Part shown: positions 1 through 64,000 of the stretch, piece after piece
How positions within the stretch are numbered: the first letter of the stretch is position 1
Layout of the letters: every line of letters begins with the position of its first letter
From: Escherichia coli
Lineage (GTDB): Bacteria; Pseudomonadota; Gammaproteobacteria; Enterobacterales; Enterobacteriaceae
NCBI RefSeq assembly: GCF_024298765.1
Contig: NZ_CP101210.1
Direction: 5' to 3' (one strand)
Length of the DNA stretch: 64,000 bases
Notes under the pieces: generated by a model
Told to the model about the DNA's origin: nothing
The model's input: only the letters and a program-made list of their open reading frames with translations
The model's database searches: none
Translations under genes and position numbers: made by a program

Positions 1-10689: not shown

Positions 10690-12219
10690 ATGAGACGGGC
10701 AATCAGCTACATCAGATTTTCAAGTGAACGACAACTAAAAGGGGACTCTGTACGCAGACAATCTAAGCTGGTCACTGACTGGCTTGATAAGAACCCTGAG
10801 TTTTACTTGGATTCATCCTTGAGCTTTAAAGATTTGGGGAAAAGTGCTTTTAGTGGTAAGCACTTGAAAGGTGGCTTAGGTGACTTTTTAACCGCTATCG
10901 AGAAAGGGCTTGTTAAAGCTGGTGATACACTACTAATCGAGAGTTTAGACCGTCTCTCACGTCAGGATATTGATATTGCTTCTGAGCTATTACGTCGTAT
11001 CTTAAGGGCTGGTGTAGATATAGTCACACTGAGCGATGGTGAACATTACACACGAGAAAGTTTAAAAGACCCGTTATCCCTGATTAAAAGCATTCTGATA
11101 ATGCAGCGGGCGCATGAGGAAAGTCTGAGGAAGTCTGAGCGTGTCCAAGCTGCATGGAACCGTAAAAAAGAACTCATCTCCGAAGGTATCAAGGTATCTA
11201 GGCGTTGTCCTGCATGGTTAAGGCTGAATGATGACCGTCGAACATTCACTATCATCCCCGATAAAGTGGAAGTTGTTAAACGAGCATTTGACCTGAGATT
11301 ACAGGGTTTAAGCTTTTGGGCTATCACCAGAACTTTAAACGATGAAGGCCACTTGTCATTGAATCAATACACACCTAAACAAAAGGGATGGTCTGATACT
11401 GCTGTAAAGAAACTACTCAGAAATCGTGCTGTGATTGGATGTTTCACACCTGCTGGACGTGAAGAAGTTCAGGGTTACTACCCCGCAATAATCAGTGAGT
11501 CACTATTCTATCGAGTACAGCAACTGAACACAGGGCAATATGGTAGGGCTTCTGTATCAAGTAATCCGCTATCAGTCAACTTGTTCAGGGGTATCATCAA
11601 ATGTTCTGAGTGTGGGGCTACTATTGTTCTTGGTGGATATGCCTTAAAACGTTTTGGGATGTACAGATGCCCTAATCGTTCAGCTAACAGGTGTAGTGCA
11701 AAGGCTATCAGTCGTAAGCAAACGGATACAACTATCCTTTACATGCTCGCATTATGCGACCGTTTTGAAACTGAAAATACTGACACTATTGATAGCCTTA
11801 AATTACAGCGTGAAGATTTGCAGCGTAAAATCTCAAAAATGGCAGAACTCGCTATTGAACTCGATGACATGACAATTATCACAGAGAAATTACGTGATAT
11901 GAAGAATGCGCTATCAAAACTCAATCATGATATCGAAGAGGAAACAAAGCGGATAAAGGCCATCACAACTGGAAGCCTCAAAGATATTGACAGGACAACA
12001 AAGGAAGGGATGATAGAGACACAGCTACTTATCAAGGGCGTACTCAAAGAAATAGTTATAGATGCCGCTAAACGTCGCTGTAAAGTGACTTTTCACAACG
12101 GTAAGGTAATTGACCTACCTATAACAGAAAACCCCTCAGAGGACGTTACAGAGGCCATACAGTCGCTTTCTGAAGTCACTGAGAGGGGTTTAATAGATGT
12201 TGATGTAGTAGCGATTTAG
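10690..12219 (+). CDS. Large serine recombinase (integrase-type)
   Basis: About 509 aa: N-terminal resolvase-type catalytic domain (AISYIRFSSERQ with the candidate Ser nucleophile; SLDRLSRQ), a Cys-rich zinc-ribbon-like segment (CSECGATIVLGG...YRCPNRSANRCS) and a C-terminal predicted coiled coil. ATG at 10690 preceded by AGGT. Confidence 0.8.
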   Translation: MRRAISYIRFSSERQLKGDSVRRQSKLVTDWLDKNPEFYLDSSLSFKDLGKSAFSGKHLKGGLGDFLTAIEKGLVKAGDTLLIESLDRLSRQDIDIASELLRRILRAGVDIVTLSDGEHYTRESLKDPLSLIKSILIMQRAHEESLRKSERVQAAWNRKKELISEGIKVSRRCPAWLRLNDDRRTFTIIPDKVEVVKRAFDLRLQGLSFWAITRTLNDEGHLSLNQYTPKQKGWSDTAVKKLLRNRAVIGCFTPAGREEVQGYYPAIISESLFYRVQQLNTGQYGRASVSSNPLSVNLFRGIIKCSECGATIVLGGYALKRFGMYRCPNRSANRCSAKAISRKQTDTTILYMLALCDRFETENTDTIDSLKLQREDLQRKISKMAELAIELDDMTIITEKLRDMKNALSKLNHDIEEETKRIKAITTGSLKDIDRTTKEGMIETQLLIKGVLKEIVIDAAKRRCKVTFHNGKVIDLPITENPSEDVTEAIQSLSEVTERGLIDVDVVAI

Positions 12220-12358
12220 TATCTCTTATTAGGATTCACTGAGTACTTTTTAAGCTTTGAAGCTACCCGACCAGCGTTACTGTTAGCATTGGTGAGGTTG
12301 GTTTTTTCAGCTTCTTCACAAAAAAGCTTCAGAGGTCTTCTTAACCATCCGCTAAGCA

Positions 12359-12402
12359 GGAGAGAGGGTGGTACATGAGAAAGAACCCTCACTTCTAAAA
12401 AG
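12359..12402 (+). repeat. Copy A of recurring element motif GAGAGAGGG-N-ACCCT-N-AAAAG
   Basis: ggagagagggtggtacatgagaaagaaccctcacttctaaaaag; contains the inverted repeat GAGGG...CCCTC; about 140 bp after the large recombinase stop. Confidence 0.5.
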
Positions 12403-12807
12403 ATTTTTTAGCTATTTTGCTTAAAACCATATCAAAAGATACATTTTATTGATTCAGGTCAAAGACAAAAGCATTGACAAAATGGTAAAATTGTTCACAT
12501 GACCTTACTTAACAGACTTTTTAAGAGCTTTTGAGAAGCTTGTTGAACAGACACTCTTTCTGGAGTGTTGTCTTTTACTTAAGAGGTTTGTTTAGATAAC
12601 TCTCAAGGCATCTCTTAAGAATCACTGTTAAGGTGATACTCTCCCTTCGGGTTATATCGTATCTCTTCTCCCGTTAGACAGTTTTTCCTAGCAACTTCAT
12701 AGTTATCTGTCAAGTGCCTTTGAAGATTCCATCAAGACCTCTGAATCTGACCTGATATAGATGCTGTGAAGGCATATTCTCTAGGTCTGTGTAGCTTACT
12801 TAGTGGG

Positions 12808-12853
12808 AAGAGAGGGATATAGTGACCATAGGGGAACCCCTCCTGTTAAAAAG
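12808..12853 (+). repeat. Copy B of the recurring element motif
   Basis: aagagagggatatagtgaccataggggaacccctcctgttaaaaag; same GAGGG...CCCTC arrangement, same orientation. Confidence 0.45.
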
Positions 12854-13356
12854 ACTACTTAGAAGTCTGAGACTTTAGTAAAATCTGTGAATATAGCTTC
12901 TCAGACGCTCTGTAACGCATTCTAAGCGATTTTACCACCTTATTTTAAGGTGGGTGGTACATCCCTATAGGTTACCCTAAAAATGGGGTTAAAACTCGCT
13001 ACAGAGCTTTCTATGAGGCTTGGTAGAGTTGCATAAATTTTACACAACACTTATTCAGCTTCTAAATTTTTTTATAAAAAATCGTAGTAACCCCTCTACA
13101 TTCCCCTTCACCGATAATCTTCAAAAATATCTATCACAGGTCTATACCTGCTAAGTACCCGTCACTACGCCTAAGTGGTCCCCTTTGCAAAATTTTAAAA
13201 TATCTATTGACTTTTTATGTGAACTGTTATAAAGACCGCTCCATCTCTTAGGCATACCGTTATAGCATACTAAAAAGGTATAGCTAACCCCCTGTAAAAA
13301 CCATACCGATTAGCCTTGTAAAACACTTTATCGGTACATTATACTCAACTCATCAA

Positions 13357-13926
13357 ATGAGTAAGGCAAATGAGTATATTATGGCTAACATTGGTTATAT
13401 CCGAGTTTCATCAATCCAGCAGATTACAGACCGTCAACTTGAAGGGGTCGTACTGGATAAGATATTTACTGATAAAGCATCTGGGAAGAATACAGACCGT
13501 CCACAACTAAAGGCTATGCTCGATTATGTTCGTGAAGGTGATGTTATCCATGTACACGACTTGTCACGTTTAGGGCGCTCTACCGTGGATGTATTAACGC
13601 TGGTGGATAAACTTTCACAGAAAGGTATCAAGGTTCACTTTCACAAAGAAGGTCTGATAACTGGTGACGATAACCCCACGTCTAAGATGATTCTCACAAT
13701 CTTTTCAGCAGTGGCTGAAGCTGAACGTAAAATGATGCTTGAGCGTCAACGAGAAGGCTATGAAGCTGCTAAAGCTGCTGGTCGTGTAGTTGGAAGGGGT
13801 AACGGTAAAGCGGTTGACAGAGAAGGTATTAAAGCTGCTCTTGCTGCTGGTGGTTCAATCGCTAAAGTAGCCGCTCAATTCAACGTTGCCAAGTCAACTG
13901 TACAGCGTATTAAAGCTGAAGATTAA
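13357..13926 (+). CDS. Small serine recombinase, resolvase/invertase type with C-terminal HTH
   Basis: 189 aa; GYIRVSSIQQ catalytic motif, IFTDKASG and LSRLGRS motifs typical of Tn3/gamma-delta-type resolvases, C-terminal HTH (IAKVAAQFNVAKSTVQRI). Alternative start ATG at 13381. Confidence 0.82.
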   Translation: MSKANEYIMANIGYIRVSSIQQITDRQLEGVVLDKIFTDKASGKNTDRPQLKAMLDYVREGDVIHVHDLSRLGRSTVDVLTLVDKLSQKGIKVHFHKEGLITGDDNPTSKMILTIFSAVAEAERKMMLERQREGYEAAKAAGRVVGRGNGKAVDREGIKAALAAGGSIAKVAAQFNVAKSTVQRIKAED

Positions 13927-13939
13927 GTCAGGAAATACA

Positions 13940-14623
13940 TTAGATTTTTCTTCCAAATAAACTTGGGAGATTCTTACGGTTTCTTGCTTGCATCATTATT
14001 TCTGGGCTAACAAGTTTTTTTAATTCGCTTCTGTACTCATCAATAGAACACTCATCCGCAACAAGTTTTGAAATCAGGTCTTCAATAGACATAACATCTT
14101 GTTGCAGGAAATCAAGTTCACGAGACAAGTGCTTTTTTTGATTCTCTAACTTTCCTATCTCAGCATTTAAGTTATCTACATCTGTCGCCAATTTCTCTGC
14201 CTGAGATTTCAAATTACTTGTATCTTCTTTTTCTCTTTCGATAAGGTTTTTTTGTTTCTCAATCTTCAACTTTGACGTCAGTCTAGCTGACTCTTCAAGA
14301 TTTTCAGCTTCTACTTTTTGTCTTGCTCGCCATGCGGTTGCCTTGATTTGAAGTAGTGTTACAAGGTTGCTGAAGTAAGGGAAAAAGGTCGCCAAAATGA
14401 ACCCTAGCCCTACGGGATAGCATAATGTTTTTAGATAGAAGTCTTCCGTCGATGTGATTTGTTGAATACGAGTAACAACCGAAGCCTCACTAAGACACAT
14501 GATAGCAATGCTTTTCCAGTTAAATCCCACCCATGACAAAATGATGTAGCCCCATAAAGGGTTAGCTACTCGTTCCTTCAACGCCTGCTTAACTGATTCC
14601 GTGATACTTTCTTCACTACTCAC
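13940..14623 (-). CDS. Hypothetical protein with two N-terminal hydrophobic segments and a C-terminal predicted coiled coil
   Basis: 227 aa ORF confined to the insertion; hydrophobic segments WGYIILSWVGFNW and PVGLGFILATFFPYF, then a K/E-rich heptad-like region; no family recognised. Confidence 0.6.
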   Translation of the reverse strand: MSSEESITESVKQALKERVANPLWGYIILSWVGFNWKSIAIMCLSEASVVTRIQQITSTEDFYLKTLCYPVGLGFILATFFPYFSNLVTLLQIKATAWRARQKVEAENLEESARLTSKLKIEKQKNLIEREKEDTSNLKSQAEKLATDVDNLNAEIGKLENQKKHLSRELDFLQQDVMSIEDLISKLVADECSIDEYRSELKKLVSPEIMMQARNRKNLPSLFGRKI

Positions 14624-14714
14624 AATTACTGCTCCATAGAAAACTCTGGTTTGAGAAATTTTAATGCGAATCCAATCAGTTAGATAGACCTGTAAATAGC
14701 AATTTTATAGAAGT

Positions 14715-14756
14715 CGAGAGAGGGATGACTAACACCCTGCATAGTTTCCTGAAAAG
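14715..14756 (+). repeat. Copy D of the recurring element motif
   Basis: cgagagagggatgactaacaccctgcatagtttcctgaaaag; same orientation; about 95 bp upstream of the minus-strand 227 aa gene start. Confidence 0.45.
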
Positions 14757-14954
14757 AGACTTCGCATATTATCTATATATTTCAATAAGTTATGCTAAAA
14801 AGGAACTATACCAATACTGCATAGATTCTGCGTAAAACTGCTTGGATACTTGGAAATCCACCATTAAATTGCATAGTCATTCACCTGATAAAGCCTGTTA
14901 TTAACAGGTGATAGGATTCGGATGTTCTCATAGTGTATTTAGGGAATTAATATC

Positions 14955-16001
14955 AGCATTACATTTTTATTTTCGGCCATCGCCTCACCGTTTTGGGGTG
15001 GACTCGCCGACCGTAAAGGCCGAAAACTCATGCTATTACGCTCTGCCCTCGGCATGGGCATCGTGATGGTGTTGATGGGACTGGCACAAAATATCTGGCA
15101 GTTTTTGATCCTGCGGGCGCTTCTTGGGTTACTTGGCGGATTTGTCCCCAACGCTAATGCTCTTATCGCCACACAAGTACCGCGTAATAAAAGCGGCTGG
15201 GCGCTGGGTACGCTCTCCACAGGCGGCGTTAGTGGTGCGTTGCTCGGCCCAATGGCTGGCGGCCTGCTCGCCGATAGCTACGGCTTACGTCCGGTATTCT
15301 TTATTACCGCCAGTGTGCTCATACTCTGCTTTTTCGTCACCCTGTTCTGCATCAGAGAAAAATTCCAGCCGGTCAGCAAAAAAGAGATGCTGCACATGCG
15401 GGAAGTGGTGACATCACTTAAAAACCCGAAACTGGTACTCAGCCTGTTTGTCACCACGTTAATCATCCAGGTGGCGACAGGCTCAATTGCCCCCATTCTG
15501 ACGCTGTATGTCCGCGAACTGGCGGGTAACGTCAGTAACGTCGCCTTTATCAGTGGCATGATCGCCTCGGTGCCAGGCGTGGCGGCTCTGCTAAGCGCAC
15601 CACGACTCGGCAAACTTGGCGATCGAATCGGACCCGAAAAGATCCTGATTACAGCGCTGATCTTTTCTGTACTGCTGTTGATCCCAATGTCTTACGTTCA
15701 GACGCCATTGCAACTTGGGATTTTACGTTTTTTGCTCGGTGCCGCCGATGGTGCACTACTCCCCGCCGTACAGACACTGTTGGTTTACAACTCGAGCAAC
15801 CAGATCGCCGGGCGTATCTTCAGCTATAACCAATCGTTTCGTGATATTGGCAACGTTACCGGACCATTGATGGGAGCAGCGATTTCAGCGAACTACGGTT
15901 TCAGAGCGGTATTTCTCGTCACCGCTGGCGTCGTGTTATTCAACGCAGTCTATTCATGGAACAGTCTACGTCGTCGTCGAATACCCCAGGTATCGAACTG
16001 A
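14955..16001 (+). pseudogene. mdtG: mdtG 3' fragment (C-terminal ~348 codons), separated from its 5' part by the insertion
   Basis: In frame from 14955: [43 protein letters not shown]... to ...[13 protein letters not shown], recognised as the remainder of MdtG; no start codon or RBS in native context. Confidence 0.85.
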
Positions 16002-16083
16002 TTTTTCGCCTTTCATACTTGCAAAAGCGGAGAATCAGCTATCCTTTTCCCTGAAACCTCATCAACTCAAAGGGAGAATCGTG

Positions 16084-16458
16084 ATGACCATGTACGCAAC
16101 GCTTGAAGAAGCCATTGACGCTGCACGCGAAGAATTTCTTGCAGACAACCCCGGCATCGACGCCGAAGATGCGAATGTGCAACAGTTCAATGCCCAAAAA
16201 TACGTTTTGCAGGACGGCGACATCATGTGGCAAGTTGAGTTTTTTGCCGACGAAGGGGAAGAAGGTGAATGTTTACCTATGCTTAGCGGTGAAGCCGCGC
16301 AAAGTGTTTTTGATGGCGACTATGATGAGATAGAGATACGCCAGGAGTGGCAGGAAGAGAATACATTACATGAATGGGACGAGGGGGAATTTCAGCTTGA
16401 GCCACCGCTGGATACCGAGGAAGGACGCGCAGCAGCTGATGAGTGGGATGAACGTTAA
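16084..16458 (+). CDS. msyB: Acidic protein MsyB
   Basis: MTMYATLEEAIDAAREEFLADNPGIDAEDANVQQFNAQKY..., very acidic, 124 aa. Confidence 0.92.
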   Translation: MTMYATLEEAIDAAREEFLADNPGIDAEDANVQQFNAQKYVLQDGDIMWQVEFFADEGEEGECLPMLSGEAAQSVFDGDYDEIEIRQEWQEENTLHEWDEGEFQLEPPLDTEEGRAAADEWDER

Positions 16459-16686
16459 TCACTCATACGGGCCATGATGAATGTCGATCGGCAGCAGTAA
16501 AGTATCGAAAACCAGGGAGAATGGCAGATCAAGGATCGTGACGTAACGCCAGGCGGAGTCACGCACGTCCCATTGCACACCGGGATAATATTGGTTGCCA
16601 TGCCCCTGCCCCGGTATAGTGCGACTAATGATGCTGCCACAGCCACTCAGCAAGGTCACCATTATGCTCATCACAATTAAACGCAT
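16459..16686 (-). CDS. yceK: Lipoprotein YceK
   Basis: 75 aa MRLIVMSIMVTLLSGCGSIISRTIPGQGHG... with lipobox. Confidence 0.88.
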   Translation of the reverse strand: MRLIVMSIMVTLLSGCGSIISRTIPGQGHGNQYYPGVQWDVRDSAWRYVTILDLPFSLVFDTLLLPIDIHHGPYE

Positions 16687-16748
16687 TTGATACCTCTTCC
16701 GTAAAAAATACCGGCATAACGCCGGTATTTTTATTGGCTCGTTGTTTT

Positions 16749-16850
16749 TGCCGGATGCGGCGTGAACGCTTTACCCGACCTACAAAATCTTGCAAAATCA
16801 ATAAATTGCAGGAACGATGTAGGCCTGATAAGCGTAGCGCATCAGGCAAC
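16749..16850. repeat. REP-type palindromic repeats
   Basis: gccggatgcggcgtgaacgc...taggcctgataagcgtagcgcatcaggc, the GCCGGATGCGGCG / GCCTGATAAGCG family seen elsewhere in the window. Confidence 0.6.
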
Positions 16851-16857
16851 TACGTTT

Positions 16858-21040
<4,183 letters not shown>

Positions 21041-21322
21041 TCAGCACACTGGCTCATGGATTAAGCACCTGATTGCAACCGTTTTCACTTTCCGTGCTTC
21101 TCCTAAAGACAGAAGCATCGACTTCGTGTAGGGTTTGCCAGCAAATTTATTTATCAACCGTCTTACAGACGCTTCCATTCTGGTTAGTGGTAGCGATGAT
21201 GCTATGCATAAAAACCTTGAAGCCTGCGCCTGGCGCGGTCAGGTCGGTGTCGCTATGGCAACAAGCCTAAAGGCATAACCCGACAGGGATAAGACGAAAA
21301 ATCCGAGATTAGTTAACCATAT

Positions 21323-22480
21323 ATGAATCCAGTACCCGCGCAACGTGAATATTTCCTCGACTCCATCCGCGCCTGGCTGATGTTGTTAGGGATCCCTTTT
21401 CATATTTCTTTAATCTATTCGAGCCATACATGGCATGTGAATAGCGCCGAACCGTCATTGTGGCTGACCCTTTTTAATGACTTCATCCACTCGTTCCGCA
21501 TGCAGGTATTTTTCGTTATATCCGGGTACTTTTCCTACATGCTTTTTTTACGCTATCCCTTGAAAAAATGGTGGAAAGTACGTGTCGAACGTGTAGGTAT
21601 CCCGATGTTAACAGCCATCCCCCTACTGACATTACCGCAATTTATTATGCTGCAATACGTCAAAGGGAAAGCGGAAAGTTGGCCTGGGCTATCATTGTAT
21701 GACAAATATAATACGTTGGCCTGGGAATTAATATCACACCTGTGGTTTTTACTGGTGTTAGTAGTCATGACGACGCTGTGCGTATGGATATTTAAGCGCA
21801 TCAGAAATAATTTAGAAAATTCTGATAAAACGAATAAAAAATTCTCGATGGTAAAACTATCGGTGATTTTTTTGTGCCTCGGCATCGGTTATGCGGTAAT
21901 AAGAAGAACGATTTTTATTGTGTATCCGCCCATTCTGAGTAATGGCATGTTCAATTTTATTGTCATGCAAACGCTATTTTATTTGCCGTTCTTTATCCTC
22001 GGCGCACTGGCTTTCATTTTCCCTCATCTTAAAGCCTTGTTTACCACGCCGTCTCGTGGCTGTACCCTTGCAGCAGCATTGGCATTTGTCGCTTATTTAC
22101 TCAACCAGCGCTATGGCAGTGGCGATGCCTGGATGTACGAAACCGAGTCGGTGATCACCATGGTCCTCGGTCTGTGGATGGTGAATGTGGTCTTCTCCTT
22201 TGGCCACCGTTTGCTTAACTTCCAGTCAGCGCGGGTGACTTATTTTGTTAACGCATCGCTGTTTATCTATCTGGTTCACCACCCGTTAACGCTGTTTTTC
22301 GGCGCATACATTACACCACACATCACCTCCAACTGGCTTGGTTTTCTCTGTGGCCTGATATTCGTAGTAGGGATTGCGATAATTCTGTATGAAATTCATT
22401 TACGCATCCCATTATTGAAGTTTTTGTTCTCTGGTAAACCGGTTGTTAAGCGTGAGAACGATAAAGCACCAGCCCGTTAA
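21323..22480 (+). CDS. opgC: Glucans biosynthesis protein C (succinyltransferase)
   Basis: 385 aa multi-[39 protein letters not shown]..., divergent from opgGH. Confidence 0.9.
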
Positions 22481-22487
22481 GCCACGC

Positions 22488-23969
22488 TTATAATAACCAT
22501 TCCACGGGCAATATCGACGCCAGTCTGACCATAACCCGCTTCCAGAAACTGGTGGCGGGTTCTTTTTTGAGAATAATCTCTTTCTTTGCATGACGATCAA
22601 CCCAGTTGATCCGTCCCCACCTGTCCAGACGGAGCTGCCAGGCCGCATCATACTGGCTCTGAATAAAGCGTTTATCAATTAACTGTGCCAACGTTTCGCT
22701 CTCTATCACGAAGCCCATTTCAGTATTGAGCAATGTCGAACGTGGATCGAAATTGAAAGAGCCGATAAACACCGTTTTACCATCGATGCTAAAGGTTTTA
22801 GCATGCAAGCTGGCACCGGAATTACCGGTTATACCGCGATCGTGTAACGTACTACTTTGTTCACGCGTCGGCTTGAGTTCATATAATTCCACGCCATAGC
22901 GGAGCAATTTTTTGCGCCAGCGCGCGTATCCGGCATGGACGACAGCAACATCGTTAGCGGCAAGAGAATTGGTTAGGATCGCAATCTTTACCCCTTTTCT
23001 CACCATCCGTAAGAGTTGCGCCACACCTGCGCGTGTCGGTACAAAATAGGAAGAGATAATATCGATGCGTTCACTGGGTGAGCCCATGATATCGAACAGG
23101 CGCTGCGGTAACAGTGAATGCCGTTTTGCCTTGCCTTCCCCTTTCGCCGGATCATCACTTAATAAACGTGTTTTCGCCCAGATAAGCGGCAACGTTCCAT
23201 CAACCAGATGATTTATAAACGGGCTGGATTCCATTTTGCGTAAATAACGATGCGTCATGGCATCGTTGTGCCAGGATGCTGGTAACTCGATGCGATCCGC
23301 CATTTCACCTTCCGGGACATCCAGCACCTGCTGTAGGGGTGAAACCGATTTGCAATACCAGTAGCGGGCGAAATCATCGGCAACGTCCTCTACAACTGGT
23401 CCTATTGCCATGACATCTAAATCCGAAAAAAGTGGCTCTTCCCCTGCACCAAAATAGGCATCACCAATATTTCGCCCCCCTACCAGGGTAACCACGCCAT
23501 CGACAGTGAAACTTTTATTGTGCATACGGCGATTGAGACGGGAAAAGTCGGTGATATAACCAAGCGGACGCAGCAAGCGAAACGAGAAAGGATTAAAAAG
23601 CCGGACTTCAATGCGGGGATGACTGTCAAGCAAGCGTAAAATGTCGTCAAGTCCGGGCGTATTGTTGTCATCCAGCAACAAACGGACGCGAACGCCACGC
23701 TTTGCTGCGGCTAACAGGGCGGAAAAGAGTAACCGACCCGACATATCGTCCTGCCAGATGTAATACTGAACATCCAGCGTATGCTCTGCCATTTCGGCCA
23801 GACGGTACCGGGCGGCAAACGCATCCAGACTTTTCTCCAGAGGAAAAAGGCCACACTGACCGGGATGTTGCGAACACAGTGGCAGCACCGCGCTCGCCAG
23901 CCGGGGCAAATCATTCATCTCCTTGTTGAGTAAGGAGTCTTTCGTAGAGGTGGGCGTTTTCTTCATCAT
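22488..23969 (-). CDS. clsC: Cardiolipin synthase C (phospholipase D family)
   Basis: ORF 22488..23978 (-) starts on TTG; contains [13 protein letters not shown]... and PLD-type HxK motifs ([16 protein letters not shown]). True start uncertain (ATG at 23969, 23966 or 23918). Confidence 0.85.
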
Positions 23970-24444
23970 AACAGACAAAGTATACCTGTTCGGGTAAAGC
24001 GTGACGGGTAATAAATTCTGAAACGGTTTTTACTGCGATTTCAGCCGCTGCCGCACGAGGGTAACCATAAACCCCAGTACTGATTGCAGGAAAAGCCACT
24101 GACGTATAGCTGTTTGCCGCCACCAGTCGTAGGCTATTGAGATAGGCATCCTGCAAAAGCTGGTCTTCGTTTTGTTCACCACCACGCCAGACTGGCCCGA
24201 CGGTGTGCACTACGGCTTTAGCAGGAAGATCGCCTGCAAGCGTAATAACGGCATGCCCCGTAGGGCAATCGCCCTGCTGCTGCCTGACTTTTAAACAGGC
24301 ATCCAACAGGGCCGGACCCGCTGCGCGATGAATGGCCCCATCGACGCCGCCGCCTCCCATTAATGACGGATTAGCCGCATTCACAATCACATCAACGGCC
24401 AGTTTGGTAATATCACCCTGCACAACATGAATACGCGTTTTCAT
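23911..24444 (-). CDS. ymdB: O-acetyl-ADP-ribose deacetylase (macro domain)
   Basis: 177 aa [43 protein letters not shown]..., a macro domain signature. Confidence 0.93.
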
Positions 24445-24538
24445 AACGCCTCCTTACACCTTCTTGTTTCTTAAGTGTACAGCAGGCTTTTTGGTTAAAT
24501 CGCATTTTTCTGCTCAGCAACGTGAGTTGTTCAGAAAC

Positions 24539-24966
<428 letters not shown>

Positions 24967-24969
24967 TAG

Positions 24970-25303
<334 letters not shown>

Positions 25304-25361
25304 ATTCTTCTCCCGAAAAAAAACAGGGCTTGCGCCCTGTTTCTTTAATACAGATGATGTA

Positions 25362-36989: not shown

Positions 36990-37130
36990 AAAAGCTTGCC
37001 GGATGCGGCGTGAACGCCTTATCCGGCCTACCGACCCGCACCGATTGTAGGCATGATAAGACGCGCATGCGTCGCATCAGCGCACGAACGCCTGGTGCGG
37101 CACGAACGCCTTATCCGCCTGAAAACATTA
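36990..37130. repeat. REP/BIME palindromic repeats
   Basis: gccggatgcggcgtgaacgccttatccggcctac ... cggcacgaacgccttatccgcctg, several REP-like units between phoH and efeB. Confidence 0.65.
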
Positions 37131-38399
37131 AACCCGCAATAACGCGCTTCCGAGATAATCGTTCGTGTCCTTCACCCCCGGCAGCGCAAAAAAATAACCG
37201 CCGCCGATAGGTTTAACGTATTCCTCCAGCGCTTCGCCATTGAGCCTTTTTTGTACTGTCAGGAAGCCTTTTTCCAGATCGTGTTGATAGCAGACAAACA
37301 GTAGCCCCATATCCAGTTGTCCGGAGTTGGTGACGCCCAACGAATAACTGTAGCCACGACGCAGCATCAGACTTGACTCACTCTCTGGCGTGCGGGGATT
37401 CGCCAGCCGGATATGGCTGTCCAGCGCAATCACCTTCCCTTCCGGATCGCTGGCGTAATCGGGAACATCATGCTCATGCTGCATTCCCAGCGGCGCGCCG
37501 GTTTGCTTATCACGCCCAAATATCGTCTGCTGTTCTTTCAGCGGCGTTCTGTCCCAAAATTCCACCCGAAACTGAATCAACCGCACCGCCTGGTAGCTGC
37601 CGCCGATTGTCCACGCAGGCTCCTGCTGATCTGCCGTCACCCACACCACTTTTTGCATCAACTTATCATTCTGGCTATCGGGATTGGCAGTGCCGTCTTT
37701 GAAACCCAGCAAATTAATCGGCGTCTCTTTGCCTTTACTACGCGCCGCGTGATCGGAAATAAACCCTTCCCGCTTCCAGCGCACACTGAGCAAATCCGGC
37801 GTGTGTTTGATGATATCGCGCAGCGCATGGATCACCGTATCCTGGGTGTTGGCGCAAATTTGTAGCAACACATCACCATGACATAATGCTGCATCAAGCG
37901 AGTCGTTGGGGAAACGCGTCATCTTCTGCAACTTTTTCGGCATCTGTGGCGCAAGACCAAACCGTTCATCAAACAACGAGTGACCCACCGATAACGTGAT
38001 GGTGAGATTATCGGGCGCAATGTAGCCGCCAAGAATGCCGGAATCGAGTGGTGGCAGGCGCGGATTTGGCGTTTCTGGTGCCGCTCCGCCCTGAGTCAGA
38101 AAAGCAAAACGCTGAGTCAACAAGCGAAACAACCGTTCAAGATCGGCTTTATCGCTGGCAAGCACATCAAACGCCACCAGCATCATTGCAGCCTGTTGTG
38201 GTGTCAGGATCCCTGCCTGATGCTCACCATAAAACGGCTGTTTCTCATTGCGTGCATCCGGTGAAAGCGTACCCGGCGCACTTTGCGTTTTTTGTGCATG
38301 AGCGACCGGACAACTTCCCGCCAGCGCCAGTGCACCAATCCCTTTCAGTAAACGTCGGCGTGACGGTTCATTCACGCCGTTTTCATCTTTATACTGCAT
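37128..38399 (-). CDS. efeB: Dye-decolorising peroxidase EfeB (Tat-secreted, haem)
   Basis: 423 aa [35 protein letters not shown]... with a Tat-type twin-arginine signal. Confidence 0.93.
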
Positions 38400-38404
38400 A
38401 ACGT

Positions 38405-39532
38405 TTAATCCAGTCCCAGCACACCGCGAAGTTGCGCCAGATCTTCCGCCAGCGCAGTAATCGGTCCTTTCAGTGCATTCCGGTCGGCATCGGTCAATTT
38501 GTCGTAGGTTTCAAAACCGTCTTTAGTACGGTATTTCGCCAGAATGGTATCGACCTTTTTAAAGTTGGCATCGACTTTTGCCAACAGTTCCGGGTTGGCT
38601 TTTTGCAGTTGTGGACGCAGTAGATCGACAATTTTCTGCGAGCCTTCAACGTTAGCCTGGAAATCCCACAGATCGGTGTGGCTGTAGCGATCTTCTTCAC
38701 CGCTGATTTTGCTGGCTGCCACTTCCTCAATCAGTCCGGCTGCACCGCCGACCACTTTTGAAGGTGGGAAAGCCAGTTCACTGATGCGTTTTTGCAAATC
38801 GACCACATCGGTATAAAGCTGGTCAGCGTACTTATCCATTCCTTTGGTGGTGTTGTCGCCAAACAATGCTTTTTCCAGACGGTGGAAACCGGTGAATTTT
38901 GGATCGGCGGCTTTTTGCTCATAATCATCTTCACGGGCGTCAATGCTACCATCCAGATCGGAGAACAGTTCAGCAATCGGTTCAATGCGCTCATAGTGCT
39001 GGCGCGTCGGCGCATACAGTGCTTTTGCTTTTTCGATATCGCCTGCTTTAATAGCGTCGGTAAAGGCTTTGGTGTCGGCCACCAGCTGCGTGGTTTCCGC
39101 CATGACATACGCTTTATATGCAGTAATTGCACCACCAAGACTTAACAGCGCATCACTTTGCGCCGCATCCGCCGTTGCCTCACCTTTGACAATCAACTTC
39201 CCTTTCGGGTTAGTCAGCAGACCGCAGGTCATATCGTATTCGCCAGGCTGTAAATTCGCCGTCATTTTCTGGCTAAAGCCAGGGGCGATATTTTCTCGCT
39301 CTTCCACCACCATCACGCCTTTGAGGATCTCCCACTCCAGCGCCTTCTGGCTGTGGTTCTGAATAATGAACTGTGTTTTCCCGGCGTTAACCGTAATGGT
39401 CATCGGTTCGCACTGCTTATCCGTCACGGTGACTTTGACTTGCGGCACATCAGCGGCGTTAGCCATAAAAGCGGAAGAAAACAGCACAGCCACACTCAAC
39501 TGCAATGCGTTACGGCGGAAGTTAATGGTCAT
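38405..39532 (-). CDS. efeO: Periplasmic iron uptake protein EfeO
   Basis: 375 aa [43 protein letters not shown].... Confidence 0.93.
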
Positions 39533-39589
39533 GACGAGACTATCCCTTTAAAGTATGTTGTAACTAAGCAAGAGTTTGCGTCGTATTTG

Positions 39590-40420
39590 CTACGCAGAGC
39601 GAGACGCTGTCGCCCCTGCACGTGGTGGCAGGGCAAATGCCACCAGCGCCGGGATGAGATAAATAAACCAGACGGCGACTTCGCTGACACTTGGCGCTTC
39701 CTGATAGCCAAAAATCCCTTCCATCAGCGTGCCAAACAGCGAGTGAGTTGACAGCACCGCGCTCATATCGAAGGCGATTTCCTGAAAGTGGTTCCACAAT
39801 CCGGCTTCATGAAATGCGCGAATGGCACCAGCTGCCAGCCCAGCGGCGACGAAGAGAATAAACAGACTGGTCCATTTAAAAAATGCACCAAGATTGAGGC
39901 GAATACCGCCCCAGTAGAGCAGGAAGCCGAGCACCACGGCTGTAGCAAGACCGAGCATTGCACCCAGCGGCGGCCAGATCCCGACATCTTGTTGAAATGC
40001 CGCCAGCAGGAAAAAGACCGACTCCAGCCCTTCCCTTGCAACGGCAAAAAAGACCATCATCACCAGCGCCCAGCCATGATGATTTCCACGCTGCAATGCG
40101 CTATCGACTGCCTGTTCCAGTTGCACTTTGACGTTGCGCGACACTTTACGCATCCAGAAAACCATCCAGGTAAGGATCACCACGGCGATCACCGCCACGA
40201 TACCTTCAAACAGTTCCTGTTCTTTTTGCGGGAATTCGCCGGTGGTTTCGTTAATGAAGATACCCAAGCCCAGGCACAACGCAGCGGCAAGCAACACGCC
40301 AATCCACATCACACTAATCCATCGGCCTCGCTGGGTACGCTTAAGATAGCTGGCAATCAAACTGACAATCAGCGCGGCTTCAAGTCCTTCGCGCAACATA
40401 ATGAGAAACGGAACAAACAT
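39590..40420 (-). CDS. efeU: Ferrous iron permease EfeU (FTR1 family), intact
   Basis: ORF 39590..40429 (-); start MFVPFLIMLREGLEAALIVSLIAS...; two REGLE-type motifs (REGLEAA, REGLESV); uninterrupted frame of about 276 aa. Confidence 0.9.
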   Translation of the reverse strand: MFVPFLIMLREGLEAALIVSLIASYLKRTQRGRWISVMWIGVLLAAALCLGLGIFINETTGEFPQKEQELFEGIVAVIAVVILTWMVFWMRKVSRNVKVQLEQAVDSALQRGNHHGWALVMMVFFAVAREGLESVFFLLAAFQQDVGIWPPLGAMLGLATAVVLGFLLYWGGIRLNLGAFFKWTSLFILFVAAGLAAGAIRAFHEAGLWNHFQEIAFDMSAVLSTHSLFGTLMEGIFGYQEAPSVSEVAVWFIYLIPALVAFALPPRAGATASRSA

Positions 40421-40477
40421 GCCACCCACCCTTAAACGTTTTTCTGAGTCAATCTATGCAAAGAAAAGTAAATCGCA

Positions 40478-40497
40478 GTGATAGCGATTATCATTAC
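40478..40497. promoter_or_regulatory. Candidate Fur box in the efeU promoter region
   Basis: gtgatagcgattatcattac resembles the GATAATGATAATCATTATC Fur consensus, about 60-80 bp upstream of efeU. Confidence 0.4.
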
Positions 40498-41073
40498 GGC
40501 AAAGAAAAATACAAGCGGAATGTTTATAAAATGATGTTGGAATGTAAACAAAGAGAGGTAATGGCAGGGGATATAAACGATTATTCCAGGTACAAAGATG
40601 GGATTGTTTACAACGAGCCATGTGTTCTTGCCAGATGCCGCGTAAACGCCTTATCCAGCCGACAAAACTGTCCAGACTCAATGCATCAGAGCTTCCATGT
40701 AAAACTGATAAGCGGGTGTATCAAGCAATTTCGTCCATCCGCGATTATCAAATCTAACTTTTTGCCCGGAACATAATAACAGCTCGGGTGTTGGTGGCGT
40801 CAAAGTCGCTGAAGCGTTCCCCGAAGGCCGGGGCAGCCCACATGGATGTGGGCTGAGGGCGCGTCTTACAGGACATTACCTCGCGCCCGACCCGGTAGCC
40901 GAAGGGGATAAGCTGAAGGTACCGCGCAGCGGCGATTTTGTTCGCCAGAGCCCGGGGTGCAGGGGGTGGCGGCGATTGGCCGCCCCCTGCACCATTCAAT
41001 TTATATGGCGAGGCACATTAAGGGAGCGCAACCCGCTGCTGAAGCCAAACAAAACCGCCGCAGGCTAAGTCCC

Positions 41074-42582
<1,509 letters not shown>

Positions 42583-43004
42583 CTAAAGTCTCCAAAAAAT
42601 TATTATCGGCAATGTCGAAACTTGCCGTTATATCTGCCACCGGAACGGGGTAACAGAGTTTATGTTTTACCAGGGCGACCGTATCCTGCCGGAAGCGCTG
42701 GTTATTCACAATCGATTTAACACACCATTTACATTAAATTTTAGTGCTCAGCGACACTATTTTTCATCAGGTTGCACTCTCTCACATTTTTTGCGGTTGC
42801 ACCTTTCAAAAATGTTAACTGCCGCAGAGAAAAAGTCTGAGTTATTTTTTTAATCCCTGTCATATCGATTTCGTTTATTAACATTTCATTCATTTTTAAG
42901 CTTGCTACGCAGGTCACATTTAACACAGTTGCACAAAGTTGCAACATCATGGATATTTCACGATAACGTTAAGTTGCACCTTTCAGAACAACAGGAGTAA
43001 TGGC
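42583..43004. promoter_or_regulatory. Divergent putP/putA control region with PutA operator motifs
   Basis: Five GTTGCA motifs at 42771, 42796, 42928, 42938 and 42973 in an AT-rich intergenic region; GTTGCA is the known PutA recognition motif. Confidence 0.75.
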
Positions 43005-46000
43005 ATGGGAACCACCACCATGGGGGTTAAGCTGGACGACGCGACGCGTGAGCGTATTAAGTCTGCCGCGACACGTATCGATCGCACGCCACACTGGTTA
43101 ATTAAACAGGCGATTTTTTCTTATCTTGAACAACTGGAAAACAGCGATACTCTGCCGGAGCTACCTGCGCTGCTTTCTGGCGCTGCCAATGAGAGCGATG
43201 AAGCACCGACTCCGGCAGAGGAACCACACCAGCCTTTCCTCGACTTTGCCGAGCAAATTTTGCCCCAGTCGGTTTCCCGCGCCGCGATCACCGCTGCCTA
43301 TCGCCGTCCGGAAACCGAAGCGGTTTCGATGCTGCTGGAACAAGCTCGCCTGCCGCAGCCAGTTGCTGAACAGGCGCACAAACTGGCGTATCAACTGGCC
43401 GATAAACTGCGTAATCAAAAAAACGCCAGTGGTCGCGCAGGTATGGTTCAGGGGTTATTGCAGGAGTTTTCGTTGTCATCGCAGGAAGGCGTGGCGCTGA
43501 TGTGTCTGGCGGAAGCGTTGTTGCGTATTCCCGACAAAGCCACCCGTGATGCGTTAATTCGCGACAAAATCAGCAACGGTAACTGGCAGTCACACATTGG
43601 TCGTAGCCCGTCGTTGTTTGTTAATGCCGCCACCTGGGGGCTGCTGTTTACCGGCAAACTGGTTTCCACCCATAACGAAGCCAGCCTCTCCCGCTCGCTG
43701 AACCGCATTATCGGTAAGAGCGGTGAACCGCTGATCCGCAAAGGTGTGGATATGGCGATGCGCCTGATGGGCGAGCAGTTCGTCACTGGCGAAACCATCG
43801 CAGAAGCGTTAGCCAATGCCCGCAAGCTGGAAGAAAAAGGTTTCCGTTACTCTTACGATATGCTGGGCGAAGCTGCACTGACCGCCGCAGATGCACAGGC
43901 GTATATGGTTTCCTATCAGCAGGCGATTCACGCCATTGGTAAAGCGTCTAACGGTCGTGGCATCTATGAAGGTCCGGGCATTTCAATCAAGCTGTCGGCG
44001 CTGCATCCGCGTTACAGCCGCGCCCAGTATGACCGGGTAATGGAAGAGCTTTACCCGCGTCTGAAATCACTCACCCTGCTGGCGCGTCAGTACGATATTG
44101 GTATTAACATCGATGCCGAAGAGGCCGATCGTCTGGAGATCTCCCTCGATCTGCTGGAAAAACTCTGTTTCGAGCCGGAACTGGCAGGCTGGAACGGCAT
44201 CGGTTTTGTTATTCAGGCTTATCAAAAACGCTGCCCACTGGTGATTGATTACCTGATTGATCTCGCCACCCGCAGCCGTCGCCGTCTGATGATTCGCCTG
44301 GTGAAAGGCGCGTACTGGGATAGTGAAATCAAGCGCGCGCAGATGGACGGCCTTGAAGGTTATCCGGTTTATACCCGCAAGGTGTATACCGACGTTTCAT
44401 ATCTCGCCTGTGCGAAAAAGCTGCTGGCGGTGCCGAATCTAATCTACCCGCAGTTCGCAACGCATAACGCCCATACGCTGGCGGCAATTTATCAACTGGC
44501 GGGTCAGAACTACTACCCGGGTCAGTACGAGTTCCAGTGCCTGCACGGTATGGGCGAGCCACTGTATGAGCAGGTCACCGGGAAAGTTGCCGACGGCAAA
44601 CTTAACCGTCCGTGTCGTATTTATGCTCCTGTCGGTACCCATGAAACGCTGCTGGCGTATCTGGTGCGTCGCCTGCTGGAAAACGGTGCTAACACCTCGT
44701 TTGTTAACCGTATTGCTGACACCTCTTTGCCACTGGATGAACTGGTTGCCGATCCGGTCACTGCTGTAGAAAAACTGGCGCAACAGGAAGGGCAAACTGG
44801 ATTACCGCATCCGAAAATTCCCCTGCCGCGCGATCTTTACGGTGACGGGCGCGACAACTCGGCAGGGCTGGATCTCGCCAATGAACACCGGCTGGCCTCG
44901 CTCTCTTCTGCCCTGCTCAATAGTGCACTGCAAAAATGGCAGGCCTTGCCAATGCTGGAACAATCGGTCGCGGCTGGTGAGATGTCGCCCGTTATTAACC
45001 CTGCGGAACCGAAAGATATTGTGGGCTTTGTGCGTGAAGCCACGCCGCGTGAAGTAGAACAGGCGCTGGAAAGTGCGGTTAATAACGCGCCAATCTGGTT
45101 TGCCACTCCTCCGGCTGAACGCGCGGCGATTTTGCATCGCGCTGCTGTGCTGATGGAAAGCCAGATGCAGCAACTGATTGGTATTCTGGTGCGTGAGGCC
45201 GGAAAAACCTTCAGTAACGCCATTGCCGAAGTGCGCGAAGCGGTCGATTTTCTCCACTACTACGCCGGACAGGTGCGGGATGATTTCGCTAACGAAACCC
45301 ACCGTCCATTAGGGCCTGTGGTATGTATCAGTCCGTGGAACTTCCCGCTGGCGATTTTCACCGGGCAGATCGCTGCCGCACTGGCGGCAGGTAACAGCGT
45401 ACTGGCAAAACCGGCAGAACAAACGCCGCTGATTGCCGCGCAAGGGATCGCCATTTTGCTGGAAGCGGGTGTACCGCCAGGCGTGGTGCAATTGCTGCCA
45501 GGTCGGGGTGAAACCGTGGGCGCGCAACTGACGGGTGATGAACGCGTGCGCGGGGTGATGTTTACCGGTTCAACCGAAGTCGCTACGTTACTGCAGCGCA
45601 ATATCGCCAGCCGCCTGGACGCTCAGGGTCGCCCTATTCCGCTCATCGCTGAAACCGGCGGTATGAACGCGATGATTGTCGATTCTTCAGCACTGACCGA
45701 ACAGGTCGTCGTGGATGTACTGGCCTCGGCGTTCGACAGTGCAGGCCAACGTTGTTCGGCGCTGCGCGTGCTGTGTTTACAAGATGAAATTGCCGACCAC
45801 ACGTTGAAAATGCTGCGCGGCGCAATGGCCGAATGCCGGATGGGTAATCCGGGTCGCCTGACCACCGATATCGGTCCGGTGATTGATAGCGAAGCGAAAG
45901 CCAATATTGAGCGTCATATTCAGACTATGCGTAGTAAAGGCCGTCCGGTGTTCCAGGCGGTGCGGGAAAACAGTGAAGATGCCCGTGAATGGCAAAGCGG

Positions 46001-46967
46001 CACCTTTGTCGCCCCGACGCTGATCGAACTGGATAACTTTGCCGAATTGCAAAAGGAGGTCTTTGGTCCGGTGCTGCATGTGGTGCGTTATAACCGTAAC
46101 CAGCTGCCGGAACTGATCGAGCAGATTAACGCTTCCGGCTATGGTCTGACGCTTGGCGTTCATACGCGTATTGATGAAACCATCGCCCAGGTCACTGGCT
46201 CGGCCCATGTCGGTAACCTGTACGTTAACCGTAATATGGTGGGCGCAGTGGTCGGGGTGCAGCCATTCGGCGGCGAAGGGTTGTCCGGCACCGGGCCGAA
46301 AGCAGGCGGTCCGCTCTATCTCTACCGTCTGCTGGCGAATCGCCCGGAAAGTGCACTGGCAGTGACGCTCGCGCGTCAGGATGCAGAGTATCCGGTGGAT
46401 GCGCAGTTGAAAGCCGCATTGATCCAGCCGCTAAATGCACTGCGGGAATGGGCGGCAAACCGTCCAGAATTGCAGGCGTTATGTACGCAATATGGCGAGC
46501 TGGCGCAGGCAGGAACACAGCGATTGCTGCCAGGGCCGACGGGTGAACGCAACACCTGGACGCTGCTGCCGCGTGAGCGCGTGTTGTGTATTGCGGATGA
46601 TGAACAGGATGCGCTGACTCAGCTCGCCGCCGTGCTGGCGGTGGGCAGCCAGGTACTGTGGCCGGATGACGCGCTGCATCGTCAGTTAGTGAAGGCATTG
46701 CCATCGGCAGTCAGCGAACGTATTCAACTGGCGAAAGCGGAAAATATAACCGCTCAACCGTTTGATGCGGTGATCTTCCACGGTGATTCGGATCAGCTTC
46801 GCGCATTGTGTGAAGCAGTTGCCGCGCGGGATGGCGCAATTGTTTCGGTGCAGGGTTTTGCCCGTGGCGAAAGCAATATCCTTCTGGAACGGCTGTATAT
46901 CGAGCGTTCGCTGAGTGTGAATACCGCTGCTGCTGGCGGTAACGCCAGTTTAATGACGATCGGTTAA
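43005..46967 (+). CDS. putA: Bifunctional proline dehydrogenase / P5C dehydrogenase and repressor PutA
   Basis: Internal ATG of ORF 42939..46967 gives MGTTTMGVKLDDATRERIKSAATRIDRTPHWLIKQAIFSYLEQLE... (ribbon-helix-helix N-terminus); 1320 aa. Confidence 0.95.
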   Translation: MGTTTMGVKLDDATRERIKSAATRIDRTPHWLIKQAIFSYLEQLENSDTLPELPALLSGAANESDEAPTPAEEPHQPFLDFAEQILPQSVSRAAITAAYRRPETEAVSMLLEQARLPQPVAEQAHKLAYQLADKLRNQKNASGRAGMVQGLLQEFSLSSQEGVALMCLAEALLRIPDKATRDALIRDKISNGNWQSHIGRSPSLFVNAATWGLLFTGKLVSTHNEASLSRSLNRIIGKSGEPLIRKGVDMAMRLMGEQFVTGETIAEALANARKLEEKGFRYSYDMLGEAALTAADAQAYMVSYQQAIHAIGKASNGRGIYEGPGISIKLSALHPRYSRAQYDRVMEELYPRLKSLTLLARQYDIGINIDAEEADRLEISLDLLEKLCFEPELAGWNGIGFVIQAYQKRCPLVIDYLIDLATRSRRRLMIRLVKGAYWDSEIKRAQMDGLEGYPVYTRKVYTDVSYLACAKKLLAVPNLIYPQFATHNAHTLAAIYQLAGQNYYPGQYEFQCLHGMGEPLYEQVTGKVADGKLNRPCRIYAPVGTHETLLAYLVRRLLENGANTSFVNRIADTSLPLDELVADPVTAVEKLAQQEGQTGLPHPKIPLPRDLYGDGRDNSAGLDLANEHRLASLSSALLNSALQKWQALPMLEQSVAAGEMSPVINPAEPKDIVGFVREATPREVEQALESAVNNAPIWFATPPAERAAILHRAAVLMESQMQQLIGILVREAGKTFSNAIAEVREAVDFLHYYAGQVRDDFANETHRPLGPVVCISPWNFPLAIFTGQIAAALAAGNSVLAKPAEQTPLIAAQGIAILLEAGVPPGVVQLLPGRGETVGAQLTGDERVRGVMFTGSTEVATLLQRNIASRLDAQGRPIPLIAETGGMNAMIVDSSALTEQVVVDVLASAFDSAGQRCSALRVLCLQDEIADHTLKMLRGAMAECRMGNPGRLTTDIGPVIDSEAKANIERHIQTMRSKGRPVFQAVRENSEDAREWQSGTFVAPTLIELDNFAELQKEVFGPVLHVVRYNRNQLPELIEQINASGYGLTLGVHTRIDETIAQVTGSAHVGNLYVNRNMVGAVVGVQPFGGEGLSGTGPKAGGPLYLYRLLANRPESALAVTLARQDAEYPVDAQLKAALIQPLNALREWAANRPELQALCTQYGELAQAGTQRLLPGPTGERNTWTLLPRERVLCIADDEQDALTQLAAVLAVGSQVLWPDDALHRQLVKALPSAVSERIQLAKAENITAQPFDAVIFHGDSDQLRALCEAVAARDGAIVSVQGFARGESNILLERLYIERSLSVNTAAAGGNASLMTIG

Positions 46968-47006
46968 ACAGGTAGCCGGAGGATGTTACAACCTCCTCCG
47001 GCATCT

Positions 47007-47645
47007 TTAACGTGGTCGAATCCCCTCAATAATTATCCGCTGCACGTTTTCAACCGTTTGATTGAAAAACACCTCATCGCGCAACGTCGCGCCTGTCACC
47101 GCCTCCACCTGAGGGGCAAAATCGGCGTAATGTTGAGTGGAAGCCCAAATCATAAAAATCAAATGCTGCGGGTCAATCGGCGCGAGTTTGCCGCTTTTGA
47201 CCCAACCGGCAATCAGCGCCGATTTCTCATCAATTAATGCCTTCAAATCGCCCGTCAGTTCATCCATTAACAGCGGTGCACCTGCCAGCATCTCCATACA
47301 GAACAGGCGCGAAGCCTGCGGATAATCGCGTGAGACTTCCAGCTTCAGACGGATGTACTCTTTGATCGCCGCCAGCGGGGCGAAATCTTCACGAAACGCT
47401 TTTAACGGTGCCAGCCAGATATCGAGAATCTGCCGCAGTACGGCTATATACAGCGCCTCTTTTGACGGAAAGTAATACAGCAGATTGGTTTTTGAAACAC
47501 CCGCCAACTCCGCGATCTGCTCCAGCCTTGTGCCGTGAAAACCGAATTGTGAAAAAGTGTCCAGTGCTGCGCTAAGAATCGCTTTTTTCTTCGCGCTTAC
47601 TGCGCGCGAACGCTTACCCGTTGTTTTCACTGCGCCTTGCGTCAT
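47007..47645 (-). CDS. rutR: TetR-family regulator RutR
   Basis: ORF 47007..47672 (-); start MTQGAVKTTGKRSRAVSAKKKAILSAALDTFSQFGFHGTRLEQIAELAGVSKTNLLYYF... (TetR HTH); 212 aa. Confidence 0.92.
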   Translation of the reverse strand: MTQGAVKTTGKRSRAVSAKKKAILSAALDTFSQFGFHGTRLEQIAELAGVSKTNLLYYFPSKEALYIAVLRQILDIWLAPLKAFREDFAPLAAIKEYIRLKLEVSRDYPQASRLFCMEMLAGAPLLMDELTGDLKALIDEKSALIAGWVKSGKLAPIDPQHLIFMIWASTQHYADFAPQVEAVTGATLRDEVFFNQTVENVQRIIIEGIRPR

Positions 47646-47831
47646 GCGCTCTCCCCTCTTGTTGATTGGCAACAGGATAGCAAAACCCCCGCCCGGCCTC
47701 GACCTTCTGCACTCTCATCGCGCACGAATGCATGTTTTATGTGCAACTGTTTTGACCGTTTAGTCCACTTTTTTTCAGGCATTTTAGACAACTTAACATT
47801 AACACATTAATAACATTCACTTTTTAAAAAC

Positions 47832-47847
47832 TGGCATCCGCTTTGCA
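47832..47847 (+). promoter_or_regulatory. Sigma54 (-24/-12) promoter of the rut operon
   Basis: TGGCATCCGCTTTGCA matches TGGCAC-N5-TTGCA with the GG and GC elements at the correct spacing, about 30 bp upstream of rutA. Confidence 0.7.
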
Positions 47848-47875
47848 AACAAGCCATTACGCGGCTGAAAAGGAT

Positions 47876-49716
<1,841 letters not shown>

Positions 49717-49727
49717 GGAGTTTAACG

Positions 49728-50114
49728 ATGCCAAAATCCGTAATTATTCCTGCTGGCAGCAGCGCACCGCTGGCCCCCTTCGTTCCCGGCACGCTGGCTG
49801 ATGGCGTGGTGTATGTCTCCGGTACGCTGGCTTTTGATCAACATAACAACGTGCTGTTTGCCGATGACCCAAAGGCGCAAACCCGCCACGTTCTGGAAAC
49901 CATCCGCAAGGTCATCGAGACGGCGGGTGGCACGATGGCGGATGTGACCTTCAACAGCATCTTTATTACCGACTGGAAAAATTACGCCGCGATTAACGAA
50001 ATCTACGCCGAGTTTTTCCCGGGTGACAAACCGGCGCGATTCTGCATTCAGTGCGGACTGGTAAAACCTGACGCGCTGGTGGAAATCGCCACAATTGCGC
50101 ATATCGCCAAGTGA
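49728..50114 (+). CDS. rutC: RutC (RidA/YjgF family)
   Basis: 128 aa [37 protein letters not shown].... Confidence 0.92.
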
Positions 50115-50121
50115 GGCCGCG

Positions 50122-50934
50122 ATGAAACTTTCACTCTCACCTCCCCCTTATGCTGATGCGCCCGTAGTGGTGTTGATTTCGGGTCTTGGCGGTAGCGGCA
50201 GTTACTGGTTACCGCAACTGGCGGTGCTGGATCAGGAGTATCAGGTAGTCTGTTACGACCAGCGCGGCACCGGCAATAATCCCGACACGCTGGCAGAAGA
50301 TTACAGTATCGCCCAGATGGCAGCGGAACTGCATCAGGCGCTGGTAGCCGCAGGGATTGAGCGTTACGCGGTGGTCGGCCATGCGCTCGGTGCGCTGGTG
50401 GGAATGCAGCTGGCGCTGGATTATCCCGCGTCGGTAACTGTGCTGGTCAGCGTTAACGGCTGGCTACGAATAAACGCCCATACGCGCCGCTGTTTTCAGG
50501 TTCGCGAACAGTTACTACATAGCGGCGGCGCGCAGGCATGGGTGGAAGCGCAGCCGTTGTTCCTCTATCCCGCCGACTGGATGGCGGCCCGCGCACCTCG
50601 CCTTGAGGCAGAAGACGCGCTGGCACTGGCGCATTTTCAAGGCAAAAATAATTTACTGCGTCGACTTAACGCCCTCAAACGCGCTGACTTTAGTCACCAT
50701 GCGGATCGTATCCGCTGCCCGGTGCAAATCATCTGCGCCAGTGATGATCTGCTGGTGCCAACAGCATGTTCCAGTGAACTTCATGCCGCCCTGCCCGATA
50801 GCCAGAAAATGGTGATGCGCTATGGCGGACACGCCTGCAACGTGACCGATCCCGAAACGTTTAATGCTCTGTTACTCAACGGGCTTGCCAGCCTGTTACA
50901 TCACCGTGAAGCCGCCTGTAAGGAATTGCTATGA
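50122..50934 (+). CDS. rutD: RutD (alpha/beta hydrolase)
   Basis: ATG at 50122 gives [29 protein letters not shown]... with GHALGA nucleophile elbow. Confidence 0.9.
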
Positions 50935-51521
50935 ACGAAGCCATTAGCCCAGGTGCGCTTAGCACCTTGTTCACCGATGCCCGCACTCACAACGGCTGGC
51001 GGGAGACACCCGTCAGCGATGAGACGTTACGGGAGATTTATGCCCTGATGAAATGGGGGCCGACATCAGCTAACTGTTCTCCGGCACGGATCGTGTTTAT
51101 CCGCACTGCAGAAGGAAAAGAACGTCTGCGCCCGGCGCTTTCCAGCGGCAATCTGCAAAAAACCCTGACCGCGCCCGTCACCGCTATCGTCGCCTGGGAC
51201 AGTGAATTTTATGAACGGTTACCACTACTGTTTCCCCACGGTGATGCCCGCAGTTGGTTTACCTCCAGCCCACAACTTGCCGAAGAAACAGCGTTTCGCA
51301 ACAGTTCCATGCAGGCGGCTTATCTGATCGTCGCCTGCCGCTCGCTGGGGCTGGATACCGGCCCGATGTCGGGCTTTGACCGTCAACACGTGGACGACGC
51401 CTTTTTTACGGGCAGCACGCTGAAGAGCAATCTGCTGATTAATATTGGCTATGGCGATAGCAGCAAGCTTTATGCGCGCCTGCCACGTCTGTCCTTTGAG
51501 GAAACCTGCGGGCTGATGTAA
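50931..51521 (+). CDS. rutE: RutE (nitroreductase-like)
   Basis: 196 aa [51 protein letters not shown].... Confidence 0.92.
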
Positions 51522-51531
51522 GGAGCAAACT

Positions 51532-52026
51532 ATGAACATTGTCGATCAACAAACTTTTCGCGATGCGATGTCCTGCATGGGCGCGGCGGTCAATATCATC
51601 ACCACGGACGGTCCAGCCGGGCGCGCCGGGTTCACCGCCAGCGCCGTCTGCAGCGTGACCGATACGCCGCCCACATTACTGGTGTGCCTGAATCGTGGGG
51701 CGTCCGTCTGGCCGGTATTCAATGAAAATCGAACGCTGTGTGTAAATACACTTAGCGCCGGACAGGAGCCGCTTTCAAACCTTTTTGGCGGCAAAACGCC
51801 CATGGAACACCGCTTTGCCGCCGCCCGCTGGCAGACTGGTGTGACCGGATGCCTGCAACTGGAAGAAGCACTGGTTTCGTTTGACTGCCGTATCAGCCAG
51901 GTGGTGAGCGTCGGCACCCACGACATTCTGTTTTGCGCCATCGAAGCGATTCATCGTCACGCCACCCCCTACGGGCTGGTGTGGTTTGATCGCAGTTATC
52001 ACGCGCTGATGCGCCCTGCTTGTTAA
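51532..52026 (+). CDS. rutF: Flavin reductase RutF
   Basis: 164 aa [56 protein letters not shown].... Confidence 0.92.
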
Positions 52027-52046
52027 CCTCCTTAAGGAGACAGCTG

Positions 52047-53375
52047 ATGGCAATGTTCGGTTTTCCTCACTGGCAGTTAAAATCGACCTCTACAGAGAGC
52101 GGCGTGGTCGCGCCGGATGAACGATTGCCGTTTGCTCAGACGGCAGTAATGGGCGTTCAACACGCGGTGGCGATGTTTGGCGCGACGGTGTTAATGCCGA
52201 TTCTGATGGGGCTGGATCCCAATCTTTCCATTTTTATGTCGGGGATCGGCACGTTACTGTTTTTCTTTATTACCGGCGGGCGCGTGCCCAGTTATCTCGG
52301 TTCCAGCGCGGCTTTTGTCGGCGTGGTGATTGCCGCAACGGGCTTTAATGGTCAGGGAATTAATCCGAATATCAGCATCGCGCTGGGCGGGATTATCGCC
52401 TGTGGGCTGGTTTATACCGTCATTGGCCTGGTGGTGATGAAAATCGGTACGCGCTGGATTGAACGACTAATGCCGCCGGTTGTGACGGGTGCGGTAGTGA
52501 TGGCGATTGGCCTGAACTTAGCGCCTATCGCAGTGAAAAATGTATCGGCTTCGGCCTTTGATAGCTGGATGGCGGTAATGACGGTGCTGTGTATTGGGCT
52601 GGTGGCCGTATTTACCCGTGGCATGATCCAGCGATTATTGATTCTCGTAGGATTAATTGTCGCCTGTCTGCTGTATGGCGTGATGACCAACGTTTTAGGG
52701 CTGGGAAAAGCCGTCGATTTTACTCTCGTCAGCCATGCTGCCTGGTTCGGTCTGCCACATTTTTCCACTCCTGCTTTTAATGGTCAGGCAATGATGCTGA
52801 TTGCGCCCGTGGCGGTGATTCTGGTGGCGGAAAACTTAGGTCATCTCAAGGCGGTCGCCGGGATGACCGGACGCAATATGGACCCGTATATGGGGCGGGC
52901 ATTCGTCGGTGATGGTCTGGCGACGATGCTTTCTGGCTCTGTCGGCGGTAGCGGCGTAACCACCTACGCCGAGAATATCGGTGTGATGGCCGTGACAAAA
53001 GTCTACTCGACGCTGGTGTTTGTTGCCGCTGCCGTCATCGCCATGCTGTTGGGCTTTTCGCCGAAATTTGGCGCGCTGATTCATACCATTCCAGCACCGG
53101 TGATTGGTGGTGCATCAATTGTTGTGTTCGGGCTGATTGCCGTCGCAGGCGCAAGGATCTGGGTACAAAACCGTGTCGATTTAAGCCAGAACGGTAATTT
53201 GATTATGGTCGCAGTAACCTTAGTGCTGGGCGCGGGTGATTTTGCTCTCACGCTGGGCGGTTTTACGTTGGGAGGGATCGGTACAGCCACCTTTGGCGCG
53301 ATTTTACTCAATACGTTGTTAAGCAGAAGGTTGGTTGACGTTCCACCGCCAGAAGTTGTTCATCAGGAGCCATAA
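52047..53375 (+). CDS. rutG: Pyrimidine permease RutG (NCS2 family)
   Basis: Internal ATG of ORF 52020..53375 gives MAMFGFPHWQLKSTSTESGVVAPDERLPFAQTAVMGVQHAVAMFGATVLMP...; 442 aa. Confidence 0.92.
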   Translation: MAMFGFPHWQLKSTSTESGVVAPDERLPFAQTAVMGVQHAVAMFGATVLMPILMGLDPNLSIFMSGIGTLLFFFITGGRVPSYLGSSAAFVGVVIAATGFNGQGINPNISIALGGIIACGLVYTVIGLVVMKIGTRWIERLMPPVVTGAVVMAIGLNLAPIAVKNVSASAFDSWMAVMTVLCIGLVAVFTRGMIQRLLILVGLIVACLLYGVMTNVLGLGKAVDFTLVSHAAWFGLPHFSTPAFNGQAMMLIAPVAVILVAENLGHLKAVAGMTGRNMDPYMGRAFVGDGLATMLSGSVGGSGVTTYAENIGVMAVTKVYSTLVFVAAAVIAMLLGFSPKFGALIHTIPAPVIGGASIVVFGLIAVAGARIWVQNRVDLSQNGNLIMVAVTLVLGAGDFALTLGGFTLGGIGTATFGAILLNTLLSRRLVDVPPPEVVHQEP

Positions 53376-53457
53376 ATAGAAAACCGCCGGGGTAACCGGC
53401 GGTGATGACTTTTTGACGAGCTTCAGACAAAAATACATTCGTCATTGATTAGCCCGG

Positions 53458-53631
53458 CTAGTTGTCGCTTTTGCCGTGACTGCTCTTGCCACCTTTTTTA
53501 CCTGCTTCAGATGCGCGCTGCGGGTCATTTTTGAAATTACCCCCGCTGTGCTGTCCACCTTTTTTACCTGCTTCTGATGCTCTTTCGCGGTCTTCTGCAA
53601 AATTGCCGGAACCGCCTCGATGGTTTGCCAT
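53458..53631 (-). CDS. ymdF: Stress-induced KGG-repeat protein YmdF
   Basis: ORF 53458..53661 (-); start MANHRGGSGNFAEDRERASEAGKKGGQHSGGNFKNDPQRASEAGKKGGKSSHGKSDN with two EAGKKGG repeats; 57 aa. Confidence 0.85.
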   Translation of the reverse strand: MANHRGGSGNFAEDRERASEAGKKGGQHSGGNFKNDPQRASEAGKKGGKSSHGKSDN

Positions 53632-53985
53632 TACTGACCTCCGTCTGGGTATAGACATCATATTGCATAGAATTAACGCGGCGTATGGCGGCTGCCATAT
53701 TTTCGCTACGTGGGACTAAGCTTAGTGAACTGACGCGGGCAGACCCGCGTTTGGTAATATCCTGCAACAGCTTCTTAGCGAGAATAGATATCATCTCCAA
53801 TAATTATCCATAAGCCGCTCTTATGATTAAAAAAACGCGATGAGATAAAAATGTGTCATTTTGCGACAAAATTACGTGCTTGTGAAAGTTGTTATAAATC
53901 AAATAAGTGGTTGTGAAATTTGCACTCTGAAAAGGACGTCTTATCTTTAAATAAGTGGTAGCGAATCGCTACGGAATAGAGATAA

Positions 53986-54600
<615 letters not shown>

Positions 54601-54620
54601 TCTTCAACAGGAGGATACGC

Positions 54621-54848
54621 ATGCCAACTCAAGAAGCGAAAGCTCATCACGTCGGTGAATGGGCATCTCTGCGCAATACGTCGCCGGAAATAGCCGAGGC
54701 CATTTTCGAAGTCGCCGGGTACGACGAAAAAATGGCGGAAAAGATTTGGGAAGAAGGTAGCGATGAAGTGTTAGTCAAAGCCTTTGCTAAGACCGATAAA
54801 GATTCGCTTTTTTGGGGCGAACAGACCATCGAACGTAAAAACGTTTAA
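54621..54848 (+). CDS. yccJ: YccJ
   Basis: 75 aa [43 protein letters not shown]..., directly downstream of wrbA. Confidence 0.9.
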
Positions 54849-54885
54849 CCAGCGACTCCCCCGCTTCACGCGGGGGAGTTTTCTG

Positions 54886-56127
54886 TTATTTCACCGCTTC
54901 ATTCAATACGCGATCAAACTTATCCATTGGGCAAAAACCGTTGGCATCTATCGGGCAACCGCTTAATTCCAGCGTCACGCGCTGCGCAGGTGCCTGCAGG
55001 GTTAACGCATCGGCATTACGTAACTGTTCCGCACTCTGGTACACATATTCAATTTTCATCAAATCGCGATTGGCTTTGCTGTCATGCCAACGCTGGAAAA
55101 CGATTTTGCCGCCAATCGGCGTGCGTTCGTTCTGGTCATGCAACTGATACGGTTTGAAATCCAGCGCCGTTAACAGAGAGGCAATGTTGGAGTCGTGCCC
55201 AACTAATACCGTGATTTTCGGTGCACTGGTGCGATCGGTGACCAGGGCTTTGTCGATATAACTGACCAGCGGTTTCGCAACATTGCGCGCCACTTCCGGT
55301 GAGGTAAACAGGCTGTCCTGGTAACCGTTTTTCAGCTTCGACAACACCTTCCACTGCTGGTCAGATTTGATTTCTCCCCAGGCCACCTGATCCATCGGAA
55401 AACCTTCGTAGTATTGCAAAGTAAACGCATCTACCAGCGAGTTGCCGACTTTCAGCGGCCCGGAAACGCCCGGTTCTTGTTGATACTTCGCGCTAAAGGT
55501 ATTTTTGCCATCTACAAGCGAACATTGTTGCTTCTCTTTACACGCAGGAGAATCTTTATAGTTAACGATTTGTTCCAGTAGCTTGTAGCTGTCGGTAAGC
55601 TGGAGTTTGCTGAGCTCTTTCTCCATTGCCGCCACCGCCTGTTCACTGAATGCGGCGGAATCATCGGTGATCACTGGGTTAAAGGTGGGGTCCATAGTGC
55701 CCATTTTTTCCTGGTGATGAACAGGAATATCACACCCAGGGAATGCGCCAGTAATAAAGAACTGCGCGGTCGCGACGGTGCGTTGCAGACTATTGGCATA
55801 GGCATAAACGGTGTCCGGTGGCGGGCATTCCCCTGATTTCACCATCCCCTGTTCTGCCAGCCATTCACGCATATAATGGCCCATATACACTTCGAGCACG
55901 CCCCCTTTAGTGGTGAGCTGCCCACCGGGGACGTCCCATTCAGGCCATTTATTCGGCGTCGACTGCTCCAGCACACTGCCATTGTTCGCCAGCGGCGCAC
56001 GTAAGTTATGACGGCTCATCATAAGGACTTGCTGTAGCTGATAGCCTTCCGGTACGGTTTGTGCCTGAGCATTTGAAGCGAGTAAAACTATCCCTGCCAC
56101 AGTTGCGGCGATTAGCGTTTTGTTCAT
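54886..56127 (-). CDS. agp: Periplasmic glucose-1-phosphatase (histidine acid phosphatase)
   Basis: 413 aa [46 protein letters not shown]... with RHNLRAP active-site motif. Confidence 0.95.
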
Positions 56128-56661
56128 TCCTCATACCTCTTTTGTTATCAATAATTAAAGAGTGTGACAGAAATATGTCATTTTTCCGGGAACAGGTTCG
56201 CAAAATGGCTCGTTGAACGCCTGTTTTTCTATATTCCCCTTTAAAAACAGGCAAGTTTTGACGCAAACTATGCCTGATTAGCCCCGGCCTCGTTTACGCC
56301 GCTAATGATTACATCAGTAGCTATAAAGAAAATCAGCGGCGTTACCATTACCAATAAAAAAAGAATGTGAGACTAATAGAAATGGTTTTTAGCACATGTC
56401 TTTATCATTAAATTGCATAACGATTTAAATAGTCGAGTTGTGCATTCCTTTCCTTATTGTTTAACTTGTAAGCATGAGCCATAAGTTCAGGAGGGAGGTA
56501 AATAAAATATGTTCCTCCCACCTTGAGGCGACCTCCTCTCCGCGATGATTTCAATAACATATTCTGTGTTGGCATATGAAATTTTGAGGATTACCCTACA
56601 CTTATAGGAGTTACCTTACAGGGGTTCCTTCAATTTGAGTTGATTTACGCGAGATAACGCT

Positions 56662-57582
56662 ATGGAATTAAAGGATTATTACGCCATCATGGGCGTGAAA
56701 CCGACGGACGATCTCAAGACAATCAAGACCGCCTATCGTCGACTGGCCCGCAAATACCATCCTGATGTCAGCAAAGAACCGGATGCCGAAGCCCGCTTCA
56801 AAGAGGTCGCTGAAGCCTGGGAAGTGTTAAGTGATGAACAACGTCGCGCTGAGTATGATCAGATGTGGCAACATCGCAACGATCCGCAATTTAGCCGTCA
56901 GTTCCAGCATGGCGACGGTCAGAGTTTTAACGCCGAAGATTTTGACGATATCTTCTCGTCAATTTTCGGTCAGCATGCCCGCCAGAGCCGTCAACGCCCC
57001 GCCACACGCGGCCACGATATTGAAATCGAAGTGGCGGTTTTCCTCGAAGAAACGCTTACTGAGCATAAGCGTACCATCAGCTATAACCTGCCGGTTTATA
57101 ACGCCTTTGGCATGATCGAACAGGAAATCCCGAAAACGCTGAATGTGAAGATCCCGGCGGGCGTCGGCAATGGTCAACGCATCCGCCTGAAAGGCCAGGG
57201 GACGCCGGGCGAAAACGGCGGTCCAAATGGCGACCTGTGGCTGGTGATTCACATTGCGCCACATCCGCTGTTTGATATTGTCGGCCAGGATCTGGAAATA
57301 GTGGTGCCGGTTAGCCCGTGGGAAGCGGCGCTGGGTACTAAAGTCACCGTTCCAACACTGAAAGAAAGCATTTTGCTGACTATCCCGCCTGGCAGCCAGG
57401 CCGGGCAACGATTGCGCGTTAAAGGCAAAGGTCTGGTGAGCAAAAAACAGACCGGCGATCTGTATGCGGTACTGAAAATCGTGATGCCGCCGAAACCGGA
57501 TGAAAACACTGCCGCGCTGTGGCAGCAACTGGCAGACGCCCAGTCGTCTTTTGATCCACGTAAAGATTGGGGGAAAGCATAA
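56662..57582 (+). CDS. cbpA: Curved DNA-binding protein CbpA (DnaJ homolog)
   Basis: 306 aa [39 protein letters not shown]..., a J-domain with HPD. Confidence 0.95.
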
Positions 57583-57887
57583 TGGCTAATGTTACGGTGA
57601 CTTTTACTATTACCGAATTTTGCCTGCATACCGGCATCTCTGAAGAGGAGTTGAATGAAATTGTCGGTTTGGGGGTGGTTGAACCGAGTGAGATCCAGGA
57701 GACAACCTGGGTATTTGACGACCATGCCGCCATTGTGGTGCAACGCGCGGTACGCCTGCGTCATGAACTGGCTCTGGACTGGCCGGGGATCGCGGTGGCG
57801 CTGACGTTAATGGATGATATTGCGCACCTGAAGCAGGAAAACCGCCTGCTGCGCCAGCGGCTTTCCCGGTTTGTGGCTCACCCGTGA
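57582..57887 (+). CDS. cbpM: Chaperone modulator CbpM
   Basis: ORF 57567..57887; ATG at 57582 gives [35 protein letters not shown]...; overlaps the cbpA stop by 1 nt; 101 aa. Confidence 0.9.
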
Positions 57888-57894
57888 GTTTGTT

Positions 57895-58240
57895 GCCTGA
57901 TGCGACGCTTAACGCGTCTTATCAGGCCCACAAAAAGCACTGTTCCCGTAGGCCGGATAAGGCGTTCATGCCGCATCCGGCAACTGCGCCATAATGCCTG
58001 ATGCGACGCTTAACGCATCTTATCAGGCCCACAAAAAGCACTGTTCCCGTAGGCCGGATAAGGCGTTCTCGCCGCATCCGGCAACTGCGCCATAATGCCT
58101 GATGCGACGCTTAACGCATCTTATCAGGCCCACAAAAAGCACTGTTCCCGTAGGCCGGATAAGGCGTTCTCGCCGCATCCGGCAACTGCGCACTAATGCC
58201 TGATGCGACGCCTGCCGCGTCTTATCAGGCCTACAAACGG
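57895..58240. repeat. Tandem BIME/REP cluster (about 3.4 units of ~100 bp)
   Basis: tgcctgatgcgacgcttaacgc(g/a)tcttatcaggcccacaaaaagcactgttcccgtaggccggataaggcgtt...gccgcatccggcaactgcgccataa repeated head to tail from 57895, 57995, 58096 and 58197. Confidence 0.85.
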
Positions 58241-58242
58241 CA

Positions 58243-58842
58243 TTATCTTTTTTGGTAGTCACACTCCACTAACACCAGCAATAACTGGCTTAGTGCCGCG
58301 TAAAAACCAAAGCTGTCATACTGTCGACAACGCGCAGCAAACTCTGGTAACCATTCCCGCAGAGCCGTCAGTGTTTTTTGCCGCAAACCGTCGATTCTTC
58401 GCGCAGGAACGGTCCCCTCTCCCAGCGAAAAATGCAGATGACTCAACAAATCGAGATAGATCGCCAGATGATCTGCCGGTTCGTTGAAATTGCCGCTGGT
58501 TTCCATCCCCGCCTCAACTAACAAGCGTTTAATCTCTTGCTCGTCCTGTTTGTAGGCCGATGCATACGGCAGCGCCGCTTGTTTGTCGGTCATCAGAAAC
58601 AGGCCGCAAAAGTCAGCGGCCAGTTCCAGACGGGCATCGTCACGTACTGTCAGAGTGGCAATACTGTTTTCCAGCCCATTCACCGCCGCAGTGAGCGGAG
58701 GTTCGCTTTTCAGCAACGAAAACCATTCAGCCATCTGCGCACTGGCGATTTGCGTCAGTTGTTCATCGTCCAGTTCACGGGAGAACAACTGCGCCAGCCA
58801 GGCGTAAACACAGGCAATCTGTTGTGCTGTCAGCGTGGTCAT
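58243..58842 (-). CDS. torD: TMAO reductase chaperone TorD
   Basis: ORF 58243..58875 (-); start [29 protein letters not shown]...; 199 aa; start overlaps the torA stop. Confidence 0.92.
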
Positions 58843-61385
58843 GATTTCACCTGCGACGTGGGAACATATTCGCACTGCGCCACCATCTCAACAGGGCCGT
58901 TAAACGCCGTCACCTGCTCCACTGTTCCGTTGTACTTCTCAATTTCCACCAGCGTGGTATGCGCACTGGTCGCCTGCGCCAACTGCGAAGTACCGATGTC
59001 GATGGTCAACACGTTGGGGTTACCGTATTTGCACAGCGCACCAGGCTCGCCGCCTTTATCTGGATCGTACCATGCCCCTTCATGAATTCGCGCCACGCCG
59101 GGTGCATAGCGGTCAGAAACCACTGCCCCTGCCAACACCTGACCGCGAGCGTTAAACACGCGTACCACATCACCGTTACGAATACCGCGCGCGCTGGCAT
59201 CCTGCGGGTTAATGAACACTGGCTCTTTGCCCGCTACCGTATATTGCTGACGCAGCGTTTCCGACTCACATAACTGCGAGTGAAGTCGGAAATCCGGATG
59301 CACAGATTGCAGATGCAACGGATACTTCTGCGAGCCGGGCCCACCGTGGGAGCGTTCGATTTTCTCAAACCACATCGGATGCCCCTGACAATCGTCGTAG
59401 TTCATATCAGCGATGGTTTTCGAGTAGATCTCAATCAGGCCACTCGGCGTGCCCAGCGGTTCGAGATCCGGATCTTCGCGGAATGCCTGGTGGCGAACAA
59501 ACATCTGCGGATGGTCAAACTCGACGTACTCTTTATTATTCCAGAAGTCATCAAACGCTGGCAGATGAACGCCGCGTCCTTTGCCCTGTTGTACACCTTC
59601 CTGCCAGATGCGTTTCAGCCAGCCCATTTCGTCCAGCCCTTCGGTAAAGGCTTCTTCGCGATTAAAGCGACGGCACAGCTCGCGGAAAATATCGAAGTCG
59701 TTGCGCGCCTCGAACTGCGGCGGCACGACCTGTTTCATGGCGATAATGCCACGATTGGAGTGGTTGCCGTACTGGTCGAGATCGTTACGCTCAAACTGCG
59801 TGGTCGCAGGCAGCACGATATCGGCAAAGCGGCAGGTTGAGGTCCACTGGTTATCTATGGCGATAACCGTTTCCAGCTTGCGCCAGCCTTCAATAATGCG
59901 GTTGATCTGCTGATGGCGATGGAACGGGTTAGTTCCGGCAAAAATACACATTTTCAGCGGCGGTAGTTTTACCGATTTACCGTTCCAGTTGATCACTTTC
60001 CCCGGTTCGAGGATCGCATCGATAAAACGGGCAATCGGAATGGTGCTGCTGTAGCCTTTGTAGTCGCTGTTGTCGTGAACAGGCGGAATCGACGTAGAGC
60101 CGGAGAAACCACTCAGAATAACGCCTTTACGCCCCGGCGTGCCTGCGCCGTTATAGTGCCAGCCAAAACCAAAACCTCCACCTGGCAGGCCAATTTGCCC
60201 CAACATCGCCGCCAGAACGACAATCATCCACGCCCACTGTTCACCGTGCTGCATACGCTGCACGCACCAGCCAGCAATAATCTGCGTTCTGTTCGCCGCC
60301 ATCTGCCGCGCCAGCCCACGAATGGTTTCGGCATTAATACCTGTCAGTTTTTCAGCCCATGCGGCATCTTTCGGCTGACCGTCTTTCTCACCCAGCAGAT
60401 ACGGCAGGAACTGCTCAAAACCTACACAGTAGTTAGCGAGGAAGTTTTTGTCGTACAGGTTTTCACTGTACAGCGTATGCGCCAGAGCCAGTTGCAGCGG
60501 CACGTCAGTTTGCGGGTTAACCGCAATGTGCTTCACATGCTCGCGCCCCAGATACTCATGGGTGGATGTGACAACCGGATCGATGCTGATGACCTCAATT
60601 TCACCGGCGGCGACTTTCGCTTTTAGCTGCTCGTAATATTCATAAACATCGTGATCCGGGCACCACCAGTTCGCTTGCTGGTTTTTCAGCAAATCGGAGC
60701 CCCACAGCACAATGGTTTTGCTGTTCTGCAATACCAGCGGCCAGGAGGTTTGCTGTTCATACACTTCCATCGAACCGACTACGCGCGGCAGGATCACCTG
60801 CGCAGCCCCGGTAGAGTAATCTCCGCCTGTACCCACGCTATTACCATGCAAGGCAATCGCTTTCGCCAGCATCCCCGAAGCGTTATGGAACATCCCCGTC
60901 GATTGCCAACCACTGGCGGTCAGCAAGGCACTCGGCCCGTGAATTTTCTGTACGCGTTCCAGTTCTTCATAGAACATGTCGAGGGCTTCATCCCAGCTCA
61001 CGCGCACAAAACGGTTATCACCGCGCTGGGAGGTGTCTCTCAGATGGCGCTTACGCAGCCAGTCCACGCGTACCATCGGGTAACGAATACGCGCCGCGTT
61101 GTGTACATGATCCGGCAATCCGGCGATCATTTTCGACGGATATTTATCCAGTTCGAACGGTTTTGCTGCCACAAAGCGACCCTCCTTCACCGTCGCGCGG
61201 ATAGCCCCCCAGTGCGACCCGGTAAGAATGCCCTCTTTCGAGATGACAGCCTCAGTCGCCGCTTGCGCCGCAGTCGCACGGCGCGGCGTTAACAATGACG
61301 GCCCCAGCATCCCGGCGACGGTTAAGCCGCCGAGTTGTGCCAGAAAACGCCGACGTGATGCCTGAAAGAGATCGTTATTGTTCAT
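58839..61385 (-). CDS. torA: Trimethylamine-N-oxide reductase TorA (molybdoenzyme, Tat signal)
   Basis: 848 aa [39 protein letters not shown]... with twin-arginine signal. Confidence 0.96.
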
Positions 61386-62557
61386 TATTTTTCTTCCTTC
61401 TTATCGCCGTGAGCTTTACCTGCGGTGTCAGACGCATTCATTTGCAGATATTTCAACAAGGTGCGTTCTTCACGTTTATCGAGGCTGGTAAAGCCAATCA
61501 TGCCGTTGAGCGTGCCGATCCAACCGTTAGCGTCAAAGTGGGATATTTCCGGTGCGCCGTGGCACTGGTTACAGGTGCCGTTGTACAGCGAATCCGCATA
61601 AGCCCAGATCGGTTTGATATCGTTCACCATGTCGCCTTTCTTCATCCACGCAGTAGCCTGCAACTTGCTCCACTCGGTATTGGTGTCGGCAACGGTGGTT
61701 TTCTCCAGCGTTTTCACCTGCTGCTGCACATCACCACGAATCGAGGCAACAAAGATGCGTTTACCTGGGAATTGGGTGAGTACACGCTGACGTCCTGCAC
61801 TTTCCGTCCAACCAGTGATTTCAATTTGCAGCCAGTCGCCGTCACGTTTAAGGACTTTCACTTCCGAAGCAGGCAGCAGAGAACCAGACGCTTCTTTATC
61901 GCCTTTCGCCGCATAAATCGGCTTAATATCAATGGAGTACAGCGTGTCACCACTATCATTAGCACTGGCGCGCAGCTCATCGAACTGCTTACGGAAGCCA
62001 CTACTCATATCCGGTAACTGGTGGGCAATACCTTTATGACAGTCGATGCAGGATTGATTATCTTTCGCTGCCACCTTCATCTGACGCGCCGCTTCAGGAT
62101 GCTGCTTGGCATGATCCATCGCATCGTAGTTATGGCAGGAGCGACAGGTTGCCGAGTTGTTTTCTTTCATTCGCGCCCATTCACGCTCGGCAAGTTCCGC
62201 GCGTTTGGCTTCGAATTTTTCAGGTGTATCAATGGAGTGGGCAATAAAGGTCTGGTAAATGTCGTTGCTCGCTTCCAGTTTGCGCTTCACCATGCCTGGA
62301 ATATCCGGCGGGATATGACAGTCATGGCATTCAGCTCGCACGCCGGAGGCGTTCTGGAAGTGCACCGACTGTTTATATTCTTCATACACCGGTTGCATAC
62401 TGTGGCAACTGACACAAAATTCGGTTGTGCTGGTGACTTTGATCCCAACGTGTGGCAATACAATCAGCGCAATGCCAATCACAATCCCAATAGCGACCAG
62501 CGCCAGTACCGACCAACGAGCACTGGGTCGGCGTAGCGCGTTCCAGAGTTTCCGCAT
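61385..62557 (-). CDS. torC: Pentahaem c-type cytochrome TorC
   Basis: 390 aa with several CxxCH motifs (CVSCH, CHDCH, CRSCH, CIDCH, CNQCH). Confidence 0.96.
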   Translation of the reverse strand: MRKLWNALRRPSARWSVLALVAIGIVIGIALIVLPHVGIKVTSTTEFCVSCHSMQPVYEEYKQSVHFQNASGVRAECHDCHIPPDIPGMVKRKLEASNDIYQTFIAHSIDTPEKFEAKRAELAEREWARMKENNSATCRSCHNYDAMDHAKQHPEAARQMKVAAKDNQSCIDCHKGIAHQLPDMSSGFRKQFDELRASANDSGDTLYSIDIKPIYAAKGDKEASGSLLPASEVKVLKRDGDWLQIEITGWTESAGRQRVLTQFPGKRIFVASIRGDVQQQVKTLEKTTVADTNTEWSKLQATAWMKKGDMVNDIKPIWAYADSLYNGTCNQCHGAPEISHFDANGWIGTLNGMIGFTSLDKREERTLLKYLQMNASDTAGKAHGDKKEEK

Positions 62558-62605
62558 AATAGCCCCTGTAAAATTATGGTTTAGTGAAGCGATCTTAATG
62601 AGTAA

Positions 62606-62668
62606 ATATGAACAGCGGCACTGGTCAGGATGAACGGCTTACGGCAGAATATGAACAGATATGAACAG
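62606..62668 (-). promoter_or_regulatory. TorR-binding tor boxes in the torC promoter
   Basis: Direct repeats of ATGAACAG (= CTGTTCAT on the torC strand) at 62608, 62651 and 62661, plus a degenerate copy at about 62629, between torC and torR. Confidence 0.75.
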
Positions 62669-62686
62669 AATGAGTAAAACCCTCTG

Positions 62687-63379
62687 ATGCCACATCACAT
62701 TGTTATTGTTGAAGATGAGCCGGTTACCCAGGCGCGATTACAATCCTACTTCACTCAGGAGGGGTATACCGTTTCCGTTACGGCGAGCGGTGCCGGGCTG
62801 CGGGAAATTATGCAGAATCAGCCGGTGGATTTAATTCTGCTGGATATTAATTTGCCCGATGAAAATGGCCTGATGTTAACCCGCGCCCTGCGAGAACGCT
62901 CAACGGTGGGGATTATTCTGGTTACGGGACGCAGCGATCGGATTGACCGTATTGTTGGGCTGGAAATGGGCGCAGACGATTACGTCACCAAACCGCTGGA
63001 ACTGCGCGAACTGGTAGTACGGGTGAAAAATCTGCTCTGGCGAATCGACCTCGCGCGACAAGCTCAACCGCACACACAGGACAACTGCTATCGCTTTGCC
63101 GGTTATTGCCTGAATGTGTCGCGCCATACGCTGGAGCGGGATGGCGAGCCGATTAAACTGACCCGCGCAGAGTATGAAATGTTGGTGGCATTTGTGACGA
63201 ATCCGGGCGAAATTCTTAGCCGTGAACGTCTGCTGCGTATGCTCTCTGCGCGTCGGGTGGAAAACCCTGACTTGCGCACCGTCGATGTGTTAATTCGTCG
63301 TTTACGCCATAAACTCAGCGCGGATTTACTGGTGACGCAACATGGCGAAGGTTATTTCTTAGCCGCTGATGTGTGCTGA
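62687..63379 (+). CDS. torR: Response regulator TorR (OmpR family)
   Basis: 230 aa MPHHIVIVEDEPVTQARLQSYFTQEGYTVSVTASGAGLREIMQNQPVDLILLDINLPDENG.... Confidence 0.95.
   Translation: MPHHIVIVEDEPVTQARLQSYFTQEGYTVSVTASGAGLREIMQNQPVDLILLDINLPDENGLMLTRALRERSTVGIILVTGRSDRIDRIVGLEMGADDYVTKPLELRELVVRVKNLLWRIDLARQAQPHTQDNCYRFAGYCLNVSRHTLERDGEPIKLTRAEYEMLVAFVTNPGEILSRERLLRMLSARRVENPDLRTVDVLIRRLRHKLSADLLVTQHGEGYFLAADVC

Positions 63380-64000: not shown

What the first reader, a model, noticed from the sequence alone, without database searches (positions are those of the whole stretch)
10690..12219. Large serine recombinase at the left edge of the insertion, candidate integrase
About 509 aa with the architecture of large serine integrases: N-terminal catalytic domain with the Ser in YIRFSSERQ, a Cys-rich zinc-ribbon-like segment and a C-terminal coiled coil. 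It starts about 35 bp inside the left junction, the usual position for an integrase next to its att site.
Basis: partly seen in the sequence, partly recalled or inferred. Interest (0 to 1): 0.6.

Follow-up and report, generated by a model that had tools for sequence, protein, structure and literature searches.

The report
Serine integrase of decayed mobile island
This is a real, intact large serine recombinase that inserted a small, now gutted mobile island into the E. coli mdtG gene. The enzyme is ordinary, but its island family is common, seems undescribed, and looks like a parasite of Felix-O1-type phages.

Summary
Window 10690-12219 (+) encodes a 509-aa large serine recombinase (LSR). It has resolvase, recombinase and zinc-ribbon domains, an invariant catalytic set (Y7 R9 S11 D87 R88 R91), four invariant Cys, and a predicted fold matching solved serine integrases.

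It starts 39 bp inside a 4,306-bp, 40%-GC insertion (10651-14956) that splits mdtG at a 4-bp TCAG core. Joining the flanks restores K-12 MdtG exactly. The joined element ends form a dyad-symmetric attP centred on TCAG.

The site is empty in 5,393 of 5,415 E. coli genomes. The element is an internally deleted member of an ~11-kb island family whose conserved right end occurs in 559 of 5,426 genomes. Members carry diverged LSRs at the same edge but sit in mdtG, tonB, wrbA or yecE.

Full-size members carry a tape-measure gene and a Dit-like gene matching Ounavirinae (Felix-O1-like) phages of the same host genus. They also carry a copy of sequence that straddles a Felixounavirus terminal-repeat boundary. 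One metagenome contig is a host-free, circularly permuted island with the predicted yecE-type attP.

Verdict: an ordinary new LSR integrase in a decayed island. The family may be an undescribed phage-satellite lineage, which is inferred, not shown.

The parts
10469..10650 (+). 5' part of the host gene mdtG (codons 1-60), cut by the insertion; the reading frame runs on to a stop at 10664-10666 inside the element
   Evidence: 98.8% identical to K-12 mdtG; joined to 14957-16001 it restores a MdtG identical to K-12's.
10625..10675 (.). attL: host half-site, then the TCAG core (10647-10650), then the element half-site TATAATGGGTCCCTAAACAC (10651-10670)
   Evidence: identity to K-12 ends after TCAG; the element half-site is conserved in three other mdtG islands.
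10690..12219 (+). Large serine recombinase gene (509 aa), the candidate integrase; catalytic Ser is S11
12219..12314 (-). Remnant of a Dit-like tail gene (last 32 codons); marks the left breakpoint of an internal deletion of about 7 kb
   Evidence: 96.9% identical to residues 231-262 of the Dit-like protein of island L001; similarity to L001 stops at 12315.
12220..13356 (.). ORF-free stretch (no ORF above 58 aa). Positions 12394 onward are shared at 80-89% identity with the wrbA-type and tonB-type islands
   Evidence: no Rfam family matched.
13123..13204 (+). Segment similar to Ounavirinae phage DNA; in Salmonella phage SeKF_63 the matching sequence straddles the inner boundary of the 613-bp direct terminal repeat
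   Evidence: about 76% identity over 82 nt, including a 25/25 identical block. The same motif occurs in a Pectobacterium island and its phage (28/28).
13357..13926 (+). Small serine recombinase (189 aa, resolvase/invertase type), sitting in a variable cassette slot
   Evidence: 97% identical to the one in the wrbA-type island L005. Other islands carry 34-40% identical recombinases in either orientation, or an HNH-AP2 endonuclease, at this position.
13940..14623 (-). 227-aa ORF of unknown function; extra cargo absent from most relatives
   Evidence: matches PHROG families of unknown function only; PADLOC hits are low-scoring (12-21 bits), which I read as coiled-coil noise; a 33% identical homologue is in island L022. 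My reading of the sequence is an N-terminal membrane segment followed by a coiled coil.
14679..14880 (.). Conserved non-coding right-end region of the island family; it lies upstream of the LSR gene once the element is circular
   Evidence: 79-91% identical in the other island types; present in 559 of 5,426 E. coli genomes and unannotated there.
14930..14975 (.). attR: element half-site GTGTATTTAGGGAATTAATA (14934-14952), then the TCAG core (14953-14956), then the host half-site
14957..16001 (+). 3' part of mdtG

Best explanation
Window 10690-12219 encodes an intact large serine recombinase that acted as the integrase of the 4.3-kb element splitting mdtG.

Mechanism (inferred from how solved serine integrases work): dimers bind a ~44-bp attP, GTGTATTTAGGGAATTAATATCAG|TATAATGGGTCCCTAAACAC, formed by the joined element ends. 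They also bind an attB inside mdtG codon ~60. The sites synapse, and S11 cuts all four strands at a 2-bp overlap inside the shared TCAG. Subunit rotation and religation then give the attL and attR seen here. Excision would need the same enzyme plus a directionality factor, and the element does not visibly encode one.

The element is not a whole mobile unit. It is an internally deleted, mosaic member of an ~11-kb island family with this layout: LSR | Dit-like | tape measure | small ORFs | HNH or Rep-like/Dam | ORF-free region | small recombinase or HNH-AP2 | conserved right end. It has lost the tail-gene and replication modules. It keeps the LSR, both att halves, part of the ORF-free region with the phage-terminus-like segment, and a small recombinase.

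Shown here: the protein's family and residues, the junctions, the empty sites, the family relationships and the deletion.
Inferred: catalysis, the crossover dinucleotide, and present-day mobility.
For: Protein:
- Three LSR Pfam domains.
- Invariant Y7 R9 S11 D87 R88 R91 and four Cys in 22 homologues.
- LDRLSR aligns with the gamma-delta resolvase active-site motif.
- The AlphaFold model (pLDDT 78) matches full-length serine integrase structures 9dxh, PhiC31 9tep, Bxb1 9iu2 and LI 4kis at probability 1.0.
- dN/dS is 0.11-0.16 among mdtG-type copies.

Site:
- A precise insertion with a 4-bp TCAG core. Joining the flanks restores MdtG identical to K-12's.
- The reconstructed attP has 15 of 22 dyad matches centred in TCAG. 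Its half-sites are conserved in three other mdtG islands.
- attB is intact in 5,393 of 5,415 genomes.

Family:
- LSRs that are 34-69% identical sit 39-89 bp inside the left junction of islands in tonB, wrbA and yecE. Each has its own core and a dyad attP.
- Gene order next to the LSR is conserved in nine IMG/VR loci.
- Metagenome contig L099 (11,473 bp) has no host DNA, is circularly permuted, and carries exactly the predicted yecE-type attP in front of an LSR 69% identical to this one.

Deletion:
- The last 32 codons of the Dit-like gene remain at 12219-12314.
- The element is a mosaic of an mdtG-type left part and a wrbA-type middle.
Against: - No recombination was observed for this protein.
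- The mdtG-type attP junction was not found in viral or metagenome contigs.
- No directionality factor, replication gene or packaging partner is present in the 4.3-kb element.
- The consensus scan found no + strand promoter in the 39 bp upstream of the ATG or in the right end 14679-14956. Expression in the integrated state would therefore depend on read-through from mdtG.
- LSR genes of relatives are often broken by IS elements, so decay is common.
- The nearest phage homologue, YbcK (37% identity), lies at about 39-41 kb of ~49-kb lambdoid phage records. From my own knowledge it is not known to be their integrase.
Confidence: 0.85

Rival explanations
1. Fixed scar. The LSR did insert the ancestor, but this 4.3-kb derivative is now immobile and inherited vertically, and the LSR gene is intact only because the deletion is recent. 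This concerns present-day activity and is compatible with the best explanation of origin.
For: About 7 kb, including the tail genes and any Rep-like gene, is gone. The same mini-element is in only 6-8 of 5,426 genomes at 99.6-100% identity, some with IS insertions. No mdtG-type attP junction was found. No directionality factor is evident.
Against: The ORF is full length with every catalytic and zinc residue. Both att halves are intact. An LSR plus att sites is enough for integration if a circle forms. The carriers come from chicken, pig, dog and human isolates, although I did not test whether they are related.
Confidence: 0.5
2. Accessory recombinase. The protein is a YbcK-like or Ccr/XisF-like enzyme doing inversion, resolution or some other job, and the insertion into mdtG was made by another mechanism.
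For: The best phage homologue is YbcK, which lies well inside lambdoid phage records. The element also encodes a second, small serine recombinase. NCBIfam gives only sub-threshold matches to XisF and CcrA/B/C.
Against: There is no transposase, tyrosine integrase or target-site duplication. The junction has the LSR signature of a minimal core inside a dyad attP. In four island types the target gene changes together with the LSR sequence, while the small recombinase is a swappable cassette that can be replaced by an HNH-AP2 gene. The L099 attP matches the LSR-based prediction exactly.
Confidence: 0.05
3. Domesticated gene-interrupting element. Like the skin element with SpoIVCA, or the fdxN element with XisF, the recombinase excises the element under some condition to rebuild mdtG as a regulatory switch.
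For: The insertion is intragenic and excision would restore mdtG perfectly. The LSR is co-oriented with mdtG and could be read through from its promoter. There is a weak XisF match.
Against: Only about 22 of 5,415 E. coli genomes have the site occupied. Relatives sit in unrelated genes. The cargo is phage-like, not a fixed developmental system.
Confidence: 0.03

Closest known systems
Characterised large serine integrases (Listeria A118/LI integrase, Bxb1, PhiC31)
   Same: Same four-part architecture: catalytic domain, recombinase domain, zinc ribbon, and embedded coiled coil. Same catalytic residues. Short dyad attP sharing only a few central bases with attB. Fold match at probability 1.0.
   Different: Only 14-19% sequence identity in the structural alignments. 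The host is a gamma-proteobacterium. The cargo is a small island rather than a complete temperate phage. No directionality factor is known.
YbcK, the large serine recombinase of the E. coli DLP12 prophage and lambdoid phages (4A7, Perceval)
   Same: Closest hit among deposited phage genomes: 37% identity over 99% of the length, and the same size.
   Different: The YbcK gene lies at about 39-41 kb of ~49-kb phage records, not at an element edge. From my own knowledge those phages integrate with a tyrosine integrase and YbcK has no assigned function or att site. It is a paralogous clade, not the same protein.
PLE of Vibrio cholerae (satellite of the virulent myovirus ICP1, integrated by an LSR whose excision factor is supplied by the phage; PMC9638900, PMC9410903)
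   Same: A small chromosomal island with an LSR integrase. It shows links to a virulent myovirus rather than a temperate phage, and full-size relatives have a replication-initiator-like gene with iterons.
   Different: I did not compare with PLE genes, and only the LSR class is shared as far as tested. These islands carry tape-measure and Dit-like genes copied from the phage lineage, which to my knowledge are not reported for PLE. Induction, helper dependence and interference are untested. The window's copy lacks most of the island.
PICI, cfPICI and PICMI phage satellites (PMC10803314; bioRxiv 10.1101/2022.09.14.508007)
   Same: Size range of about 11 kb, site-specific integration, an incomplete set of virion genes, and a variable cargo slot.
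   Different: As I recall, those families use tyrosine integrases with AlpA-type regulators, and terminase-small or capsid genes. None of these was seen here.
Gene-interrupting elements excised by LSRs (SpoIVCA/skin, XisF/fdxN element)
   Same: The insertion is intragenic, and excision would precisely restore the host gene.
   Different: It is rare and strain-variable rather than fixed in the species. XisF scores 49.7 bits against a cutoff of 375.

Membership tests
Large serine recombinases (serine integrases) | N-terminal resolvase-type catalytic domain with the Ser nucleophile and conserved Arg/Asp residues | tested here: met
   PF00239 E 7e-16. Y7 R9 S11 D87 R88 R91 are invariant in 22 sequences. 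LDRLSR aligns with the LDRLGR motif of gamma-delta resolvase.
Large serine recombinases (serine integrases) | Recombinase domain (PF07508) after the long alpha-E helix | tested here: met
   PF07508 E 2e-17, residues 190-280. The model has helix 128-164 followed by a mixed alpha/beta domain.
Large serine recombinases (serine integrases) | Zinc-ribbon domain with four Cys ligands | tested here: met
   PF13408 E 2e-6. C305, C308, C327 and C335 are invariant.
Large serine recombinases (serine integrases) | Coiled-coil motif embedded in the zinc-ribbon domain | tested here: met
   Helices 364-390 and 394-426 in the model. Residues 244-460 align with the zinc-ribbon and coiled-coil part of 4kis. Fold hits cover full-length integrases.
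Large serine recombinases (serine integrases) | Short attP with imperfect dyad symmetry sharing only a central few bases with attB; no long direct repeats | tested here: met
   The TCAG core is the only shared sequence. attP has 15 of 22 dyad matches centred in the core. The same design is seen in the tonB, wrbA and yecE types.
Large serine recombinases (serine integrases) | Catalyses unidirectional attP x attB recombination, reversed by a directionality factor | not testable with these tools
   Indirect evidence only: contig L099 shows that a 69%-identical relative's island exists with the predicted attP and no host flanks.
Phage satellites (PLE-like sense) | Excised circular or concatemeric form exists | tested here: inconclusive
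   Found for the yecE-type relative (L099). Not found for the mdtG type. A collapsed tandem array cannot be excluded for L099.
Phage satellites (PLE-like sense) | Own replication initiator and origin | tested here: not met
   The window's element has none. Full-size relatives have an HTH protein whose gene contains 3-4 iterons that differ between islands, but Pfam gives only a weak HTH_36 hit.
Phage satellites (PLE-like sense) | Uses a helper phage's virion and packaging machinery | not testable with these tools
   Indirect evidence. The Dit-like protein is ~70% identical to Ounavirinae of the same host genus in both E. coli and Pectobacterium. The N-terminal part of the tape-measure protein is homologous. 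A shared segment spans a phage terminal-repeat boundary.
NCBIfam equivalogs XisF, CcrA, CcrB, CcrC | Score above the curated cutoff | tested here: not met
   49.7 against 375, 42.9 against 700, 25.5 against 900, and 27.1 against 900 bits.

The most novel reading that the evidence does not exclude
The LSR belongs to an undescribed family of ~11-kb chromosomal islands of Enterobacterales. The family's conserved right end is in about 10% of complete E. coli genomes, and members sit in mdtG, tonB, wrbA or yecE.

In this reading the islands are satellites of virulent Felix-O1-like (Ounavirinae) phages. They would integrate by LSRs, replicate from a Rep gene with internal iterons, and carry their own tape-measure and distal-tail proteins copied from the helper lineage. 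They would be cut or packaged through a copy of the helper's terminal-repeat boundary sequence. The window holds a gutted member.
Probability: 0.5. Interest if true: 0.8.

Novelty: new member of a known kind. Interest (0 to 1): 0.45.

Why it matters
For the finding itself the value is modest but concrete. It is a native E. coli large serine integrase with base-precise attB and attP. Three sister enzymes target tonB, wrbA and yecE. Together they form a possible set of orthogonal integration tools, and they explain rare mdtG-null alleles.

The context matters more. The island family is frequent in E. coli, and every member I inspected is annotated only with generic product names such as 'recombinase family protein', 'phage baseplate protein' and 'tape measure protein'. 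It sits in or next to the wrbA and yecE sites that lambdoid prophages also occupy in two of the loci examined.

The family also shows three independent links to Felix-O1-type virulent phages, which from my own knowledge are widely used for typing and biocontrol. If the islands are satellites or decoys of those phages, they would be the first such system I know of for this phage group. They could then influence phage-therapy outcomes in about one strain in ten.

Tried and rejected
- **Rfam** on 10400-15200 gave nothing credible. tRNA and tmRNA scans gave none.
- **Repeat scan** of the element found no hix/res-like inverted repeats flanking the small recombinase and no iterons.
- **Promoter scan** found no + strand site upstream of the LSR. 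The TTGACT/TATAAA pair at 13207-13233 has only a 15-nt spacer by my count, so I do not call it a promoter.
- **PADLOC** gave no defence-system match for any island protein. The 227-aa ORF had only low-scoring hits, which I read as coiled-coil noise.
- **PHROG and Pfam** gave nothing for the 234-, 185-, 107-, 94- and 71-aa island proteins.
- **The mdtG-type attP junction** was absent from viral and metagenome contigs. The yecE-type junction was absent from viral contigs.
- **A database-wide search** with the Pectobacterium island's ORF-free DNA found no Pectobacterium phage. Only a local comparison found the 28-nt identity.
- **Eight literature searches** found no description of these islands.
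- **A prophage remnant of a temperate phage** was considered and set aside. The same ~11-kb gene order recurs at four sites with LSRs only 34-69% identical.
- **A structured RNA spanning the ORF-free region** was considered. Only one ~125-nt hairpin has any support, and it rests on two lineages.

Full report
**Setting**

The window is E. coli chromosome (yceI, trhO, lpxL, mdtG). mdtG is split. Its first 182 bases end at 10650 and the rest resumes at 14957. The intervening 4,306 bp are 39.8% GC against 51.3% in the flanks. Identity to K-12 stops after TCAG on the left (10647-10650) and starts at TCAG on the right (14953-14956). Joining the two host parts gives a 408-aa MdtG identical to K-12's.

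**The protein**

The ORF at 10690-12219 (+) encodes 509 aa. Pfam finds Resolvase (7e-16), Recombinase (2e-17) and Zn_ribbon_recom (2e-6) in the order expected of a large serine recombinase. In an alignment of 22 homologues that are 31-87% identical to it, Y7, R9, S11, D87, R88, R91 and the four cysteines C305, C308, C327 and C335 are invariant. LDRLSR aligns with the LDRLGR active-site motif of gamma-delta resolvase. Residues 244-460 align with the zinc-ribbon and coiled-coil part of the A118/LI integrase.

An AlphaFold model built on that alignment (mean pLDDT 78) hits full-length serine integrase complexes, PhiC31, Bxb1 and LI integrase at probability 1.0. The catalytic domain alone also hits resolvases. 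Copies of the gene in three mdtG islands differ mainly at synonymous sites, with dN/dS of 0.11-0.16. NCBIfam equivalogs for XisF and CcrA/B/C are far below cutoff. The closest protein in deposited phages is YbcK at 37% identity. It is therefore a new, uncharacterised member of the LSR family. Databases call it only 'recombinase family protein'.

**Is it the integrase of this insertion?**

The ATG is 39 bp inside the left junction. Joining the element's right and left ends gives GTGTATTTAGGGAATTAATATCAG|TATAATGGGTCCCTAAACAC. This imperfect palindrome has 15 of 22 arm positions matching, and its centre falls inside TCAG. That is the design of LSR attP sites: only a few central bases are shared with attB and there are no long repeats. 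The half-sites are conserved with one to three changes in three other mdtG islands.

The attB is intact in 5,393 of 5,415 E. coli genomes that have the locus, so about 22 are occupied. Related islands carry LSRs 34% (wrbA type) and 67-69% (yecE type) identical to this one, and a further LSR in the tonB type. Each sits 39-89 bp inside the left junction, but in different genes. The cores are TCAAGGGTCATTG at the tonB start codon, AAAGCAC[C/T]AG in the wrbA 5' end, and TGATTTT in yecE. Each has its own dyad attP. The target changes with the LSR, while the second, small recombinase is a swappable cassette.

The mdtG-type attP junction was not found in viral or metagenome collections. The yecE-type junction predicted from an integrated copy was found once, in an 11,473-bp metagenome contig (L099). 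That contig has no host DNA and is circularly permuted, with one gene split across its ends. It carries the right end, attP, and an LSR 69% identical to this one, followed by the rest of the island. Its 3' end is a Nextera adapter, so strict circularity is not proven. It is still direct natural evidence that these islands leave the chromosome at exactly the predicted crossover.

**What the element is**

It is a remnant. The last 32 codons of a Dit-like tail gene survive at 12219-12314 on the minus strand, directly after the LSR stop. Full-size relatives (8-15 kb at mdtG; ~11 kb elsewhere) have this order:

- LSR
- Dit-like protein (PF21821 in the Pectobacterium homologue; annotated 'baseplate')
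- a 680-730-aa tape-measure protein
- conserved 71-, ~235- and 107-aa ORFs
- either HNH plus small ORFs, or an HTH protein plus a Dam methylase
- a 0.5-2 kb ORF-free stretch
- a small serine recombinase or an HNH-AP2 endonuclease
- a conserved ~200-bp right end

This layout rests. The window's copy has the mdtG-type LSR and att halves. Its middle is wrbA-type: the small recombinase is 97% identical to L005's. It also carries an extra 227-aa ORF. The same mini-element is in 6-8 genomes. The conserved right end is present in 559 of 5,426 complete E. coli genomes, with up to three copies per genome. LSR homologues occur across Enterobacterales.

**Links to Felix-O1-like phages**

There are three independent links.

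1. The island Dit-like protein is ~70% identical to the gene that follows the tape-measure gene in Ounavirinae coliphages. The island tape-measure protein shares its N-terminal ~500 residues with the phage's. In Pectobacterium aquaticum a related island (LSR 47% identical) has a Dit-like protein 71.5% identical to Pectobacterium Ounavirinae, but only 40-55% identical to the Yersinia, Hafnia, E. coli and Salmonella phage homologues. The island genes therefore track the phages of their own host genus.

2. Window 13123-13204 is ~76% identical to ORF-free DNA of Ounavirinae. Salmonella phage SeKF_63 has identical first and last 613 bp, which is a direct terminal repeat. The match spans its inner boundary: a 25/25 identical block lies inside the repeat and AAAAATATCT lies outside it. 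The phage REP10 record starts at nearly the same place relative to the match, and Felixounavirus genomes are reported to have direct terminal repeats (PMC11737134). All island types carry this segment. The Pectobacterium island shares a 28/28 identical version of the same motif with the ORF-free region of phage Arno18. About 1e-8 such matches would be expected by chance.

3. In full-size mdtG/yecE-type islands, the HTH-protein gene contains 3-4 iterons that differ between islands. This is the usual signature of a replication initiator with an internal origin, but Pfam support is weak.

Together these observations suggest islands that excise, replicate and exploit or interfere with Ounavirinae virions. 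That is comparable in lifestyle to PLE and ICP1, where the satellite also uses an LSR (PMC9638900). No helper dependence has been shown. The shared motif could equally be a regulatory site. I found no paper describing the family.

**Mechanism and its status**

- Shown: the protein's family and residues, exact junctions, attP architecture, empty sites, family-wide co-variation of LSR and target, the deletion, and one natural attP junction in a relative.
- Inferred: S11-mediated double-strand cleavage at a 2-bp overlap within TCAG with subunit rotation; the need for a directionality factor, possibly phage-encoded; and expression by read-through from mdtG when integrated, or from the right end when circular. 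No promoter was detected in either place.
- Unknown: whether this gutted copy can still move.

**Verdict**

The LSR is an ordinary new member of a well-known enzyme family. The added value is the precise att sites and the recognition that it belongs to a frequent, apparently undescribed island family with a plausible but unproven satellite relationship to Felix-O1-like phages.

Noticed in passing
window 13123-13204: An 82-nt segment ~76% identical to Ounavirinae phage DNA. In phage SeKF_63 the matching sequence straddles the inner edge of the 613-bp direct terminal repeat. The core motif GCAAAATTTTAAAATATCT recurs in a Pectobacterium island and in Pectobacterium phage Arno18 (28/28). It could be a terminase or packaging signal, or a regulatory site.
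   Followed up: partly
window 12220-13356: 1.1 kb with no ORF above 58 aa. Positions 12394 onward are conserved at 80-89% with the wrbA-type and tonB-type islands. No Rfam family, tRNA or iterons were found.
   Followed up: partly
window 12901-13023: A ~125-nt long hairpin (consensus -33 kcal/mol). It is on the + strand here and in L006, but on the - strand between the HNH and 107-aa genes in eight other islands. Five pairs show compensatory changes, but these come from only two lineages, so support for a structured RNA is weak.
   Followed up: partly
window 13357-13926: Small serine recombinase (189 aa) in a cassette slot. Other islands carry recombinases only 34-40% identical, in either orientation, or an HNH-AP2 homing-type endonuclease at the same position. 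Its substrate sites were not found.
   Followed up: partly
window 13940-14623 (-): A 227-aa ORF, which I read as having an N-terminal membrane segment followed by a coiled coil. It matches only PHROG families of unknown function and is absent from most relatives. A 33% identical homologue is in L022 and a similar coiled-coil ORF is in L021. It may be defence or exclusion cargo.
   Followed up: partly
window 12219-12314 (-): The last 32 codons of a Dit-like tail gene, 97% identical to island L001. This is the scar of a deletion of about 7 kb.
   Followed up: yes
window 14679-14880: A non-coding right-end block conserved at 79-91% across island types. It is present in 559 of 5,426 E. coli genomes and unannotated in all rows inspected. 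It lies just upstream of the LSR gene in the circular form, so it may be its control region.
   Followed up: partly
window 10651-10656: The first six bases of the element are a perfect TATAAT, 34 nt upstream of the LSR ATG, but there is no good -35 element in either the attL or the attP context. The tonB, wrbA and yecE types begin with TATTGT, TATTCT and TATTAG instead.
   Followed up: no
L099 1-11473 (metagenome contig ERZ1090866 NODE-760): A host-free, circularly permuted yecE-type island with attP at 2945-2973. Four TGACATTTTGTCA-like iterons lie at 37-117 inside the Rep-like gene that is split across the contig ends. The contig's 3' end is a Nextera adapter.
   Followed up: partly
L005 1-3000; L021 8206-10001: The wrbA-type and yecE-type islands lie directly beside lambdoid prophage DNA at the same host gene: tail-fibre genes in L005, and a 437-aa ORF I read as a tyrosine integrase in L021. 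From my own knowledge wrbA and yecE are classic Stx-phage sites. IMG/VR prophage calls merge the two elements.
   Followed up: no
L006 262-274 and 14056-14068: The tonB-type island inserts at the tonB start codon: the 13-bp core contains the ATG. This separates tonB from its upstream region, so tonB expression would then depend on the island's left end.
   Followed up: no

What the first reader, a model, noticed from the sequence alone, without database searches (positions are those of the whole stretch)
12220..13356. 1.1 kb ORF-free AT-rich segment with recurring hairpin motifs: candidate ncRNA, res-like sites or switch
No ORF of 60 aa or more on any strand across about 1.1 kb, unusual for a compact mobile element. 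It holds two copies of a GAGAGAGGG-N-ACCCT-N-AAAAG motif with internal GAGGG/CCCTC inverted repeat (12359-12402, 12808-12853); a third copy sits at 14715-14756. GGTGGTACAT recurs at about 12367 and 12954, and there is a CCC-UUCG-GGG-type stem-loop near 12643-12652 and a hairpin at 12621-12637. The segment lies directly upstream of the resolvase gene, where res sites normally sit.
Basis: seen in the sequence. Interest (0 to 1): 0.75.

Follow-up and report, generated by a model that had tools for sequence, protein, structure and literature searches.

The report
Phage-end mimic in satellite island
The gene-free 1.1 kb stretch is real and conserved, and much of it is a copy-like relative of the gene-free terminal-repeat region of Felix O1-type virulent phages, sitting in a small undescribed mobile island that probably uses it to exploit those phages.

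Summary
Window 12220-13380 has no ORF of 60 aa or more, no small ORF conserved among about 40 homologues, and three same-strand copies of the GAGAGGG...CCCT...AAAAG hairpin motif (none expected by chance).

The segment lies in a 4.3 kb island (10651-14956) inserted in mdtG by a large serine recombinase (LSR). Homologous non-coding DNA occurs in 541 of 5426 complete E. coli genomes. It is always chromosomal, often in 11-12 kb relatives that carry tail genes of Ounavirinae (Felix O1-like) phages.

Profile searches show two modules homologous to the 1.7 kb ORF-free region of these phages, which contains their roughly 570 bp direct terminal repeat (DTR):
- Module B (13047-13222) spans the annotated repeat boundary, which aligns to 13153|13154.
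- The long "rod" hairpin in module A (12508-12632) matches the repeat interior.

Module A also has a near-invariant extended -10 promoter (12462-12491) and a UUCG hairpin with compensatory changes, so it is probably transcribed. Only the last 125 bp (13254-13378) looks like a res or operator site.

No inversion, known RNA family or decayed gene was found. The best reading is a cis-acting mimic of the helper phage's genome end, used for packaging, replication or transcription hijack, in a PLE-like satellite. The homology is solid; the function is inferred.

The parts
10651..14956 (+). Whole island (4306 bp) inserted in mdtG. attB is GTCTTCAG^CATTAC, and the core CAG/TCAG is present at both junctions.
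   Evidence: Comparison with an uninterrupted mdtG; GC drops to 0.38-0.42.
10684..12219 (+). Large serine recombinase (integrase). It starts 33 nt inside attL, in the same orientation as mdtG.
   Evidence: phrog_95 integrase, E 1e-80; annotated as a recombinase family protein in relatives.
12362..12402 (+). Motif copy 1: GAGGG...CCCTC hairpin followed by TAAAAAG. Together with the upstream CTAAGCAGGA it repeats the end of module A.
   Evidence: (repeat family D4).
12395..12520 (+). Near-invariant ~125 bp block. It holds the palindrome CTAAAAAGATTTTTTAG (12395-12411), the inverted repeat GTCAA-N11-TTGAC (12458-12478), and promoter P1: AAGACA (12462-12467), TGg (12483-12485) and TAAAAT (12486-12491). 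The start site is predicted near 12498.
   Evidence: Almost every column is identical in 8 and then 42 homologues. In the -10 box only positions 3-5 vary (TAAAAT/TAAGAT/TATGAT), and the TG is kept.
12508..12632 (+). "Rod": a long imperfect hairpin closed by CTTAACAG (12508-12515) and CTGTTAAG (12625-12632). It comes in two sequence versions. It is homologous to the interior of the phage terminal repeat.
   Evidence: Independent folds of both versions give a rod. The closing pair is G-C in 24, G-U in 14 and A-U in 1 sequence. The inner helix is GAGA/TCTC versus GAAA/TTTC. nhmmer against 7 of 8 phages gives E 1e-7 to 2e-3.
12635..12663 (+). UUCG-tipped hairpin. The outer stem is GATAC/GTATC, replaced by GAACC/GGTTC or GTAAC/GTTAC in relatives.
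   Evidence: 3 of 5 outer pairs change on both sides; no shuffle out of 500 reaches the observed score. A similar hairpin exists in phage SUSP1.
12670..12807 (+). Domain 3: closed by CCCGTTA and TAGTGGG, with the interior in three unrelated versions. It shows weak similarity to the phage sequence just outside the repeat.
   Evidence: RNAalifold on versions a and c finds the same closing helix; nhmmer E 0.03-0.05.
12810..12853 (+). Motif copy 2, which ends module A. In one version of the family it is replaced by a different hairpin (GATGCTC...GAGCATC) at the same place.
12863..13025 (+). A 160-nt hairpin-rich element. In the larger islands a second copy (about 70% identical) lies downstream of an HNH gene, in the sense orientation of that operon.
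   Evidence: fold z-score -3.25 for 12860-13240.
13047..13222 (+). Module B: homologue of the phage terminal-repeat boundary. Shared blocks are TTTTTATAAAA, AAAATATCT (13124-13134 and 13197-13207), CTGCTA|AGTACC and CCCCTTTGCAAAA (13180-13192). The annotated phage repeat boundary aligns to 13153|13154.
   Evidence: nhmmer E 1e-14 to 1e-20 in 8 of 8 Ounavirinae phages; direct blastn of the window, E 1e-10; alignment A7 and boundary mapping. It is the most widely kept module in E. coli.
13207..13233 (+). Promoter-like site P2: TTGACT, a 15-nt spacer, then TGtTATAAA. It faces the recombinase gene.
   Evidence: Read from the sequence; conserved in L002 and L005 but not in the phages. Weak, because the spacer is short.
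13254..13378 (.). Three dyads directly upstream of the recombinase start: ATACC...GGTAT (13254-13282), ATACCG...CGGTAC (13303-13337) and TATACTCA...TGAGTATA (13340-13378). Candidate res or operator site.
   Evidence: The analogous TGTCTATA/TATAGACA array lies upstream of the non-orthologous recombinases of L002 and L005.
13381..13926 (+). Small serine recombinase (resolvase/invertase type).
   Evidence: phrog_125, E 2e-58; NCBIfam hits are all below their cut-offs; 30-34% identical to the small recombinases of relatives.
14718..14756 (+). Motif copy 3, at the start of a conserved right-end module (14679-14918). That module ends in the palindrome CCTGTTATTAACAGG (14895-14909).

Best explanation
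The ORF-free segment is the cis-acting core of a small LSR-mobilised island that parasitises, or at least senses, Felix O1-like (Ounavirinae) virulent phages. It is a mosaic of non-coding modules.

Shown:
- Module B is homologous to the phage sequence that spans one boundary of the ~570 bp direct terminal repeat. That boundary is one of the two places where the phage terminase must cut concatemers.
- The rod of module A is homologous to the repeat interior.
- In both island and phage, an extended -10 promoter sits upstream of the rod.
- The final ~125 bp carries dyad repeats directly upstream of the small serine recombinase gene.

Inferred: after infection and LSR-mediated excision, phage proteins that normally act on the phage's own genome end act on the island copy instead. 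These would be the terminase and probably a TTAACA(R)-binding protein. The island DNA would then be cut and packaged, and possibly replicated, or the phage's own maturation would be disturbed. Transcription from P1 through the hairpin-rich module would be part of that process. The dyad array would serve the small recombinase as a res or operator site.
For: Island context:
- Exact island ends and the att core come from an empty-site comparison.
- Related islands sit at four chromosomal sites, with the same non-coding region lying downstream of the LSR gene and upstream of variable cargo genes.
- The larger relatives carry a tape-measure protein and a 254-aa protein about 70% identical to SUSP1 gp016/gp017.

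Homology to the phage region:
- nhmmer of a 38-sequence island profile hits the ORF-free gap of SUSP1, finno, HP1, Felix O1, Maleficent, AYO145A, Meda, Si3 and REP12. Module B gives E 1e-14 to 1e-20 in every one; the rod gives E 1e-7 to 2e-3 in eight of these nine (all but Si3).
- All hits are on one strand.
- The window itself matches SUSP1 by blastn, E 1e-10.

Location of the terminal repeat:
- The phage gap is conserved in 283 Ounavirinae records, and records opened at their physical ends break inside it.
- HP1 annotates a 570 bp repeat_region at its start.
- DTR packaging with a 581 bp repeat is reported for a Felixounavirus (PMC8303462; also PMC11737134).
- The HP1 repeat boundary aligns to window 13153|13154, inside a block conserved between phages and islands.

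Conservation and transcription:
- Module B is the most widely retained part in E. coli.
- The P1 variation pattern fits a working extended -10 promoter.
- The phages have TGtTAAGAT upstream of their rod homologue.
- No coding potential is conserved.
Against: - No experiment or read data show excision, packaging or transcription.
- The module order differs: rod, hairpin, domain 3, B in the island against B, rod, domain 3, hairpin in the phage. Only one of the two repeat boundaries has a clear island counterpart.
- A 4.3 kb or 12 kb unit is far below the 85-90 kb phage genome size, and no capsid-resizing or replication gene was recognised in the island.
- The near-invariant P1 block has no detectable phage homologue.
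- The repeat boundary rests on one record's annotation plus the record ends of a few others, not on termini I could verify.
- The homology could reflect shared promoters or regulatory cassettes rather than packaging signals.
Confidence: 0.5

Rival explanations
1. The main product is a structured non-coding RNA of about 350 nt, or a long leader. It would be made from P1 (start near 12498, ending at the motif-2 hairpin near 12853) and would act as RNA: controlling read-through into the recombinase and cargo genes, or acting in trans on phage or host transcripts. The phage counterpart would be an early RNA made from the terminal repeat. This can coexist with the best explanation.
For: - The promoter is conserved, with the variation expected of a working -10 box.
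- The UUCG hairpin has compensatory changes.
- G-U but no A-C variants occur in the closing helices on the + strand.
- Two or three unrelated interiors keep the same closing helices.
- A hairpin is always present at the 3' end of module A, even where the sequence is replaced.
- Homing-endonuclease genes insert between modules A and B, not within them.
Against: - Alignment folding energies and the structure conservation index are equal on both strands.
- The single-sequence z-score is only -2.0.
- Most helix columns never vary, and the covarying haplotypes may stem from two or three events.
- There is no Rfam match and no conserved intrinsic terminator.
- The CTTAACAG/CTGTTAAG 'helix' is built from the TTAACA(R) motif, which forms an iteron-like array in the phage. 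It may therefore be protein-binding DNA.
Confidence: 0.3
2. The segment is a replication origin borrowed from the phage. A promoter-driven transcript through an AT-rich, hairpin- and iteron-bearing region would prime or open DNA for the phage replisome. This would let an island with no replication genes amplify after excision, and the small recombinase would resolve the resulting multimers.
For: - No replication gene was recognised in the 4.3 kb or 11-12 kb islands.
- The phage region has a dense TTAACA(R) array and AT-only palindromes shared with module B.
- A resolvase-type gene with a res-like array sits next to the segment.
- A DnaA-box-like TTGTTCACA overlaps the P1 start (read from the sequence).
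Against: - The origin of Ounavirinae phages is not known to me and was not found in the Felix O1 paper.
- The island has few TTAACA(R) copies: four exact CTGTTAA sites in 4.3 kb.
- There is no homology to plasmid origins.
Confidence: 0.2
3. The whole 1.1 kb is a set of recombination sites for the two serine recombinases, with the three motif copies as the sites.
For: The three motif copies are direct repeats. The segment abuts a resolvase-type gene. Dyads exist at 13254-13378.
Against: - The motif is kept in islands whose small recombinase is only 30-34% identical to the window's, while some relatives carry other genes in that position.
- No homologue shows the deletion expected between copies 1 and 2; the 40 loci examined, which were retrieved through a 22-mer lying between those copies, are collinear.
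- The LSR sites are at the island ends.
- Typical res sites span about 120 bp, not 1.1 kb (general knowledge of Tn3-family res).
Confidence: 0.07
4. An invertible promoter switch operated by the small recombinase acting as an invertase.
For: PHROG labels the protein a DNA invertase. Inverted repeats flank P1: 12325-12339 and 12734-12748, 93% complementary.
Against: That repeat pair is not conserved. All 40 homologues have the same orientation across both arms.
Confidence: 0.03
5. Decayed coding sequence: a pseudogene remnant of a deleted prophage.
For: The island looks like a shortened relative of the 11-12 kb elements.
Against: - No ORF is kept in more than 13 of about 40 homologues.
- One- and two-base indels are frequent, while other blocks are near-invariant.
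- The phage counterpart is also ORF-free in 283 records.
- The 4.3 kb form occurs at two different sites at 82% identity, so it is itself mobile.
Confidence: 0.02

Closest known systems
Helper-phage packaging sites carried by satellites and plasmids. Examples: the P2 cos site on P4, cos sites on SaPIbov5 and EcCICFT073, and plasmids carrying a T7 origin plus the T7 concatemer junction that are packaged into transducing particles (from memory, not checked here).
   Same: A small element without a full set of virion genes carries non-coding DNA homologous to the helper's genome-end region, including the sequence at a terminase cut position.
   Different: The helper candidates are virulent DTR-packaging myophages. 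The mimic is a rearranged mosaic with only one boundary clearly kept. No capsid-resizing function was seen. Packaging is not shown.
PLE of Vibrio cholerae (satellite of the virulent myophage ICP1).
   Same: An LSR at one end, a compact island, a large non-coding region between divergent gene blocks, and dependence on a virulent phage as the working model (PMC6002521 and PMC7145576, as listed).
   Different: No sequence relationship was tested or seen. PLE has its own RepA and origin and no phage tail genes; this island has neither a recognisable replication gene nor a known excision trigger.
Tn3/gamma-delta res sites.
   Same: An array of dyad repeats directly upstream of a small serine recombinase gene; three dyads spanning about 125 bp.
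   Different: The half-site sequence differs. Binding, the crossover site and a second directly repeated copy are all unknown. It covers only the last tenth of the segment.
PeSL 'mobile regulatory cassettes' of T4-type phages: promoter plus stem-loop repeats at module junctions (from memory).
   Same: Hairpin motifs recur at the borders of exchangeable modules. Homing-endonuclease genes sit between modules.
   Different: No sequence similarity, and no promoter was identified inside the motif.
Promoter-dependent origins: ColE1 RNA II and T4 oriF/oriG R-loop origins (from memory).
   Same: A strong conserved promoter followed by several hundred nt of structured transcript, in an element with no initiator gene.
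   Different: No homology, and no antisense regulator promoter was found.

Membership tests
Phage genome-end (DTR/pac) region of Ounavirinae | Sequence homology to the phage region that contains the terminal repeat | tested here: met
   nhmmer: module B gives E 1e-14 to 1e-20 in all nine phages tested, and the rod gives E 1e-7 to 2e-3 in eight of the nine; blastn of the window, E 1e-10.
Phage genome-end (DTR/pac) region of Ounavirinae | Conservation of the sequence at the repeat boundary (the cut position) | tested here: met
   The HP1 repeat_region boundary aligns to 13153|13154, inside the conserved block CTGCT(A/T)|(A/G)GTA(C/G)CC. The boundary relies on annotation and record ends.
Phage genome-end (DTR/pac) region of Ounavirinae | Both repeat boundaries present in phage order | tested here: not met
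   Only one boundary has a clear counterpart, and the module order is permuted.
Phage genome-end (DTR/pac) region of Ounavirinae | Cut and packaged by the phage terminase | not testable with these tools
   Needs infection experiments or virion DNA reads.
Phage satellite | Integrase and att sites; a mobile unit found at several chromosomal sites | tested here: met
   LSR plus exact junctions; relatives at mdtG, yecE, tonB-yciI and ymdF-rutG.
Phage satellite | Lacks a full virion gene set but carries helper-related genes or sites | tested here: met
   The 4.3 kb form has none. The 11-12 kb forms carry only the tape-measure protein and a gp017 homologue.
Phage satellite | Induced and transferred by a helper phage | not testable with these tools
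   No data. No paper in the library links Ounavirinae to satellites.
Tn3-family res site | Several dyad binding sites immediately upstream of the resolvase gene | tested here: inconclusive
   Three dyads at 13254-13378. RTACCG occurs 3 times in 84 nt against about 0.1 expected from its window-wide density, but the count is post hoc and no divergent orthologue was available for comparison.
Tn3-family res site | The three GAGAGGG motif copies are the recombinase sites | tested here: not met
   The motif persists with non-orthologous small recombinases, and other genes replace the recombinase in some relatives. No deletion was seen between copies.
Invertible DNA switch (Hin/Gin type) | Conserved inverted repeats flanking a segment found in both orientations | tested here: not met
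   40 homologues are collinear; the best inverted-repeat pair is not conserved.
Known RNA families (Rfam 15) | Covariance-model match | tested here: not met
   Nothing at gathering score, and only chance-level hits at E up to 10; no tRNA or tmRNA.
Structured RNA (undescribed) | Promoter, strand-specific pairing and compensatory changes | tested here: inconclusive
   The promoter and one hairpin are well supported. The rest is supported only by nested folds of divergent versions and by G-U variants. Both strands fold equally well.
Type I toxin-antitoxin or small-protein locus | A conserved small ORF | tested here: not met
   No ORF of 20 aa or more is kept at full length in more than 13 of about 40 homologues.

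The most novel reading that the evidence does not exclude
Felix O1-like phages and a family of E. coli islands share a conserved, structured RNA transcribed from inside the phage terminal repeat (promoter, rod, UUCG hairpin, domain 3). This RNA, rather than the DNA alone, would take part in genome-end processing, replication priming or host/defence takeover. The islands would carry their own copy to hijack or jam that step.
Probability: 0.2. Interest if true: 0.85.

Novelty: new variant of a known kind. Interest (0 to 1): 0.66.

Why it matters
If the reading is right, about one in ten complete E. coli genomes carries members of an undescribed family of LSR islands aimed at Felix O1-like virulent phages. 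That phage group is widely used for typing, biocontrol and therapy. The non-coding segment would be the handle by which the island engages the phage. It would give E. coli a counterpart to the PLE-ICP1 system of Vibrio cholerae.

It would also point to the function of a 1.7 kb gene-free region conserved in 283 Ounavirinae records. And it would offer a compact cis-element (module B, about 180 bp) with which to test how DTR phages recognise their genome ends.

Tried and rejected
- Rfam, at gathering score and at E up to 10: nothing credible. ARAGORN: no tRNA or tmRNA in the segment.
- blastn of the whole segment against phage and plasmid collections at E 1e-5: no match. Homology appeared only with a family profile and with short-word blastn.
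- Small-ORF conservation: none. Type I toxin-antitoxin idea dropped.
- Inversion switch: no orientation variants. The 12325/12734 inverted repeat is not conserved.
- The terminator-like hairpin at 12550-12569 exists only in rod version 1 and is part of the rod, not a conserved terminator.
- ColE1-like RNA II origin: no homology and no antisense promoter. Kept only as an analogy.
- Short reading frames opened by the motif's purine run plus GTG/ATG: their frames and lengths differ between copies and homologues, so coding was rejected (read).
- The strand-of-structure test by alignment folding was uninformative, with similar structure conservation indices on both strands.
- Covariation in the phage rod could not be assessed, because the seven phages examined are nearly identical there.
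- Literature searches for mdtG/yecE serine-recombinase islands, or for satellites of Ounavirinae, found nothing. One search was badly designed and wasted.
- A padloc search of the three island proteins gave only coiled-coil noise.
Full report
**1. Where the segment sits**

The window is E. coli chromosome: it holds the PyrC leader, tRNA-Ser, RtT and naRNA4. The segment lies in a low-GC stretch (0.38-0.42, against about 0.50 in the flanks). Comparison with an uninterrupted mdtG fixes the ends of an inserted island at 10651 and 14956. attB is GTCTTCAG^CATTAC, and CAG/TCAG is present at both junctions.

The island has only three genes:
- A 511-aa LSR (10684-12219), starting 33 nt inside the left junction and co-oriented with mdtG.
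- A 181-aa small serine recombinase (13381-13926).
- A 227-aa protein with a membrane-like N-terminus and a coiled coil, on the minus strand (13940-14623).

**2. The observation**

No ORF of 60 aa or more overlaps 12220-13356. The three motif copies are real, lie on the same strand, fall only in the island, and are not expected by chance. The UUCG stem-loop is real. The GGTGGTACAT recurrence is at chance level, and the 12621-12637 hairpin is not conserved.

**3. It is a conserved, mobile, non-coding unit**

Homologous DNA is found in 541 of 5426 complete E. coli genomes. There are 976 places, a median of two per genome, all on chromosomes, at 70-100% identity. An exact 22-mer from it also found two copies in E. 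albertii and 39 metagenome contigs; one of these (L034) was a chance match.

A second 4.3 kb island with the same layout sits between tonB and yciI at 82% identity, so the short form is itself mobile.

In other strains the same non-coding region lies in 11-12 kb islands at mdtG, yecE, tonB-yciI and ymdF-rutG. These carry:
- the LSR;
- a minus-strand block with a tape-measure protein, a 254-aa protein, an HNH endonuclease and small unknown genes;
- 1-1.5 kb of non-coding DNA;
- a variable gene, which may be a small recombinase, an AP2-HNH endonuclease, a Dam methylase or a hypothetical.

No small ORF is kept across the roughly 40 homologues. One- and two-base indels are frequent next to near-invariant blocks. 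Decayed coding sequence is therefore rejected.

**4. Anatomy**

(a) 12395-12520 is almost invariant. It contains a 17-bp palindrome, a GTCAA-N11-TTGAC inverted repeat and an extended -10 promoter. Only -10 positions 3-5 vary, while TG, T1, A2 and T6 never do. That is the pattern expected of a working promoter facing right.

(b) Downstream lie three folded units:
- A 125-nt rod closed by CTTAACAG/CTGTTAAG (12508-12632).
- A UUCG-tipped hairpin (12635-12663).
- A domain closed by CCCGTTA/TAGTGGG (12670-12807).

The interiors of the rod and of the third domain come in two and three versions, which nevertheless fold into units closed by the same helices.

On alignment A6 the closing helix plus the hairpin are 97.2% paired. 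They have 38 double-change cells and a covariation score of 0.219, against 0.138 in shuffles (0 of 500 reach it). Slid controls pair at only 26-49%. Three of the five outer hairpin pairs change on both sides. The closing helix shows 14 G-U and one A-U variant and no A-C. An inner helix differs as GAGA/TCTC versus GAAA/TTTC, together with loss of one whole pair.

These changes probably trace to only a few events. Alignment folding is as good on the opposite strand.

(c) Motif copy 2 closes module A. In one version a different hairpin replaces it at the same spot.

(d) A 160-nt hairpin-rich element follows (12863-13025). It has a second copy downstream of the HNH gene in the larger islands, oriented with that operon.

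(e) Module B (13047-13222) is the most widely retained part.

(f) The last 125 bp hold three dyads. The non-orthologous small recombinases of L002 and L005 have four TGTCTATA/TATAGACA half-sites in the same position.

**5. The link to Felix O1-like phages**

The 254-aa island protein is about 70% identical to a protein of Ounavirinae phages. In SUSP1 this is the gene directly after the tape-measure gene.

A profile of 38 island non-coding regions was searched against the whole SUSP1 genome. It hit the phage's 1.7 kb ORF-free gap (72919-74614), with all hits on one strand:
- Module B: E 1e-13.
- The rod: E 9e-7.
- The third domain: weakly.

The same two modules were found in finno, HP1, Felix O1, Maleficent, AYO145A, Meda, Si3 and REP12. 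Module B gave E 1e-14 to 1e-20 in every phage; the rod was found in all but Si3. The window sequence itself matches SUSP1 at E 1e-10.

The gap is conserved in 283 phage records and is unannotated in most. Records opened at physical ends break inside it, at query positions about 1219 and 651. HP1 annotates a 570-bp repeat_region at its start. DTR packaging with a 581-bp repeat is reported for a Felixounavirus (PMC8303462; see also PMC11737134; the Felix O1 paper infers short terminal repeats, PMC3185647).

The repeat therefore corresponds to SUSP1 73965-73396. Module B spans one boundary, and the HP1 boundary aligns to window 13153|13154 within CTGCTA|AGTACC. The rod homologue lies inside the repeat.

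The phage gap also holds:
- a dense array of TTAACA(R) repeats;
- an extended -10 promoter, TGtTAAGAT, upstream of its rod homologue;
- a CCC-UUUC-GGG hairpin with a different outer stem.

The TTAACA(R) word is what builds the island's CTTAACAG/CTGTTAAG pair and the right-end palindrome CCTGTTATTAACAGG. Those sites may therefore be protein-binding DNA as much as RNA helices.

**6. What it most likely is and does**

Shown:
- The segment is non-coding, conserved and modular.
- It is part of an LSR-mobilised island family.
- Two of its modules are homologous to the terminal-repeat region of Ounavirinae phages, including the sequence at one repeat boundary.
- It carries a well-supported promoter and at least one covarying hairpin.

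Inferred: the island uses this mimic so that phage proteins acting on the phage genome end act on the island instead. The result would be packaging, perhaps replication, or interference with phage maturation. Transcription from P1 through the hairpins would be part of the process, and the dyad array would serve the small recombinase.

The function is not shown. The permuted module order, the single clear boundary, the small unit size and the lack of recognisable replication or capsid-resizing genes all count against a simple packaging model.

The RNA reading (a ~350-nt structured transcript) and the origin reading are live alternatives and are not mutually exclusive with the best explanation. 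The res reading holds only for the last 125 bp. The switch and pseudogene readings are rejected.

**7. Comparison with what is known**

It works most like the helper-derived cos or pac sites of satellites, and like T7 concatemer-junction plasmids (both from memory). The island resembles PLE in lifestyle logic: an LSR and a virulent helper. No sequence membership in any described satellite family, Rfam family or defence system was found. No paper in the library links Ounavirinae to satellites.

I rate it a new variant of a known kind.

Noticed in passing
L006 37911-49300; L007 26676-38650; L008 1-10830; L053; L054: A family of 11-12 kb E. coli islands. Each has an LSR plus homologues of an Ounavirinae tape-measure protein and the gene after it, an HNH endonuclease and several unknown small genes. 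They sit at mdtG, yecE, tonB-yciI and ymdF-rutG. They have no capsid, terminase or replication gene, so they look like an undescribed satellite or anti-phage island family for Felix O1-like phages.
   Followed up: partly
L056 22919-24614 (SUSP1 72919-74614); Felix O1 12307-13897: All Ounavirinae examined keep a 1.6-1.7 kb ORF-free region between convergent gene blocks. It contains the ~570 bp terminal repeat, arrays of TTAACA(R) and TATATAG repeats, an internal extended -10 promoter and hairpins. It is unannotated in most records.
   Followed up: partly
window 14725-14835 (+): A 36-aa ORF starts at motif copy 3 (MTNTLHSFLKRDFAYYLYISISYAKKELYQYCIDSA). L008 and L003 give similar peptides (YLYISISY is kept, and L008 also keeps the same stop position), but with ACG in place of ATG. 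It is unclear whether this is a small protein or just conserved DNA.
   Followed up: partly
window 13940-14623 (-); L008 10826-11659 (-): The 227-aa membrane plus coiled-coil protein (phrog_4780/13369, function unknown) has a 277-aa relative. In L008 that relative lies on the other side of the conserved right-end module, so this cargo gene moves relative to the module.
   Followed up: no
window 10651-10690: The LSR start codon lies 33 nt inside attL and is co-oriented with the interrupted mdtG. In the integrated state the LSR may therefore be read from the host mdtG promoter.
   Followed up: no
L001 6395-7564: In strain 104 the otherwise identical island has an ISEc52 (IS3 family) insertion splitting the LSR gene. 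The window copy is intact.
   Followed up: no
L003 5569-6093; L008 9370-9894; L004 5128-5796; L053 6175-6837: AP2-HNH homing-endonuclease genes are inserted between modules A and B, and Dam methylase genes are inserted to the left of module A or B. In both cases the modules themselves stay intact.
   Followed up: partly
L055 27589-27940 and 29117-29241: G/T-rich (GGT-repeat) elements of about 100 nt recur in intergenic gaps of the SUSP1 early-gene block. They match the element that most islands (not the window) carry between modules A and B. The E-values may be inflated by composition bias.
   Followed up: no
L008 8030-8360: In the larger islands, the non-coding DNA left of module A holds a strong-looking extended -10 promoter (TTAACA...TGGTATAAT). 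It is followed by a hydrophobic reading frame with no start codon.
   Followed up: no
window 57951-58231: Three tandem naRNA4 (CssrE, REP-derived) copies. Ysr251, ES056 and ES036 matches occur elsewhere in the window. All are ordinary E. coli features.
   Followed up: no

Follow-up and report, generated by a model that had tools for sequence, protein, structure and literature searches.

A small serine recombinase gene carried by an element integrated in mdtG of Escherichia coli forms, together with about 150 bp of upstream DNA, what we propose with moderate confidence to be a self-contained res–resolvase cassette that would resolve multimers of the excised element. The gene lies in a 64,000-nt stretch of the chromosome (hereafter the window), and a sequence-only reading of that stretch had described it as an orphan Tn3-type resolvase in an unusual combination with a large serine recombinase (LSR). 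The combination is not unusual in its family: the pairing recurs among related elements of ~12 kb, in which three recombinase lineages occupy the same slot. As a system the cassette is ordinary; its context is new.

The LSR-integrated element and its family

The element is a precise 4,306-bp insertion that interrupts mdtG (chromosomal order dinI–bssS–solA–yceJ–yceI–trhO–lpxL, insert, mdtG′–msyB–opgH). Its features, in window coordinates, are as follows.

10651–14956, + strand: whole integrated element, ~39% GC; joining the flanks restores mdtG
10690–12219 (ORF from 10684), + strand: LSR (integrase) gene; match to PHROG_95 integrase, 1e-80
12216–12315, − strand: remnant of a lysozyme-like ‘phage baseplate protein’ gene, last ~33 codons
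12394–13234, + strand: conserved non-coding region of the family, with blocks A, A′ and B and structure signals
12394–12860: block A, with a promoter-like AAGACA-18-TAAAAT at 12462–12491
~12895–13020: block A′
13049–13234: block B
13254–13281, + strand: putative res site I (crossover), the best dyad in the 260 bp upstream of the gene
13303–13337, + strand: putative res site II (accessory site and operator), ATACCGATTAGC-11 nt-CTTTATCGGTAC
13381–13926 (or from 13357), + strand: small serine recombinase gene, recognized by domains, catalytic residues and dN/dS
13940–14623, − strand: gene for a 227-aa protein with a hydrophobic N-terminal segment and a coiled coil
14679–14918, + strand: block C, non-coding, beside attR, with the third AGAGAGGG hairpin at 14717

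The joined flanks give the intact mdtG sequence that is present in 5,393 genomes, and comparison with an intact copy defines attB as TGTCTTCAG-CA-TTACATT. A TCAG core is shared by attL (core at 10647–10650, TCTTCAG followed by TATAATGG) and attR (core at 14953–14956, ATATCAG followed by CATTACAT); precise insertion with such a core is as expected for a serine integrase. The LSR gene starts ~40 bp inside attL and is oriented as mdtG (1530-nt CDS in RefSeq; weaker matches to XisF and Ccr models), so that the insert combines precise insertion, a short common core and an LSR gene at one end, as an LSR-integrated element does. The insertion was made by this adjacent LSR.

Between the LSR and small recombinase genes lie 1.1 kb without ORFs, and the right end of the element is 330 bp of non-coding DNA. 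The 227-aa protein, whose hydrophobic segment was read by eye from the translation, has coiled-coil-type matches alone in Pfam, NCBIfam and PADLOC and matches PHROGs of unknown function; a 277-aa homologue adjoins attR in elements without a small recombinase, and by sequence comparison the gene is a component of the family whose position varies. Coiled-coil noise aside, PADLOC made no defence-system assignment for the small recombinase, the LSR or the 227-aa protein. As a whole, the arrangement is found in ~8 of 5,426 complete E. coli genomes; two of these have an LSR gene interrupted by ISEc52 or IS100 beside an intact small recombinase gene.

Comparison with other integration sites shows that the window’s insert derives, by a deletion of ~7 kb, from a family of phage-related elements of ~12 kb. 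The gene remnant at 12216–12315 is 94–97% identical to L002 4548–4647 and L004 15917–16016, and past it homology resumes at L002 11742, ~7.1 kb further on. All genes that lay between the LSR and the non-coding region were lost. Its junction falls within a 10-bp microhomology, TTCAGCTTCT (12306–12315), that is unrelated to the dyads upstream of the recombinase gene, and the deletion was therefore probably not mediated by the resolvase. The same mini-architecture is found in NCTC9699 at tonB/yciI with other deletion end-points, and it therefore arose independently. The two recombinases do share one element, as the sequence-only reading had it, but what it took for a small element is a decayed deletion derivative.

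Full-size elements of 11–12 kb are integrated at yegR/yegS, ymdF, mdtG, dinB/lafU, tonB/yciI and yecD/yecN, with a layout of LSR, leftward gene block, 0.5–2 kb of non-coding DNA, optional genes and att. The leftward block encodes a lysozyme-like ‘baseplate’ protein (PHROG_3721), a tape-measure-like protein, several unknowns, an HNH endonuclease and/or a replication-initiator-like protein, and a Dam-like methylase. Because the replication-initiator-like protein is encoded by some full-size members (L004, for example), an excised replicating circle is plausible for these. The family resembles the PLEs of Vibrio cholerae in its LSR-mediated integration at a specific chromosomal site, its size of 11–12 kb and its few phage-like genes (tape-measure-like, lysozyme-like, HNH and sometimes replication-initiator-like) without a full virion set. 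It has no sequence relationship to PLEs, from which no small resolvase is known. A literature search found no description of the family.

The non-coding region upstream of the cassette is not part of it. Unannotated, it is present in 540 of 5,426 E. coli chromosomes; a strict non-coding pattern run against the genome collection found Escherichia albertii and ~10 chance matches only. The three non-coding blocks are 71–88% identical across integration sites, and block C is 76–86% identical in elements at five other sites. The + strand folds better than shuffled sequences (z = −2.15 and −3.88; the − strand gives −0.78), and the region is apparently structured and RNA-like. On Rfam the element had no credible match; a single NRON match at 17.9 bits (E = 0.063) is below the gathering score of 50.

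Several further observations concern this region. Alignment and RNAalifold show, on the + strand, a conserved promoter and a hairpin whose loop is C-UUCG-G and whose stem has compensatory changes; long-range helices join CUUAACAG with CUGUUAAG and UCUCCCGUUAA with UUAGUGGGAAGAGA. Block A′ folds as a cloverleaf-like four-way junction, and in full-size elements a diverged inverted paralogue of A′ lies inside the leftward operon, between the hyp and HNH genes; sequence blocks are conserved in both A′ and its inverted paralogues, and the pairing registers differ. Insertions of homing-endonuclease-like genes (AP2/ERF, HNH) interrupt the non-coding region in some genomes.

The site cluster and recombinase gene (~13235–13926) lie between conserved blocks B and C, in a slot whose occupant is both optional and replaceable. 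The window-type recombinase is found there, intact and at several integration sites, in 28 of the 540 family-carrying genomes. A second, unrelated lineage (30–34% identity, with TGTCTATA palindromes upstream) fills the same slot in ~102 genomes, including those of strain A1, with its full-size element at mdtG, and of NCTC9699, with its mini-element, and a third does so in E. albertii in the opposite orientation. The three lineages are 30–41% identical to one another, each with its own dyads, and such repeated non-orthologous occupation fits a generic, self-contained function. Some small recombinase is present in ~130 of the 540 genomes; because the majority have none, it is not essential for the life cycle of the element. 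Nor is it an obligate partner of the LSR, such as a directionality factor, since some elements do without it, among them those at yecN, which carry the blocks and the LSR.

The recombinase and its putative res site

Positions 13357–13926 (+ strand) form a single unbroken ORF of 189 aa. A start at 13381 gives 181 aa with the N terminus MANIGY, which is the start in the RefSeq annotation of identical copies and in all homologues, plasmid ones included, and which puts the nucleophile at Ser10, matching the numbering of gamma-delta resolvase. The true start is probably 13381, and the eight additional residues encoded from 13357 are unlikely to be translated. All motifs quoted in the sequence-only reading (GYIRVSS, IFTDKASG, LSRLGRS and a C-terminal HTH) are present in the translation. 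Pfam assigns the N-terminal domain to Resolvase (PF00239, 3e-37) and the C terminus to HTH_7 (PF02796, 1.7e-4, residues 160–188). With a catalytic domain that has the Ser nucleophile, a C-terminal HTH and a length, whether 181 or 189 aa, that fits the range of ~180–200 aa, the protein has the hallmarks of the small serine recombinase superfamily. The identical protein is found on 612 contigs from several Enterobacteriaceae, and dN/dS values of 0.10–0.14 in deeper family comparisons indicate purifying selection on the gene within the family.

Aligned with gamma-delta resolvase, the protein conserves Y6, R8, S10, Q14, D36, R45, R68, R71, E118, R119, E124 and R125. The sole checked catalytic residue that differs is D67, which is Ser in the window protein, with an acidic residue two positions upstream (−2) of it. 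Around position 67, the clade shows two patterns, H-[DE]-[LI]-[ST]-R and H-S-I-D-R; the acidic residue appears to have shifted by two positions and, across a subclade, to stand in for D67.

Among solved structures, the best matches are the Tn3 and gamma-delta resolvases (~5e-31), followed by Gin (1.5e-23) and Sin of staphylococcal plasmids (1e-18), the last a distant relative at 71 bits that uses a two-site res with HU/IHF. Identity is 41.8% to gamma-delta resolvase and 36.9% to Gin (both reference sequences validated against PDB entries). A distance tree of 16 sequences, with two references (one of them an invertase) and no bootstrap, places the window protein with proteins of small plasmids and other mobile genetic elements in a separate clade, and not with Gin. 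Placement between resolvases and invertases, which the sequence-only reading had called for, thus came out closer to gamma-delta than to Gin, but on a branch of its own separate from TnpR. The label ‘Tn3-type’ holds in so far as the protein is resolvase-like and has its best structural matches there; at 42% identity to gamma-delta and in a distinct clade, it falls outside the TnpR branch.

The closest relatives (55–76% identity) are mostly on contigs and plasmids of 4–6 kb. Of the relatives’ plasmids examined, two have a match to RNAI, which is typical of ColE1 replicons: the match on the L007 plasmid is above the Rfam gathering threshold (49.6 against 47 bits) and that on the L009 plasmid is below it (32.9 bits, E = 0.009). 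Other homologues lie in tyrosine-integrase islands or beside AbiTii and DUF4145 genes of defence type, the latter at the yecD/DUF72 site (72% identity). The locus with these defence-type neighbours (P0006) was considered as a member of the window’s element family and rejected. Plasmids of 2 kb exist that encode only this type of recombinase; a captured mini-plasmid module comprising non-coding region and recombinase was likewise rejected, similarity to these plasmids being confined to the gene. In the literature, we found no characterized member of the clade.

The gene is indeed an orphan. There is no transposase ORF or fragment within the element, the 1.1 kb upstream of the gene has no ORF of at least 60 aa, and the only gene to the right of the cassette before block C, in the window’s element, is that for the 227-aa protein. 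An inverted-repeat scan found nothing resembling terminal repeats, so that neither the adjacent transposase nor the 38-bp terminal inverted repeats of a TnpR-type system are there, and the upstream non-coding DNA has no match in 72,556 plasmids or 50,697 phage records.

Directly upstream of the gene is a cluster of dyads with a res-like layout. Putative site I, ATACCGTTATAG-CATA-CTAAAAAGGTAT, is a 28-bp dyad (12-4-12, with a 10/12 match and central dinucleotide AT) centred 113 bp upstream of the ATG at 13381. Putative site II is a 35-bp dyad centred at −60.5, and a sigma70-like promoter, TTGTAA-18-TATACT (13316–13345), overlaps it. The two centres are 52.5 bp apart; in gamma-delta res, a 28-bp site I, a 22-bp spacer and a 34-bp site II give 53 bp. 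A third dyad, ATACTCA...TGAGTAT (~13341–13377), is weak, with a 9/12 match and a variant half-site. Measured against the known res layout of three dimer-binding sites with crossover at the centre of site I (PMC2428073), the window has two clear dyads with Tn3-like geometry and a weak third.

The cassette is like the tnpR–res unit of Tn3 and gamma-delta in domain architecture, protein size and aligned catalytic residues, and in a dyad cluster that directly precedes the gene and overlaps its promoter, with a 28-bp site I and a I–II distance of ~53 bp. It is unlike that unit in a 5-residue deletion after helix A and the Ser at position 67, in half-sites of ATACCGWT rather than TGTCYR, in the weakness of the third site, and in a host that is an LSR-integrated element without transposase or terminal repeats and not a replicative transposon.

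A PWM built from four half-sites was scanned over five elements. It found exactly one cluster of strong half-sites in each (5/5), with both half-sites of site I as top matches, and no second copy of the dyad to serve as an inversion or deletion partner. A further half-site, h1 at 13144, was dropped because it belongs to a different family-wide motif, CTGYTAAGTA. With a single site cluster per element, a monomer has no substrate for inversion or deletion, and the lack of a partner site speaks against a switch by inversion or a programmed deletion within the element. A predicted cognate multi-site res that adjoins its gene, one per element, is the arrangement of multimer-resolution systems. The element’s repeated motifs, which are three AGAGAGGG hairpins (12361, 12809 and 14717) and CTGYTAAG boxes, lie in conserved blocks; the suggestion that the recombinase acts on such repeats (AGAGAGGG hairpins, CTGTTAAG boxes) is unlikely to be right, as the predicted dyads are of different sequence and occur once per element.

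Equivalent sites accompany the gene across the clade. Eight of nine members (7/8 relatives and the window) have 5–8 copies of a lineage-specific 7-mer within ~150 bp upstream (L006–L009, L035, L038, L041 and the window’s own; repeats of L039 were read by eye). The 7-mer is GTAGTGA or GTAGTAA where the recognition helix of the HTH reads S-T-[QRK]-T-V, ATACCGA where it reads A-K-S-T-V and GTATCGA where it reads S-L-N-T-V; by this comparison, the half-site motif co-varies with the recognition helix. In plasmid homologues, other half-sites make up an equivalent 28-bp dyad, and diverged relatives have equivalent clusters of about six. Between L007 and L038, half-site positions are kept and spacers differ, and in these relatives sites I and II are ~63 bp apart, unlike in the window.

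Proposed multimer resolution and the alternatives

From these features we infer dyad binding, autoregulation, resolution activity and a biological substrate. Dimers of the 181-aa recombinase would bind site I, site II and probably the weaker third site, and binding at site II, which overlaps the promoter, would repress the recombinase’s own gene. Where one supercoiled molecule carries two site clusters as direct repeats, the enzyme would break and reseal the DNA at the site I centre and so delete what lies between the clusters, leaving monomers; the direct repeats would come from dimers of an excised replicating circle or from a tandem integrated array. In the LSR-integrated elements of ~12 kb, the cassette would be optional cargo near attR, without a partnership with the LSR. 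A point against such a role is that phage satellites, for which packaging from concatemers is usual, have no need of a resolvase. Also against it are the lack of a small recombinase in most family-carrying genomes, the weak third site, the ~63-bp distance between sites I and II in L007 and L038, and the Ser in place of D67.

The comparison with plasmid dimer resolvases points the other way. The nearest relatives (55–76% identity) are mostly on ColE1-type plasmids of 4–6 kb, and in both settings res adjoins the gene. A plasmid resolvase stabilizes its replicon by resolving dimers (PMC2428073); on this general principle, the small-plasmid relatives would be expected to have a dimer-resolving, plasmid-stabilizing role, and by analogy the window’s enzyme would be expected to turn multimers into monomers (PMC2428073). 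The window copy is unlike these resolvases in being chromosomal, in an element stripped of replication genes. Since that element has lost ~7 kb of genes, its resolvase, though intact, is probably idle, and because no replication gene remains the proposed substrate may never form there. Of the roles listed in the sequence-only reading, multimer resolution is the one that the sequences best support, whereas action on repeats and inversion of a segment are disfavoured.

That a truncated element keeps its resolvase could have another reason. The two independent deletions in the window and NCTC9699 took the same leftward block of ~7 kb, and both mini-elements kept the LSR, the non-coding region, a small recombinase with its upstream sites, a gene of the 227-aa type for a putative membrane/coiled-coil protein, and block C; their small recombinases are of different, unrelated lineages. 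It is conceivable, if distinctly unlikely in our view, that such a mini-element rides on its full-size relatives as a minimal hitch-hiker and is thus a ‘satellite of a satellite’. Were this so, the non-coding region would supply cis-acting replication or packaging functions, and a mini-circle amplified in trans would be monomerized by the resolvase before re-integration by the LSR, hence the retention of the resolvase.

The strongest competitor to multimer resolution, which we nevertheless regard as unlikely, is that the protein serves mainly as a DNA-binding repressor at the dyads, with recombination rare or irrelevant, and controls its own promoter together with transcription that reads through to the cargo region or, across attP, to the LSR gene. 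The overlap of site II with the promoter-like TTGTAA-18-TATACT, the single site cluster per element and the replacement of canonical D67 by Ser all fit this, as does the geometry of the circular form, in which the gene points toward attP and an LSR gene that, with its ATG ~40 bp from attL, has no room for a promoter of its own. Known resolvases, however, act as both repressor and recombinase, and a pure repressor would not need the Ser10 nucleophile, the Arg triad and the remaining catalytic residues that, D67 apart, a large clade conserves under purifying selection. Elements without the cassette, moreover, must still express the LSR.

Very unlikely is a device for module exchange or cargo capture through res × res fusion with small plasmids or other mobile elements. 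Such a device would suit a clade that is dispersed among small plasmids, islands with a tyrosine integrase and LSR elements, that has a 72%-identical member beside AbiTii/DUF4145 genes, and whose cassette borders a variable region with three lineages in one slot. Half-sites differ between lineages, though, which makes cross-recombination unlikely, and homology breakpoints between elements do not fall at the centre of site I. Resolvases with accessory sites, in addition, strongly disfavour intermolecular fusion (PMC2428073).

We consider it highly improbable that the enzyme is an invertase of the Hin/Gin/Pin kind that flips a segment such as the non-coding promoter region or the stretch from A′ to its paralogue. 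It shares with Hin, Gin, Cin and Pin a superfamily, a similar length and phage-related contexts; its PHROG match, PHROG_125, is labelled ‘DNA invertase’, and its top NCBIfam match is the Mpi invertase model, far under the cut-off of that model. Full-size elements also contain the inverted A′ pair (~115–125 bp). These paralogues are only ~72% identical and carry no ATACCG half-sites, however, and the window’s mini-element has no second A′ copy. Unlike an invertase system, none of the five elements scanned has a pair of inverted crossover sites around a segment, an invertible segment or a second binding dyad. All ten examined copies of the non-coding region are collinear, so that the suggested inversion of a segment finds neither a partner for the single dyad cluster nor an inverted isoform among the copies compared. 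Identity to Gin, at 36.9%, is also below that to gamma-delta, and the small tree does not group the two.

Tn3-family transposons abound on plasmids, and the best solved-structure matches and the res-like layout would suit a tnpR orphaned when tnpA and the terminal repeats were lost. The check for such a remnant found no trace of transposase or terminal repeats, the upstream DNA is family-specific and unmatched among plasmids, the protein belongs to another clade, and the res and gene unit is intact in that one slot in 28 genomes, across several integration sites, which together make a Tn3-family remnant scarcely credible.

Implications for the E. coli mobilome

Read as a multimer-resolution cassette, the apparent oddity of an orphan Tn3 resolvase beside an LSR becomes a standard res–resolvase unit that mobile elements have repeatedly picked up. 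The clade to which it belongs is abundant on small enterobacterial plasmids, and its predicted sites could provide an orthogonal resolvase/res pair for genetic engineering. More interesting than the resolvase are the element family and its non-coding region. About 10% of complete E. coli genomes carry this undescribed, LSR-integrated, phage-related element of ~12 kb, with ~0.8 kb of conserved, unannotated and apparently structured non-coding sequence and a cargo slot near attR; the family would add a new element type to the E. coli mobilome.

An apparently undescribed element family

Phage-related elements of about 12 kb, integrated by a large serine recombinase (LSR), form a family that has apparently not been described so far and that includes the mini-element in mdtG.

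Members of the element family (L-numbers are comparison loci from other records)
window 10651-14956, mini-element in mdtG
L002 2900-14100
L004 14350-25990
L018 4700-16300
L019 5560-17400

Members code for tape-measure-like and lysozyme-like ('baseplate') proteins, for HNH, a replication-initiator-like protein or unknowns, and for a methylase. They are found integrated at six or more places in the chromosome (mdtG, yegR/yegS, ymdF, dinB/lafU, tonB/yciI and yecD/yecN), and the family's non-coding block is present in 540 of 5,426 complete E. coli genomes. The LSR start codon lies only about 40 bp inside attL (attL-to-start interval, window 10651-10690), in the same orientation as mdtG. While the element is integrated, read-through of host-gene transcription is the only way to transcribe the LSR; once it is circular, transcription must enter from block C, the non-coding block adjoining attR, across attP.

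Apparently structured non-coding blocks

Non-coding features of the mini-element
window 12394-12860, + strand, block A, conserved and unannotated, with RNA-like signals
window 12462-12491, + strand, promoter-like sequence of block A
window 12895-13020, + strand, block A'
window 12361, 12809 and 14717, + strand, copies of AGAGAGGG

Block A, which has no match in Rfam, contains a UUCG hairpin at about 12646-12674, in whose stem the changes are compensatory, and two long-range helices, CUUAACAG/CUGUUAAG and UCUCCCGUUAA/UUAGUGGGAAGAGA. Elements encoding an HTH replication-initiator-like protein (L004 and L005) have no block A. Some genomes carry an AP2/ERF-type or HNH endonuclease-like gene inserted between blocks A and B (L016 3072-3596, and non-coding-block matches H91, H95, H98, H104-H112 and H115), resembling homing endonuclease genes of the free-standing or intron-borne kind.

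For block A', folding is much stronger than for shuffled sequence (z = -3.9), and the predicted fold is a cloverleaf-like four-way junction; ARAGORN made no tRNA call in this block. Full-size elements hold a second A' copy, about 72% identical, in the opposite orientation (L002 9611-9724; L003 9567-9680; L004 20990-21099; L018 11276-11389). Because this inverted copy lies within the leftward operon, both A' copies are 'sense' to local transcription.

All three occurrences of AGAGAGGG in the 64-kb window fall within the element's non-coding blocks, each opening a GAGGG...CCCTC hairpin; after each hairpin comes an A-rich stretch (UAAAAAGA or a similar sequence). These hairpins are probably the 'repeated motifs' on which the sequence-only reading proposed that the small serine recombinase might act; they bear no relation to the dyads that are its predicted binding sites.

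Recombinase homologues in other mobile elements

A recombinase homologue, 59% identical, is the only annotated gene of circular 'plasmids' of about 2 kb (L006, NZ_CP116175.1, 1,985 bp; NZ_AP027492.1, 1,952 bp; NZ_CP130129.1, 2,000 bp), which contain about 1.4 kb of non-coding DNA and gave no RNAI match and no replicon typing. A 72%-identical homologue at the yecD/DUF72 site (L035 3001-5564, with its neighbours) adjoins AbiTii and DUF4145 genes, abortive-infection-type cargo, in another mobile element that has nothing else in common with the ~12-kb family.

Repeated reduction and LSR inactivation

A second mini-element, at the tonB/yciI site (L010, NZ_LR134228.1 2769741-2775643), has the same non-coding region as the one in mdtG and a different LSR, together with a small recombinase from another lineage and a reverse-strand putative membrane/coiled-coil gene. 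Its deletion end-points also differ, so two reductions, independent of each other, have kept the same set of parts. In sibling genomes carrying the mdtG type of mini-element, ISEc52 and IS100 have independently inactivated the LSR gene (L021 1748-2917; L022 1908-3709), and the LSR of a full-size element (L017) is split by ISEc12. The element appears to be undergoing immobilisation in several lineages.

Follow-up and report, generated by a model that had tools for sequence, protein, structure and literature searches.

A 227-aa, probably membrane-associated coiled-coil protein in a variable slot of serine-recombinase elements in Escherichia coli, a putative phage-exclusion factor

In the window, a stretch of 64,000 nucleotides of Escherichia coli DNA (contig NZ_CP101210.1), the gene mdtG is interrupted by a short mobile element which carries, besides two recombinase genes, a gene for a 227-aa protein. 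What does this protein do for the element, or for the cell, that harbours it? The original prediction described it as the only non-recombinase cargo of a recombinase-driven element and a candidate for a selfish or defensive function. The features of the locus are as follows.

10469..10650, plus strand: 5' fragment of mdtG
10647-10650 (attL side) and 14953-14956 (attR side): 4-bp overlap TCAG
10651..14952: inserted element of about 4.3 kb splitting mdtG, its flanks aligning to uninterrupted K-12 mdtG
10684..12219 (PGAP start 10690), plus strand: large serine recombinase, integrase, 511 aa (phrog_95 integrase, E=1e-80)
12219..12314, minus strand: remnant of a Dit-like 'baseplate' gene, last 32 codons, 96 bp, at the left edge of the internal deletion
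12394..13356: ORF-free region from the parent element, about 1.1 kb
12394-12856: conserved block X
12903-13010: strongly folding segment (fold z-scores -3.6 on the plus and -5.0 on the minus strand)
13049-13236: conserved block Y
13207-13212 (TTGACT) and 13225-13233 (TGnTATAAA): -35/extended -10-like motif in block Y, facing the small recombinase
13357..13926 (PGAP start 13381), plus strand: small serine recombinase, resolvase/invertase type, 189 aa (phrog_125 'DNA invertase', E=2e-58)
13940..14623, minus strand: gene of the 227-aa protein
14632-14635, minus strand: Shine-Dalgarno sequence GGAG, 8 nt 5' of the GTG start, read from the sequence
14679..14952: att-proximal arm, common to full-length mdtG elements without the cargo gene (blastn)
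14702..14731, minus strand: candidate own promoter TAGTCA-18-TAAAAT (9/12, consensus match only)
14953..16001, plus strand: 3' fragment of mdtG

The predicted reading frame was confirmed in the sequence with a GTG start, and identical copies are annotated by RefSeq/PGAP as 'hypothetical protein' (WP_001723372.1). A ribosome-binding site, a low dN/dS (0.065 with the GB089 copy; with the NC101 and Citrobacter alleles 0.17-0.24, over codons 1-125) and 983 homologous clusters bear it out: the ORF is a genuine, intact gene under purifying selection, beyond a chance ORF. The candidate promoter is weak, since promoter-like sites are no commoner in this region than in shuffled sequence, and no terminator for the gene was found in the window. 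A 15-nt inverted repeat (14664-14678 and 14909-14923, 87% complementary) lies on both sides of this promoter, and phase-variable expression via the adjoining small recombinase was considered; the idea was rejected and the repeat judged to be chance, because the right arm of the repeat lies outside the region shared with GB089, whose homology stops at 14839, and because all copies that align in a single piece (H2, H3, H5, H6) are collinear with the window.

The carrier has a terminal recombinase, a short overlap and an empty site elsewhere, and is thus an integrative element of the large-serine-recombinase type. The K-12 attB reads GTCTTCAG and then CATTAC, and the window matches K-12 mdtG up to 10650 and again from 14953. 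The GC content drops to 0.38-0.42 over 11-15 kb. Of 5426 E. coli genomes, 5425 match the flanks, but in only six does one match extend over 80% or more of the 4.9-kb query; two more E166 assemblies reach 75%. The large recombinase, with weak XisF/Ccr matches in NCBIfam, shares 96.7% DNA identity with that of the full-length mdtG element of strain A1, and the small recombinase shows 96-98% amino acid identity to those of GB089, C7, PAR and L017. The baseplate remnant is 96.9% identical to residues 238-269 of the A1 protein (tblastn), and blastn homology to A1 stops at 12315.

The comparison with full-length relatives identifies the window element as a decayed, internally deleted copy of an element of about 11.7 kb. 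Besides a large serine recombinase, this parent has a gene resembling a replication initiator, as well as tape measure and baseplate genes. The idea of a recombinase-driven element with one sole cargo thus gives way to that of a deleted derivative of an element with replication and tail genes. That the 227-aa gene is the only non-recombinase cargo holds literally for this copy, which also retains the 96-bp baseplate remnant and the 1.1 kb of ORF-free DNA. No conserved protein remnants were found in the ORF-free region, and its blocks are 68-86% conserved in sister elements, even where the adjoining recombinase is only 30-38% identical. Searches of this 1.1-kb region with Rfam and ARAGORN gave no credible RNA and no tRNA; a match to NRON at 14828-14953, outside the region, was dismissed as chance. 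The tail genes of the parent and one of its non-coding blocks have their matches in virulent phages of the Felix O1-like group, and from its sequence the parent looks like an undescribed satellite of these phages; a literature search found no paper pairing 'satellite' with Felix O1 names and nothing relevant on satellites with a tape measure.

Contrary to the expectation that the gene would be present in other copies of the element, the two full-length elements that strains A1 and E110019 carry at this mdtG site are without it. The segment 14679-15300 matches A1 at 88% and E110019 at 93% (blastn), and since the att-proximal arm is present in these cargo-less elements, the cargo insertion spans approximately 13927-14678. 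The small serine recombinase and the att arm enclose a slot which five sister elements (A1, E110019, OkiPb01716, 02E060 and APEC O18) leave empty and at least seven have filled, with divergent alleles in GB089, NC101, PAR, C7, Citrobacter and L017. These alleles are 39-64% identical and always stand tail-to-tail with the small recombinase. Such presence/absence polymorphism between otherwise collinear elements marks the gene as a moron. Its absence from the full-length A1 and E110019 elements indicates that it is dispensable for the element and serves no core selfish function; it is an accessory cargo for which exclusion is the leading hypothesis. Two remnants that arose by independent deletions, those of the window and of NC101, have kept the gene, and its family recurs beside small, resolvase-type serine recombinases of at least four or five clades. 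One of the recombinases, in E110019, had been considered an inverted version of the small recombinase, but it belongs to a third, unrelated clade (36-38% identity).

The alleles of the slot are mosaic. Between the window and NC101 alleles the nucleotide identity of about 94% falls to background at codon 125-130 or so, and the C7 allele joins a 39%-identical N-terminal module to an NC101-type C-terminus, and N- and C-terminal modules have thus been shuffled. Shuffling of this kind would be the pattern expected of a specificity determinant. Within the serine-recombinase element family the slot was seen to contain only this gene family, sometimes with a 221-aa gene beside it, or nothing; without the diverse defence systems of a general hotspot, it could instead serve an element-specific function.

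The search for relatives revealed a large family. The 227-aa protein is matched by 983 representatives of 50%-identity clusters at E<=1e-3, from Enterobacterales, Vibrio, Shewanella, Idiomarina and Bacteroidota, with protein lengths of 191-379 aa. The predicted lack of any recognisable family is true for Pfam, NCBIfam, PADLOC and PDB, but not for PHROGs, which places the protein in five groups of unknown function (4780, 13369, 8191, 22645 and 35327). The matches extend over residues 3-204 or so with E values of 2e-16 to 1e-9 (phrog_4780, E=2.1e-16, residues 5-204; phrog_13369, E=5.8e-16), and the slot alleles and the phage and plasmid relatives fall in the same groups, with E values up to 5e-135. 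Judged by these profiles, the five groups behave as one putative superfamily with a common N-terminal module; as they carry no annotation, membership is uninformative on function.

Remote homology and fold searches assigned the protein to no known family. Profile searches of Pfam (query and 80 homologues), NCBIfam and PDB, and of BFVD and PDB with Foldseek, gave coiled-coil noise or nothing; many of the Pfam and PDB matches were to the coiled coil only. Foldseek against AFDB50 returned only uncharacterised members of the same family, and no housekeeping family proved to be related. PADLOC-DB v2.0.0 yielded no specific defence match, only coiled-coil stretches of LmuB, JetC, PbeC and DruC (E>=2e-5, all within residues 90-221, and likewise for nine relatives), and homology linked no family member to defence. 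Nothing relevant on the family accessions, on a serine recombinase at mdtG or on transmembrane/coiled-coil prophage defence was found in the literature. By sequence we describe the family as large, uncharacterised and comprising apparently membrane-associated coiled-coil proteins, which are carried alone by phages, plasmids and satellite-like islands.

The predicted architecture, two N-terminal hydrophobic segments followed by a long charged heptad-like region, agrees with hydropathy, heptad score and the AlphaFold2 model (pLDDT 93.8), in which three parts can be distinguished.

Residues 1-93: N-terminal module, an amphipathic helix and two hydrophobic helices
Residues 62-188: continuous helix/coiled coil (AlphaFold2, helix pLDDT 96-98)
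Residues 194-217: C-terminal helical head (AlphaFold2)

The N-terminal 95 residues or so are the conserved part of the family and contain N35, W36, P70 and P82, which are invariant in 80 homologues. Kyte-Doolittle maxima over 19 residues are 1.41 (residues 23-45) and 1.67 (residues 67-93). The best 19-mers of the two segments score +4.2 and +2.7 on a crude scale of the Hessa type, compared with -3.9 to +3.0 for the transmembrane helices of MdtG in the window and +7.1 or more for soluble controls, and on this comparison the second segment is transmembrane-like and the first marginal. Both helices are thus moderately hydrophobic, and membrane insertion of the protein is likely. In the model the second hydrophobic helix runs unbroken into a charged helix of about 95 residues. 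Residues 94-227 contain 26 K/R and 25 D/E, and the heptad score peaks near residues 143-170, with hydrophobic residues at 7 of 8 a/d positions in windows starting there; a long unbroken helix with a heptad pattern is what characterises a coiled coil, and the protein is predicted to form one. The C-terminus is probably cytoplasmic, given the basic stretch KATAWRARQK directly after helix 2, the mean of 3.8 K/R in the 15 residues that follow it, and the winged-helix-like heads of some members; the charge bias is mild. These heads occur in about 18 among the 150 representatives listed, whose C-terminal domain has its best profile match to winged-helix DNA binders (AspA, PadR, HxlR and MarR; weak, E 0.009-1.5), the best PDB match being the archaeal segregation protein AspA. 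A model of such a domain has the order H-H-H-beta-beta-H, and Pfam gave no support for the winged-helix assignment. The head of the window allele is modelled as a short helical bundle, unlike a winged helix.

The distant relatives in phages and plasmids are lone genes, often on the strand opposite to their neighbours. In a P2-like prophage, the single case of its kind, family member P0040 stands exactly between Phage_GPA and the portal gene gpQ; the gpA-gpQ locus of P2 is an anti-phage hotspot with old and tin (Rousset et al., 2022, PMC9122126), and the family accessions are absent from the supplementary tables of that study. In two Klebsiella lambdoid phages the relative stands between ninB and replication genes, and in two epsilon15-like phages between terminase and portal, on the opposite strand in both cases. 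In podovirus-like prophages it is placed between scaffold-like and capsid genes with a gap of 100-260 bp on each side, and on plasmids and one phage-plasmid it directly follows RelBE, HigBA or DUF1778/GNAT toxin-antitoxin pairs. At least one neighbour was on the other strand in 13 of 20 IMG/VR loci (by crude ORF calling). Most phage and plasmid contexts show opposite-strand placement or flanking gaps; in the window there is only the weak 9/12 promoter match. The placement of the relatives is moron-like. A two-gene system was rejected, because the genes next to 13 homologues, upstream and downstream, are mutually unrelated, except in phages of the same lineage, and no conserved partner gene was found among them.

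An accessory, variable slot in the mdtG elements and moron-like placement elsewhere, including the gpA-gpQ locus, make a defensive or exclusion role the leading hypothesis, and from sequence and context the family would most plausibly serve to exclude competing phages. Our preferred reading, although a tentative one, is that the 227-aa protein belongs to a new family of factors that work alone in exclusion or abortive infection. The protein would reside in the inner membrane with both termini probably in the cytoplasm, and would be transcribed, as long as the element stays quiescent, from a promoter of its own. It would act against phages or other mobile elements by superinfection exclusion or abortive infection: the variable C-terminal head may recognise a cue of the invader, the stalk may mediate oligomerisation, and the conserved membrane module may carry out the response, making the membrane permeable or keeping DNA from entering. 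As cargo it would benefit its carrier and stand outside the machinery for transposition, replication and packaging of the element.

Known systems resemble this proposed exclusion factor in part. Like the factor proposed here, SieB of P22 and lambda, which acts by abortive-type superinfection exclusion, and SieA of P22, which blocks DNA entry, are inner-membrane-associated proteins of small to medium size; each gene stands alone, has a promoter of its own, runs opposite to the surrounding phage operon and is expressed from the prophage (P22 annotation). Kinship was nevertheless rejected: hhalign gave a probability of 0.4% against P22 SieB and 1.8% against P22 SieA, Pfam SieB (PF14163) was found neither in the query nor in 80 homologues, and both proteins bear no similarity to the long stalk or the exchangeable head of the family. 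As in the P2 gpA-gpQ hotspot, the cargo of the window occupies a short, high-turnover slot between conserved genes; in both cases the element is small and the slot lies next to its att or cos end; Old and Tin are not homologous to the 227-aa protein, and neither is any PADLOC model. Transmembrane effectors of abortive infection (the 2TM effectors of CBASS, Pycsar and retrons, and RexB) need a second component as sensor or signal generator. They share with the family a short membrane module at the N-terminus which, once triggered, could make the membrane permeable; as the family has no conserved partner, sensing would need its own C-terminal head, unlike in these effectors. Proteins with transmembrane segments are considered suicide effectors (PMC9122126).

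Among other functions, an unlikely one is that of a holin-, antiholin- or LidI-like modulator, which would adjust the lysis timing of the helper-infected cell to the benefit of the element. Two N-terminal hydrophobic helices and a highly charged tail do recall a holin, and the coiled coil gives weak matches to 'hol-like' and Rz-like spanin PHROG families. The parent element also looks like a satellite of the virulent Felix O1-like phages. In Vibrio, the PLE satellite encodes LidI, a small two-TM protein that collapses lysis inhibition, and the parent element is like PLE in outline, with a large serine recombinase, a replication initiator, an ORF-free region and relatives among virulent myophages. 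LidI, however, is not known to be related in sequence to the 227-aa protein, is about half its size and has no coiled coil, and the window gene is optional in its own element family, being absent from five or more sister elements that are in other respects complete, or nearly so. At 227-380 aa the proteins are far larger than holins, which have fewer than about 150 aa and are encoded in a lysis cassette; no such location was seen in the phages examined, the relatives in two lambdoid phages lying outside the annotated holin-endolysin(-spanin) cassettes, and the family occurs also on non-phage plasmids.

It is also improbable that the protein tethers the DNA of the element, plasmid or phage to the membrane for maintenance, segregation or replication, the stalk presenting a DNA-binding head. 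The winged-helix-like heads with their AspA match (E=0.009), the location of several homologues near replication or partition genes of plasmids and phage-plasmids, and the recurrence beside resolvase-type recombinases would be in accordance with this function. The window allele, however, has its helical bundle in place of such a head, sister elements do without the gene, and heads are swapped between alleles in similar elements, which fits changing targets better than the element's own DNA.

Little probability is likewise left for a lysogenic-conversion factor unrelated to phages, acting on envelope, stress response or colonisation, or for a gene that hitchhikes neutrally in a slot prone to recombination. 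Not every moron is defensive, no family member carries a functional annotation, and E. coli of avian, porcine and human origin are among the carriers. Against a neutral hitchhiker stand the wide spread over phages, plasmids and phyla, the conserved N-terminal module and a dN/dS well below 1; against a conversion factor, no extracytoplasmic or secretion features were seen in the protein, and the hotspot contexts favour a conflict between mobile elements. Finally, an addiction toxin that stabilises the element by post-segregational killing is very improbable: although the protein is small and membrane-associated, relatives often adjoin toxin-antitoxin modules on plasmids and the gene survives in both deleted remnants, the idea of a membrane toxin is weakened because the window has no adjoining, co-transcribed antitoxin gene such as defines type II toxins and the family no conserved partner, Rfam detected no antisense-RNA signature, the neighbouring toxin-antitoxin pairs are complete by themselves, and purifying selection with exchange of the C-terminal module is atypical of a simple toxin.

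A bolder form of the exclusion reading, which we regard as rather doubtful, would make the gene an exchangeable exclusion or specificity cassette of undescribed PLE-like satellites of Felix O1-like phages. Its protein would then be the founder of a new and widespread class of defence proteins that work as single polypeptides, each with a conserved N-terminal module that executes the response at the membrane, a stalk of coiled coil and, at the C-terminus, a sensor head open to exchange, which in some members is winged-helix-like.

The family comprises about 1000 clusters at 50% identity in phages, phage-plasmids, plasmids and islands, yet it has no Pfam entry, solved structure or functional annotation. 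Because its genes sit in accessory and defence slots and their modules have been shuffled, the family is a well-defined candidate for a new single-gene mechanism of phage exclusion, and the alleles, in which one N-terminal module occurs with different heads and the reverse, offer a natural series for the mapping of specificity. The view of the carrier has also changed, from a minimal element to a decayed copy of one of about 11.7 kb, from which a new pair of satellite and helper in E. coli may come to light.

The window carries yceI, trhO, lpxL, mdtG, msyB, opgH and opgG, which identify it as E. coli chromosome, and mdtG is interrupted, its 5' portion extending up to 10650 and its 3' portion starting at 14953. 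Alignment against the uninterrupted K-12 mdtG revealed a 4-bp TCAG overlap at both junctions (attB in K-12, GTCTTCAG|CATTAC), so that the insert measures about 4.3 kb (10651-14952); its GC content is low (0.38-0.42). Since mdtG is split after about 61 codons, the functional efflux pump MdtG is presumably absent from carriers. The main features are the following:

10469-10650 and 14953-16001, mdtG fragments, annotated as pseudogene fragments by PGAP
12219-12314, remnant of a Dit-like gene, last 32 codons, 96.9% amino acid identity
13940-14623, minus strand, 227-aa ORF, GTG start with GGAG 8 nt before it, 'hypothetical protein' in PGAP

A perfect-looking stem of 11 bp with a 9-nt loop (TCACCTGATAA...TTAACAGGTGA, 14881-14911) lies in the att-proximal arm, which the full-length elements have as well; the integrase or an accessory factor may bind there.

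The strains A1 and E110019 hold an element of about 11.7 kb at the same mdtG site (in A1, L003 20291-31820). This parent element consists, in order, of a large serine recombinase, a Dit-like 'baseplate' gene, a tape measure, several small ORFs, an HTH protein matching replication-initiator PHROGs, an ORF-free region of 1-1.5 kb, a small serine recombinase and the att arm. The window contains a deleted copy of this bigger element, which has the recombinase and the Dit-like remnant and then jumps directly to the ORF-free region. The 227-aa gene had been described as the sole cargo; indeed, nothing else but the remnant and an ORF-free region of 1.1 kb was found beside the recombinases, but the element itself is an internally deleted form of the one of about 11.7 kb. 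In A1 and E110019 the att arm follows the small recombinase with no gene in between, and homology to the window restarts at 14679. Since these slots are empty, the 227-aa gene represents an insertion of about 750 bp in the cargo slot and is dispensable for the element; the expectation that other copies would carry it failed for these two full-length copies at mdtG. An independent internal deletion was observed in the lafU-site element of E. coli NC101 and about 20 other genomes (L025 5803-11212), which has lost most of its Dit-like gene together with the tape measure and still carries the recombinases, an allele of the family and the HTH gene. Both decayed copies keep the cargo, so that the cargo end has been retained repeatedly.

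In 6 of 5,426 complete E. coli genomes, at least 80% of the 4.9-kb query was covered by a single match (99.6-100% identity), two of these copies being interrupted by inserted IS elements; the element is also present in two additional E166 assemblies, with 75% coverage and an inserted ISEc52. The element family of about 11-12 kb occupies at least four E. coli sites, the related elements residing at lafU/flhA, yciI and ymdF-rutG in addition to mdtG (loci L003, L004, L002, L026, L027 and L009; remnants in the window at 10651-13356), and one related element belongs to an Enterobacterales contig from a food metagenome, on which a tyrosine integrase is present. OkiPb01716, 02E060 and APEC O18 have nothing in the slot. 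Filled slots contain a family member tail-to-tail with the small recombinase, with a gap of 0-13 bp or an overlap, in the following alleles (identity to the window protein):

GB089, 227 aa, 99.6%
NC101 and Citrobacter, 241 aa, 64%
PAR and L017, 234 aa, 39%
C7, 262 aa, 39%

The NC101 allele shares about 94% DNA identity with the window allele up to codon ~125 and is unrelated afterwards, and the C7 allele joins a divergent N-terminal module to an NC101-type C-terminus. The N- and C-terminal modules recombine within the coiled coil. The dN/dS values (0.065 against the GB089 allele, 0.17-0.24 against the NC101 and Citrobacter alleles) imply that the gene is maintained by selection. In yciI-site elements of E. 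coli and Citrobacter, a gene for a 221-aa protein with a hydrophobic N-terminus adjoins the family gene (L026 8571-9236, L027 8646-9311, L009 7060-7725). Neither PHROGs nor PADLOC had a match for this protein, and its gene may be a second cargo carried in the slot.

The original prediction of an ORF with two hydrophobic stretches and a charged heptad region proved accurate. The stretches span residues 23-45 and 67-93 and are followed by 26 K/R and 25 D/E with a strong heptad pattern. The AlphaFold2 model, built with 80 homologues (pLDDT 93.8), contains helices at 2-20, 22-34, 36-44 and 49-57, an unbroken helix at 62-188, and helices at 194-204 and 207-217. On a crude insertion-energy scale, the second hydrophobic segment falls inside the range of real MdtG transmembrane helices and the first between membrane and soluble controls. 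The protein is likely membrane-associated, with a two-pass topology as a candidate arrangement. That it belongs to no recognised family was borne out, since Pfam, NCBIfam, PADLOC and PDB searches returned coiled-coil noise only and its PHROGs groups (4780, 13369, 8191, 22645, 35327) are all of unknown function. Membership in the SieA, SieB or PADLOC families was ruled out; the likeness to them is in genomic behaviour, not in family. When 1.84 billion cluster representatives were scanned in full with HMMER, 983 matched at E<=1e-3, of which 67 reached E<=1e-10. An alignment of 80 homologues (191-379 aa), none of which gives more than coiled-coil noise in Pfam, shows conservation over the first ~95 residues and variation in the coiled coil and C-terminus; N35, W36, P70 and P82 are invariant, and R18, P22 and G25 nearly so. 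Foldseek gave no match in BFVD or PDB, and in AFDB50 only uncharacterised relatives from Enterobacterales, Vibrio, Shewanella, Idiomarina and several Bacteroidota. Moreover, about 18 among 150 listed representatives have a common C-terminal domain with a 'Y.FT.KG..FW' motif, which is undetected by Pfam. The best PDB matches of its profile are winged-helix DNA binders (AspA, E=0.009; more weakly PadR, HxlR and MarR, E 0.2-1.5), and its model has helix-helix-helix-hairpin-helix order. This winged-helix-like domain in some members hints at a cytoplasmic C-terminus and a head that is an exchangeable module.

The co-occurrence with recombinases recurs across several clades of small serine recombinases. 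Those adjoining the family gene in E. coli form at least three clades with 30-38% identity between them. On the IncF plasmid pIncFIB (L006 5992-9136) only ISKra4 separates a distant family member from a small serine recombinase, and on two IMG/VR contigs (L035, L037) the two are immediate neighbours; these three recombinases represent further clades, with 30-39% identity to that of the window. The adjacency may be functional, or it may come merely from shared residence in variable ends.

The distant relatives (21-37% identity) are lone genes, and the neighbours of 13 homologues revealed no conserved partner gene. They lie on the opposite strand between ninB and replication genes in two lambdoid Klebsiella phages; two epsilon15-like phages have them, again on the opposite strand, between terminase and portal, and in podovirus-like prophages they are inserted between scaffold-like and capsid genes, with gaps of 100-260 bp. 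On plasmids and one phage-plasmid they directly follow RelBE, HigBA or DUF1778/GNAT toxin-antitoxin pairs, and a Pantoea plasmid has one between ardA/methyltransferase and umuCD. In a P2-like prophage the relative is found between gpA and the portal gene, a locus that Rousset et al. (2022, PMC9122126) describe as the old/tin hotspot for anti-phage systems. With crude ORF calling, 13 of 20 IMG/VR loci with two neighbours have at least one on the opposite strand; the other seven are co-directional, with gaps of 89-419 bp.

The 227-aa protein is intact, selected, optional, modular and probably membrane-associated, and its gene is located at the kind of site that mobile elements use for genes with a role in the carrier cell and not in the element's own cycle. 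The proposal of a selfish or defensive function can be kept in part: a role in the element's own cycle is not indicated, the gene being dispensable, and we tentatively favour, short of considering it probable, a stand-alone exclusion or abortive-infection factor. In such a factor, the conserved membrane module would be the executor, the stalk would mediate oligomerisation and the variable cytoplasmic head would act as sensor. What speaks most against reading the slot as a generic 'defence hotspot' is that it was seen to hold only the family of the 227-aa protein, sometimes with the 221-aa gene beside it, or nothing. On rival explanations, the protein would be a lysis modulator of the LidI or holin type that serves a satellite, a tether for DNA or membrane, an addiction toxin, or a conversion factor unrelated to phages.

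The parent element appears to be a satellite, not described so far, of virulent Felix O1-like phages, as suggested by its Felix O1-like tail genes, the match of the non-coding block Y, the serine integrase, the replication-initiator-like gene and the long ORF-free region. Among the papers listed in a literature search on satellites of Felix O1-like phages, none contained the word 'satellite', and no description of such an element was found. The tape measure is best matched by those of Felix O1-like virulent myophages (30% identity, full length), and the Dit-like protein is 76% identical to the product of the gene directly downstream of the tape measure in these phages, as in Bas63 gene 0018 (253 phage records match at >=80% coverage); the pair is syntenic with Bas63 genes 0017/0018. 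Block Y (13049-13236) is 68-86% conserved in sister elements, even where the adjoining small recombinase is only 30-38% identical, and over 84 bp (13121-13204) it is 74-77% identical to intergenic sequence in about 28 Ounavirinae genomes. The block includes a small hairpin that shows compensatory changes, ends in a promoter-like TTGACT / TGnTATAAA motif and may be a helper-responsive promoter or operator. A segment of about 105 nt within 12890-13015 has an unusually strong predicted RNA fold (z -3.6 on the plus and -5.0 on the minus strand), and neither Rfam nor a tRNA search gave a match. Over 42 bp (12890-12932) it is 88-91% identical to DNA from intergenic regions or terminal repeats of about 25 T5-like Salmonella phages, and full-length elements contain the segment at another place and in inverted orientation, with one compensatory change in the stem. 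Without thereby establishing its function, the satellite lead would frame the 227-aa gene as optional cargo of a satellite-like element.

Follow-up and report, generated by a model that had tools for sequence, protein, structure and literature searches.

The 4.3-kb region 10651–14956 of the window (the whole analyzed stretch of Escherichia coli DNA, 64,000 nucleotides long) is an island put into mdtG by a large serine recombinase (LSR). Two symmetric sequences at its right end, a terminal inverted repeat and a palindrome, probably belong to two different structures, the repeat to the attP site of the LSR, split by integration, and the palindrome to a separate motif of the island backbone, likely bound by a protein. 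In an earlier note, both had been considered together as recombinase half-sites or operator sequences upstream of a 227-aa gene. The attachment site is an ordinary one of the well-known LSR type, whereas the palindrome matched none of the tested classes (res/hix sites, SOS box, intrinsic terminator and Rfam). Its interpretation, jointly with the phased repeat upstream of it, as a protein-binding operator or architectural site of the family backbone is put forward tentatively, with a probability falling a little short of even.

The island in mdtG and its probable split attachment site

The alignment with the intact mdtG gene of K-12 revealed a 4306-bp insertion, with the host reading split as ...GGTATTGTCTTCAG|CATTACATTTTT..., while the empty K-12 site reads ...GTCTTCAG|CATTACA... 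The mdtG attB was assigned to a region of about 50 bp around GTCTTCAGCATTAC. The insertion was precise relative to the empty site and both joints had only the short identical core TCAG in common. The G+C content of the element was about 40% in comparison with about 53% in the flanks, and the same element (99.5–100% identity) was present in mdtG of eight complete E. coli genomes; CT265 and APEC E12049 are examples of carrier strains. Terminal inverted repeats of the transposon or insertion-sequence type with a target-site duplication were rejected, as the repeat cores begin 9–12 bp inside the joints, no transposase was present and the insertion site was identical in all copies. Coordinates of the features are collected in Table 1.

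Table 1. Features of the mdtG element and of its two joints, given as positions in the window.
Feature	Position	Strand	Remarks
TCAG, left joint	10647–10650		common to attL, attR and empty mdtG; predicted crossover AG at 10649–10650
P' arm	10651–10689	+	motif CTAAACAC at 10663–10670; TCCCTAAA core of the earlier note at 10660–10667; TATAAT at 10651–10656
LSR gene	10690–12219	+	509 aa from ATG; N-terminal motif YIRFSSERQ
ORF-less stretch (1.1 kb)	12220–13356		conserved in the family; strongly structured segment at 12895–13020
Small serine recombinase gene	13357–13926	+	189 aa, resolvase/invertase type; position variable within the family
Cargo ORF	13940–14623	-	227 aa, with coiled-coil region; missing from most family members
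Non-coding right-end block (~230–250 bp)	14679–14909		family-wide; its last motif is the palindrome
Conserved palindrome core	14883–14909		ACCTG 14883–14887; CCTGT 14894–14898; ACAGGT 14904–14909
12-bp insertion GATAGGATTCGG	14910–14921		only in the window's version of the element; makes the outer ...GTGA of the 31-mer
P arm	14922–14952	+	motif GTGTATTTAG at 14933–14942; TTTAGGGA core of the earlier note at 14938–14945
TCAG at attR	14953–14956		crossover dinucleotide AG at 14955–14956, from the K-12 comparison and the dyad center

The interrupted gene encodes an MFS efflux protein and is left as two fragments, 10469–10666 and 15030–16001, with the stop codon of the truncated 5' fragment (10664–10666) lying within the P' arm. 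The 5' fragment is co-directional with the LSR gene, hence in the integrated state transcripts reading through from the mdtG promoter could extend to the integrase.

The LSR has a complete architecture, with the Pfam Resolvase, Recombinase and Zn_ribbon_recom domains (PF00239, PF07508 and PF13408) all scoring above their cut-offs, whereas a match to NCBIfam XisF/Ccr-like remained below the cut-off. The presence of a recombinase with these three domains beside one end of the element resembles the phiC31, Bxb1 and A118 (4KIS) systems, although the similarity to the A118 integrase structure 4KIS itself was weak and at the protein level only marginal (E 3e-4).

The comparison of 10660–10675 with the reverse complement of 14930–14945 gave 13 matches in 16 positions including a perfect 8-bp core, TCCCTAAA/TTTAGGGA, thus the terminal inverted repeat reported in the earlier note is real and its coordinates were correct. 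The check proposed there, i.e., joining the two ends into a putative attP, was conducted and gave a positive result. In the reconstructed joint, right end to left end (...CATAGTGTATTTAG-GGAATTAATATC-AG-TATAATGGGTCC-CTAAACAC...), the dyad symmetry peaked at 17/26 when centered on the AG within the common TCAG, whereas other neighboring centers scored 6–10/26 (five centers tried). The null expectation was 6.8 ± 2.3 of 26, which for 17/26 gives P of about 6.5e-5 per test. The motifs GTGTATTTAG and CTAAACAC are each placed 12 bp from the central AG, one on each side. Because the joined ends form a dyad with the motifs on either side of the AG, the terminal repeat was taken as LSR half-sites. The suggestion of recombinase half-sites is therefore supported for this repeat, its two copies corresponding to the P and P' arms of the site of the left-end LSR, and the repeat is very probably the split attP of the adjacent 509-aa LSR with the crossover at AG. 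The attL was nearly identical in L002–L004, with one P' arm base differing. No natural mdtG-type attP joint was found among 5426 genomes and in IMG/VR, so the mdtG-type attP remains a reconstruction.

Such an arrangement suggests the following course of events. Integration would split attP into a P arm on the right (GTGTATTTAG, 12 bp, AG) and a P' arm on the left (AG, 12 bp, CTAAACAC). On the rejoined attP an LSR dimer would occupy both arms and cut both strands at the central AG, and the cut ends would exchange partners with the mdtG attB. Excision would be the reverse reaction at attL and attR, with the participation of a directionality factor. LSR integration requires only the integrase and short att sites and involves cutting at the crossover dinucleotide, whereas serine-integrase directionality factors bind the integrase protein and not DNA (PMC9638900). 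No directionality factor for the LSR was identified in the element.

As in phiC31, Bxb1 and A118, the rejoined site is an imperfect dyad on a dinucleotide also present in the target, and the insertion is precise, with no real target duplication. In contrast, this element has arm sequences and a target (mdtG) of its own and, unlike in those three sites, the mdtG-type recognition motifs are encountered also in sister recombinases targeting yecE and yegS. The element thereby provides a new sequence-resolved LSR/attP/attB set (mdtG target, AG crossover and a motif spacing common to the yecE and yegS enzymes); genome-integration tools are built from sets of this kind.

Different recombinases go with different arms, as the tonB/yciI type and the yegS type each possess their own arms and crossover. 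The tonB/yciI-type LSR shares 33% identity with that of the mdtG type, and the terminal repeat of the tonB/yciI type is CCGAATAG/CTATTCGG, with the copies 28 bp apart and a 13-bp identity with attB. The yegS-type repeat, GTGTTTAG/CTTAACAC, has its copies 26 bp apart, which is the mdtG-type spacing. For the yegS type, a natural right-end/left-end joint was found in a tandem array, followed by an intact 547-aa LSR gene.

In the metagenome contig OOBX01000469.1 (L040/L041), two yegS-type copies lie head to tail with an attP-type joint between them, an arrangement that is either a natural tandem array or an assembled concatemer. The tonB/yciI type inserts exactly at the tonB start codon, with the 13-bp identity TCAAGGGTCATTG keeping the ATG, and this 11.6-kb element separates tonB from its native upstream promoter region (L053 2140–2260 and 13725–13800; L054 represents K-12 tonB-yciI).

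A -10-like hexamer directly after the crossover was observed in three LSR types: TATAAT in mdtG (window 10651–10656), TAGTAT in yegS (L041 junction) and TATTGT in tonB (L053 2165–2175). In the tonB type, the promoter-like site TAGACT-17-TATTGT is complete only across the joined ends. For the mdtG type, we infer only that TATAAT could be the -10 region of an integrase promoter, the upstream half of which would come from the right end. In Tn4451 and Tn4453, moved by TnpX, the circular joint creates a recombinase promoter. The mdtG element resembles them as a small LSR-moved element with TATAAT right after the crossover, but differs in that the -35 partner of this hexamer is poor.

The family of LSR islands

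The full-length elements of the family are about 11 kb long and occupy four or more integration sites: mdtG, yegS (the same LSR type also at another target), the tonB start codon upstream of yciI and yecE. The family loci cited are L003, L004, L005, L052, L053, L058, L059 and L060. The order in full-length members is the LSR gene (plus strand), a minus-strand operon, 1–2 kb with no ORFs, a variable gene, the conserved block, the palindrome and the LSR-specific arm. The operon encodes a Dit-like protein, a tape-measure protein, an HNH endonuclease and unnamed proteins. At the variable position, members have an AP2-type gene, no gene at all, or a small serine recombinase gene of one of three unrelated types, which may point either way; the three recombinase types are 34–35% identical and have different recognition helices. 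The element in the window is a deletion derivative, in which about 7 kb of the operon is gone and the 227-aa cargo gene was gained. Genes for capsid, terminase or recognizable replication functions are absent from the family elements.

Relatives were identified in Citrobacter, Pluralibacter, Pectobacterium, Cronobacter, Klebsiella, Enterobacter and Serratia, in some of which the backbone is inverted relative to the LSR. The Enterobacter and Serratia relatives carry AbiTii and SduA_C (Shedu-type) genes, and these, along with the variable cargo, point to hot spots for anti-phage-type cargo in the family. Variable minus-strand cargo genes flank the conserved block on either side (L011 and L014 2711–3376, L013 2739–3572, L064 20257–21186, L065 11686–13553 and 16776–17780), examples outside the window being ORFs of 221 and 277 aa. 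The 227-aa coiled-coil ORF of the window corresponds to phrog_4780; for this ORF and the core proteins, no informative name beyond coiled-coil noise was obtained from PADLOC, PHROGs or NCBIfam.

Vibrio cholerae PLEs are phage-parasite islands mobilized by an LSR, and the elements described here are similarly small chromosomal islands moved by an LSR (PMC9638900). The relatives of the mdtG element carry phage-type genes and anti-phage cargo (AbiTii and SduA_C). No sequence relationship with PLEs was seen, however, and the mdtG family differs in having Dit-like and tape-measure genes. In the searchable literature, nothing relevant was found on mdtG combined with a serine recombinase, on the protein accessions or on a satellite combined with a tape measure, and a family of LSR islands with tail genes was not found either; the family is apparently uncharacterized. 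The palindrome is mainly of use as a handle on this family of LSR islands, with its tail genes, variable recombinases and defense-type cargo, occurring in about one-tenth of E. coli genomes.

The 1.1-kb ORF-less stretch is truly non-coding, with mismatches to relatives distributed evenly over the codon phases and many indels. Within it, the segment 12895–13020 (~126 nt) gives a very strong fold on either strand (z of about -5.8). The full-length elements carry a second, inverted copy of this segment (~70% identical), placed in the gap that separates the HNH gene from the next one (L005 5593–5756, L053 8687–8849), and the long outer stems of the two copies show differences that look compensatory. 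The segment had no Rfam match and could be an antiterminator-like RNA or a DNA signal.

The palindrome and the conserved right-end block

The sequence 14881–14911, TCACCTGATAAAGCCTGTTATTAACAGGTGA, had the coordinates and letters claimed for it, but the description as a near-perfect 31-bp palindrome was too strong, as only 11 of 15 positions pair in the 31-mer. Its components are an outer pair of perfect 7-bp arms, TCACCTG/CAGGTGA, and an off-center perfect 7-1-7 palindrome CCTGTTATTAACAGG (15 bp, 14894–14908). The last two bases of the outer arms are due to the 12-bp insertion. The CCTG/CAGG tetramers, two direct and one inverted, start at 14884, 14894 and 14905, which places them 10 and 11 bp apart, about one helical turn. 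Chance symmetry was estimated with Markov-1 simulations of the 4306-bp element. There were 10 perfect 7-bp inverted repeats with spacers of 0–17 against 6.35 ± 3.1 expected, and only a single 31-mer paired at 11/15 positions or more, where 0.83 would be expected. The symmetry alone is thus within chance for an A/T-rich element, the comparison that the earlier note had asked for.

Conservation in related copies, also raised in that note, was in turn strong, with the core invariant or 92–100% conserved in 39 unique copies. The right-end block was carried by 559 of 5426 complete E. coli genomes (~10%). The homology between elements with different LSRs ends at 14909, exactly after ACAGGT, so the common backbone closes with this motif, and what follows is the swappable module, made up of P arm, crossover, P' arm and LSR gene. 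Metagenome loci were collected through an upstream anchor not containing the palindrome, which yielded 28 loci, 27 of them with enough sequence; the pattern ACCTG-N6/7-CCTGT-N4/5-(A/C)CAGGT was located at the same position in 27/27. Almost all of the other related copies had the core as well.

In the 39 unique copies, ACCTG, the G following it and CCTGT were invariant, whereas ACAGGT was conserved in 92–100%. The intervening positions were mostly at 59–87%, with A<->T changes only, and the loop length varied by one base. The first repeat occurred as two variants, ACCTGATATTG and ACCTGTTTATG. For the right-end block overall, the mean majority fraction was 0.90 with 54% invariant columns, and the invariant pentamers amid free A/T positions form a sharper pattern than most of the block. 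Each element has a single copy of the motif. In L011 and L014, the right half of the motif was overwritten by a cargo gene and in L028, L038 and L084 it was mutated, indicating that the motif is dispensable in at least some resident copies. Since the whole block is highly conserved, the palindrome could also be conserved as part of something larger.

The palindrome lies 54 bp inside attR in the window and 42 bp in relatives, and about 86 bp upstream of the LSR start codon in the circular form. Copies of the yecE type have ~60-bp insertions at the spacer between the palindrome and the P arm, and a duplication related to the 12-bp insertion (…GATTCGGATGTTCT…) was seen in L048; together with the 12-bp insertion itself, these indicate that the spacer tolerates indels.

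A scan of the genome collection for the motif returned only Escherichia and about seven chance matches, and pattern scans of IMG/VR only the same elements within predicted prophage regions or chance matches. With the 230-bp block as the query, no phage genome sharing it was detected at E up to 5. The right module, the internal structured segment and a 185-aa core protein also gave no real match in the phage database, which leaves a mimic of a helper-phage cos/pac site unsupported. No Rfam match was obtained for 10400–15100 at E up to 1, and RNAalifold run on 39 block copies detected no consensus structure and no covariation. No convincing conserved sigma-70 promoter beside the palindrome was found with a scanner and by inspection; the only scanner match nearby was on the minus strand at 14731–14702. 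The generic word CCTG[AT]4 was only mildly enriched in non-coding DNA, too weakly to define a regulon.

Possible roles of the palindrome

According to the tentatively preferred reading, the palindrome would be a part of the family backbone remaining outside the swappable LSR/att module. The phased CCTG/CAGG tetramers with A/T-only spacers most likely provide a site for a protein oligomer on one face of the DNA. From its location just inside the P arm, such a site could regulate transcription running toward the integrase or affect DNA shape beside attP. The data show the island boundaries, the dyad, the LSR domains, the conservation of the motif and its independence from recombinase type, whereas protein binding, the identity of the protein and its regulatory target are inferred. 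The protein-coding content of the deletion derivative, comprising only the two recombinases and the 227-aa ORF, with no other candidate binder, counts against the operator reading. Of the earlier proposal of an operator upstream of the 227-aa gene, the operator-like role is plausible, but it is not specific to that gene, a cargo absent from most members, with the palindrome center 278 bp from its start codon. In lambda, P2 and 186, whose integrases are tyrosine recombinases, phased direct repeats beside attP are bound by proteins of the Xis/Cox/Apl type. The short repeats about one helical turn apart adjoining the core attachment site are alike, but the integrase here is a serine one and no Xis-like gene was found in the element.

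The independence of the motif from the recombinases bears on several other readings. A binding or crossover site of the neighboring small serine recombinase (res-, hix- or gix-like), serving inversion, multimer resolution or cassette exchange, is highly improbable. Between the 189-aa recombinase gene and the palindrome, some 1 kb further downstream, lies the 227-aa gene, and minus-type elements have the block just upstream of the recombinase gene. As in Tn3/gamma-delta res and Hin/Gin hix/gix, a small serine recombinase gene is nearby and the outer ACCTG...CAGGT pair spans 26–27 bp. The half-sites bear a possible resemblance to CTGATAA of gamma-delta res and the gix sequence CCTGTAAA. Nevertheless, unlike in res/hix/gix systems, the motif does not co-vary with the recombinase, being the same beside three types only 34–35% identical, and it is also present in elements with an AP2-type gene or nothing at this position, the recombinase often being absent. 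With one copy per element, there is no partner site. A cognate site of either recombinase was rejected on the same grounds, the motif being single-copy and indifferent to which LSR and which small recombinase accompany it. The half-site interpretation of the earlier note thus fails for the palindrome, which stays unchanged next to LSRs only 33% identical, and regardless of which of the three unrelated small recombinases, if any, is present. For similar reasons, it is very unlikely that the palindrome extends attP as an accessory site for the LSR or a directionality factor. Although the palindrome directly adjoins the P arm, with its center 41–42 bp from the crossover in three LSR types and its Pluralibacter counterpart abutting the P-arm motif, it is identical beside LSRs only 33% identical with different arms. 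The distance is also shifted by 12 bp in the window and by ~60 bp in several yecE-type copies. Moreover, short att sites suffice for LSRs, whose directionality factors bind protein (PMC9638900).

It is unlikely that the palindrome works as a nucleic-acid hairpin, whether to terminate or attenuate transcription where the backbone meets the att/LSR module or as a signal in single-stranded DNA. The stems are kept, the loop differs between copies in sequence and by one base in length, the local fold reaches -10.6 to -10.7 kcal/mol (z about -2.0 to -2.4) and this is the sole stem retained by RNAalifold in the block. On the other hand, both strands lack a U-tract, and scanning 14881–14930 for terminators gave nothing on either of them. 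The stem conserved in relatives is just 5 bp, no compensatory changes occur, the changes to CCAGG and ACTGG break the pairing, and the Pluralibacter counterpart is an A/T-rich CTGTA/TACAG pair. It is also rather unlikely that the palindrome has no function of its own, being a chance symmetry in a block conserved for a role elsewhere (promoter region, packaging site or origin). This would agree with the symmetry being within chance, the ~90% conservation of the whole block and the loss of the right half in some copies, and the family, encoding an HNH endonuclease and tail proteins, must have a packaging signal somewhere. It accords less well with invariant pentamers among free A/T positions standing out more sharply than most of the block, and with a symmetric element at the same place in a relative that blastn cannot detect, save for short motifs. 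In addition, no database phage carries the block, even at E up to 5. The operation of the palindrome as a LexA (SOS) operator or its decayed remnant, linking the right end to DNA damage, is quite unlikely. The E. coli arms are CTGT and ACAG, as in the SOS box, and a canonical box is present at the homologous place in Pluralibacter. In gammaproteobacteria, however, the LexA box has the spacing CTGT-N8-ACAG, whereas it is CTGT-N5-ACAG in the window and N4 or N5 in all Escherichia copies, 3–4 bp short of N8. The LexA-box scan found no CTG-N10-CAG box scoring at least 13 in the E. coli elements; on these grounds the window palindrome was rejected as an SOS box, and the only non-Escherichia example is a single one.

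This example is the Pluralibacter gergoviae element (L060), whose LSR is 66% identical and which likewise interrupts mdtG at TCAG. Short motifs, ATTTCAATAAGTTA among them, reveal the homology of its right end, which has diverged too far for blastn. Beside the P arm, TTCCTGTTCAGC-TCCTGTAAATG-CCTGTATATATGTACAGT contains three CCTGT repeats 10–11 bp apart, the third of which lies within GCCTGTATATATGTACAGTT, a CTGT-N8-ACAG sequence matching the SOS-box consensus at 16/20. The dinI SOS box of the window (AACTGTATAAATAACCAGTA, 4430–4449), the internal positive control of the scan, also scored 16/20. This single case suggests that the position is that of an operator whose binder can change. A further idea, itself rather improbable, is that the phased CCTG(T) repeats and the palindrome form a sensor end. 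A host or helper-phage protein (LexA in Pluralibacter, some other factor in Escherichia) would bind beside the P arm and gate either integrase transcription across the joined ends or integrase access to attR, so that excision would be switched at the att site and not via a repressor cascade. If the motif is a regulatory site beside attP and the Pluralibacter SOS box is real, it would show how such islands decide when to move.

A subset of copies has a 22-bp insertion, TAGGGGTTGGAACAAGCCCAAC, just upstream of the palindrome, with its own short stem GTTGG/CCAAC. It was observed in L003 (31740–31765) and also in L006, L026, L031, L036, L044, L049 and L056.

Follow-up and report, generated by a model that had tools for sequence, protein, structure and literature searches.

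Comparative evidence on the start of clsC at the ymdB-clsC junction of Escherichia coli

The ymdB-clsC junction and its candidate start codons

The stretch of Escherichia coli DNA analysed here, referred to as the window, comprises 64,000 nucleotides and carries ymdB and clsC as neighboring genes on the minus strand. The ymdB gene (23911..24444, minus strand) encodes a macrodomain O-acetyl-ADP-ribose deacetylase of 177 amino acids and ends with a TGA stop codon at 23913-23911, as indicated by the list of open reading frames, Pfam, and RefSeq. YmdB matches the Pfam family Macro over residues 21-137 (E=1.5e-45) and is 100% identical to K-12 YmdB. ClsC matches Pfam PLDc_2 in two stretches (E=1.7e-40) and contains the PLDc active-site motif, which indicates two PLD/HKD domains on one polypeptide. 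NCBIfam holds no curated HMM specific for ClsC; RefSeq names the product of the identical DNA cardiolipin synthase ClsC, and the protein encoded in the window is identical to K-12 ClsC over the shared 473 amino acids. K-12 ClsC is known from the literature to form cardiolipin from PE and PG, and this function is presumably shared by the ClsC of the window on account of the identity. Genes, gene order, and DNA (98-100% identity) correspond to the ymdB-clsC (ymdAB-clsC) operon of K-12, which is induced in stationary phase or at high osmolarity, and the junction shows 98-100% identity to 5423 of 5426 complete E. coli genomes.

Read on the minus strand, the mechanical open reading frame of clsC extends over 22488..23978 and encodes 496 amino acids. 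It opens with a TTG codon (23976..23978, minus strand), which is the earliest possible start, and overlaps ymdB by 68 nt, as had been correctly given in a first-pass annotation of this DNA. The ATG codons at 23969, 23966, and 23918, which were named there as further candidates, all lie in frame. The clsC frame is +1 relative to ymdB and passes through the junction as TTG(23978) TCT GTT ATG(23969) ATG(23966) AAG AAA ... AAC AAG GAG ATG(23918) AAT GAT TTG(23909) CCC CGG. The first two ATG codons form a pair at 23964..23969 (23969-23967 and 23966-23964, minus strand), which is made by the ymdB codons TAT-GAT-G and sits within the last 20 codons of ymdB. Initiation at ATG 23969 gives the long form of ClsC favored here (22488..23969, minus strand), with 493 amino acids and a 59-nt overlap, and initiation at ATG 23966 gives 492 amino acids and an overlap of 56 nt. 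The third ATG (23916..23918, minus strand) follows from the ymdB codons GAT-GAA and would give a 476-aa form that overlaps ymdB by 8 nt including the stop codon (ATGAATGA); like TTG 23978, it is disfavored. A second TTG codon, at 23907..23909 on the minus strand and 1 nt past the TGA of ymdB, had been omitted from the first-pass list. It opens the curated MG1655 form (22488..23909, minus strand) with 473 amino acids and without overlap, and it may be a second, lineage-specific start.

The abundance of in-frame starts at this site is largely a by-product of the ymdB codons. Since synonymous resampling of ymdB gives a probability of ~0.9 for at least one ATG, conservation of an ATG is uninformative by itself. 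In the sequence comparison, weight is carried only by the invariance of the TAT codon of Tyr159 and by the constraint surrounding it, not by the presence of an ATG.

Existing annotations disagree on the start of clsC. In the curated MG1655 record (NC_000913.3), clsC extends over 1106355..1107776 and encodes 473 amino acids, with the end of ymdB at 1106353. In all other E. coli records inspected, the automatic NCBI pipeline PGAP places the start at the equivalent of ATG 23969 (493 amino acids), and it does likewise for E. fergusonii, for Salmonella, and for the majority of the other genera. None of the annotations inspected uses TTG 23978. A conclusive experimental mapping of the clsC start was not found in published work. 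The ambiguity of the start is real, ordinary, and largely known, as it is visible in the conflicting annotations and in the supplement of a published start-site study (see below). The first-pass view that sequence alone does not settle the start holds for a single sequence, but the junctions of orthologs fairly consistently favor 23969/23966.

With respect to Shine-Dalgarno (SD) sequences, the candidates differ clearly. A purine-rich anti-SD match located 5-10 nt upstream, as required for SD-led initiation, is found for TTG 23909 and not for the ATG pair, at which the best anti-SD duplex has an energy of -3.8 kcal/mol and lies 13 and 16 nt upstream of 23969 and 23966, respectively. TTG 23909 is preceded by the SD-like hexamer AAGGAG (23919..23924, minus strand), which is formed by the ymdB codons CAA-GGA-GAT. 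With a duplex energy of -8.5 kcal/mol and a gap of 8-9 nt, it is the strongest and the only well-spaced SD among the candidates. The same hexamer (-7.3 kcal/mol) directly adjoins ATG 23918 with zero spacing, and TTG 23978 has a weak AACAGGUA match 4 nt upstream. Duplex energies and spacings bear out the first-pass claim that the three ATG codons lack a well-spaced SD; TTG 23978 has no usable SD either. The hexamer is part of a hairpin, CUCCUU-N7-AAGGAG (23919..23937, minus strand; CUCCUU at 23937-23932), which pairs the SD with a minimum free energy of -6.2 kcal/mol. This hairpin makes up 54% of the ensemble and is not exceptional when compared with shuffled sequences (z=-0.3); it was also recovered in a scan of the sequence. 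It could make TTG 23909 dependent on the translation of ymdB.

Ortholog junctions

For comparison, the junctions of ~30 enterobacterial ymdB-clsC loci were collected, with each species represented by a single genome; loci from Salmonella, E. fergusonii, Cronobacter, Yokenella, Atlantibacter, C. braakii, and C. amalonaticus were added to this set. Distant ClsC proteins align from residues 1-4 of the 473-aa form onward, and protein alignment alone is therefore not decisive. The junctions themselves are more informative. In Salmonella enterica, Lelliottia, Leclercia, Superficieibacter, and Enterobacter sp. ENT03, no ATG, GTG, or TTG codon is present from the ATG pair to the conserved TRLxRA motif. 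The clsC genes of these five taxa are intact and 70-80% identical to clsC of E. coli. Because another canonical start is lacking, clsC must begin in these organisms either at the pair within ymdB or at a non-canonical codon. This ortholog comparison, which had been proposed in the first-pass annotation as a way to decide between its candidates, favors the ATG pair and disfavors 23978 and 23918, with 23909 remaining as a second start that some lineages may use.

The codon at the position of TTG 23909 is TTG in E. fergusonii, C. sedlakii, and C. amalonaticus, ATG in the C. freundii group, and AAA in Salmonella. A start codon is absent from this position in Salmonella and in at least eight other genera. 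TTG 23909 is intact in every sequence examined from E. coli, E. fergusonii, C. sedlakii, and C. amalonaticus, the latter having GAGGAG 4 nt upstream of the TTG. In E. albertii, the TTG is replaced by TTA and the AAGGAG by AAGGCG, and clsC is otherwise intact. Within E. coli, 4385 of 5423 genomes share the same sequence over 40 nt, and the variants sampled differ downstream of TTG 23909; variation at the TTG and its SD within this species is uninformative for the choice of the start.

The overlap is gone in Phytobacter and Yokenella, where a gap of 100-130 nt separates ymdB from clsC. The 5' end of clsC in these genera is a decayed copy of the 3' end of ymdB with a length of roughly 40 nt and with stop codons in the old ymdB frame, which reads ...QIYLSCYDNKNARR...* in Phytobacter and GQI*LYCHDNNNL* in Yokenella. 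Both relics have an ATG at the position homologous to 23969, followed by 21 open codons into TRL. Such a pattern is to be expected after the separation of an overlapping gene pair whose overlap was part of each gene. The position of TTG 23978 is occupied by TGA in the Phytobacter relic and by TAT in that of Yokenella, and the ATG three codons downstream is kept in both. The stop codon in Phytobacter argues against this TTG as a start.

Stop codons that close the clsC frame within the overlap are found only in two Citrobacter species, caused by a frameshift in C. werkmanii and by CTA-ACA, which gives TAA, in C. braakii. These closures arose independently, and both species carry an ATG at the position of TTG 23909, which is the only usable start left to them. 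Among the junctions compared, no species without an ATG at this position has a stop codon in the overlap. If the ATG pair was the earlier start, clsC initiation in the C. freundii group has most likely been switched fully to the position of TTG 23909.

A YmdB-ClsC fusion or a programmed frameshift was also considered and rejected, as the fused open reading frames of 651-653 amino acids found in the protein database arise by frameshifts far within ymdB, which garble the C-terminal portion of the macrodomain. These fused frames stem from Logan run assemblies and are read as errors or pseudogenes.

Selection on synonymous sites of ymdB

Third codon positions of ymdB coincide with second positions in the clsC frame, and selection on clsC within the overlap should be visible at synonymous sites of ymdB. 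When synonymous codons were resampled in 23 species with each YmdB protein kept, an open clsC frame across the overlap was expected for 8.1 species, compared to 22 of 23 observed. The probability of an open frame per species was mostly ~0.2-0.3 and reached 0.7-0.9 in four species with shorter YmdB tails. This effect depends on one codon, Leu171 before Thr (CTT in the window, 23932..23934, minus strand), where CTA, CTG, TTA, or TTG would create a stop codon in the clsC frame. Of 25 overlap species, 24 have T or C as the third base of this codon; in the remaining one, Cronobacter, CTG is followed by GGA and no stop codon arises. CTA, leading to TAA, is found only in C. braakii. The neighboring Leu170 is free, with TTA, CTC, CTA, and CTG all in use, and the true ymdB of Yokenella, which has no overlap with clsC, has TTA before the Thr codon. 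The comparison thus indicates selection on the second frame of a long (over 50 nt) out-of-frame overlap.

Synonymous diversity was determined from a codon alignment of 25 overlap species as normalized third-position entropy in 10-codon windows with a permutation test. The lowest value in ymdB is found for codons 153-162 (0.506 vs. a mean of 0.750), which rank first of 167 windows with p=0.0006, a value that is optimistic because the ~25 species are phylogenetically related. This block (23959..23988, minus strand) extends from -19 to +11 around ATG 23969 and is retained in the relics of Phytobacter and Yokenella. The synonymous constraint around ATG 23969 exceeds chance. We infer from it that the block at 23959-23988 would be the SD-less translation initiation region of clsC.

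Several single codons contribute to this block. Tyr155 is encoded by TAC in 22 of 22 cases and Glu162 by GAA in 25 of 25; C. amalonaticus, which lies outside the 25-species set, has GAG at Glu162 and breaks this rule. At position 159, TAT is used in all 17 species with Tyr and TTT in 7 of the 8 species with Phe, so that the third base is T in 24 of 25 species; other Tyr columns toggle. Asp160, which makes ATG 23966, toggles as well (GAT in 13 and GAC in 12 species). Among the Phe species, which have a TTG at 23969, Asp160 is encoded by GAT in 6 of the 7 in which the usual frame relation is retained. Val/Ile154 has one of the rare codons GTA and ATA in 19 of 25 species. In the rest of the overlap (codons 163-177), diversity is normal (0.74), and the 20-residue tail itself is therefore without visible constraint. 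This includes the Gly175 codon, which contributes to the SD in E. coli and varies across genera (GGA 7, GGC 6, GGT 5).

The constraint could instead serve another purpose, for example a promoter, an RNase site, or a structure of the RNA. A hairpin between CUUUGUC and GAUGAAG at the ATG pair was examined as its cause in 24 sequences and is unsupported: despite 87% pairing, there were no compensatory changes, the structure was no better than in shuffled sequences, and the consensus energy was only -2.1 kcal/mol. Regarding a promoter, the motif TATACT located 9 nt before ATG 23969 might be the -10 element of a promoter within ymdB whose clsC transcript is leaderless or nearly so, and this would account for the missing SD. 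The third positions that create this motif are those of codons 154 and 155, which are conserved even though rare codons are required at position 154, and the motif is retained in the Phytobacter relic and changed to TATAAT in the Yokenella relic. However, consensus scans of the window and of both relic loci called no sigma-70-like promoter near the ATG pair, no good -35 element or TGn motif is recognizable by eye, and 9 nt is long for transcription starting at the A of the ATG. This reading is regarded as very improbable.

Start-site experiments, rival starts, and the proposed initiation region

Published start-site experiments touch on several of the candidates. In the tetracycline-arrest ribosome profiling (TetRP) study (Nakahigashi 2016, PMC4909307), "ymdC ATG -57" is given as an alternative start, which corresponds to position 23966 of the window. 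As adjacent ATG codons are not separated by this method, the signal may belong to either member of the pair (PMC4909307). The reads amounted to 0/30.1/16.1 at -57 vs. 0/0/5.7 at the annotated TTG (PMC4909307). These reads are the data that speak for initiation within the long (over 50 nt) overlap in E. coli itself, but the authors flagged ymdC as "not conclusive (5' ORF)", one of only two unresolved cases (PMC4909307). The reason for this flag is the location of the site within the strongly translated upstream gene ymdB. In the cell-free INRI-seq approach (PMC9825163), the tabulated fragment from -30 to +120 contains AAGGAG, ATG 23918, and the TTG, and does not include the ATG pair. The INRI-seq table gives zero signal at the TTG in five replicates and lists no peak at -9, i.e., at ATG 23918 (PMC9825163). 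It also tabulates the Ribo-RET data of Meydan, in which there is no peak at the annotated TTG (PMC9825163). However, ~40% of the annotated starts examined in this table are also free of signal (PMC9825163), and the negative result of INRI-seq at the TTG is therefore weak. The TRAINSPOTTER N-terminomics supplements contain no entry for ClsC.

The curated annotation would be right if clsC of E. coli was translated only from TTG 23909 by means of the AAGGAG sequence and coupled to the termination of ymdB translation. The CUCCUU/AAGGAG hairpin would sequester the SD until it is opened by ribosomes translating ymdB, which would also explain the zero signal of the isolated INRI-seq fragment. The quality of the SD, the intactness of the TTG in all sampled E. 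coli sequences, the ATG at this position in the C. freundii group, the GAGGAG of C. amalonaticus, and the dependence of C. werkmanii and C. braakii on the same position are in agreement with this reading. On the other hand, TTG and SD are lost in E. albertii with an otherwise intact clsC, Salmonella and at least eight other genera do without a start codon at this position, the Gly codon within the SD is not conserved, the hairpin is no stabler than shuffled sequence, and the TetRP reads are below those at -57. Exclusive use of TTG 23909 also leaves the upstream synonymous constraint and the avoidance of stop codons unexplained. We regard it as doubtful that this TTG is the only start, which is a different matter from its use as an additional one.

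The remaining two candidates are weaker still. A start at ATG 23918 would allow termination-reinitiation at the ATGAATGA overlap with the ymdB stop, only 8 nt from the end of ymdB, and after the loss of TTG and SD in E. albertii, no other ATG remains nearby. It is seen in Escherichia only among the junctions compared, and the lack of spacing to AAGGAG and of an INRI-seq peak also speaks against it, so that its use is very improbable. TTG 23978, which is implied as the start by the first-pass annotation and is the first start codon of the open frame, arises from the ymdB codons TTT-GT and is present in 22 of 25 species with its weak AACAGGUA match. Its loss in both relics alongside a kept ATG, its absence from all annotations, and the extension of the synonymous constraint further upstream make it the least probable start of all.

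Thus, the conserved, ancestral enterobacterial start of clsC is, on comparative grounds, most likely the SD-less ATG pair within ymdB, i.e., 23969 or possibly 23966 in the window. That this pair is a genuine and probably the principal start in E. coli as well is given a probability of roughly 0.55. The missing SD and the fact that ribosomes translating ymdB would cross the site stand against the pair. It also counts against the pair that TTG 23909 has the only good SD and that two Citrobacter species, going by their sequences, can use only that position.

According to the proposed mechanism, initiation at 23969/23966 would not be led by an SD and would depend on a short conserved A/U-rich stretch, GTATACTTTGTCTGYTATGAYGANGAAA, which would be held constant via the synonymous sites of ymdB. 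Ribosomes would be recruited to the SD-less ATG by the A/U-rich context with AAG-AAA downstream or, more speculatively, by a short leader starting from TATACT. The 20 extra N-terminal residues would otherwise be free to vary, with an open frame as their only clear requirement. TTG 23909 would be a later feature common to Escherichia and some Citrobacter species, which may yield an additional, shorter product of 473 amino acids by re-initiation after termination of ymdB translation.

This arrangement differs from known systems in several respects. The curated operon record of K-12 has the start at TTG 23909 without overlap, in contrast to the pair 56-59 nt inside ymdB that is favored by the evidence presented here. 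Short stop/start couplers such as ATGA and TGATG resemble TGA-T-TTG in E. coli, TGA-T-ATG in most Citrobacter species, and ATGA in C. werkmanii. A coupled junction (<=4 nt) fits only if TTG 23909 is used, with its 1-nt spacer, and not for 23969/23966. The conserved clsC start, in contrast, has no SD and is so far upstream of the ymdB stop that re-initiation after termination cannot easily reach it. Among the genes whose starts were re-mapped by initiation arrest (TetRP, Ribo-RET, INRI-seq), ymdC was given an upstream candidate ATG by TetRP. A homologous PLD-type enzyme is ClsO, a lipoprotein ClsC-like cardiolipin synthase of Acinetobacter (PNAS 2026, PMC12846801). Its N-terminal signal peptide with a lipobox is shared by the non-enterobacterial ClsC homologs found here (~50% identity), whereas enterobacterial ClsC is without a signal peptide and has as its N-terminus a short variable tail that lies within, or is derived from, the 3' end of ymdB.

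The start of clsC determines which ClsC protein is cloned, tagged, modeled, and quantified. The curated reference start conflicts with the automatic call and the comparative evidence sides with the latter; otherwise, this is a routine refinement of annotation. It has further implications for the relation between the two genes. Reviews state that full activity of ClsC needs the neighboring ymdB, and a review from 2021 reports that clones with the adjacent ymdB give more ClsC "by an unknown mechanism" and poses this mechanism as a question. According to the title of a paper from 2024 (Sawasato & Bogdanov), the ymdB product is not required for the substrate specificity of ClsC; this paper may already address the requirement for ymdB in cis. 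We tentatively suggest that the curated 473-aa ClsC of K-12 is N-terminally truncated and that clsC has its native initiation region and initial 20 codons inside ymdB, so that constructs starting at the TTG lack them, although the case for this is somewhat less than even. A requirement for ymdB in cis would then follow naturally. If this is true, ymdB DNA in cis, and not the YmdB protein, raises the output of ClsC, and YmdB need not be a cofactor.

Conserved and variable positions in the ymdB 3' region

At window position 23929, within the overlap of ymdB and the long, 493-residue form of ClsC, the minus strand carries a T, in contrast to the C found in K-12. The ymdB Thr172 codon is thereby ACT in this strain, whereas it is ACC in K-12 and in most of the other E. 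coli examined. The change leaves YmdB unaffected, and in the 493-residue ClsC it substitutes Leu for Pro14, which is kept in 16 of the 17 species with Thr at ymdB position 172.

Further upstream, two ymdB codons, 146 and 144, were found to be unusually conserved at their third positions (window 24007 and 24013, minus strand) among 25 species, with C at Thr146 in 24 and T at Phe/Tyr144 in 23 of them. These sites lie 23-29 nt upstream of TATACT, the conserved motif considered as a possible -10 element, and the CCGTCA at the expected -35 position is a poor match to a -35 element. The Rfam search of the window gave matches to a PyrC leader (3299-3348), ES036 (16784-16826), ES056 (26923-27014), tRNA-Ser(GGA) followed by RtT (32614-32882), Ysr251 (35719-35912), and three tandem copies of naRNA4 (57951-58231), none of which is near the ymdB/clsC junction.

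Separated and apparently fused arrangements of ymdB and clsC

In Yokenella (locus L088, 1072-1200) and Phytobacter (locus L021, 1317-1430), where the genes no longer overlap, they are separated by spacers of 100-130 nt bearing no relation to ymdB sequence. In the spacer of Yokenella, a T-rich run comes after the inverted repeat CGCCTGA...TCAGGCG, an arrangement for which a simple terminator scan returned no call.

ORFs of 651-653 residues joining the YmdB N-terminus to ClsC occur in Logan run assemblies (P0001, P0002, P0010, and P0011). Each arises from a frameshift deep in ymdB, which leaves the macrodomain scrambled in its C-terminal portion, and these ORFs are probably assembly errors or pseudogenes rather than genuine fusions. 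In the E. coli examples, Leu is read at the ymdB Val codon GTA, and the usual clsC-frame stop at this site is absent.

N-termini of ClsC homologues in other families

Many Erwiniaceae orthologues (loci L026-L040 from Pantoea, Erwinia, Mixta, and Izhakiella) start 13-16 residues before the TRL of the conserved TRLxRA motif, with a conserved N-terminus of their own, M[AT]EA[FL], which has no relation to the tail derived from ymdB in Enterobacteriaceae ClsC. In Mixta, this N-terminus is preceded by the Shine-Dalgarno sequence AAAGGA, and ymdB ends 83 nt upstream.

Outside the enterobacteria, many homologues with about 50% identity (loci L044-L084 with listed N-termini, from Cupriavidus, Alcaligenaceae, Halomonas, and others) carry an N-terminal extension of about 45 residues, in which ALPSLEGR comes after a lipoprotein lipobox (LxGC). 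They correspond to the ClsO type, whose lipobox N-terminus has been described (PNAS 2026, PMC12846801). Enterobacterial ClsC appears to be derived from this type, having lost its signal peptide and become attached to ymdB.

What the first reader, a model, noticed from the sequence alone, without database searches (positions are those of the whole stretch)
39590..40420. efeU reading frame is intact
EfeU reads through as an uninterrupted ~276 aa permease with both REGLE-type motifs. I recall K-12 efeU being a frameshifted pseudogene, so this points to a non-K-12 lineage with a functional EfeUOB ferrous iron system. A candidate Fur box lies upstream at 40478-40497.
Basis: partly seen in the sequence, partly recalled or inferred. 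Interest (0 to 1): 0.3.

Follow-up and report, generated by a model that had tools for sequence, protein, structure and literature searches.

The report
Intact efeU iron permease gene
This is the ordinary, unbroken form of the E. coli efeU iron-permease gene with its partner genes efeO and efeB; the broken copy in the laboratory strain K-12 is the known exception, so the finding is correct but not new.

Summary
Window 39590-40420 (minus strand) is an uninterrupted 831-nt, 276-aa efeU. REGLE motifs lie at residues 10-14 and 129-133. The protein scores above the curated cut-offs of the EfeU and FTR1 models. Intact efeO and efeB follow it.

K-12 MG1655 efeU is annotated "frameshifted". It lacks one base at CDS nucleotide 106 (window 40315), which gives a stop after 36 codons. 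The window has an A there (Ser36), and most E. coli have a G (Gly36).

The exact K-12 deletion 61-mer occurs in 368 of 5379 matching complete genomes; the 60 listed are nearly all laboratory K-12 derivatives. The window's allele occurs in 70 genomes, many from poultry or avian-pathogenic strains. The window is therefore not from K-12.

EfeU is 275/276 identical to the O157:H7 protein, whose system is reported to be functional. Function here is inferred, not shown.

The proposed Fur box is real as a sequence match, 15/19 at 40480-40498. It is the best match in the 64 kb and is invariant across five compared E. coli sequences. It overlaps a candidate -10 hexamer.

All of this is published biology (Grosse 2006; Cao 2007). 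Interest is low.

The parts
39590..40420 (-). efeU CDS, 831 nt, 276 aa. It is an intact FTR1/OFeT-family iron permease.
   Evidence: ORF listing. NCBIfam EfeU equivalog 332 bits against a 255 cut-off. Pfam FTR1 E 1e-89. RefSeq annotation of identical sequence in strains 104 and G12. Protein is 275/276 identical to O157:H7 EfeU.
40379..40393 (-). First REGLE motif (aa 10-14), inside the first hydrophobic segment
   Evidence: Motif scan and hydropathy; coordinates read from the sequence.
40022..40036 (-). Second REGLE motif (aa 129-133), in the fourth predicted membrane segment
   Evidence: Motif scan; coordinates read from the sequence.
40313..40315 (-). Codon 36, AGT (Ser). Window base 40315 is the position deleted in K-12. 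Most E. coli have GGT (Gly) here.
   Evidence: Alignment A1, codon comparison, allele counts, homologue column.
40480..40498 (-). Fur-box-like site CGTAATGATAATCGCTATC (15/19 to the consensus)
   Evidence: Best match in the 64-kb window; 0.155 sites of this quality expected per shuffle. Invariant in the window, K-12, O157:H7, SE15 and N96. A Fur box was detected computationally upstream of efeU, which was upregulated in serum, in ExPEC (PMC4145685).
40487..40514 (-). Candidate sigma-70 promoter: -35 TTGTAT (40509-40514), 16-nt spacer, -10 GATAAT (40487-40492). The -10 lies inside the Fur box.
   Evidence: Relaxed hexamer scan. The site lies in the about 110 bp conserved across lineages. The stricter tool scan found no promoter, and no start site was mapped here, so this is an inference.
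40458..40472 (-). CpxR-box-like TTTAC-N5-TTTGC, one mismatch to the inverted GTAAA-N5-GTAAA
   Evidence: Pattern scan. The site is invariant across lineages. efeU is listed as negatively regulated by CpxR (PMC9600279; PMC4145685). Whether this site is the one bound is an inference.
38405..39532 (-). efeO, 375 aa, periplasmic protein with cupredoxin and M75 (imelysin) domains
   Evidence: NCBIfam EfeO 772 bits; Pfam Cupredoxin_1 plus Peptidase_M75. Protein is 372/375 identical to O157:H7 EfeO.
37128..38399 (-). efeB, 423 aa, DyP-type haem peroxidase/deferrochelatase with a twin-arginine signal (SRRRLLK)
   Evidence: TIGR01412 617 bits; Pfam Dyp_perox N and C domains. Protein is 417/423 identical to O157:H7 EfeB. 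The Tat motif is read from the translation.

Best explanation
The region is the standard, intact efeUOB operon of a non-K-12 E. coli.

efeU encodes a roughly seven-helix inner-membrane permease of the Ftr1p/OFeT family. Its two REGLE motifs are the iron-translocating glutamate motifs. efeO encodes a periplasmic protein with cupredoxin and M75 domains. efeB encodes a Tat-exported DyP haem peroxidase.

From established knowledge of the family, the three proteins import ferrous iron. Iron is probably oxidised in the periplasm and handed to EfeU. The system is most active at acid pH.

Transcription is most likely repressed by Fe2+-Fur at a Fur box that overlaps the -10 hexamer. It is probably modulated by CpxR at a box just downstream.

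The K-12 pseudogene is a lineage-specific one-base deletion at codon 36, and the window does not carry it.

What is shown here: the intact frame, the family membership, the operon organisation, the site of the K-12 lesion, the allele frequencies, and the conservation of the promoter-proximal sites. What is inferred: transport activity, regulator binding, and the promoter position.
For: efeU frame and family:
- The frame is intact at exactly the stated coordinates.
- All three proteins score above curated family cut-offs.
- There are six hydropathy peaks plus the REGLE-bearing fourth segment, consistent with 7 TM helices.

K-12 lesion:
- The K-12 lesion was located at CDS nt 106.

Allele counts:
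- The K-12 deletion 61-mer is exact in 368 genomes. The Gly36 61-mer is exact in 3638 and the window's Ser36 61-mer in 70.
- The B2 representative SE15 differs only by an adjacent synonymous change.

Sequence conservation:
- Window against O157:H7 efeU shows 19 synonymous and 1 non-synonymous difference, which indicates purifying selection.
- EfeU, EfeO and EfeB are 99% identical to the O157:H7 proteins.

Regulatory sites:
- The Fur box is the best match in the window and is conserved across divergent lineages, although the spacer further upstream is not.

Literature:
- K-12 efeU is frameshifted, and the system works once the frame is restored or in O157:H7 (PMC2808357; PMC7549933; PMC9174327).
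- efeU is under Fur and CpxR control (PMC4145685; PMC9600279).
Against: The one amino-acid difference from the O157:H7 protein, G36S, lies at a position that is Gly in 107 of 120 homologue cluster representatives. A mild effect on function therefore cannot be excluded. The strict promoter scan found no sigma-70 site, so the promoter assignment rests on a relaxed match. The substrate and chemistry of EfeOB are themselves debated in the literature: ferrous iron oxidation or haem deferrochelation (PMC3577903).
Confidence: 0.92

Rival explanations
1. The gene is intact but the permease is impaired or altered, because the lineage-specific G36S change sits at the cytoplasmic edge of TM2, at a mostly conserved glycine. 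On this reading an open frame does not mean a working transporter.
For: Position 36 is Gly in 107 of 120 homologue cluster representatives. Ser36 is derived and is found in only 70 of 5379 genomes.
Against: The position is not invariant. Pro, Ala, Asp, Asn and Ser also occur in homologues. Gly to Ser is a small, conservative change outside the REGLE motifs. The allele is fixed in a lineage of about 70-80 genomes with no further non-synonymous changes relative to O157:H7. efeO and efeB remain intact.
Confidence: 0.05
2. The Ser36 allele is a secondary restoration. An ancestor carried a K-12-like one-base deletion at this spot, and the frame was repaired by insertion of an A.
For: The variant base occupies the exact nucleotide missing in K-12. 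For a single change in 831 nt this is an a-priori coincidence of about 1 in 800.
Against: The window's efeU haplotype differs from K-12 at 14 synonymous sites, whereas K-12 is close to O157:H7 with 5. The two events therefore lie on different backgrounds. A G-to-A transition is the simplest single step. All listed carriers of the K-12 deletion are nearly all K-12 laboratory derivatives.
Confidence: 0.02
3. The intact frame is an artefact of sequencing or assembly of the window.
For: None found.
Against: The same 61-mer is exact in 70 independently assembled complete genomes. The 24-kb neighbourhood is about 100% identical in more than 25 genomes.
Confidence: 0.01

Closest known systems
EfeUOB (YcdNOB) of E. 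coli O157:H7 and Nissle 1917 (Cao et al. 2007, PMID 17627767; Grosse et al. 2006, PMID 16987175)
   Same: The operon order efeU-efeO-efeB is the same, as is the chromosomal position between putP and phoH. EfeU, EfeO and EfeB are 275/276, 372/375 and 417/423 identical. The promoter-proximal 100 bp is identical, including the Fur box.
   Different: EfeU differs by the single substitution G36S. The putP-efeU spacer differs: O157:H7 carries an extra 1344-bp hypothetical gene there, and the window carries a longer TRIP1 repeat.
K-12 efeU pseudogene (ycdN, cryptic)
   Same: It is the same locus and has the same promoter. Apart from the frameshift it has no non-synonymous differences from the window, leaving codon 36 aside.
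   Different: K-12 lacks one base at CDS nt 106 and terminates after residue 36. The window is intact.
Yeast Ftr1p-Fet3p oxidase-dependent iron transporter (OFeT family)
   Same: Both are FTR1-family permeases with two REXLE motifs and about seven membrane helices (PMC9174327).
   Different: The yeast partner is a multicopper ferroxidase, Fet3p. Here the periplasmic partners are EfeO (cupredoxin plus M75) and the DyP peroxidase EfeB.

Membership tests
EfeU / FTR1 (OFeT) iron permease | Full-length match to the family profile above the curated cut-off | tested here: met
   NF041756 EfeU equivalog 332 bits (cut-off 255). TIGR00145 351 bits (cut-off 303.8). PF03239 300.9 bits covering residues 1-275.
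EfeU / FTR1 (OFeT) iron permease | Two REXLE (REGLE) motifs in membrane helices 1 and 4 | tested here: met
   REGLE at aa 10-14 and aa 129-133.
EfeU / FTR1 (OFeT) iron permease | About seven transmembrane helices | tested here: inconclusive
   A Kyte-Doolittle scan gives six clear peaks. The REGLE-bearing segment around residues 116-140 falls below the threshold. This is consistent with 7 TM helices, but no dedicated topology predictor or structure was used, and no solved homologue exists in the PDB.
EfeU / FTR1 (OFeT) iron permease | Uninterrupted reading frame, unlike the K-12 pseudogene | tested here: met
   831 nt with no stop. The alignment with K-12 shows the extra base at nt 106.
EfeUOB tripartite system | Operon with efeO (cupredoxin plus M75) and efeB (Tat-exported DyP peroxidase) immediately downstream | tested here: met
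   efeO is at 38405-39532 and efeB at 37128-38399, on the same strand, with gaps of 57 and 5 bp. Family scores are far above the cut-offs. EfeB carries SRRRLLK.
EfeUOB tripartite system | Iron (Fe2+) uptake activity, stimulated at low pH | not testable with these tools
   Inferred only from 99% identity to the O157:H7 proteins, whose activity is reported in Cao 2007 as cited in PMC7549933 and PMC9174327.
Fur regulon promoter | Match to the 19-bp Fur box near the promoter, more than expected by chance and conserved | tested here: met
   The match is 15/19 and is the single best site in the 64 kb, against 0.155 expected per shuffled window. It is invariant in five divergent E. coli sequences.
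Fur regulon promoter | Fur binding and iron-dependent repression | not testable with these tools
   The literature lists efeU as having a computationally detected Fur box and as CpxR-regulated (PMC4145685; PMC9600279). No binding assay was done for this sequence.

The most novel reading that the evidence does not exclude
The only amino-acid difference from the reference functional EfeU, G36S, falls on the very nucleotide that is deleted in K-12. It is confined to about 70 complete genomes, many of them from poultry or APEC. The most novel reading not excluded is that this spot is a mutational hotspot or a functionally tunable site of the permease. The spot lies in TGGATTGGTGTG, part of an imperfect 12-bp direct repeat that encodes WIGV-M-WIGV at the start of TM2. 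On this reading the Ser36 allele changes transport properties in that lineage.
Probability: 0.04. Interest if true: 0.25.

Novelty: already known. Interest (0 to 1): 0.07.

Why it matters
It matters little beyond annotation. The window's strain carries the normal, presumably working EfeUOB iron-uptake system that most E. coli have. K-12 lost it through a single-base deletion described in 2006-2007. The result is useful for typing the window as not K-12 and for annotating efeUOB as intact. It opens no new question. The Ser36 allele is a minor lineage marker.

Tried and rejected
- I looked for a solved structure of an EfeU relative to place residue 36. None was found in the PDB by sequence.
- The strict sigma-70 scan found no promoter in 39400-41200. 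I fell back on a relaxed hexamer scan, which gave two candidates. I preferred TTGTAT-16-GATAAT. The alternative, TTGTTT-17-TATAAA at 40523-40551, is much less conserved in SE15 and N96, where its -10 hexamer reads TATCAC and its -35 hexamer also differs.
- An Rfam scan of 36500-43200 found only sub-threshold REP-type (naRNA4) hits and no regulatory RNA in the efeU leader.
- I could not retrieve Cao 2007 itself. Its content is cited second-hand from open papers.
- I considered reversion of a K-12-type frameshift as the origin of Ser36. I rejected it as unparsimonious on haplotype grounds.
- The antisense ORF 39788-40435 (+, 215 aa) and the other overlapping ORFs were treated as mechanical by-products of the efeU frame. 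None of them is annotated in the identical genomes.
- I did not enumerate pseudogene flags across all 5,400 genomes. The 61-mer allele counts were used as a proxy, and about 1,300 genomes have a neighbouring SNP that keeps them out of the exact-match classes.

Full report
**Observation**

The ORF table shows one long open frame on the minus strand at 39590..40429, 279 aa from a GTG. The ATG at 40420 gives an 831-nt, 276-aa product beginning MFVPFLIMLREGLE. They are also the coordinates RefSeq uses for efeU in genomes identical to the window here: strain 104 and strain G12.

REGLE occurs twice, at residues 10-14 and 129-133. The protein matches the NCBIfam EfeU equivalog at 332 bits (cut-off 255) and TIGR00145 at 351 bits (cut-off 303.8). 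It matches Pfam FTR1 end to end. Hydropathy gives six clear membrane segments plus the charged REGLE-bearing fourth one. This is consistent with the seven-helix Ftr1p topology described in the literature (PMC9174327).

**Neighbourhood**

efeO lies 57 bp downstream of efeU at 38405-39532. It is 375 aa with a cupredoxin domain and an M75/imelysin domain. efeB follows 5 bp later at 37128-38399. It is a 423-aa DyP peroxidase with an SRRRLLK twin-arginine signal. Both score far above their curated cut-offs.

Upstream are putP and the divergently transcribed putA. Downstream is phoH. This is the usual E. coli arrangement csg-ycdXYZ-ghrA-serX-phoH-efeBOU-putP-putA-rut.

**Comparison with K-12**

A megablast of 1.4 kb around efeU hit 5417 of 5426 complete E. 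coli genomes. In MG1655 the gene is annotated as an 830-nt pseudogene, "frameshifted".

An alignment of the window, MG1655, strain 104 and O157:H7 OK1 shows a single gap in K-12 at CDS nucleotide 106, which is window base 40315. The K-12 reading then ends after 36 residues...RWIV*. The window has A at that position (AGT, Ser36). O157:H7, SE15 and N96 have G (GGT, Gly36).

**How common each state is**

I searched 61-mers centred on the site, where only an exact match reaches 99% identity or more.

| 61-mer | Genomes with exact match |
|---|---|
| K-12 deletion version | 368 of 5379 |
| Gly36 version (O157:H7 type) | 3638 of 5397 |
| Window's Ser36 version | 70 of 5379 |

- All 60 K-12-version matches listed are nearly all K-12 laboratory derivatives such as MG1655, DH5alpha, C600, J53 and BW25113.
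- The Ser36 matches include many chicken, turkey and APEC isolates, among them O78:H4 strains.
- The remaining genomes carry a neighbouring SNP. The B2 strain SE15, for example, has an adjacent synonymous GTA.

An intact efeU is thus the norm, and K-12 is the exception. Over 24 kb the window is about 100% identical to the same group, which includes many poultry and APEC genomes. K-12 is 97.9% identical over the 1401 bp compared around efeU. The window is not from K-12.

**Is the system functional?**

This cannot be tested here. The following observations bear on it:
- EfeU is 275/276 identical to the O157:H7 protein, EfeO 372/375 and EfeB 417/423.
- Window against O157:H7 efeU differs at 19 synonymous sites and 1 non-synonymous site, a clear signature of purifying selection.
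- The literature states that the K-12 system is inactive because of the efeU frameshift. It also states that an in-frame operon restores growth under iron restriction (PMC2808357; PMC7549933; PMC9174327). All three papers cite Grosse 2006 or Cao 2007, which I could not retrieve directly.

The single substitution G36S lies just before the second membrane segment, residues 38-56. In 120 homologue cluster representatives at 80% identity or more, that column is Gly in 107. Pro, Ala, Asp, Asn and Ser also occur. I judge the permease most likely functional, with about a 5% chance that Ser36 impairs it.

**Mechanism**

This part rests on established knowledge and is marked as inference for this sequence. 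EfeU is the inner-membrane permease of an oxidase-dependent iron transporter related to yeast Ftr1p. The REXLE glutamates line the iron path. EfeO and the Tat-exported haem peroxidase EfeB act in the periplasm. The system takes up ferrous iron and is stimulated at low pH (PMC9174327). An alternative role for EfeB in extracting iron from haem has been reported (PMC3577903).

**Regulatory region**

The best match in the whole 64-kb window to the 19-bp Fur consensus GATAATGATAATCATTATC is CGTAATGATAATCGCTATC at 40480-40498 (-), 15/19. Dinucleotide shuffles of the window give 0.155 such sites on average. One falling within 80 bp of the efeU start is therefore not chance.

The site is invariant in the window, K-12, O157:H7, SE15 and N96, although only the last 110 bp or so before the ATG is conserved between these lineages.

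A relaxed hexamer scan finds TTGTAT-16 nt-GATAAT, with the -10 hexamer (40487-40492) inside the Fur box. It also finds a CpxR-like TTTAC-N5-TTTGC at 40458-40472 just downstream. This layout fits repression by Fur and by CpxR, both reported for efeU (PMC4145685; PMC9600279). The strict promoter scan found nothing, and no transcription start was mapped here. The promoter placement is therefore an inference.

**Comparison with what is known, and verdict**

Everything here matches the published EfeUOB (YcdNOB) system. The finding is a correct annotation call and a correct lineage inference, not a discovery.

The only mildly curious point is that the lineage's single amino-acid change sits on the very nucleotide deleted in K-12. 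The two events lie on different haplotypes: the window differs from K-12 at 14 synonymous sites, whereas K-12 differs from O157:H7 at 5. I therefore treat it as a coincidental G-to-A transition. Novelty: already known. Interest: low.

Noticed in passing
window ~40776-41032 (insert relative to K-12 at ~40827-40960): The putP-efeU spacer is 653 bp here, 543 bp in K-12 and 219 bp in SE15 (B2) and N96. The extra segment relative to K-12 is the internal part of a TRIP1 repeat. K-12's copy at this locus (TRIP1b) is described as an internally deleted form, so the window carries a longer copy. The 134-bp piece occurs at a median of 3 places per E. coli genome.
   Followed up: partly
window 40313-40315: The lineage-specific Ser36 codon (AGT) lies on the exact nucleotide deleted in K-12. 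The site is within an imperfect direct repeat, TGGATTGGTGTG / TGGATTGGCGTG, which encodes WIGV-M-WIGV. It is probably a coincidence, but a local mutational hotspot was not excluded.
   Followed up: partly
window 40471-40489 (-): A short hairpin, AATCGC...GCGATT followed by a T-rich run, was flagged as terminator-like. It lies between the candidate -10 hexamer and the efeU start and overlaps the Fur and CpxR-like sites. It may simply reflect operator dyad symmetry.
   Followed up: no
window 36994-37120: There are REP/BIME-type elements downstream of efeU's partner efeB, seen as sub-threshold Rfam naRNA4 hits at 39-43 bits against a gathering score of 59.5. A weaker hit lies at 40624-40660 in the putP-efeU spacer.
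   Followed up: no
window ~32600-35200 (from L004 4614-7157): In the closest genomes, an IS3-family transposase and a DUF2726 gene sit between tRNA-Ser with two RtT sRNA copies and phoH. This looks like a lineage-specific insertion next to the tRNA.
   Followed up: no
L003 610-1953 (O157:H7 OK1): O157:H7 carries a 1344-bp hypothetical gene inserted between putP and efeU, on the opposite strand. It is absent from the window and from K-12.
   Followed up: no
E. coli genome search: Seven matches to the efeU region lie on records labelled as plasmids, and a few genomes have two copies. I did not examine whether these are mislabelled replicons or real duplications.
   Followed up: no

What the first reader, a model, noticed from the sequence alone, without database searches (positions are those of the whole stretch)
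40780..41000. GC-rich, strongly palindromic element between putP and efeU
Within an otherwise AT-rich spacer there is a ~220 bp GC-rich block with several perfect stems: gcccacatggatgtgggc at about 40846-40856, and ggtgcagggggtggcggcgattggccgccccctgcacc at about 40957-40993 (an 11 bp stem). Paired ccgaaggccgggg / cccggtagccgaagggg segments flank it. It is not a typical REP unit, and the long hairpin lacks the U-tract of an intrinsic terminator. It could be a structured RNA or a distinct repeat family.
Basis: seen in the sequence. Interest (0 to 1): 0.4.

Follow-up and report, generated by a model that had tools for sequence, protein, structure and literature searches.

The report
Decayed TwoAYGGAY-type structured repeat copy
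The GC-rich block between putP and efeU is a slightly damaged copy of a ~276-base repeat scattered through E. coli and its relatives; its fold, kept by many compensating mutations, matches a known but untested RNA motif (TwoAYGGAY) predicted to bind the global regulator CsrA.

Summary
Window 40778-41032 (+ strand, antisense to putP and efeU) is GC-rich (0.63-0.66 against 0.32-0.45 in the spacer) and holds the stems described.

It is not specific to putP. It is one copy of a dispersed repeat found in 5425 of 5426 complete E. coli genomes (median 3 places, up to 9). Enterobacter, Lelliottia, Citrobacter, Klebsiella, Silvania, Leclercia and Kluyvera carry about 10-15 copies each.

Intact copies are a uniform ~276 nt. 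Across 100 copies, a 70-pair, 12-helix structure is 89.5% paired, against 36-45% when the partners are slid. 41 pairs show compensatory changes. G.U outnumbers A.C by 124 to 19, which marks the window + strand as the folding strand.

Two internal hairpins carry hexaloops within C-A-N-G-G-A-N-G. Exactly two occur on the sense strand in 91 of 95 copies, and none on the antisense strand in 94 of 95.

Intact copies match Rfam TwoAYGGAY (RF01731) over the whole model at 28-42.7 bits, below the gathering score of 43. This family shares clan CL00106 with CsrB and was predicted in 2015 to sequester CsrA.

The window copy has decayed: the second loop is broken and an 11-nt deletion removed one arm of the last helix. 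K-12 carries a 124-nt deletion allele. Transcription and CsrA binding are untested.

The parts
40778..41032 (+). The repeat copy itself (255 nt here; ~276 nt in intact copies). A weakly conserved tail runs on to about 41055.
   Evidence: Aligns end to end with copies at dusC-yohP, lysO-aqpZ and alx-sstT in E. coli and with copies in other genera. Boundaries.
40795..40808 (+). 5' strand of the long closing helix P1 (P1a 40795-40799, P1b 40802-40808). It pairs with 40933-40947.
   Evidence: Column-to-coordinate map. Covariation is seen at pair 52/186 (CG 69, UA 25, UG 6). P1a shows TGGCG/CGCCA, TGGCC/GGCCA and CCGGC/GCCGG between clades. This helix appears in the centroid fold of the window copy.
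40933..40947 (+). 3' strand of P1 (GCGATTTTGTTCGCC).
40809..40815 (+). Helix Pa 5' strand (CTGAAGC), pairing with 40912-40918 (GCTGAAG). It contains a tandem G.A/A.G at 40811-40812 and 40915-40916.
   Evidence: Pair 58/166 has three pair types (GC 37, AU 33, CG 25) and pair 55/169 has CG 66, UA 27, UG 7. G and A at the tandem positions are invariant or nearly so. Tandem GAs are reported for TwoAYGGAY (PMC4333381).
40818..40832 (+). 5' strands of helices Pa2 (40818-40822) and Pc (40826-40832). They pair with 40904-40908 and 40891-40900.
   Evidence: helices 5-7, 84-96% of cells paired; pair 64/159 is UA 55, CG 31.
40834..40855 (+). Hairpin 1: 8-10 bp stem with loop sequence CATGGATG (40841-40848). 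This is a C-G-closed hexaloop ANGGAN and is intact here.
   Evidence: Inverted repeat I4. All 8 pairs show compensatory changes in the family (helix 8). Loop 8-mers tabulated over 95 copies all fit CANGGANG except one.
40857..40888 (+). Hairpin 2: the outer 7-bp stem GGGCGCG/CGCGCCC is intact. The inner stem-loop (40865-40879, CTTACAGGACATTAC) is damaged. A 1-nt deletion and substitutions destroy the CANGGANG loop that other copies carry (TTACAGGGATGTTA).
   Evidence: 3 of 5 inner pairs broken. The family loop consensus is ACAGGGATGT / GCATGGATGC.
40922..40932 (+). Hairpin Pd, CCGC-GCA-GCGG: a C(GNA)G triloop at the three-way junction with P1 and Pa.
   Evidence: 99.8% of cells paired and 3 of 4 pairs with compensatory changes (helix 10).
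40956..40993 (+).
   Evidence: I1. 8 of 10 pairs show compensatory change, for example pair 215/242 with AU 43, CG 35, UA 21 (helix 11).
41022..41028 (+). Orphan 3' arm (GGGAGCG) of the terminal helix Pg. Its 5' arm (GCGCTCC, inside GCGCTCCCTGC) was lost by an 11-nt deletion between CCCTGC repeats at 40990/40991.
   Evidence: The K-12 allele and all other copies keep the 11 nt. Map. Pg is 97.7% paired with 3 covarying pairs in the family (helix 12).
40816..40833 (+). Direct repeat GTTCCCCGAAGGCCGGGG. Its partner is GTTCGCCAGAGCCCGGGG at 40940-40957. These are the end points of the 124-nt deletion that gives the short K-12 allele.
   Evidence: Repeat D3. Window versus K-12 alignment. Both alleles are common in E. 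coli.

Best explanation
The block is one partly decayed copy of a dispersed, ~276-nt structured repeat of Enterobacteriaceae. The core of this repeat is a TwoAYGGAY-type RNA fold (Rfam RF01731, in the same clan as CsrB). Shown: it is a repeat family. One strand (the window + strand, antisense to putP and efeU) carries a multi-helix structure kept by compensatory substitutions. A long P1 and a helix with tandem G.A pairs lead to a junction holding two hairpins. The loops of both hairpins keep the sequence C-A-N-G-G-A-N-G. A 3' domain of two further helices follows. Inferred: the element acts as RNA. When transcribed, its two ANGGAN hexaloops, about 32 nt apart, are bound by the two RNA-binding faces of a CsrA dimer. 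Each copy would then be a small CsrA-binding (titrating or recruiting) module. Also inferred: the putP-efeU copy is a relic. It has lost the second loop and one arm of the last helix, and the K-12 allele has lost both loops. It is therefore probably weak or inactive and has no specific role in putP or efeU expression.
For: Repeat family:
- 5425 of 5426 E. coli genomes hold a match, with a median of 3 places and up to 8-9.
- Other copies lie at dusC-yohP, lysO-aqpZ and alx-sstT.
- 120 or more loci were found in Citrobacter, Enterobacter, Lelliottia, Silvania, Klebsiella, Leclercia, Kluyvera, Pseudescherichia and Pseudocitrobacter.
- Length is a uniform 270-280 nt.

Structure:
- RNAalifold finds 25 of 38 pairs with compensatory change.
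- An independent column-pair scan recovers the same helices.
- My 70-pair structure is 89.5% paired against 36-45% when slid. 41 pairs and 823 cells carry double changes. The covariation score is 0.319 against 0.04-0.08 when slid. 0 of 500 shuffles reach it.

Strand:
- G.U cells number 124 against 19 A.C cells.
- The + strand folds 12 kcal/mol better than the - strand.

Loops:
- Exactly two CANGGANG occur on the sense strand in 91 of 95 copies, and none on the antisense strand in 94 of 95.
- The N positions vary freely and are not complementary to each other.

Known family:
- Eight copies (two of them in locus L061), from E. coli, other Escherichia and Citrobacter, hit RF01731. Seven align to the whole model (1-168/168) and the eighth is cut by the end of its contig. 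All are on the predicted strand, at 28.4-42.7 bits with E down to 0.0012.
- RF01731 shares clan CL00106 with CsrB.
- Gardner and Eldai 2015 report two strong CsrA-motif matches and tandem GAs in TwoAYGGAY and predict CsrA sequestration (PMC4333381).
- Weinberg 2010 describes two AYGGAY loops and an often very long P1, with several copies per genome in Psychromonas (PMC2864571).

Decay of this copy.
Against: - No copy reaches the Rfam gathering score: none of 15 loci at the gathering threshold, and the window copy gives no TwoAYGGAY hit even at E <= 10.
- Sequence-only comparison with Psychromonas members finds nothing (nhmmer), so the link rests on structure plus loop motifs.
- No sigma-70 promoter or intrinsic terminator is associated with the element. 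No UvrY/GacA box lies upstream in 142 copies.
- Orientation relative to co-directional flanking genes is mixed, 25 antisense to 15 sense.
- The supplementary tables of the E. coli K-12 CsrA CLIP-seq study that are held list no CLIP support for dusC, ybjE or efeU, and do not mention yohP, aqpZ or putP (PMC5694010). I suspect, but did not check, that reads mapping to several repeat copies were discarded in that study.
- CsrA binding to any TwoAYGGAY RNA is not reported in the library I searched.
- The conserved C(GNA)G triloop and the association with other DNA repeats would also fit a structure that matters in single-stranded DNA.
- Two independent deletions at this locus show weak or no selection on this copy.
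Confidence: 0.55

Rival explanations
1. It is a selfish, non-autonomous DNA repeat (MITE- or foldback-like). Its structure is selected because mobility needs it in a single-stranded DNA or other nucleic-acid intermediate. The GGA loops are then recognition sites for an unknown mobilising protein, not for CsrA, and there is no RNA function in the host.
For: - Copy number varies from 1 to 9 among E. coli genomes and reaches about 10-15 in other genera. Copies within one genome are 90-97% identical, and assemblies break at them.
- In Citrobacter and Lelliottia, copies occur as head-to-head inverted pairs whose outer ends form the terminal inverted repeat GGTTCCGTTCACCTC/GAGGTGAACGGAACC.
- The element is fused to, or exchanged with, BoxC-like repeats.
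- It is found mostly between convergent genes and rarely between divergent ones, 41 against 5.
- No promoter or terminator is present.
- The conserved C(GNA)G triloop is a classic stable DNA mini-hairpin (own knowledge).
- Copies decay by deletion at this locus.
Against: - No recurrent flanking protein-coding family or master copy was found among about 140 copies.
- No target-site duplication was seen. The polymorphic sites examined are segment replacements, not clean insertions.
- The invariant loop letters match the CsrA consensus exactly, with free N positions.
- The core matches an Rfam RNA family placed with CsrB.
- This rival is compatible with, rather than exclusive of, an RNA role.
Confidence: 0.3
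2. It is a 3'-end element of putP on the - strand: the putP terminator, or a REP-like stabiliser that blocks 3' exonucleases.
For: - The element starts 42 nt downstream of the putP stop codon, taking the last base of the GCGCAAC core (41032); the weakly conserved tail reaches to about 19 nt from it. Its reverse complement would lie in a read-through putP transcript.
- The - strand also folds well, with z = -4.0.
- In the family, the 3' end of the element faces the 3' end of the neighbouring gene in 90 of 117 cases, at a median distance of 106 nt.
Against: - No terminator-like site lies on the - strand in the block.
- The long hairpin is followed on the - strand by CCCGGGCTC, not a U tract.
- Compensatory changes, the G.U excess and the loop motifs point to the other strand.
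- The same element lies at unrelated loci in both orientations, for example dusC-yohP in BL21 against strain 317.
- K-12 lacks half of the element without any known putP defect (own knowledge for that last point).
Confidence: 0.08
3. It is a chance cluster of palindromes in GC-rich spacer DNA with no family or structure behind it.
For: None beyond the fact that GC-rich sequence folds easily.
Against: Thousands of homologous copies, z = -4.8 against shuffles, and covariation far above the slid and shuffled controls.
Confidence: 0.01

Closest known systems
TwoAYGGAY RNA motif (Rfam RF01731; Weinberg et al. 2010, PMC2864571)
   Same: - Two adjacent hairpins whose terminal loops read A-Y/N-G-G-A-Y/N.
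- A closing helix, a stem with tandem G.A pairs and a long outer P1.
- Several copies per genome.
- No consistent position as a 5' leader.
- The full Rfam model aligns to intact enterobacterial copies on the predicted strand.
   Different: - Scores are 28-42.7 bits, below the gathering score of 43. The window copy gets no hit at all.
- No primary-sequence similarity to Psychromonas members is detectable.
- The enterobacterial element is longer (~276 nt against a 168-nt model). It has an extra 3' domain of two helices and a conserved C(GNA)G hairpin.
- It often occurs in head-to-head pairs or fused to BoxC-like repeats.
CsrB / CsrC / RsmX-Y-Z CsrA-sequestering sRNAs (Rfam clan CL00106)
   Same: GGA motifs are presented in hairpin loops that match the CsrA consensus CANGGANG. 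Rfam puts TwoAYGGAY in the same clan as CsrB.
   Different: - There are only two sites per element, against about 9-22.
- There is no UvrY/GacA box, no recognisable promoter and no terminator.
- It is a multi-copy dispersed repeat rather than a single regulated gene.
- CsrA binding is untested.
Enterobacterial intergenic repeats (REP/BIME, ERIC/IRU, BoxC, 'RSA')
   Same: Dispersed, extragenic and palindrome-rich. Mostly downstream of genes. Variable between strains. Physically associated with BoxC-like repeats.
   Different: - It is much longer and has a multi-branched, strand-specific structure with covariation.
- It is not a REP: the only REP-like sequence in the spacer is at 40624-40660.
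- 'RSA' was annotated in the old K-12 record as 150/151 bp with 6 copies (PMC5172473). K-12 has only 3 places for this element, although its putP-efeU copy is 143 nt. Identity with RSA could not be checked, because the primary descriptions are not held in the paper library.

Membership tests
TwoAYGGAY RNA (RF01731) | Two neighbouring hairpins with AYGGAY in the terminal loops | tested here: met
   Family: exactly two CANGGANG on the sense strand in 91 of 95 copies. Window copy: the first loop is intact (CATGGATG, 40841-40848). The second is broken (ACAGGACAT).
TwoAYGGAY RNA (RF01731) | Junction closed by a helix with tandem G.A pairs and a long outer P1, supported by covariation | tested here: met
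   Helices P1, Pa (with G.A/A.G) and Pc. The Rfam consensus aligns over model positions 1-168.
TwoAYGGAY RNA (RF01731) | Score at or above Rfam's curated gathering threshold (43 bits) | tested here: not met
   Best scores are 42.7 bits (L044), 33.8, 30.9, 30.2, 29.9, 29.8, 28.9 and 28.4. None of 15 loci passes at gathering. The window copy gives no hit at E <= 10.
CsrA-sequestering sRNA (CsrB/Rsm type) | GGA motifs in hairpin loops matching the CsrA-binding consensus | tested here: met
   The consensus itself comes from the literature (PMC4333381, and own knowledge of the SELEX and RsmE work).
CsrA-sequestering sRNA (CsrB/Rsm type) | Discrete gene with its own (UvrY/GacA-dependent) promoter and an intrinsic terminator | tested here: not met
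   No promoter or terminator by scan. The UvrY/GacA box is found upstream of 0 of 142 copies.
CsrA-sequestering sRNA (CsrB/Rsm type) | Physical binding of CsrA and relief of CsrA-mediated repression | not testable with these tools
   The supplementary tables of the K-12 CLIP-seq study that are held show no entry for the loci that carry the element. This is weak negative evidence only.
REP/BIME | ~35-40-nt imperfect palindrome of the REP consensus | tested here: not met
   The only REP-like match (naRNA4 model, 27.2 bits) is at 40624-40660, outside the block.
RSA repeat of E. coli K-12 | 150/151-bp unit with 6 copies in K-12 | tested here: inconclusive
   The K-12 putP-efeU copy is 143 nt, but MG1655 has 3 places, not 6. 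No RSA sequence was available.
Intrinsic terminator | GC-rich hairpin directly followed by a U tract on the transcribed strand | tested here: not met
   None on the - strand (the putP sense strand). The + strand hairpin 40956-40993 is followed by ATTCAATTTA only because of the 11-nt deletion. Other copies have GCGCTCC... there instead.
MITE / foldback transposable element | Terminal inverted repeats plus target-site duplication, with clean filled and empty sites | tested here: inconclusive
   Terminal inverted repeats are seen only for head-to-head pairs. No duplication was seen. The alx-sstT and dusC-yohP alleles differ by segment replacement. No associated transposase was found.

The most novel reading that the evidence does not exclude
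Enterobacteriaceae carry a proliferating, multi-copy family of CsrA-binding RNA modules. This would be a dispersed counterpart of CsrB/CsrC, sometimes arranged as divergent pairs offering four sites. Together the copies would buffer or locally recruit CsrA. E. coli would retain only a few copies, some of them relics such as this one. Analyses that discard multi-mapping reads could have hidden the family (my suspicion; not checked).
Probability: 0.25. Interest if true: 0.7.

Novelty: new variant of a known kind. Interest (0 to 1): 0.45.

Why it matters
TwoAYGGAY is an orphan RNA motif. Its only functional proposal, CsrA sequestration, is not reported as tested in the library I searched. It was described from gut metagenomes, Clostridia and a few gamma-proteobacteria such as Psychromonas.

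A structurally matching family, with textbook CsrA hairpins, sits in nearly every E. coli genome and in 10-15 copies in Enterobacter, Citrobacter and Lelliottia. That makes the hypothesis directly testable in the best genetic systems available.

It also raises the question of how a 276-nt structured element with no gene of its own spreads. For annotation, it explains a recurrent GC-rich, hairpin-rich block in enterobacterial spacers that current pipelines leave blank. It also explains strain-to-strain length differences in the putP-efeU, dusC-yohP and alx-sstT spacers.

Tried and rejected
- **Rfam scan of the window copy alone.** It gave nothing for the block. Only intact copies from other loci revealed TwoAYGGAY.
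- **Naming it 'RSA'.** Three literature searches and two look-ups by PubMed id gave only a table of length and copy number. The K-12 copy count does not fit.
- **Full-text search for fragments of the sequence.** No paper was found.
- **Phage origin.** No match in 50,697 phage records. The 'plasmid' matches are mostly chromosomes or chromosome fragments filed as plasmids.
- **Hidden gene or master copy.** Clustering of 1230 flanking ORFs found only spurious frames through the element and orthologous neighbours.
- **Small ORF after the SD-like AAGGAG...ATG at the 3' end of E. coli-type copies.** The peptides differ from locus to locus (MRD*, MMNQHITTS*, MMKLNKRF...), so it is not coding.
- **Promoter, terminator and UvrY/GacA box searches.** All negative.
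- **Sequence-profile link to Psychromonas TwoAYGGAY.** Negative.
- **CsrA CLIP-seq supplement.** No support at the K-12 loci.
- **Search for a clean empty site and target duplication at alx-sstT.** The alleles are replacements involving BoxC-like repeats.
- **Own covariance model.** I did not build one of the full element, because a 276-position calibration would exceed the tool's time limit.

Full report
**1. Observation**

The window is Escherichia coli. putP occupies 41074-42582 and efeU 39590-40429, both on the - strand. The 645-nt spacer is AT-rich (GC 0.32-0.45) except for 40800-41000 (GC 0.63-0.66).

- CAGCCCACAT/ATGTGGGCTG lies at 40834-40855.
- The long hairpin at 40956-40993 has 15-nt arms and one mismatch.
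- The 'flanking' segments ccgaaggccgggg and cccggtagccgaagggg pair with each other around the two inner hairpins.

The + strand folds at -124.9 kcal/mol (z = -4.8 against dinucleotide shuffles). The - strand folds at -112.8 kcal/mol (z = -4.0).

**2. It is a dispersed repeat, not a putP feature**

- Megablast of 40760-41010 finds 17,462 places in 5425 of 5426 complete E. coli genomes, with a median of 3 per genome and up to 8. The inner 123 nt alone gives up to 9.
- Other E. coli copies lie between dusC and yohP, lysO and aqpZ, and alx and sstT.
- Klebsiella and Citrobacter have copies at unrelated loci. No phage record matches.
All but one record are named as Enterobacteriaceae: Citrobacter, Enterobacter, Lelliottia, Silvania, Leclercia, Kluyvera, Klebsiella, Pseudescherichia, Pseudocitrobacter and four Escherichia species. 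The exception is a metagenome bin labelled Sporobacter that carries a Klebsiella-type copy, which I take to be contamination. These genomes commonly hold 10-15 copies, and assemblies often break at them.
- Intact copies are remarkably uniform, with 270-280 nt in 96 of 103 copies.

**3. The structure is conserved by compensation, on one strand**

In an alignment of 100 copies (A2), RNAalifold predicts 38 pairs, 25 with compensatory double changes. A blind scan of all column pairs recovers the same helices.

I assembled a 70-pair, 12-helix model:
- a long closing helix P1;
- a helix Pa with a conserved tandem G.A/A.G;
- two further helices leading to a junction that holds two hairpins;
- a small C(GNA)G hairpin at the P1/Pa junction;
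- a 3' domain made of the long hairpin Pf and a terminal helix Pg.

| Measure on A2 | Model | Control |
|---|---|---|
| Cells forming standard pairs | 89.5% | 36-45% with partners slid by 1-3 columns |
| Pairs with changes on both sides | 41 | 14-25 when slid |
| Cells with changes on both sides | 823 | 83-184 when slid |
| Covariation score | 0.319 | 0.04-0.08 when slid |
| Shuffles reaching the observed score | 0 of 500 | |

Several pairs show three different Watson-Crick types. Pair 58/166 has GC 37, AU 33, CG 25. Pair 215/242 has AU 43, CG 35, UA 21.

G.U cells outnumber A.C cells by 124 to 19. The strand that folds is therefore the one aligned with the window + strand, which is antisense to putP and efeU.

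**4. The loops**

Both inner hairpins end in a hexaloop closed by C-G, reading C-A-N-G-G-A-N-G. Among 95 clean copies, 91 have exactly two such 8-mers on the sense strand, and 94 have none on the antisense strand. The two N positions vary freely and are not complementary to each other, giving CATGGATG, CAGGGATG, CATGGACG, CAGGGAAG and others.

This is the CsrA/RsmE recognition consensus, (A/U)CANGGANG(U/A). The second hairpin of E. coli copies (UACAGGGAUGU) reproduces the SELEX consensus RUACARGGAUGU. Both consensus sequences are quoted from my own knowledge of the literature. The two GGA triplets are about 32 nt apart, which I recall to be within the range a CsrA dimer can bridge.

**5. Link to a known family**

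The window copy gives no useful Rfam hit, but intact copies do. RF01731 'TwoAYGGAY RNA' aligns on the predicted strand in eight copies, two of them in locus L061. Seven alignments cover the whole model (1-168/168); the second L061 copy is cut off by the end of its contig (model 1-137).

| Copy | Bits |
|---|---|
| L044 | 42.7 |
| L082 | 33.8 |
| L003 | 30.9 |
| L061 | 30.2 and 29.8 |
| L056 | 29.9 |
| L045 | 28.9 |
| L005 | 28.4 |

The gathering score is 43, and none of 15 further loci passes it.

- Weinberg et al. 2010 named the motif for its two AYGGAY loops. They note an often very long P1, occurrence in a human gut metagenome, Clostridia and gamma-proteobacteria, and judge it probably an RNA but not cis-regulatory. 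Their alignment opens with at least five copies from one Psychromonas genome.
- Gardner and Eldai 2015 found two strong CsrA-motif matches and tandem GAs in TwoAYGGAY. They predicted a CsrA-sequestering sRNA and called validation work in progress.
- Rfam files RF01731 in clan CL00106 together with CsrB.
- A sequence-only profile of my alignment does not find the Psychromonas sequences, so the relationship rests on architecture and loop motifs.
- The enterobacterial element is also larger than the Rfam model. It adds the Pd hairpin and the Pf-Pg 3' domain.

**6. State of the window copy**

Mapping the model onto the window shows that P1, Pa, Pa2, Pc, hairpin 1, the outer stem of hairpin 2, Pd and Pf are all intact. 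Two parts are damaged:
- The inner part of hairpin 2 reads CTTACAGGACATTAC instead of TTACAGGGATGTTA, so the loop motif is lost.
- An 11-nt deletion between CCCTGC repeats removed the 5' arm of Pg.

The K-12 allele keeps those 11 nt but lacks 124 nt between the direct repeats GTTCCCCGAAGGCCGGGG and GTTCGCCAGAGCCCGGGG. That deletion removes both hairpins. Both alleles are common. 2333 records are at least 99% identical to the short allele, including MG1655 and ATCC 8739. Other strains carry a full-length copy with flanks identical to K-12. Independent deletions argue that this locus is under little or no selection.

**7. Context and mobility**

- Elements lie mostly between convergent genes (41). 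Fewer lie between co-directional genes (25 antisense, 15 sense), and they are rare between divergent genes (5). The 3' end is typically about 100 nt from a gene's 3' end.
- In Citrobacter and Lelliottia they come as head-to-head pairs of two diverged subtypes (about 72% identity). The pair members are separated by a ~65-nt AT-rich spacer in Citrobacter (wider, about 150-230 nt, in Lelliottia), and their outer ends form an inverted repeat.
- In Enterobacter and Silvania a BoxC-like repeat is fused just after the 3' end.
- At alx-sstT, E. coli alleles carry either this element or one or two BoxC-like repeats.
- At dusC-yohP the element occurs in opposite orientations with unrelated flanks.
- No target duplication, transposase or other recurrent neighbouring gene was found.
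- No sigma-70 promoter, terminator or UvrY/GacA box is associated with the element.
- The SD-like AAGGAG...ATG at the 3' end of E. coli-type copies is followed by unrelated short frames.

**8. Interpretation**

Shown: this is a real, strand-specific, covarying structured repeat whose core has the TwoAYGGAY architecture and two CsrA-consensus loops.

Inferred: it acts as RNA and binds CsrA. This copy, antisense to its neighbours and doubly damaged, is a relic with no specific role for putP or efeU.

The main rival is a selfish DNA repeat whose fold matters only for its own spread. It cannot be excluded and may coexist with an RNA role.

Weak negative evidence is that the supplementary tables of the K-12 CsrA CLIP-seq study that are held list nothing at the three K-12 loci. 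K-12 has only one intact copy, and I suspect, but did not check, that reads from repeats were filtered out.

The putP-terminator reading is rejected on strand, on the lack of a U tract and on the presence of the element at many other loci.

**9. Verdict**

This is a correct and useful observation of moderate interest. It is not categorically new, because it is a variant of a catalogued but functionally untested RNA motif. It does extend that motif to E. coli and its relatives as a multi-copy element, and it makes the CsrA hypothesis directly testable.

Noticed in passing
window 40624-40660 (-): A REP-like palindrome (GGCTGGATAAGGCGTTTACGCGGCATCTGGCAA) in the same spacer. It gives a partial, sub-threshold hit to Rfam naRNA4 (27.2 bits against a gathering score of 59.5).
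   Followed up: partly
window 39590-40429 (-): efeU is an intact ORF here (279 aa, annotated as functional in the identical strain 7/2). In K-12 MG1655 efeU is annotated as a pseudogene.
   Followed up: partly
L010 1390-1960, L131 280-700, L132 280-625 (E. coli alx-sstT spacer): The spacer has three alleles. One carries the TwoAYGGAY-like element, one carries two BoxC-like repeats (K-12-like) and one carries a single BoxC-like repeat (O6). They differ by segment replacement with no clean insertion junction.
   Followed up: partly
L003 2397-2768 and L005 2382-2767 (E. coli dusC-yohP spacer): The element is present in opposite orientations relative to dusC in BL21 and in strain 317. The flanking spacer sequence is unrelated in the two strains.
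   Followed up: partly
L009 1148-1753; L043, L050, L103, L127 and others (Citrobacter); L066-L073 (Lelliottia): Elements occur as head-to-head inverted pairs of two diverged subtypes (~72% identity). The central spacer is ~65 nt, AT-rich and partly conserved in Citrobacter, and wider (about 150-230 nt) in Lelliottia. Each pair forms a ~600-bp unit with terminal inverted repeats and offers four CANGGANG loops.
   Followed up: partly
L028-L039 (Enterobacter asburiae) and L083-L095 (Silvania): about 10-60 nt after the element's 3' end: A BoxC-like sequence (CCCCTCACCC..AACCCTCTCCC....GGAGAGGG) is fused at a fixed distance downstream of the element, giving a composite repeat.
   Followed up: no
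L096 625-2252 and L097 1424-3074 (Kluyvera): Two copies of the element are interrupted at the same internal position (~98/100) by an insertion of about 1.39 kb. This is probably an insertion sequence with a preference for that site.
   Followed up: no
L007 1493-1769 and 1930-2206 (Klebsiella pneumoniae): Two copies lie in direct tandem with a 437-nt period and 98.6% identity.
   Followed up: no
L016 5701-5789; L082 1189-1373 (Citrobacter): C4 antisense RNA, its a1/b1 target and an isrK-like RNA (prophage immunity region) lie 200-500 nt from elements. This may be one orthologous locus seen in two species.
   Followed up: no
L068 8526-8617 (Lelliottia): A match just above gathering score to Rfam RF02902 (Aggregatibacter sRNA 22; 40.7 bits against 39.8) lies inside the spacer between the two members of a head-to-head pair.
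   Followed up: no
Supplementary Data 2 of PMC5694010 (K-12 csrA study): The efeU' pseudogene transcript is listed as increased in the csrA mutant (log2 about 1.27 for ribosome footprints and RNA), with no CLIP support. This may well be indirect.
   Followed up: no
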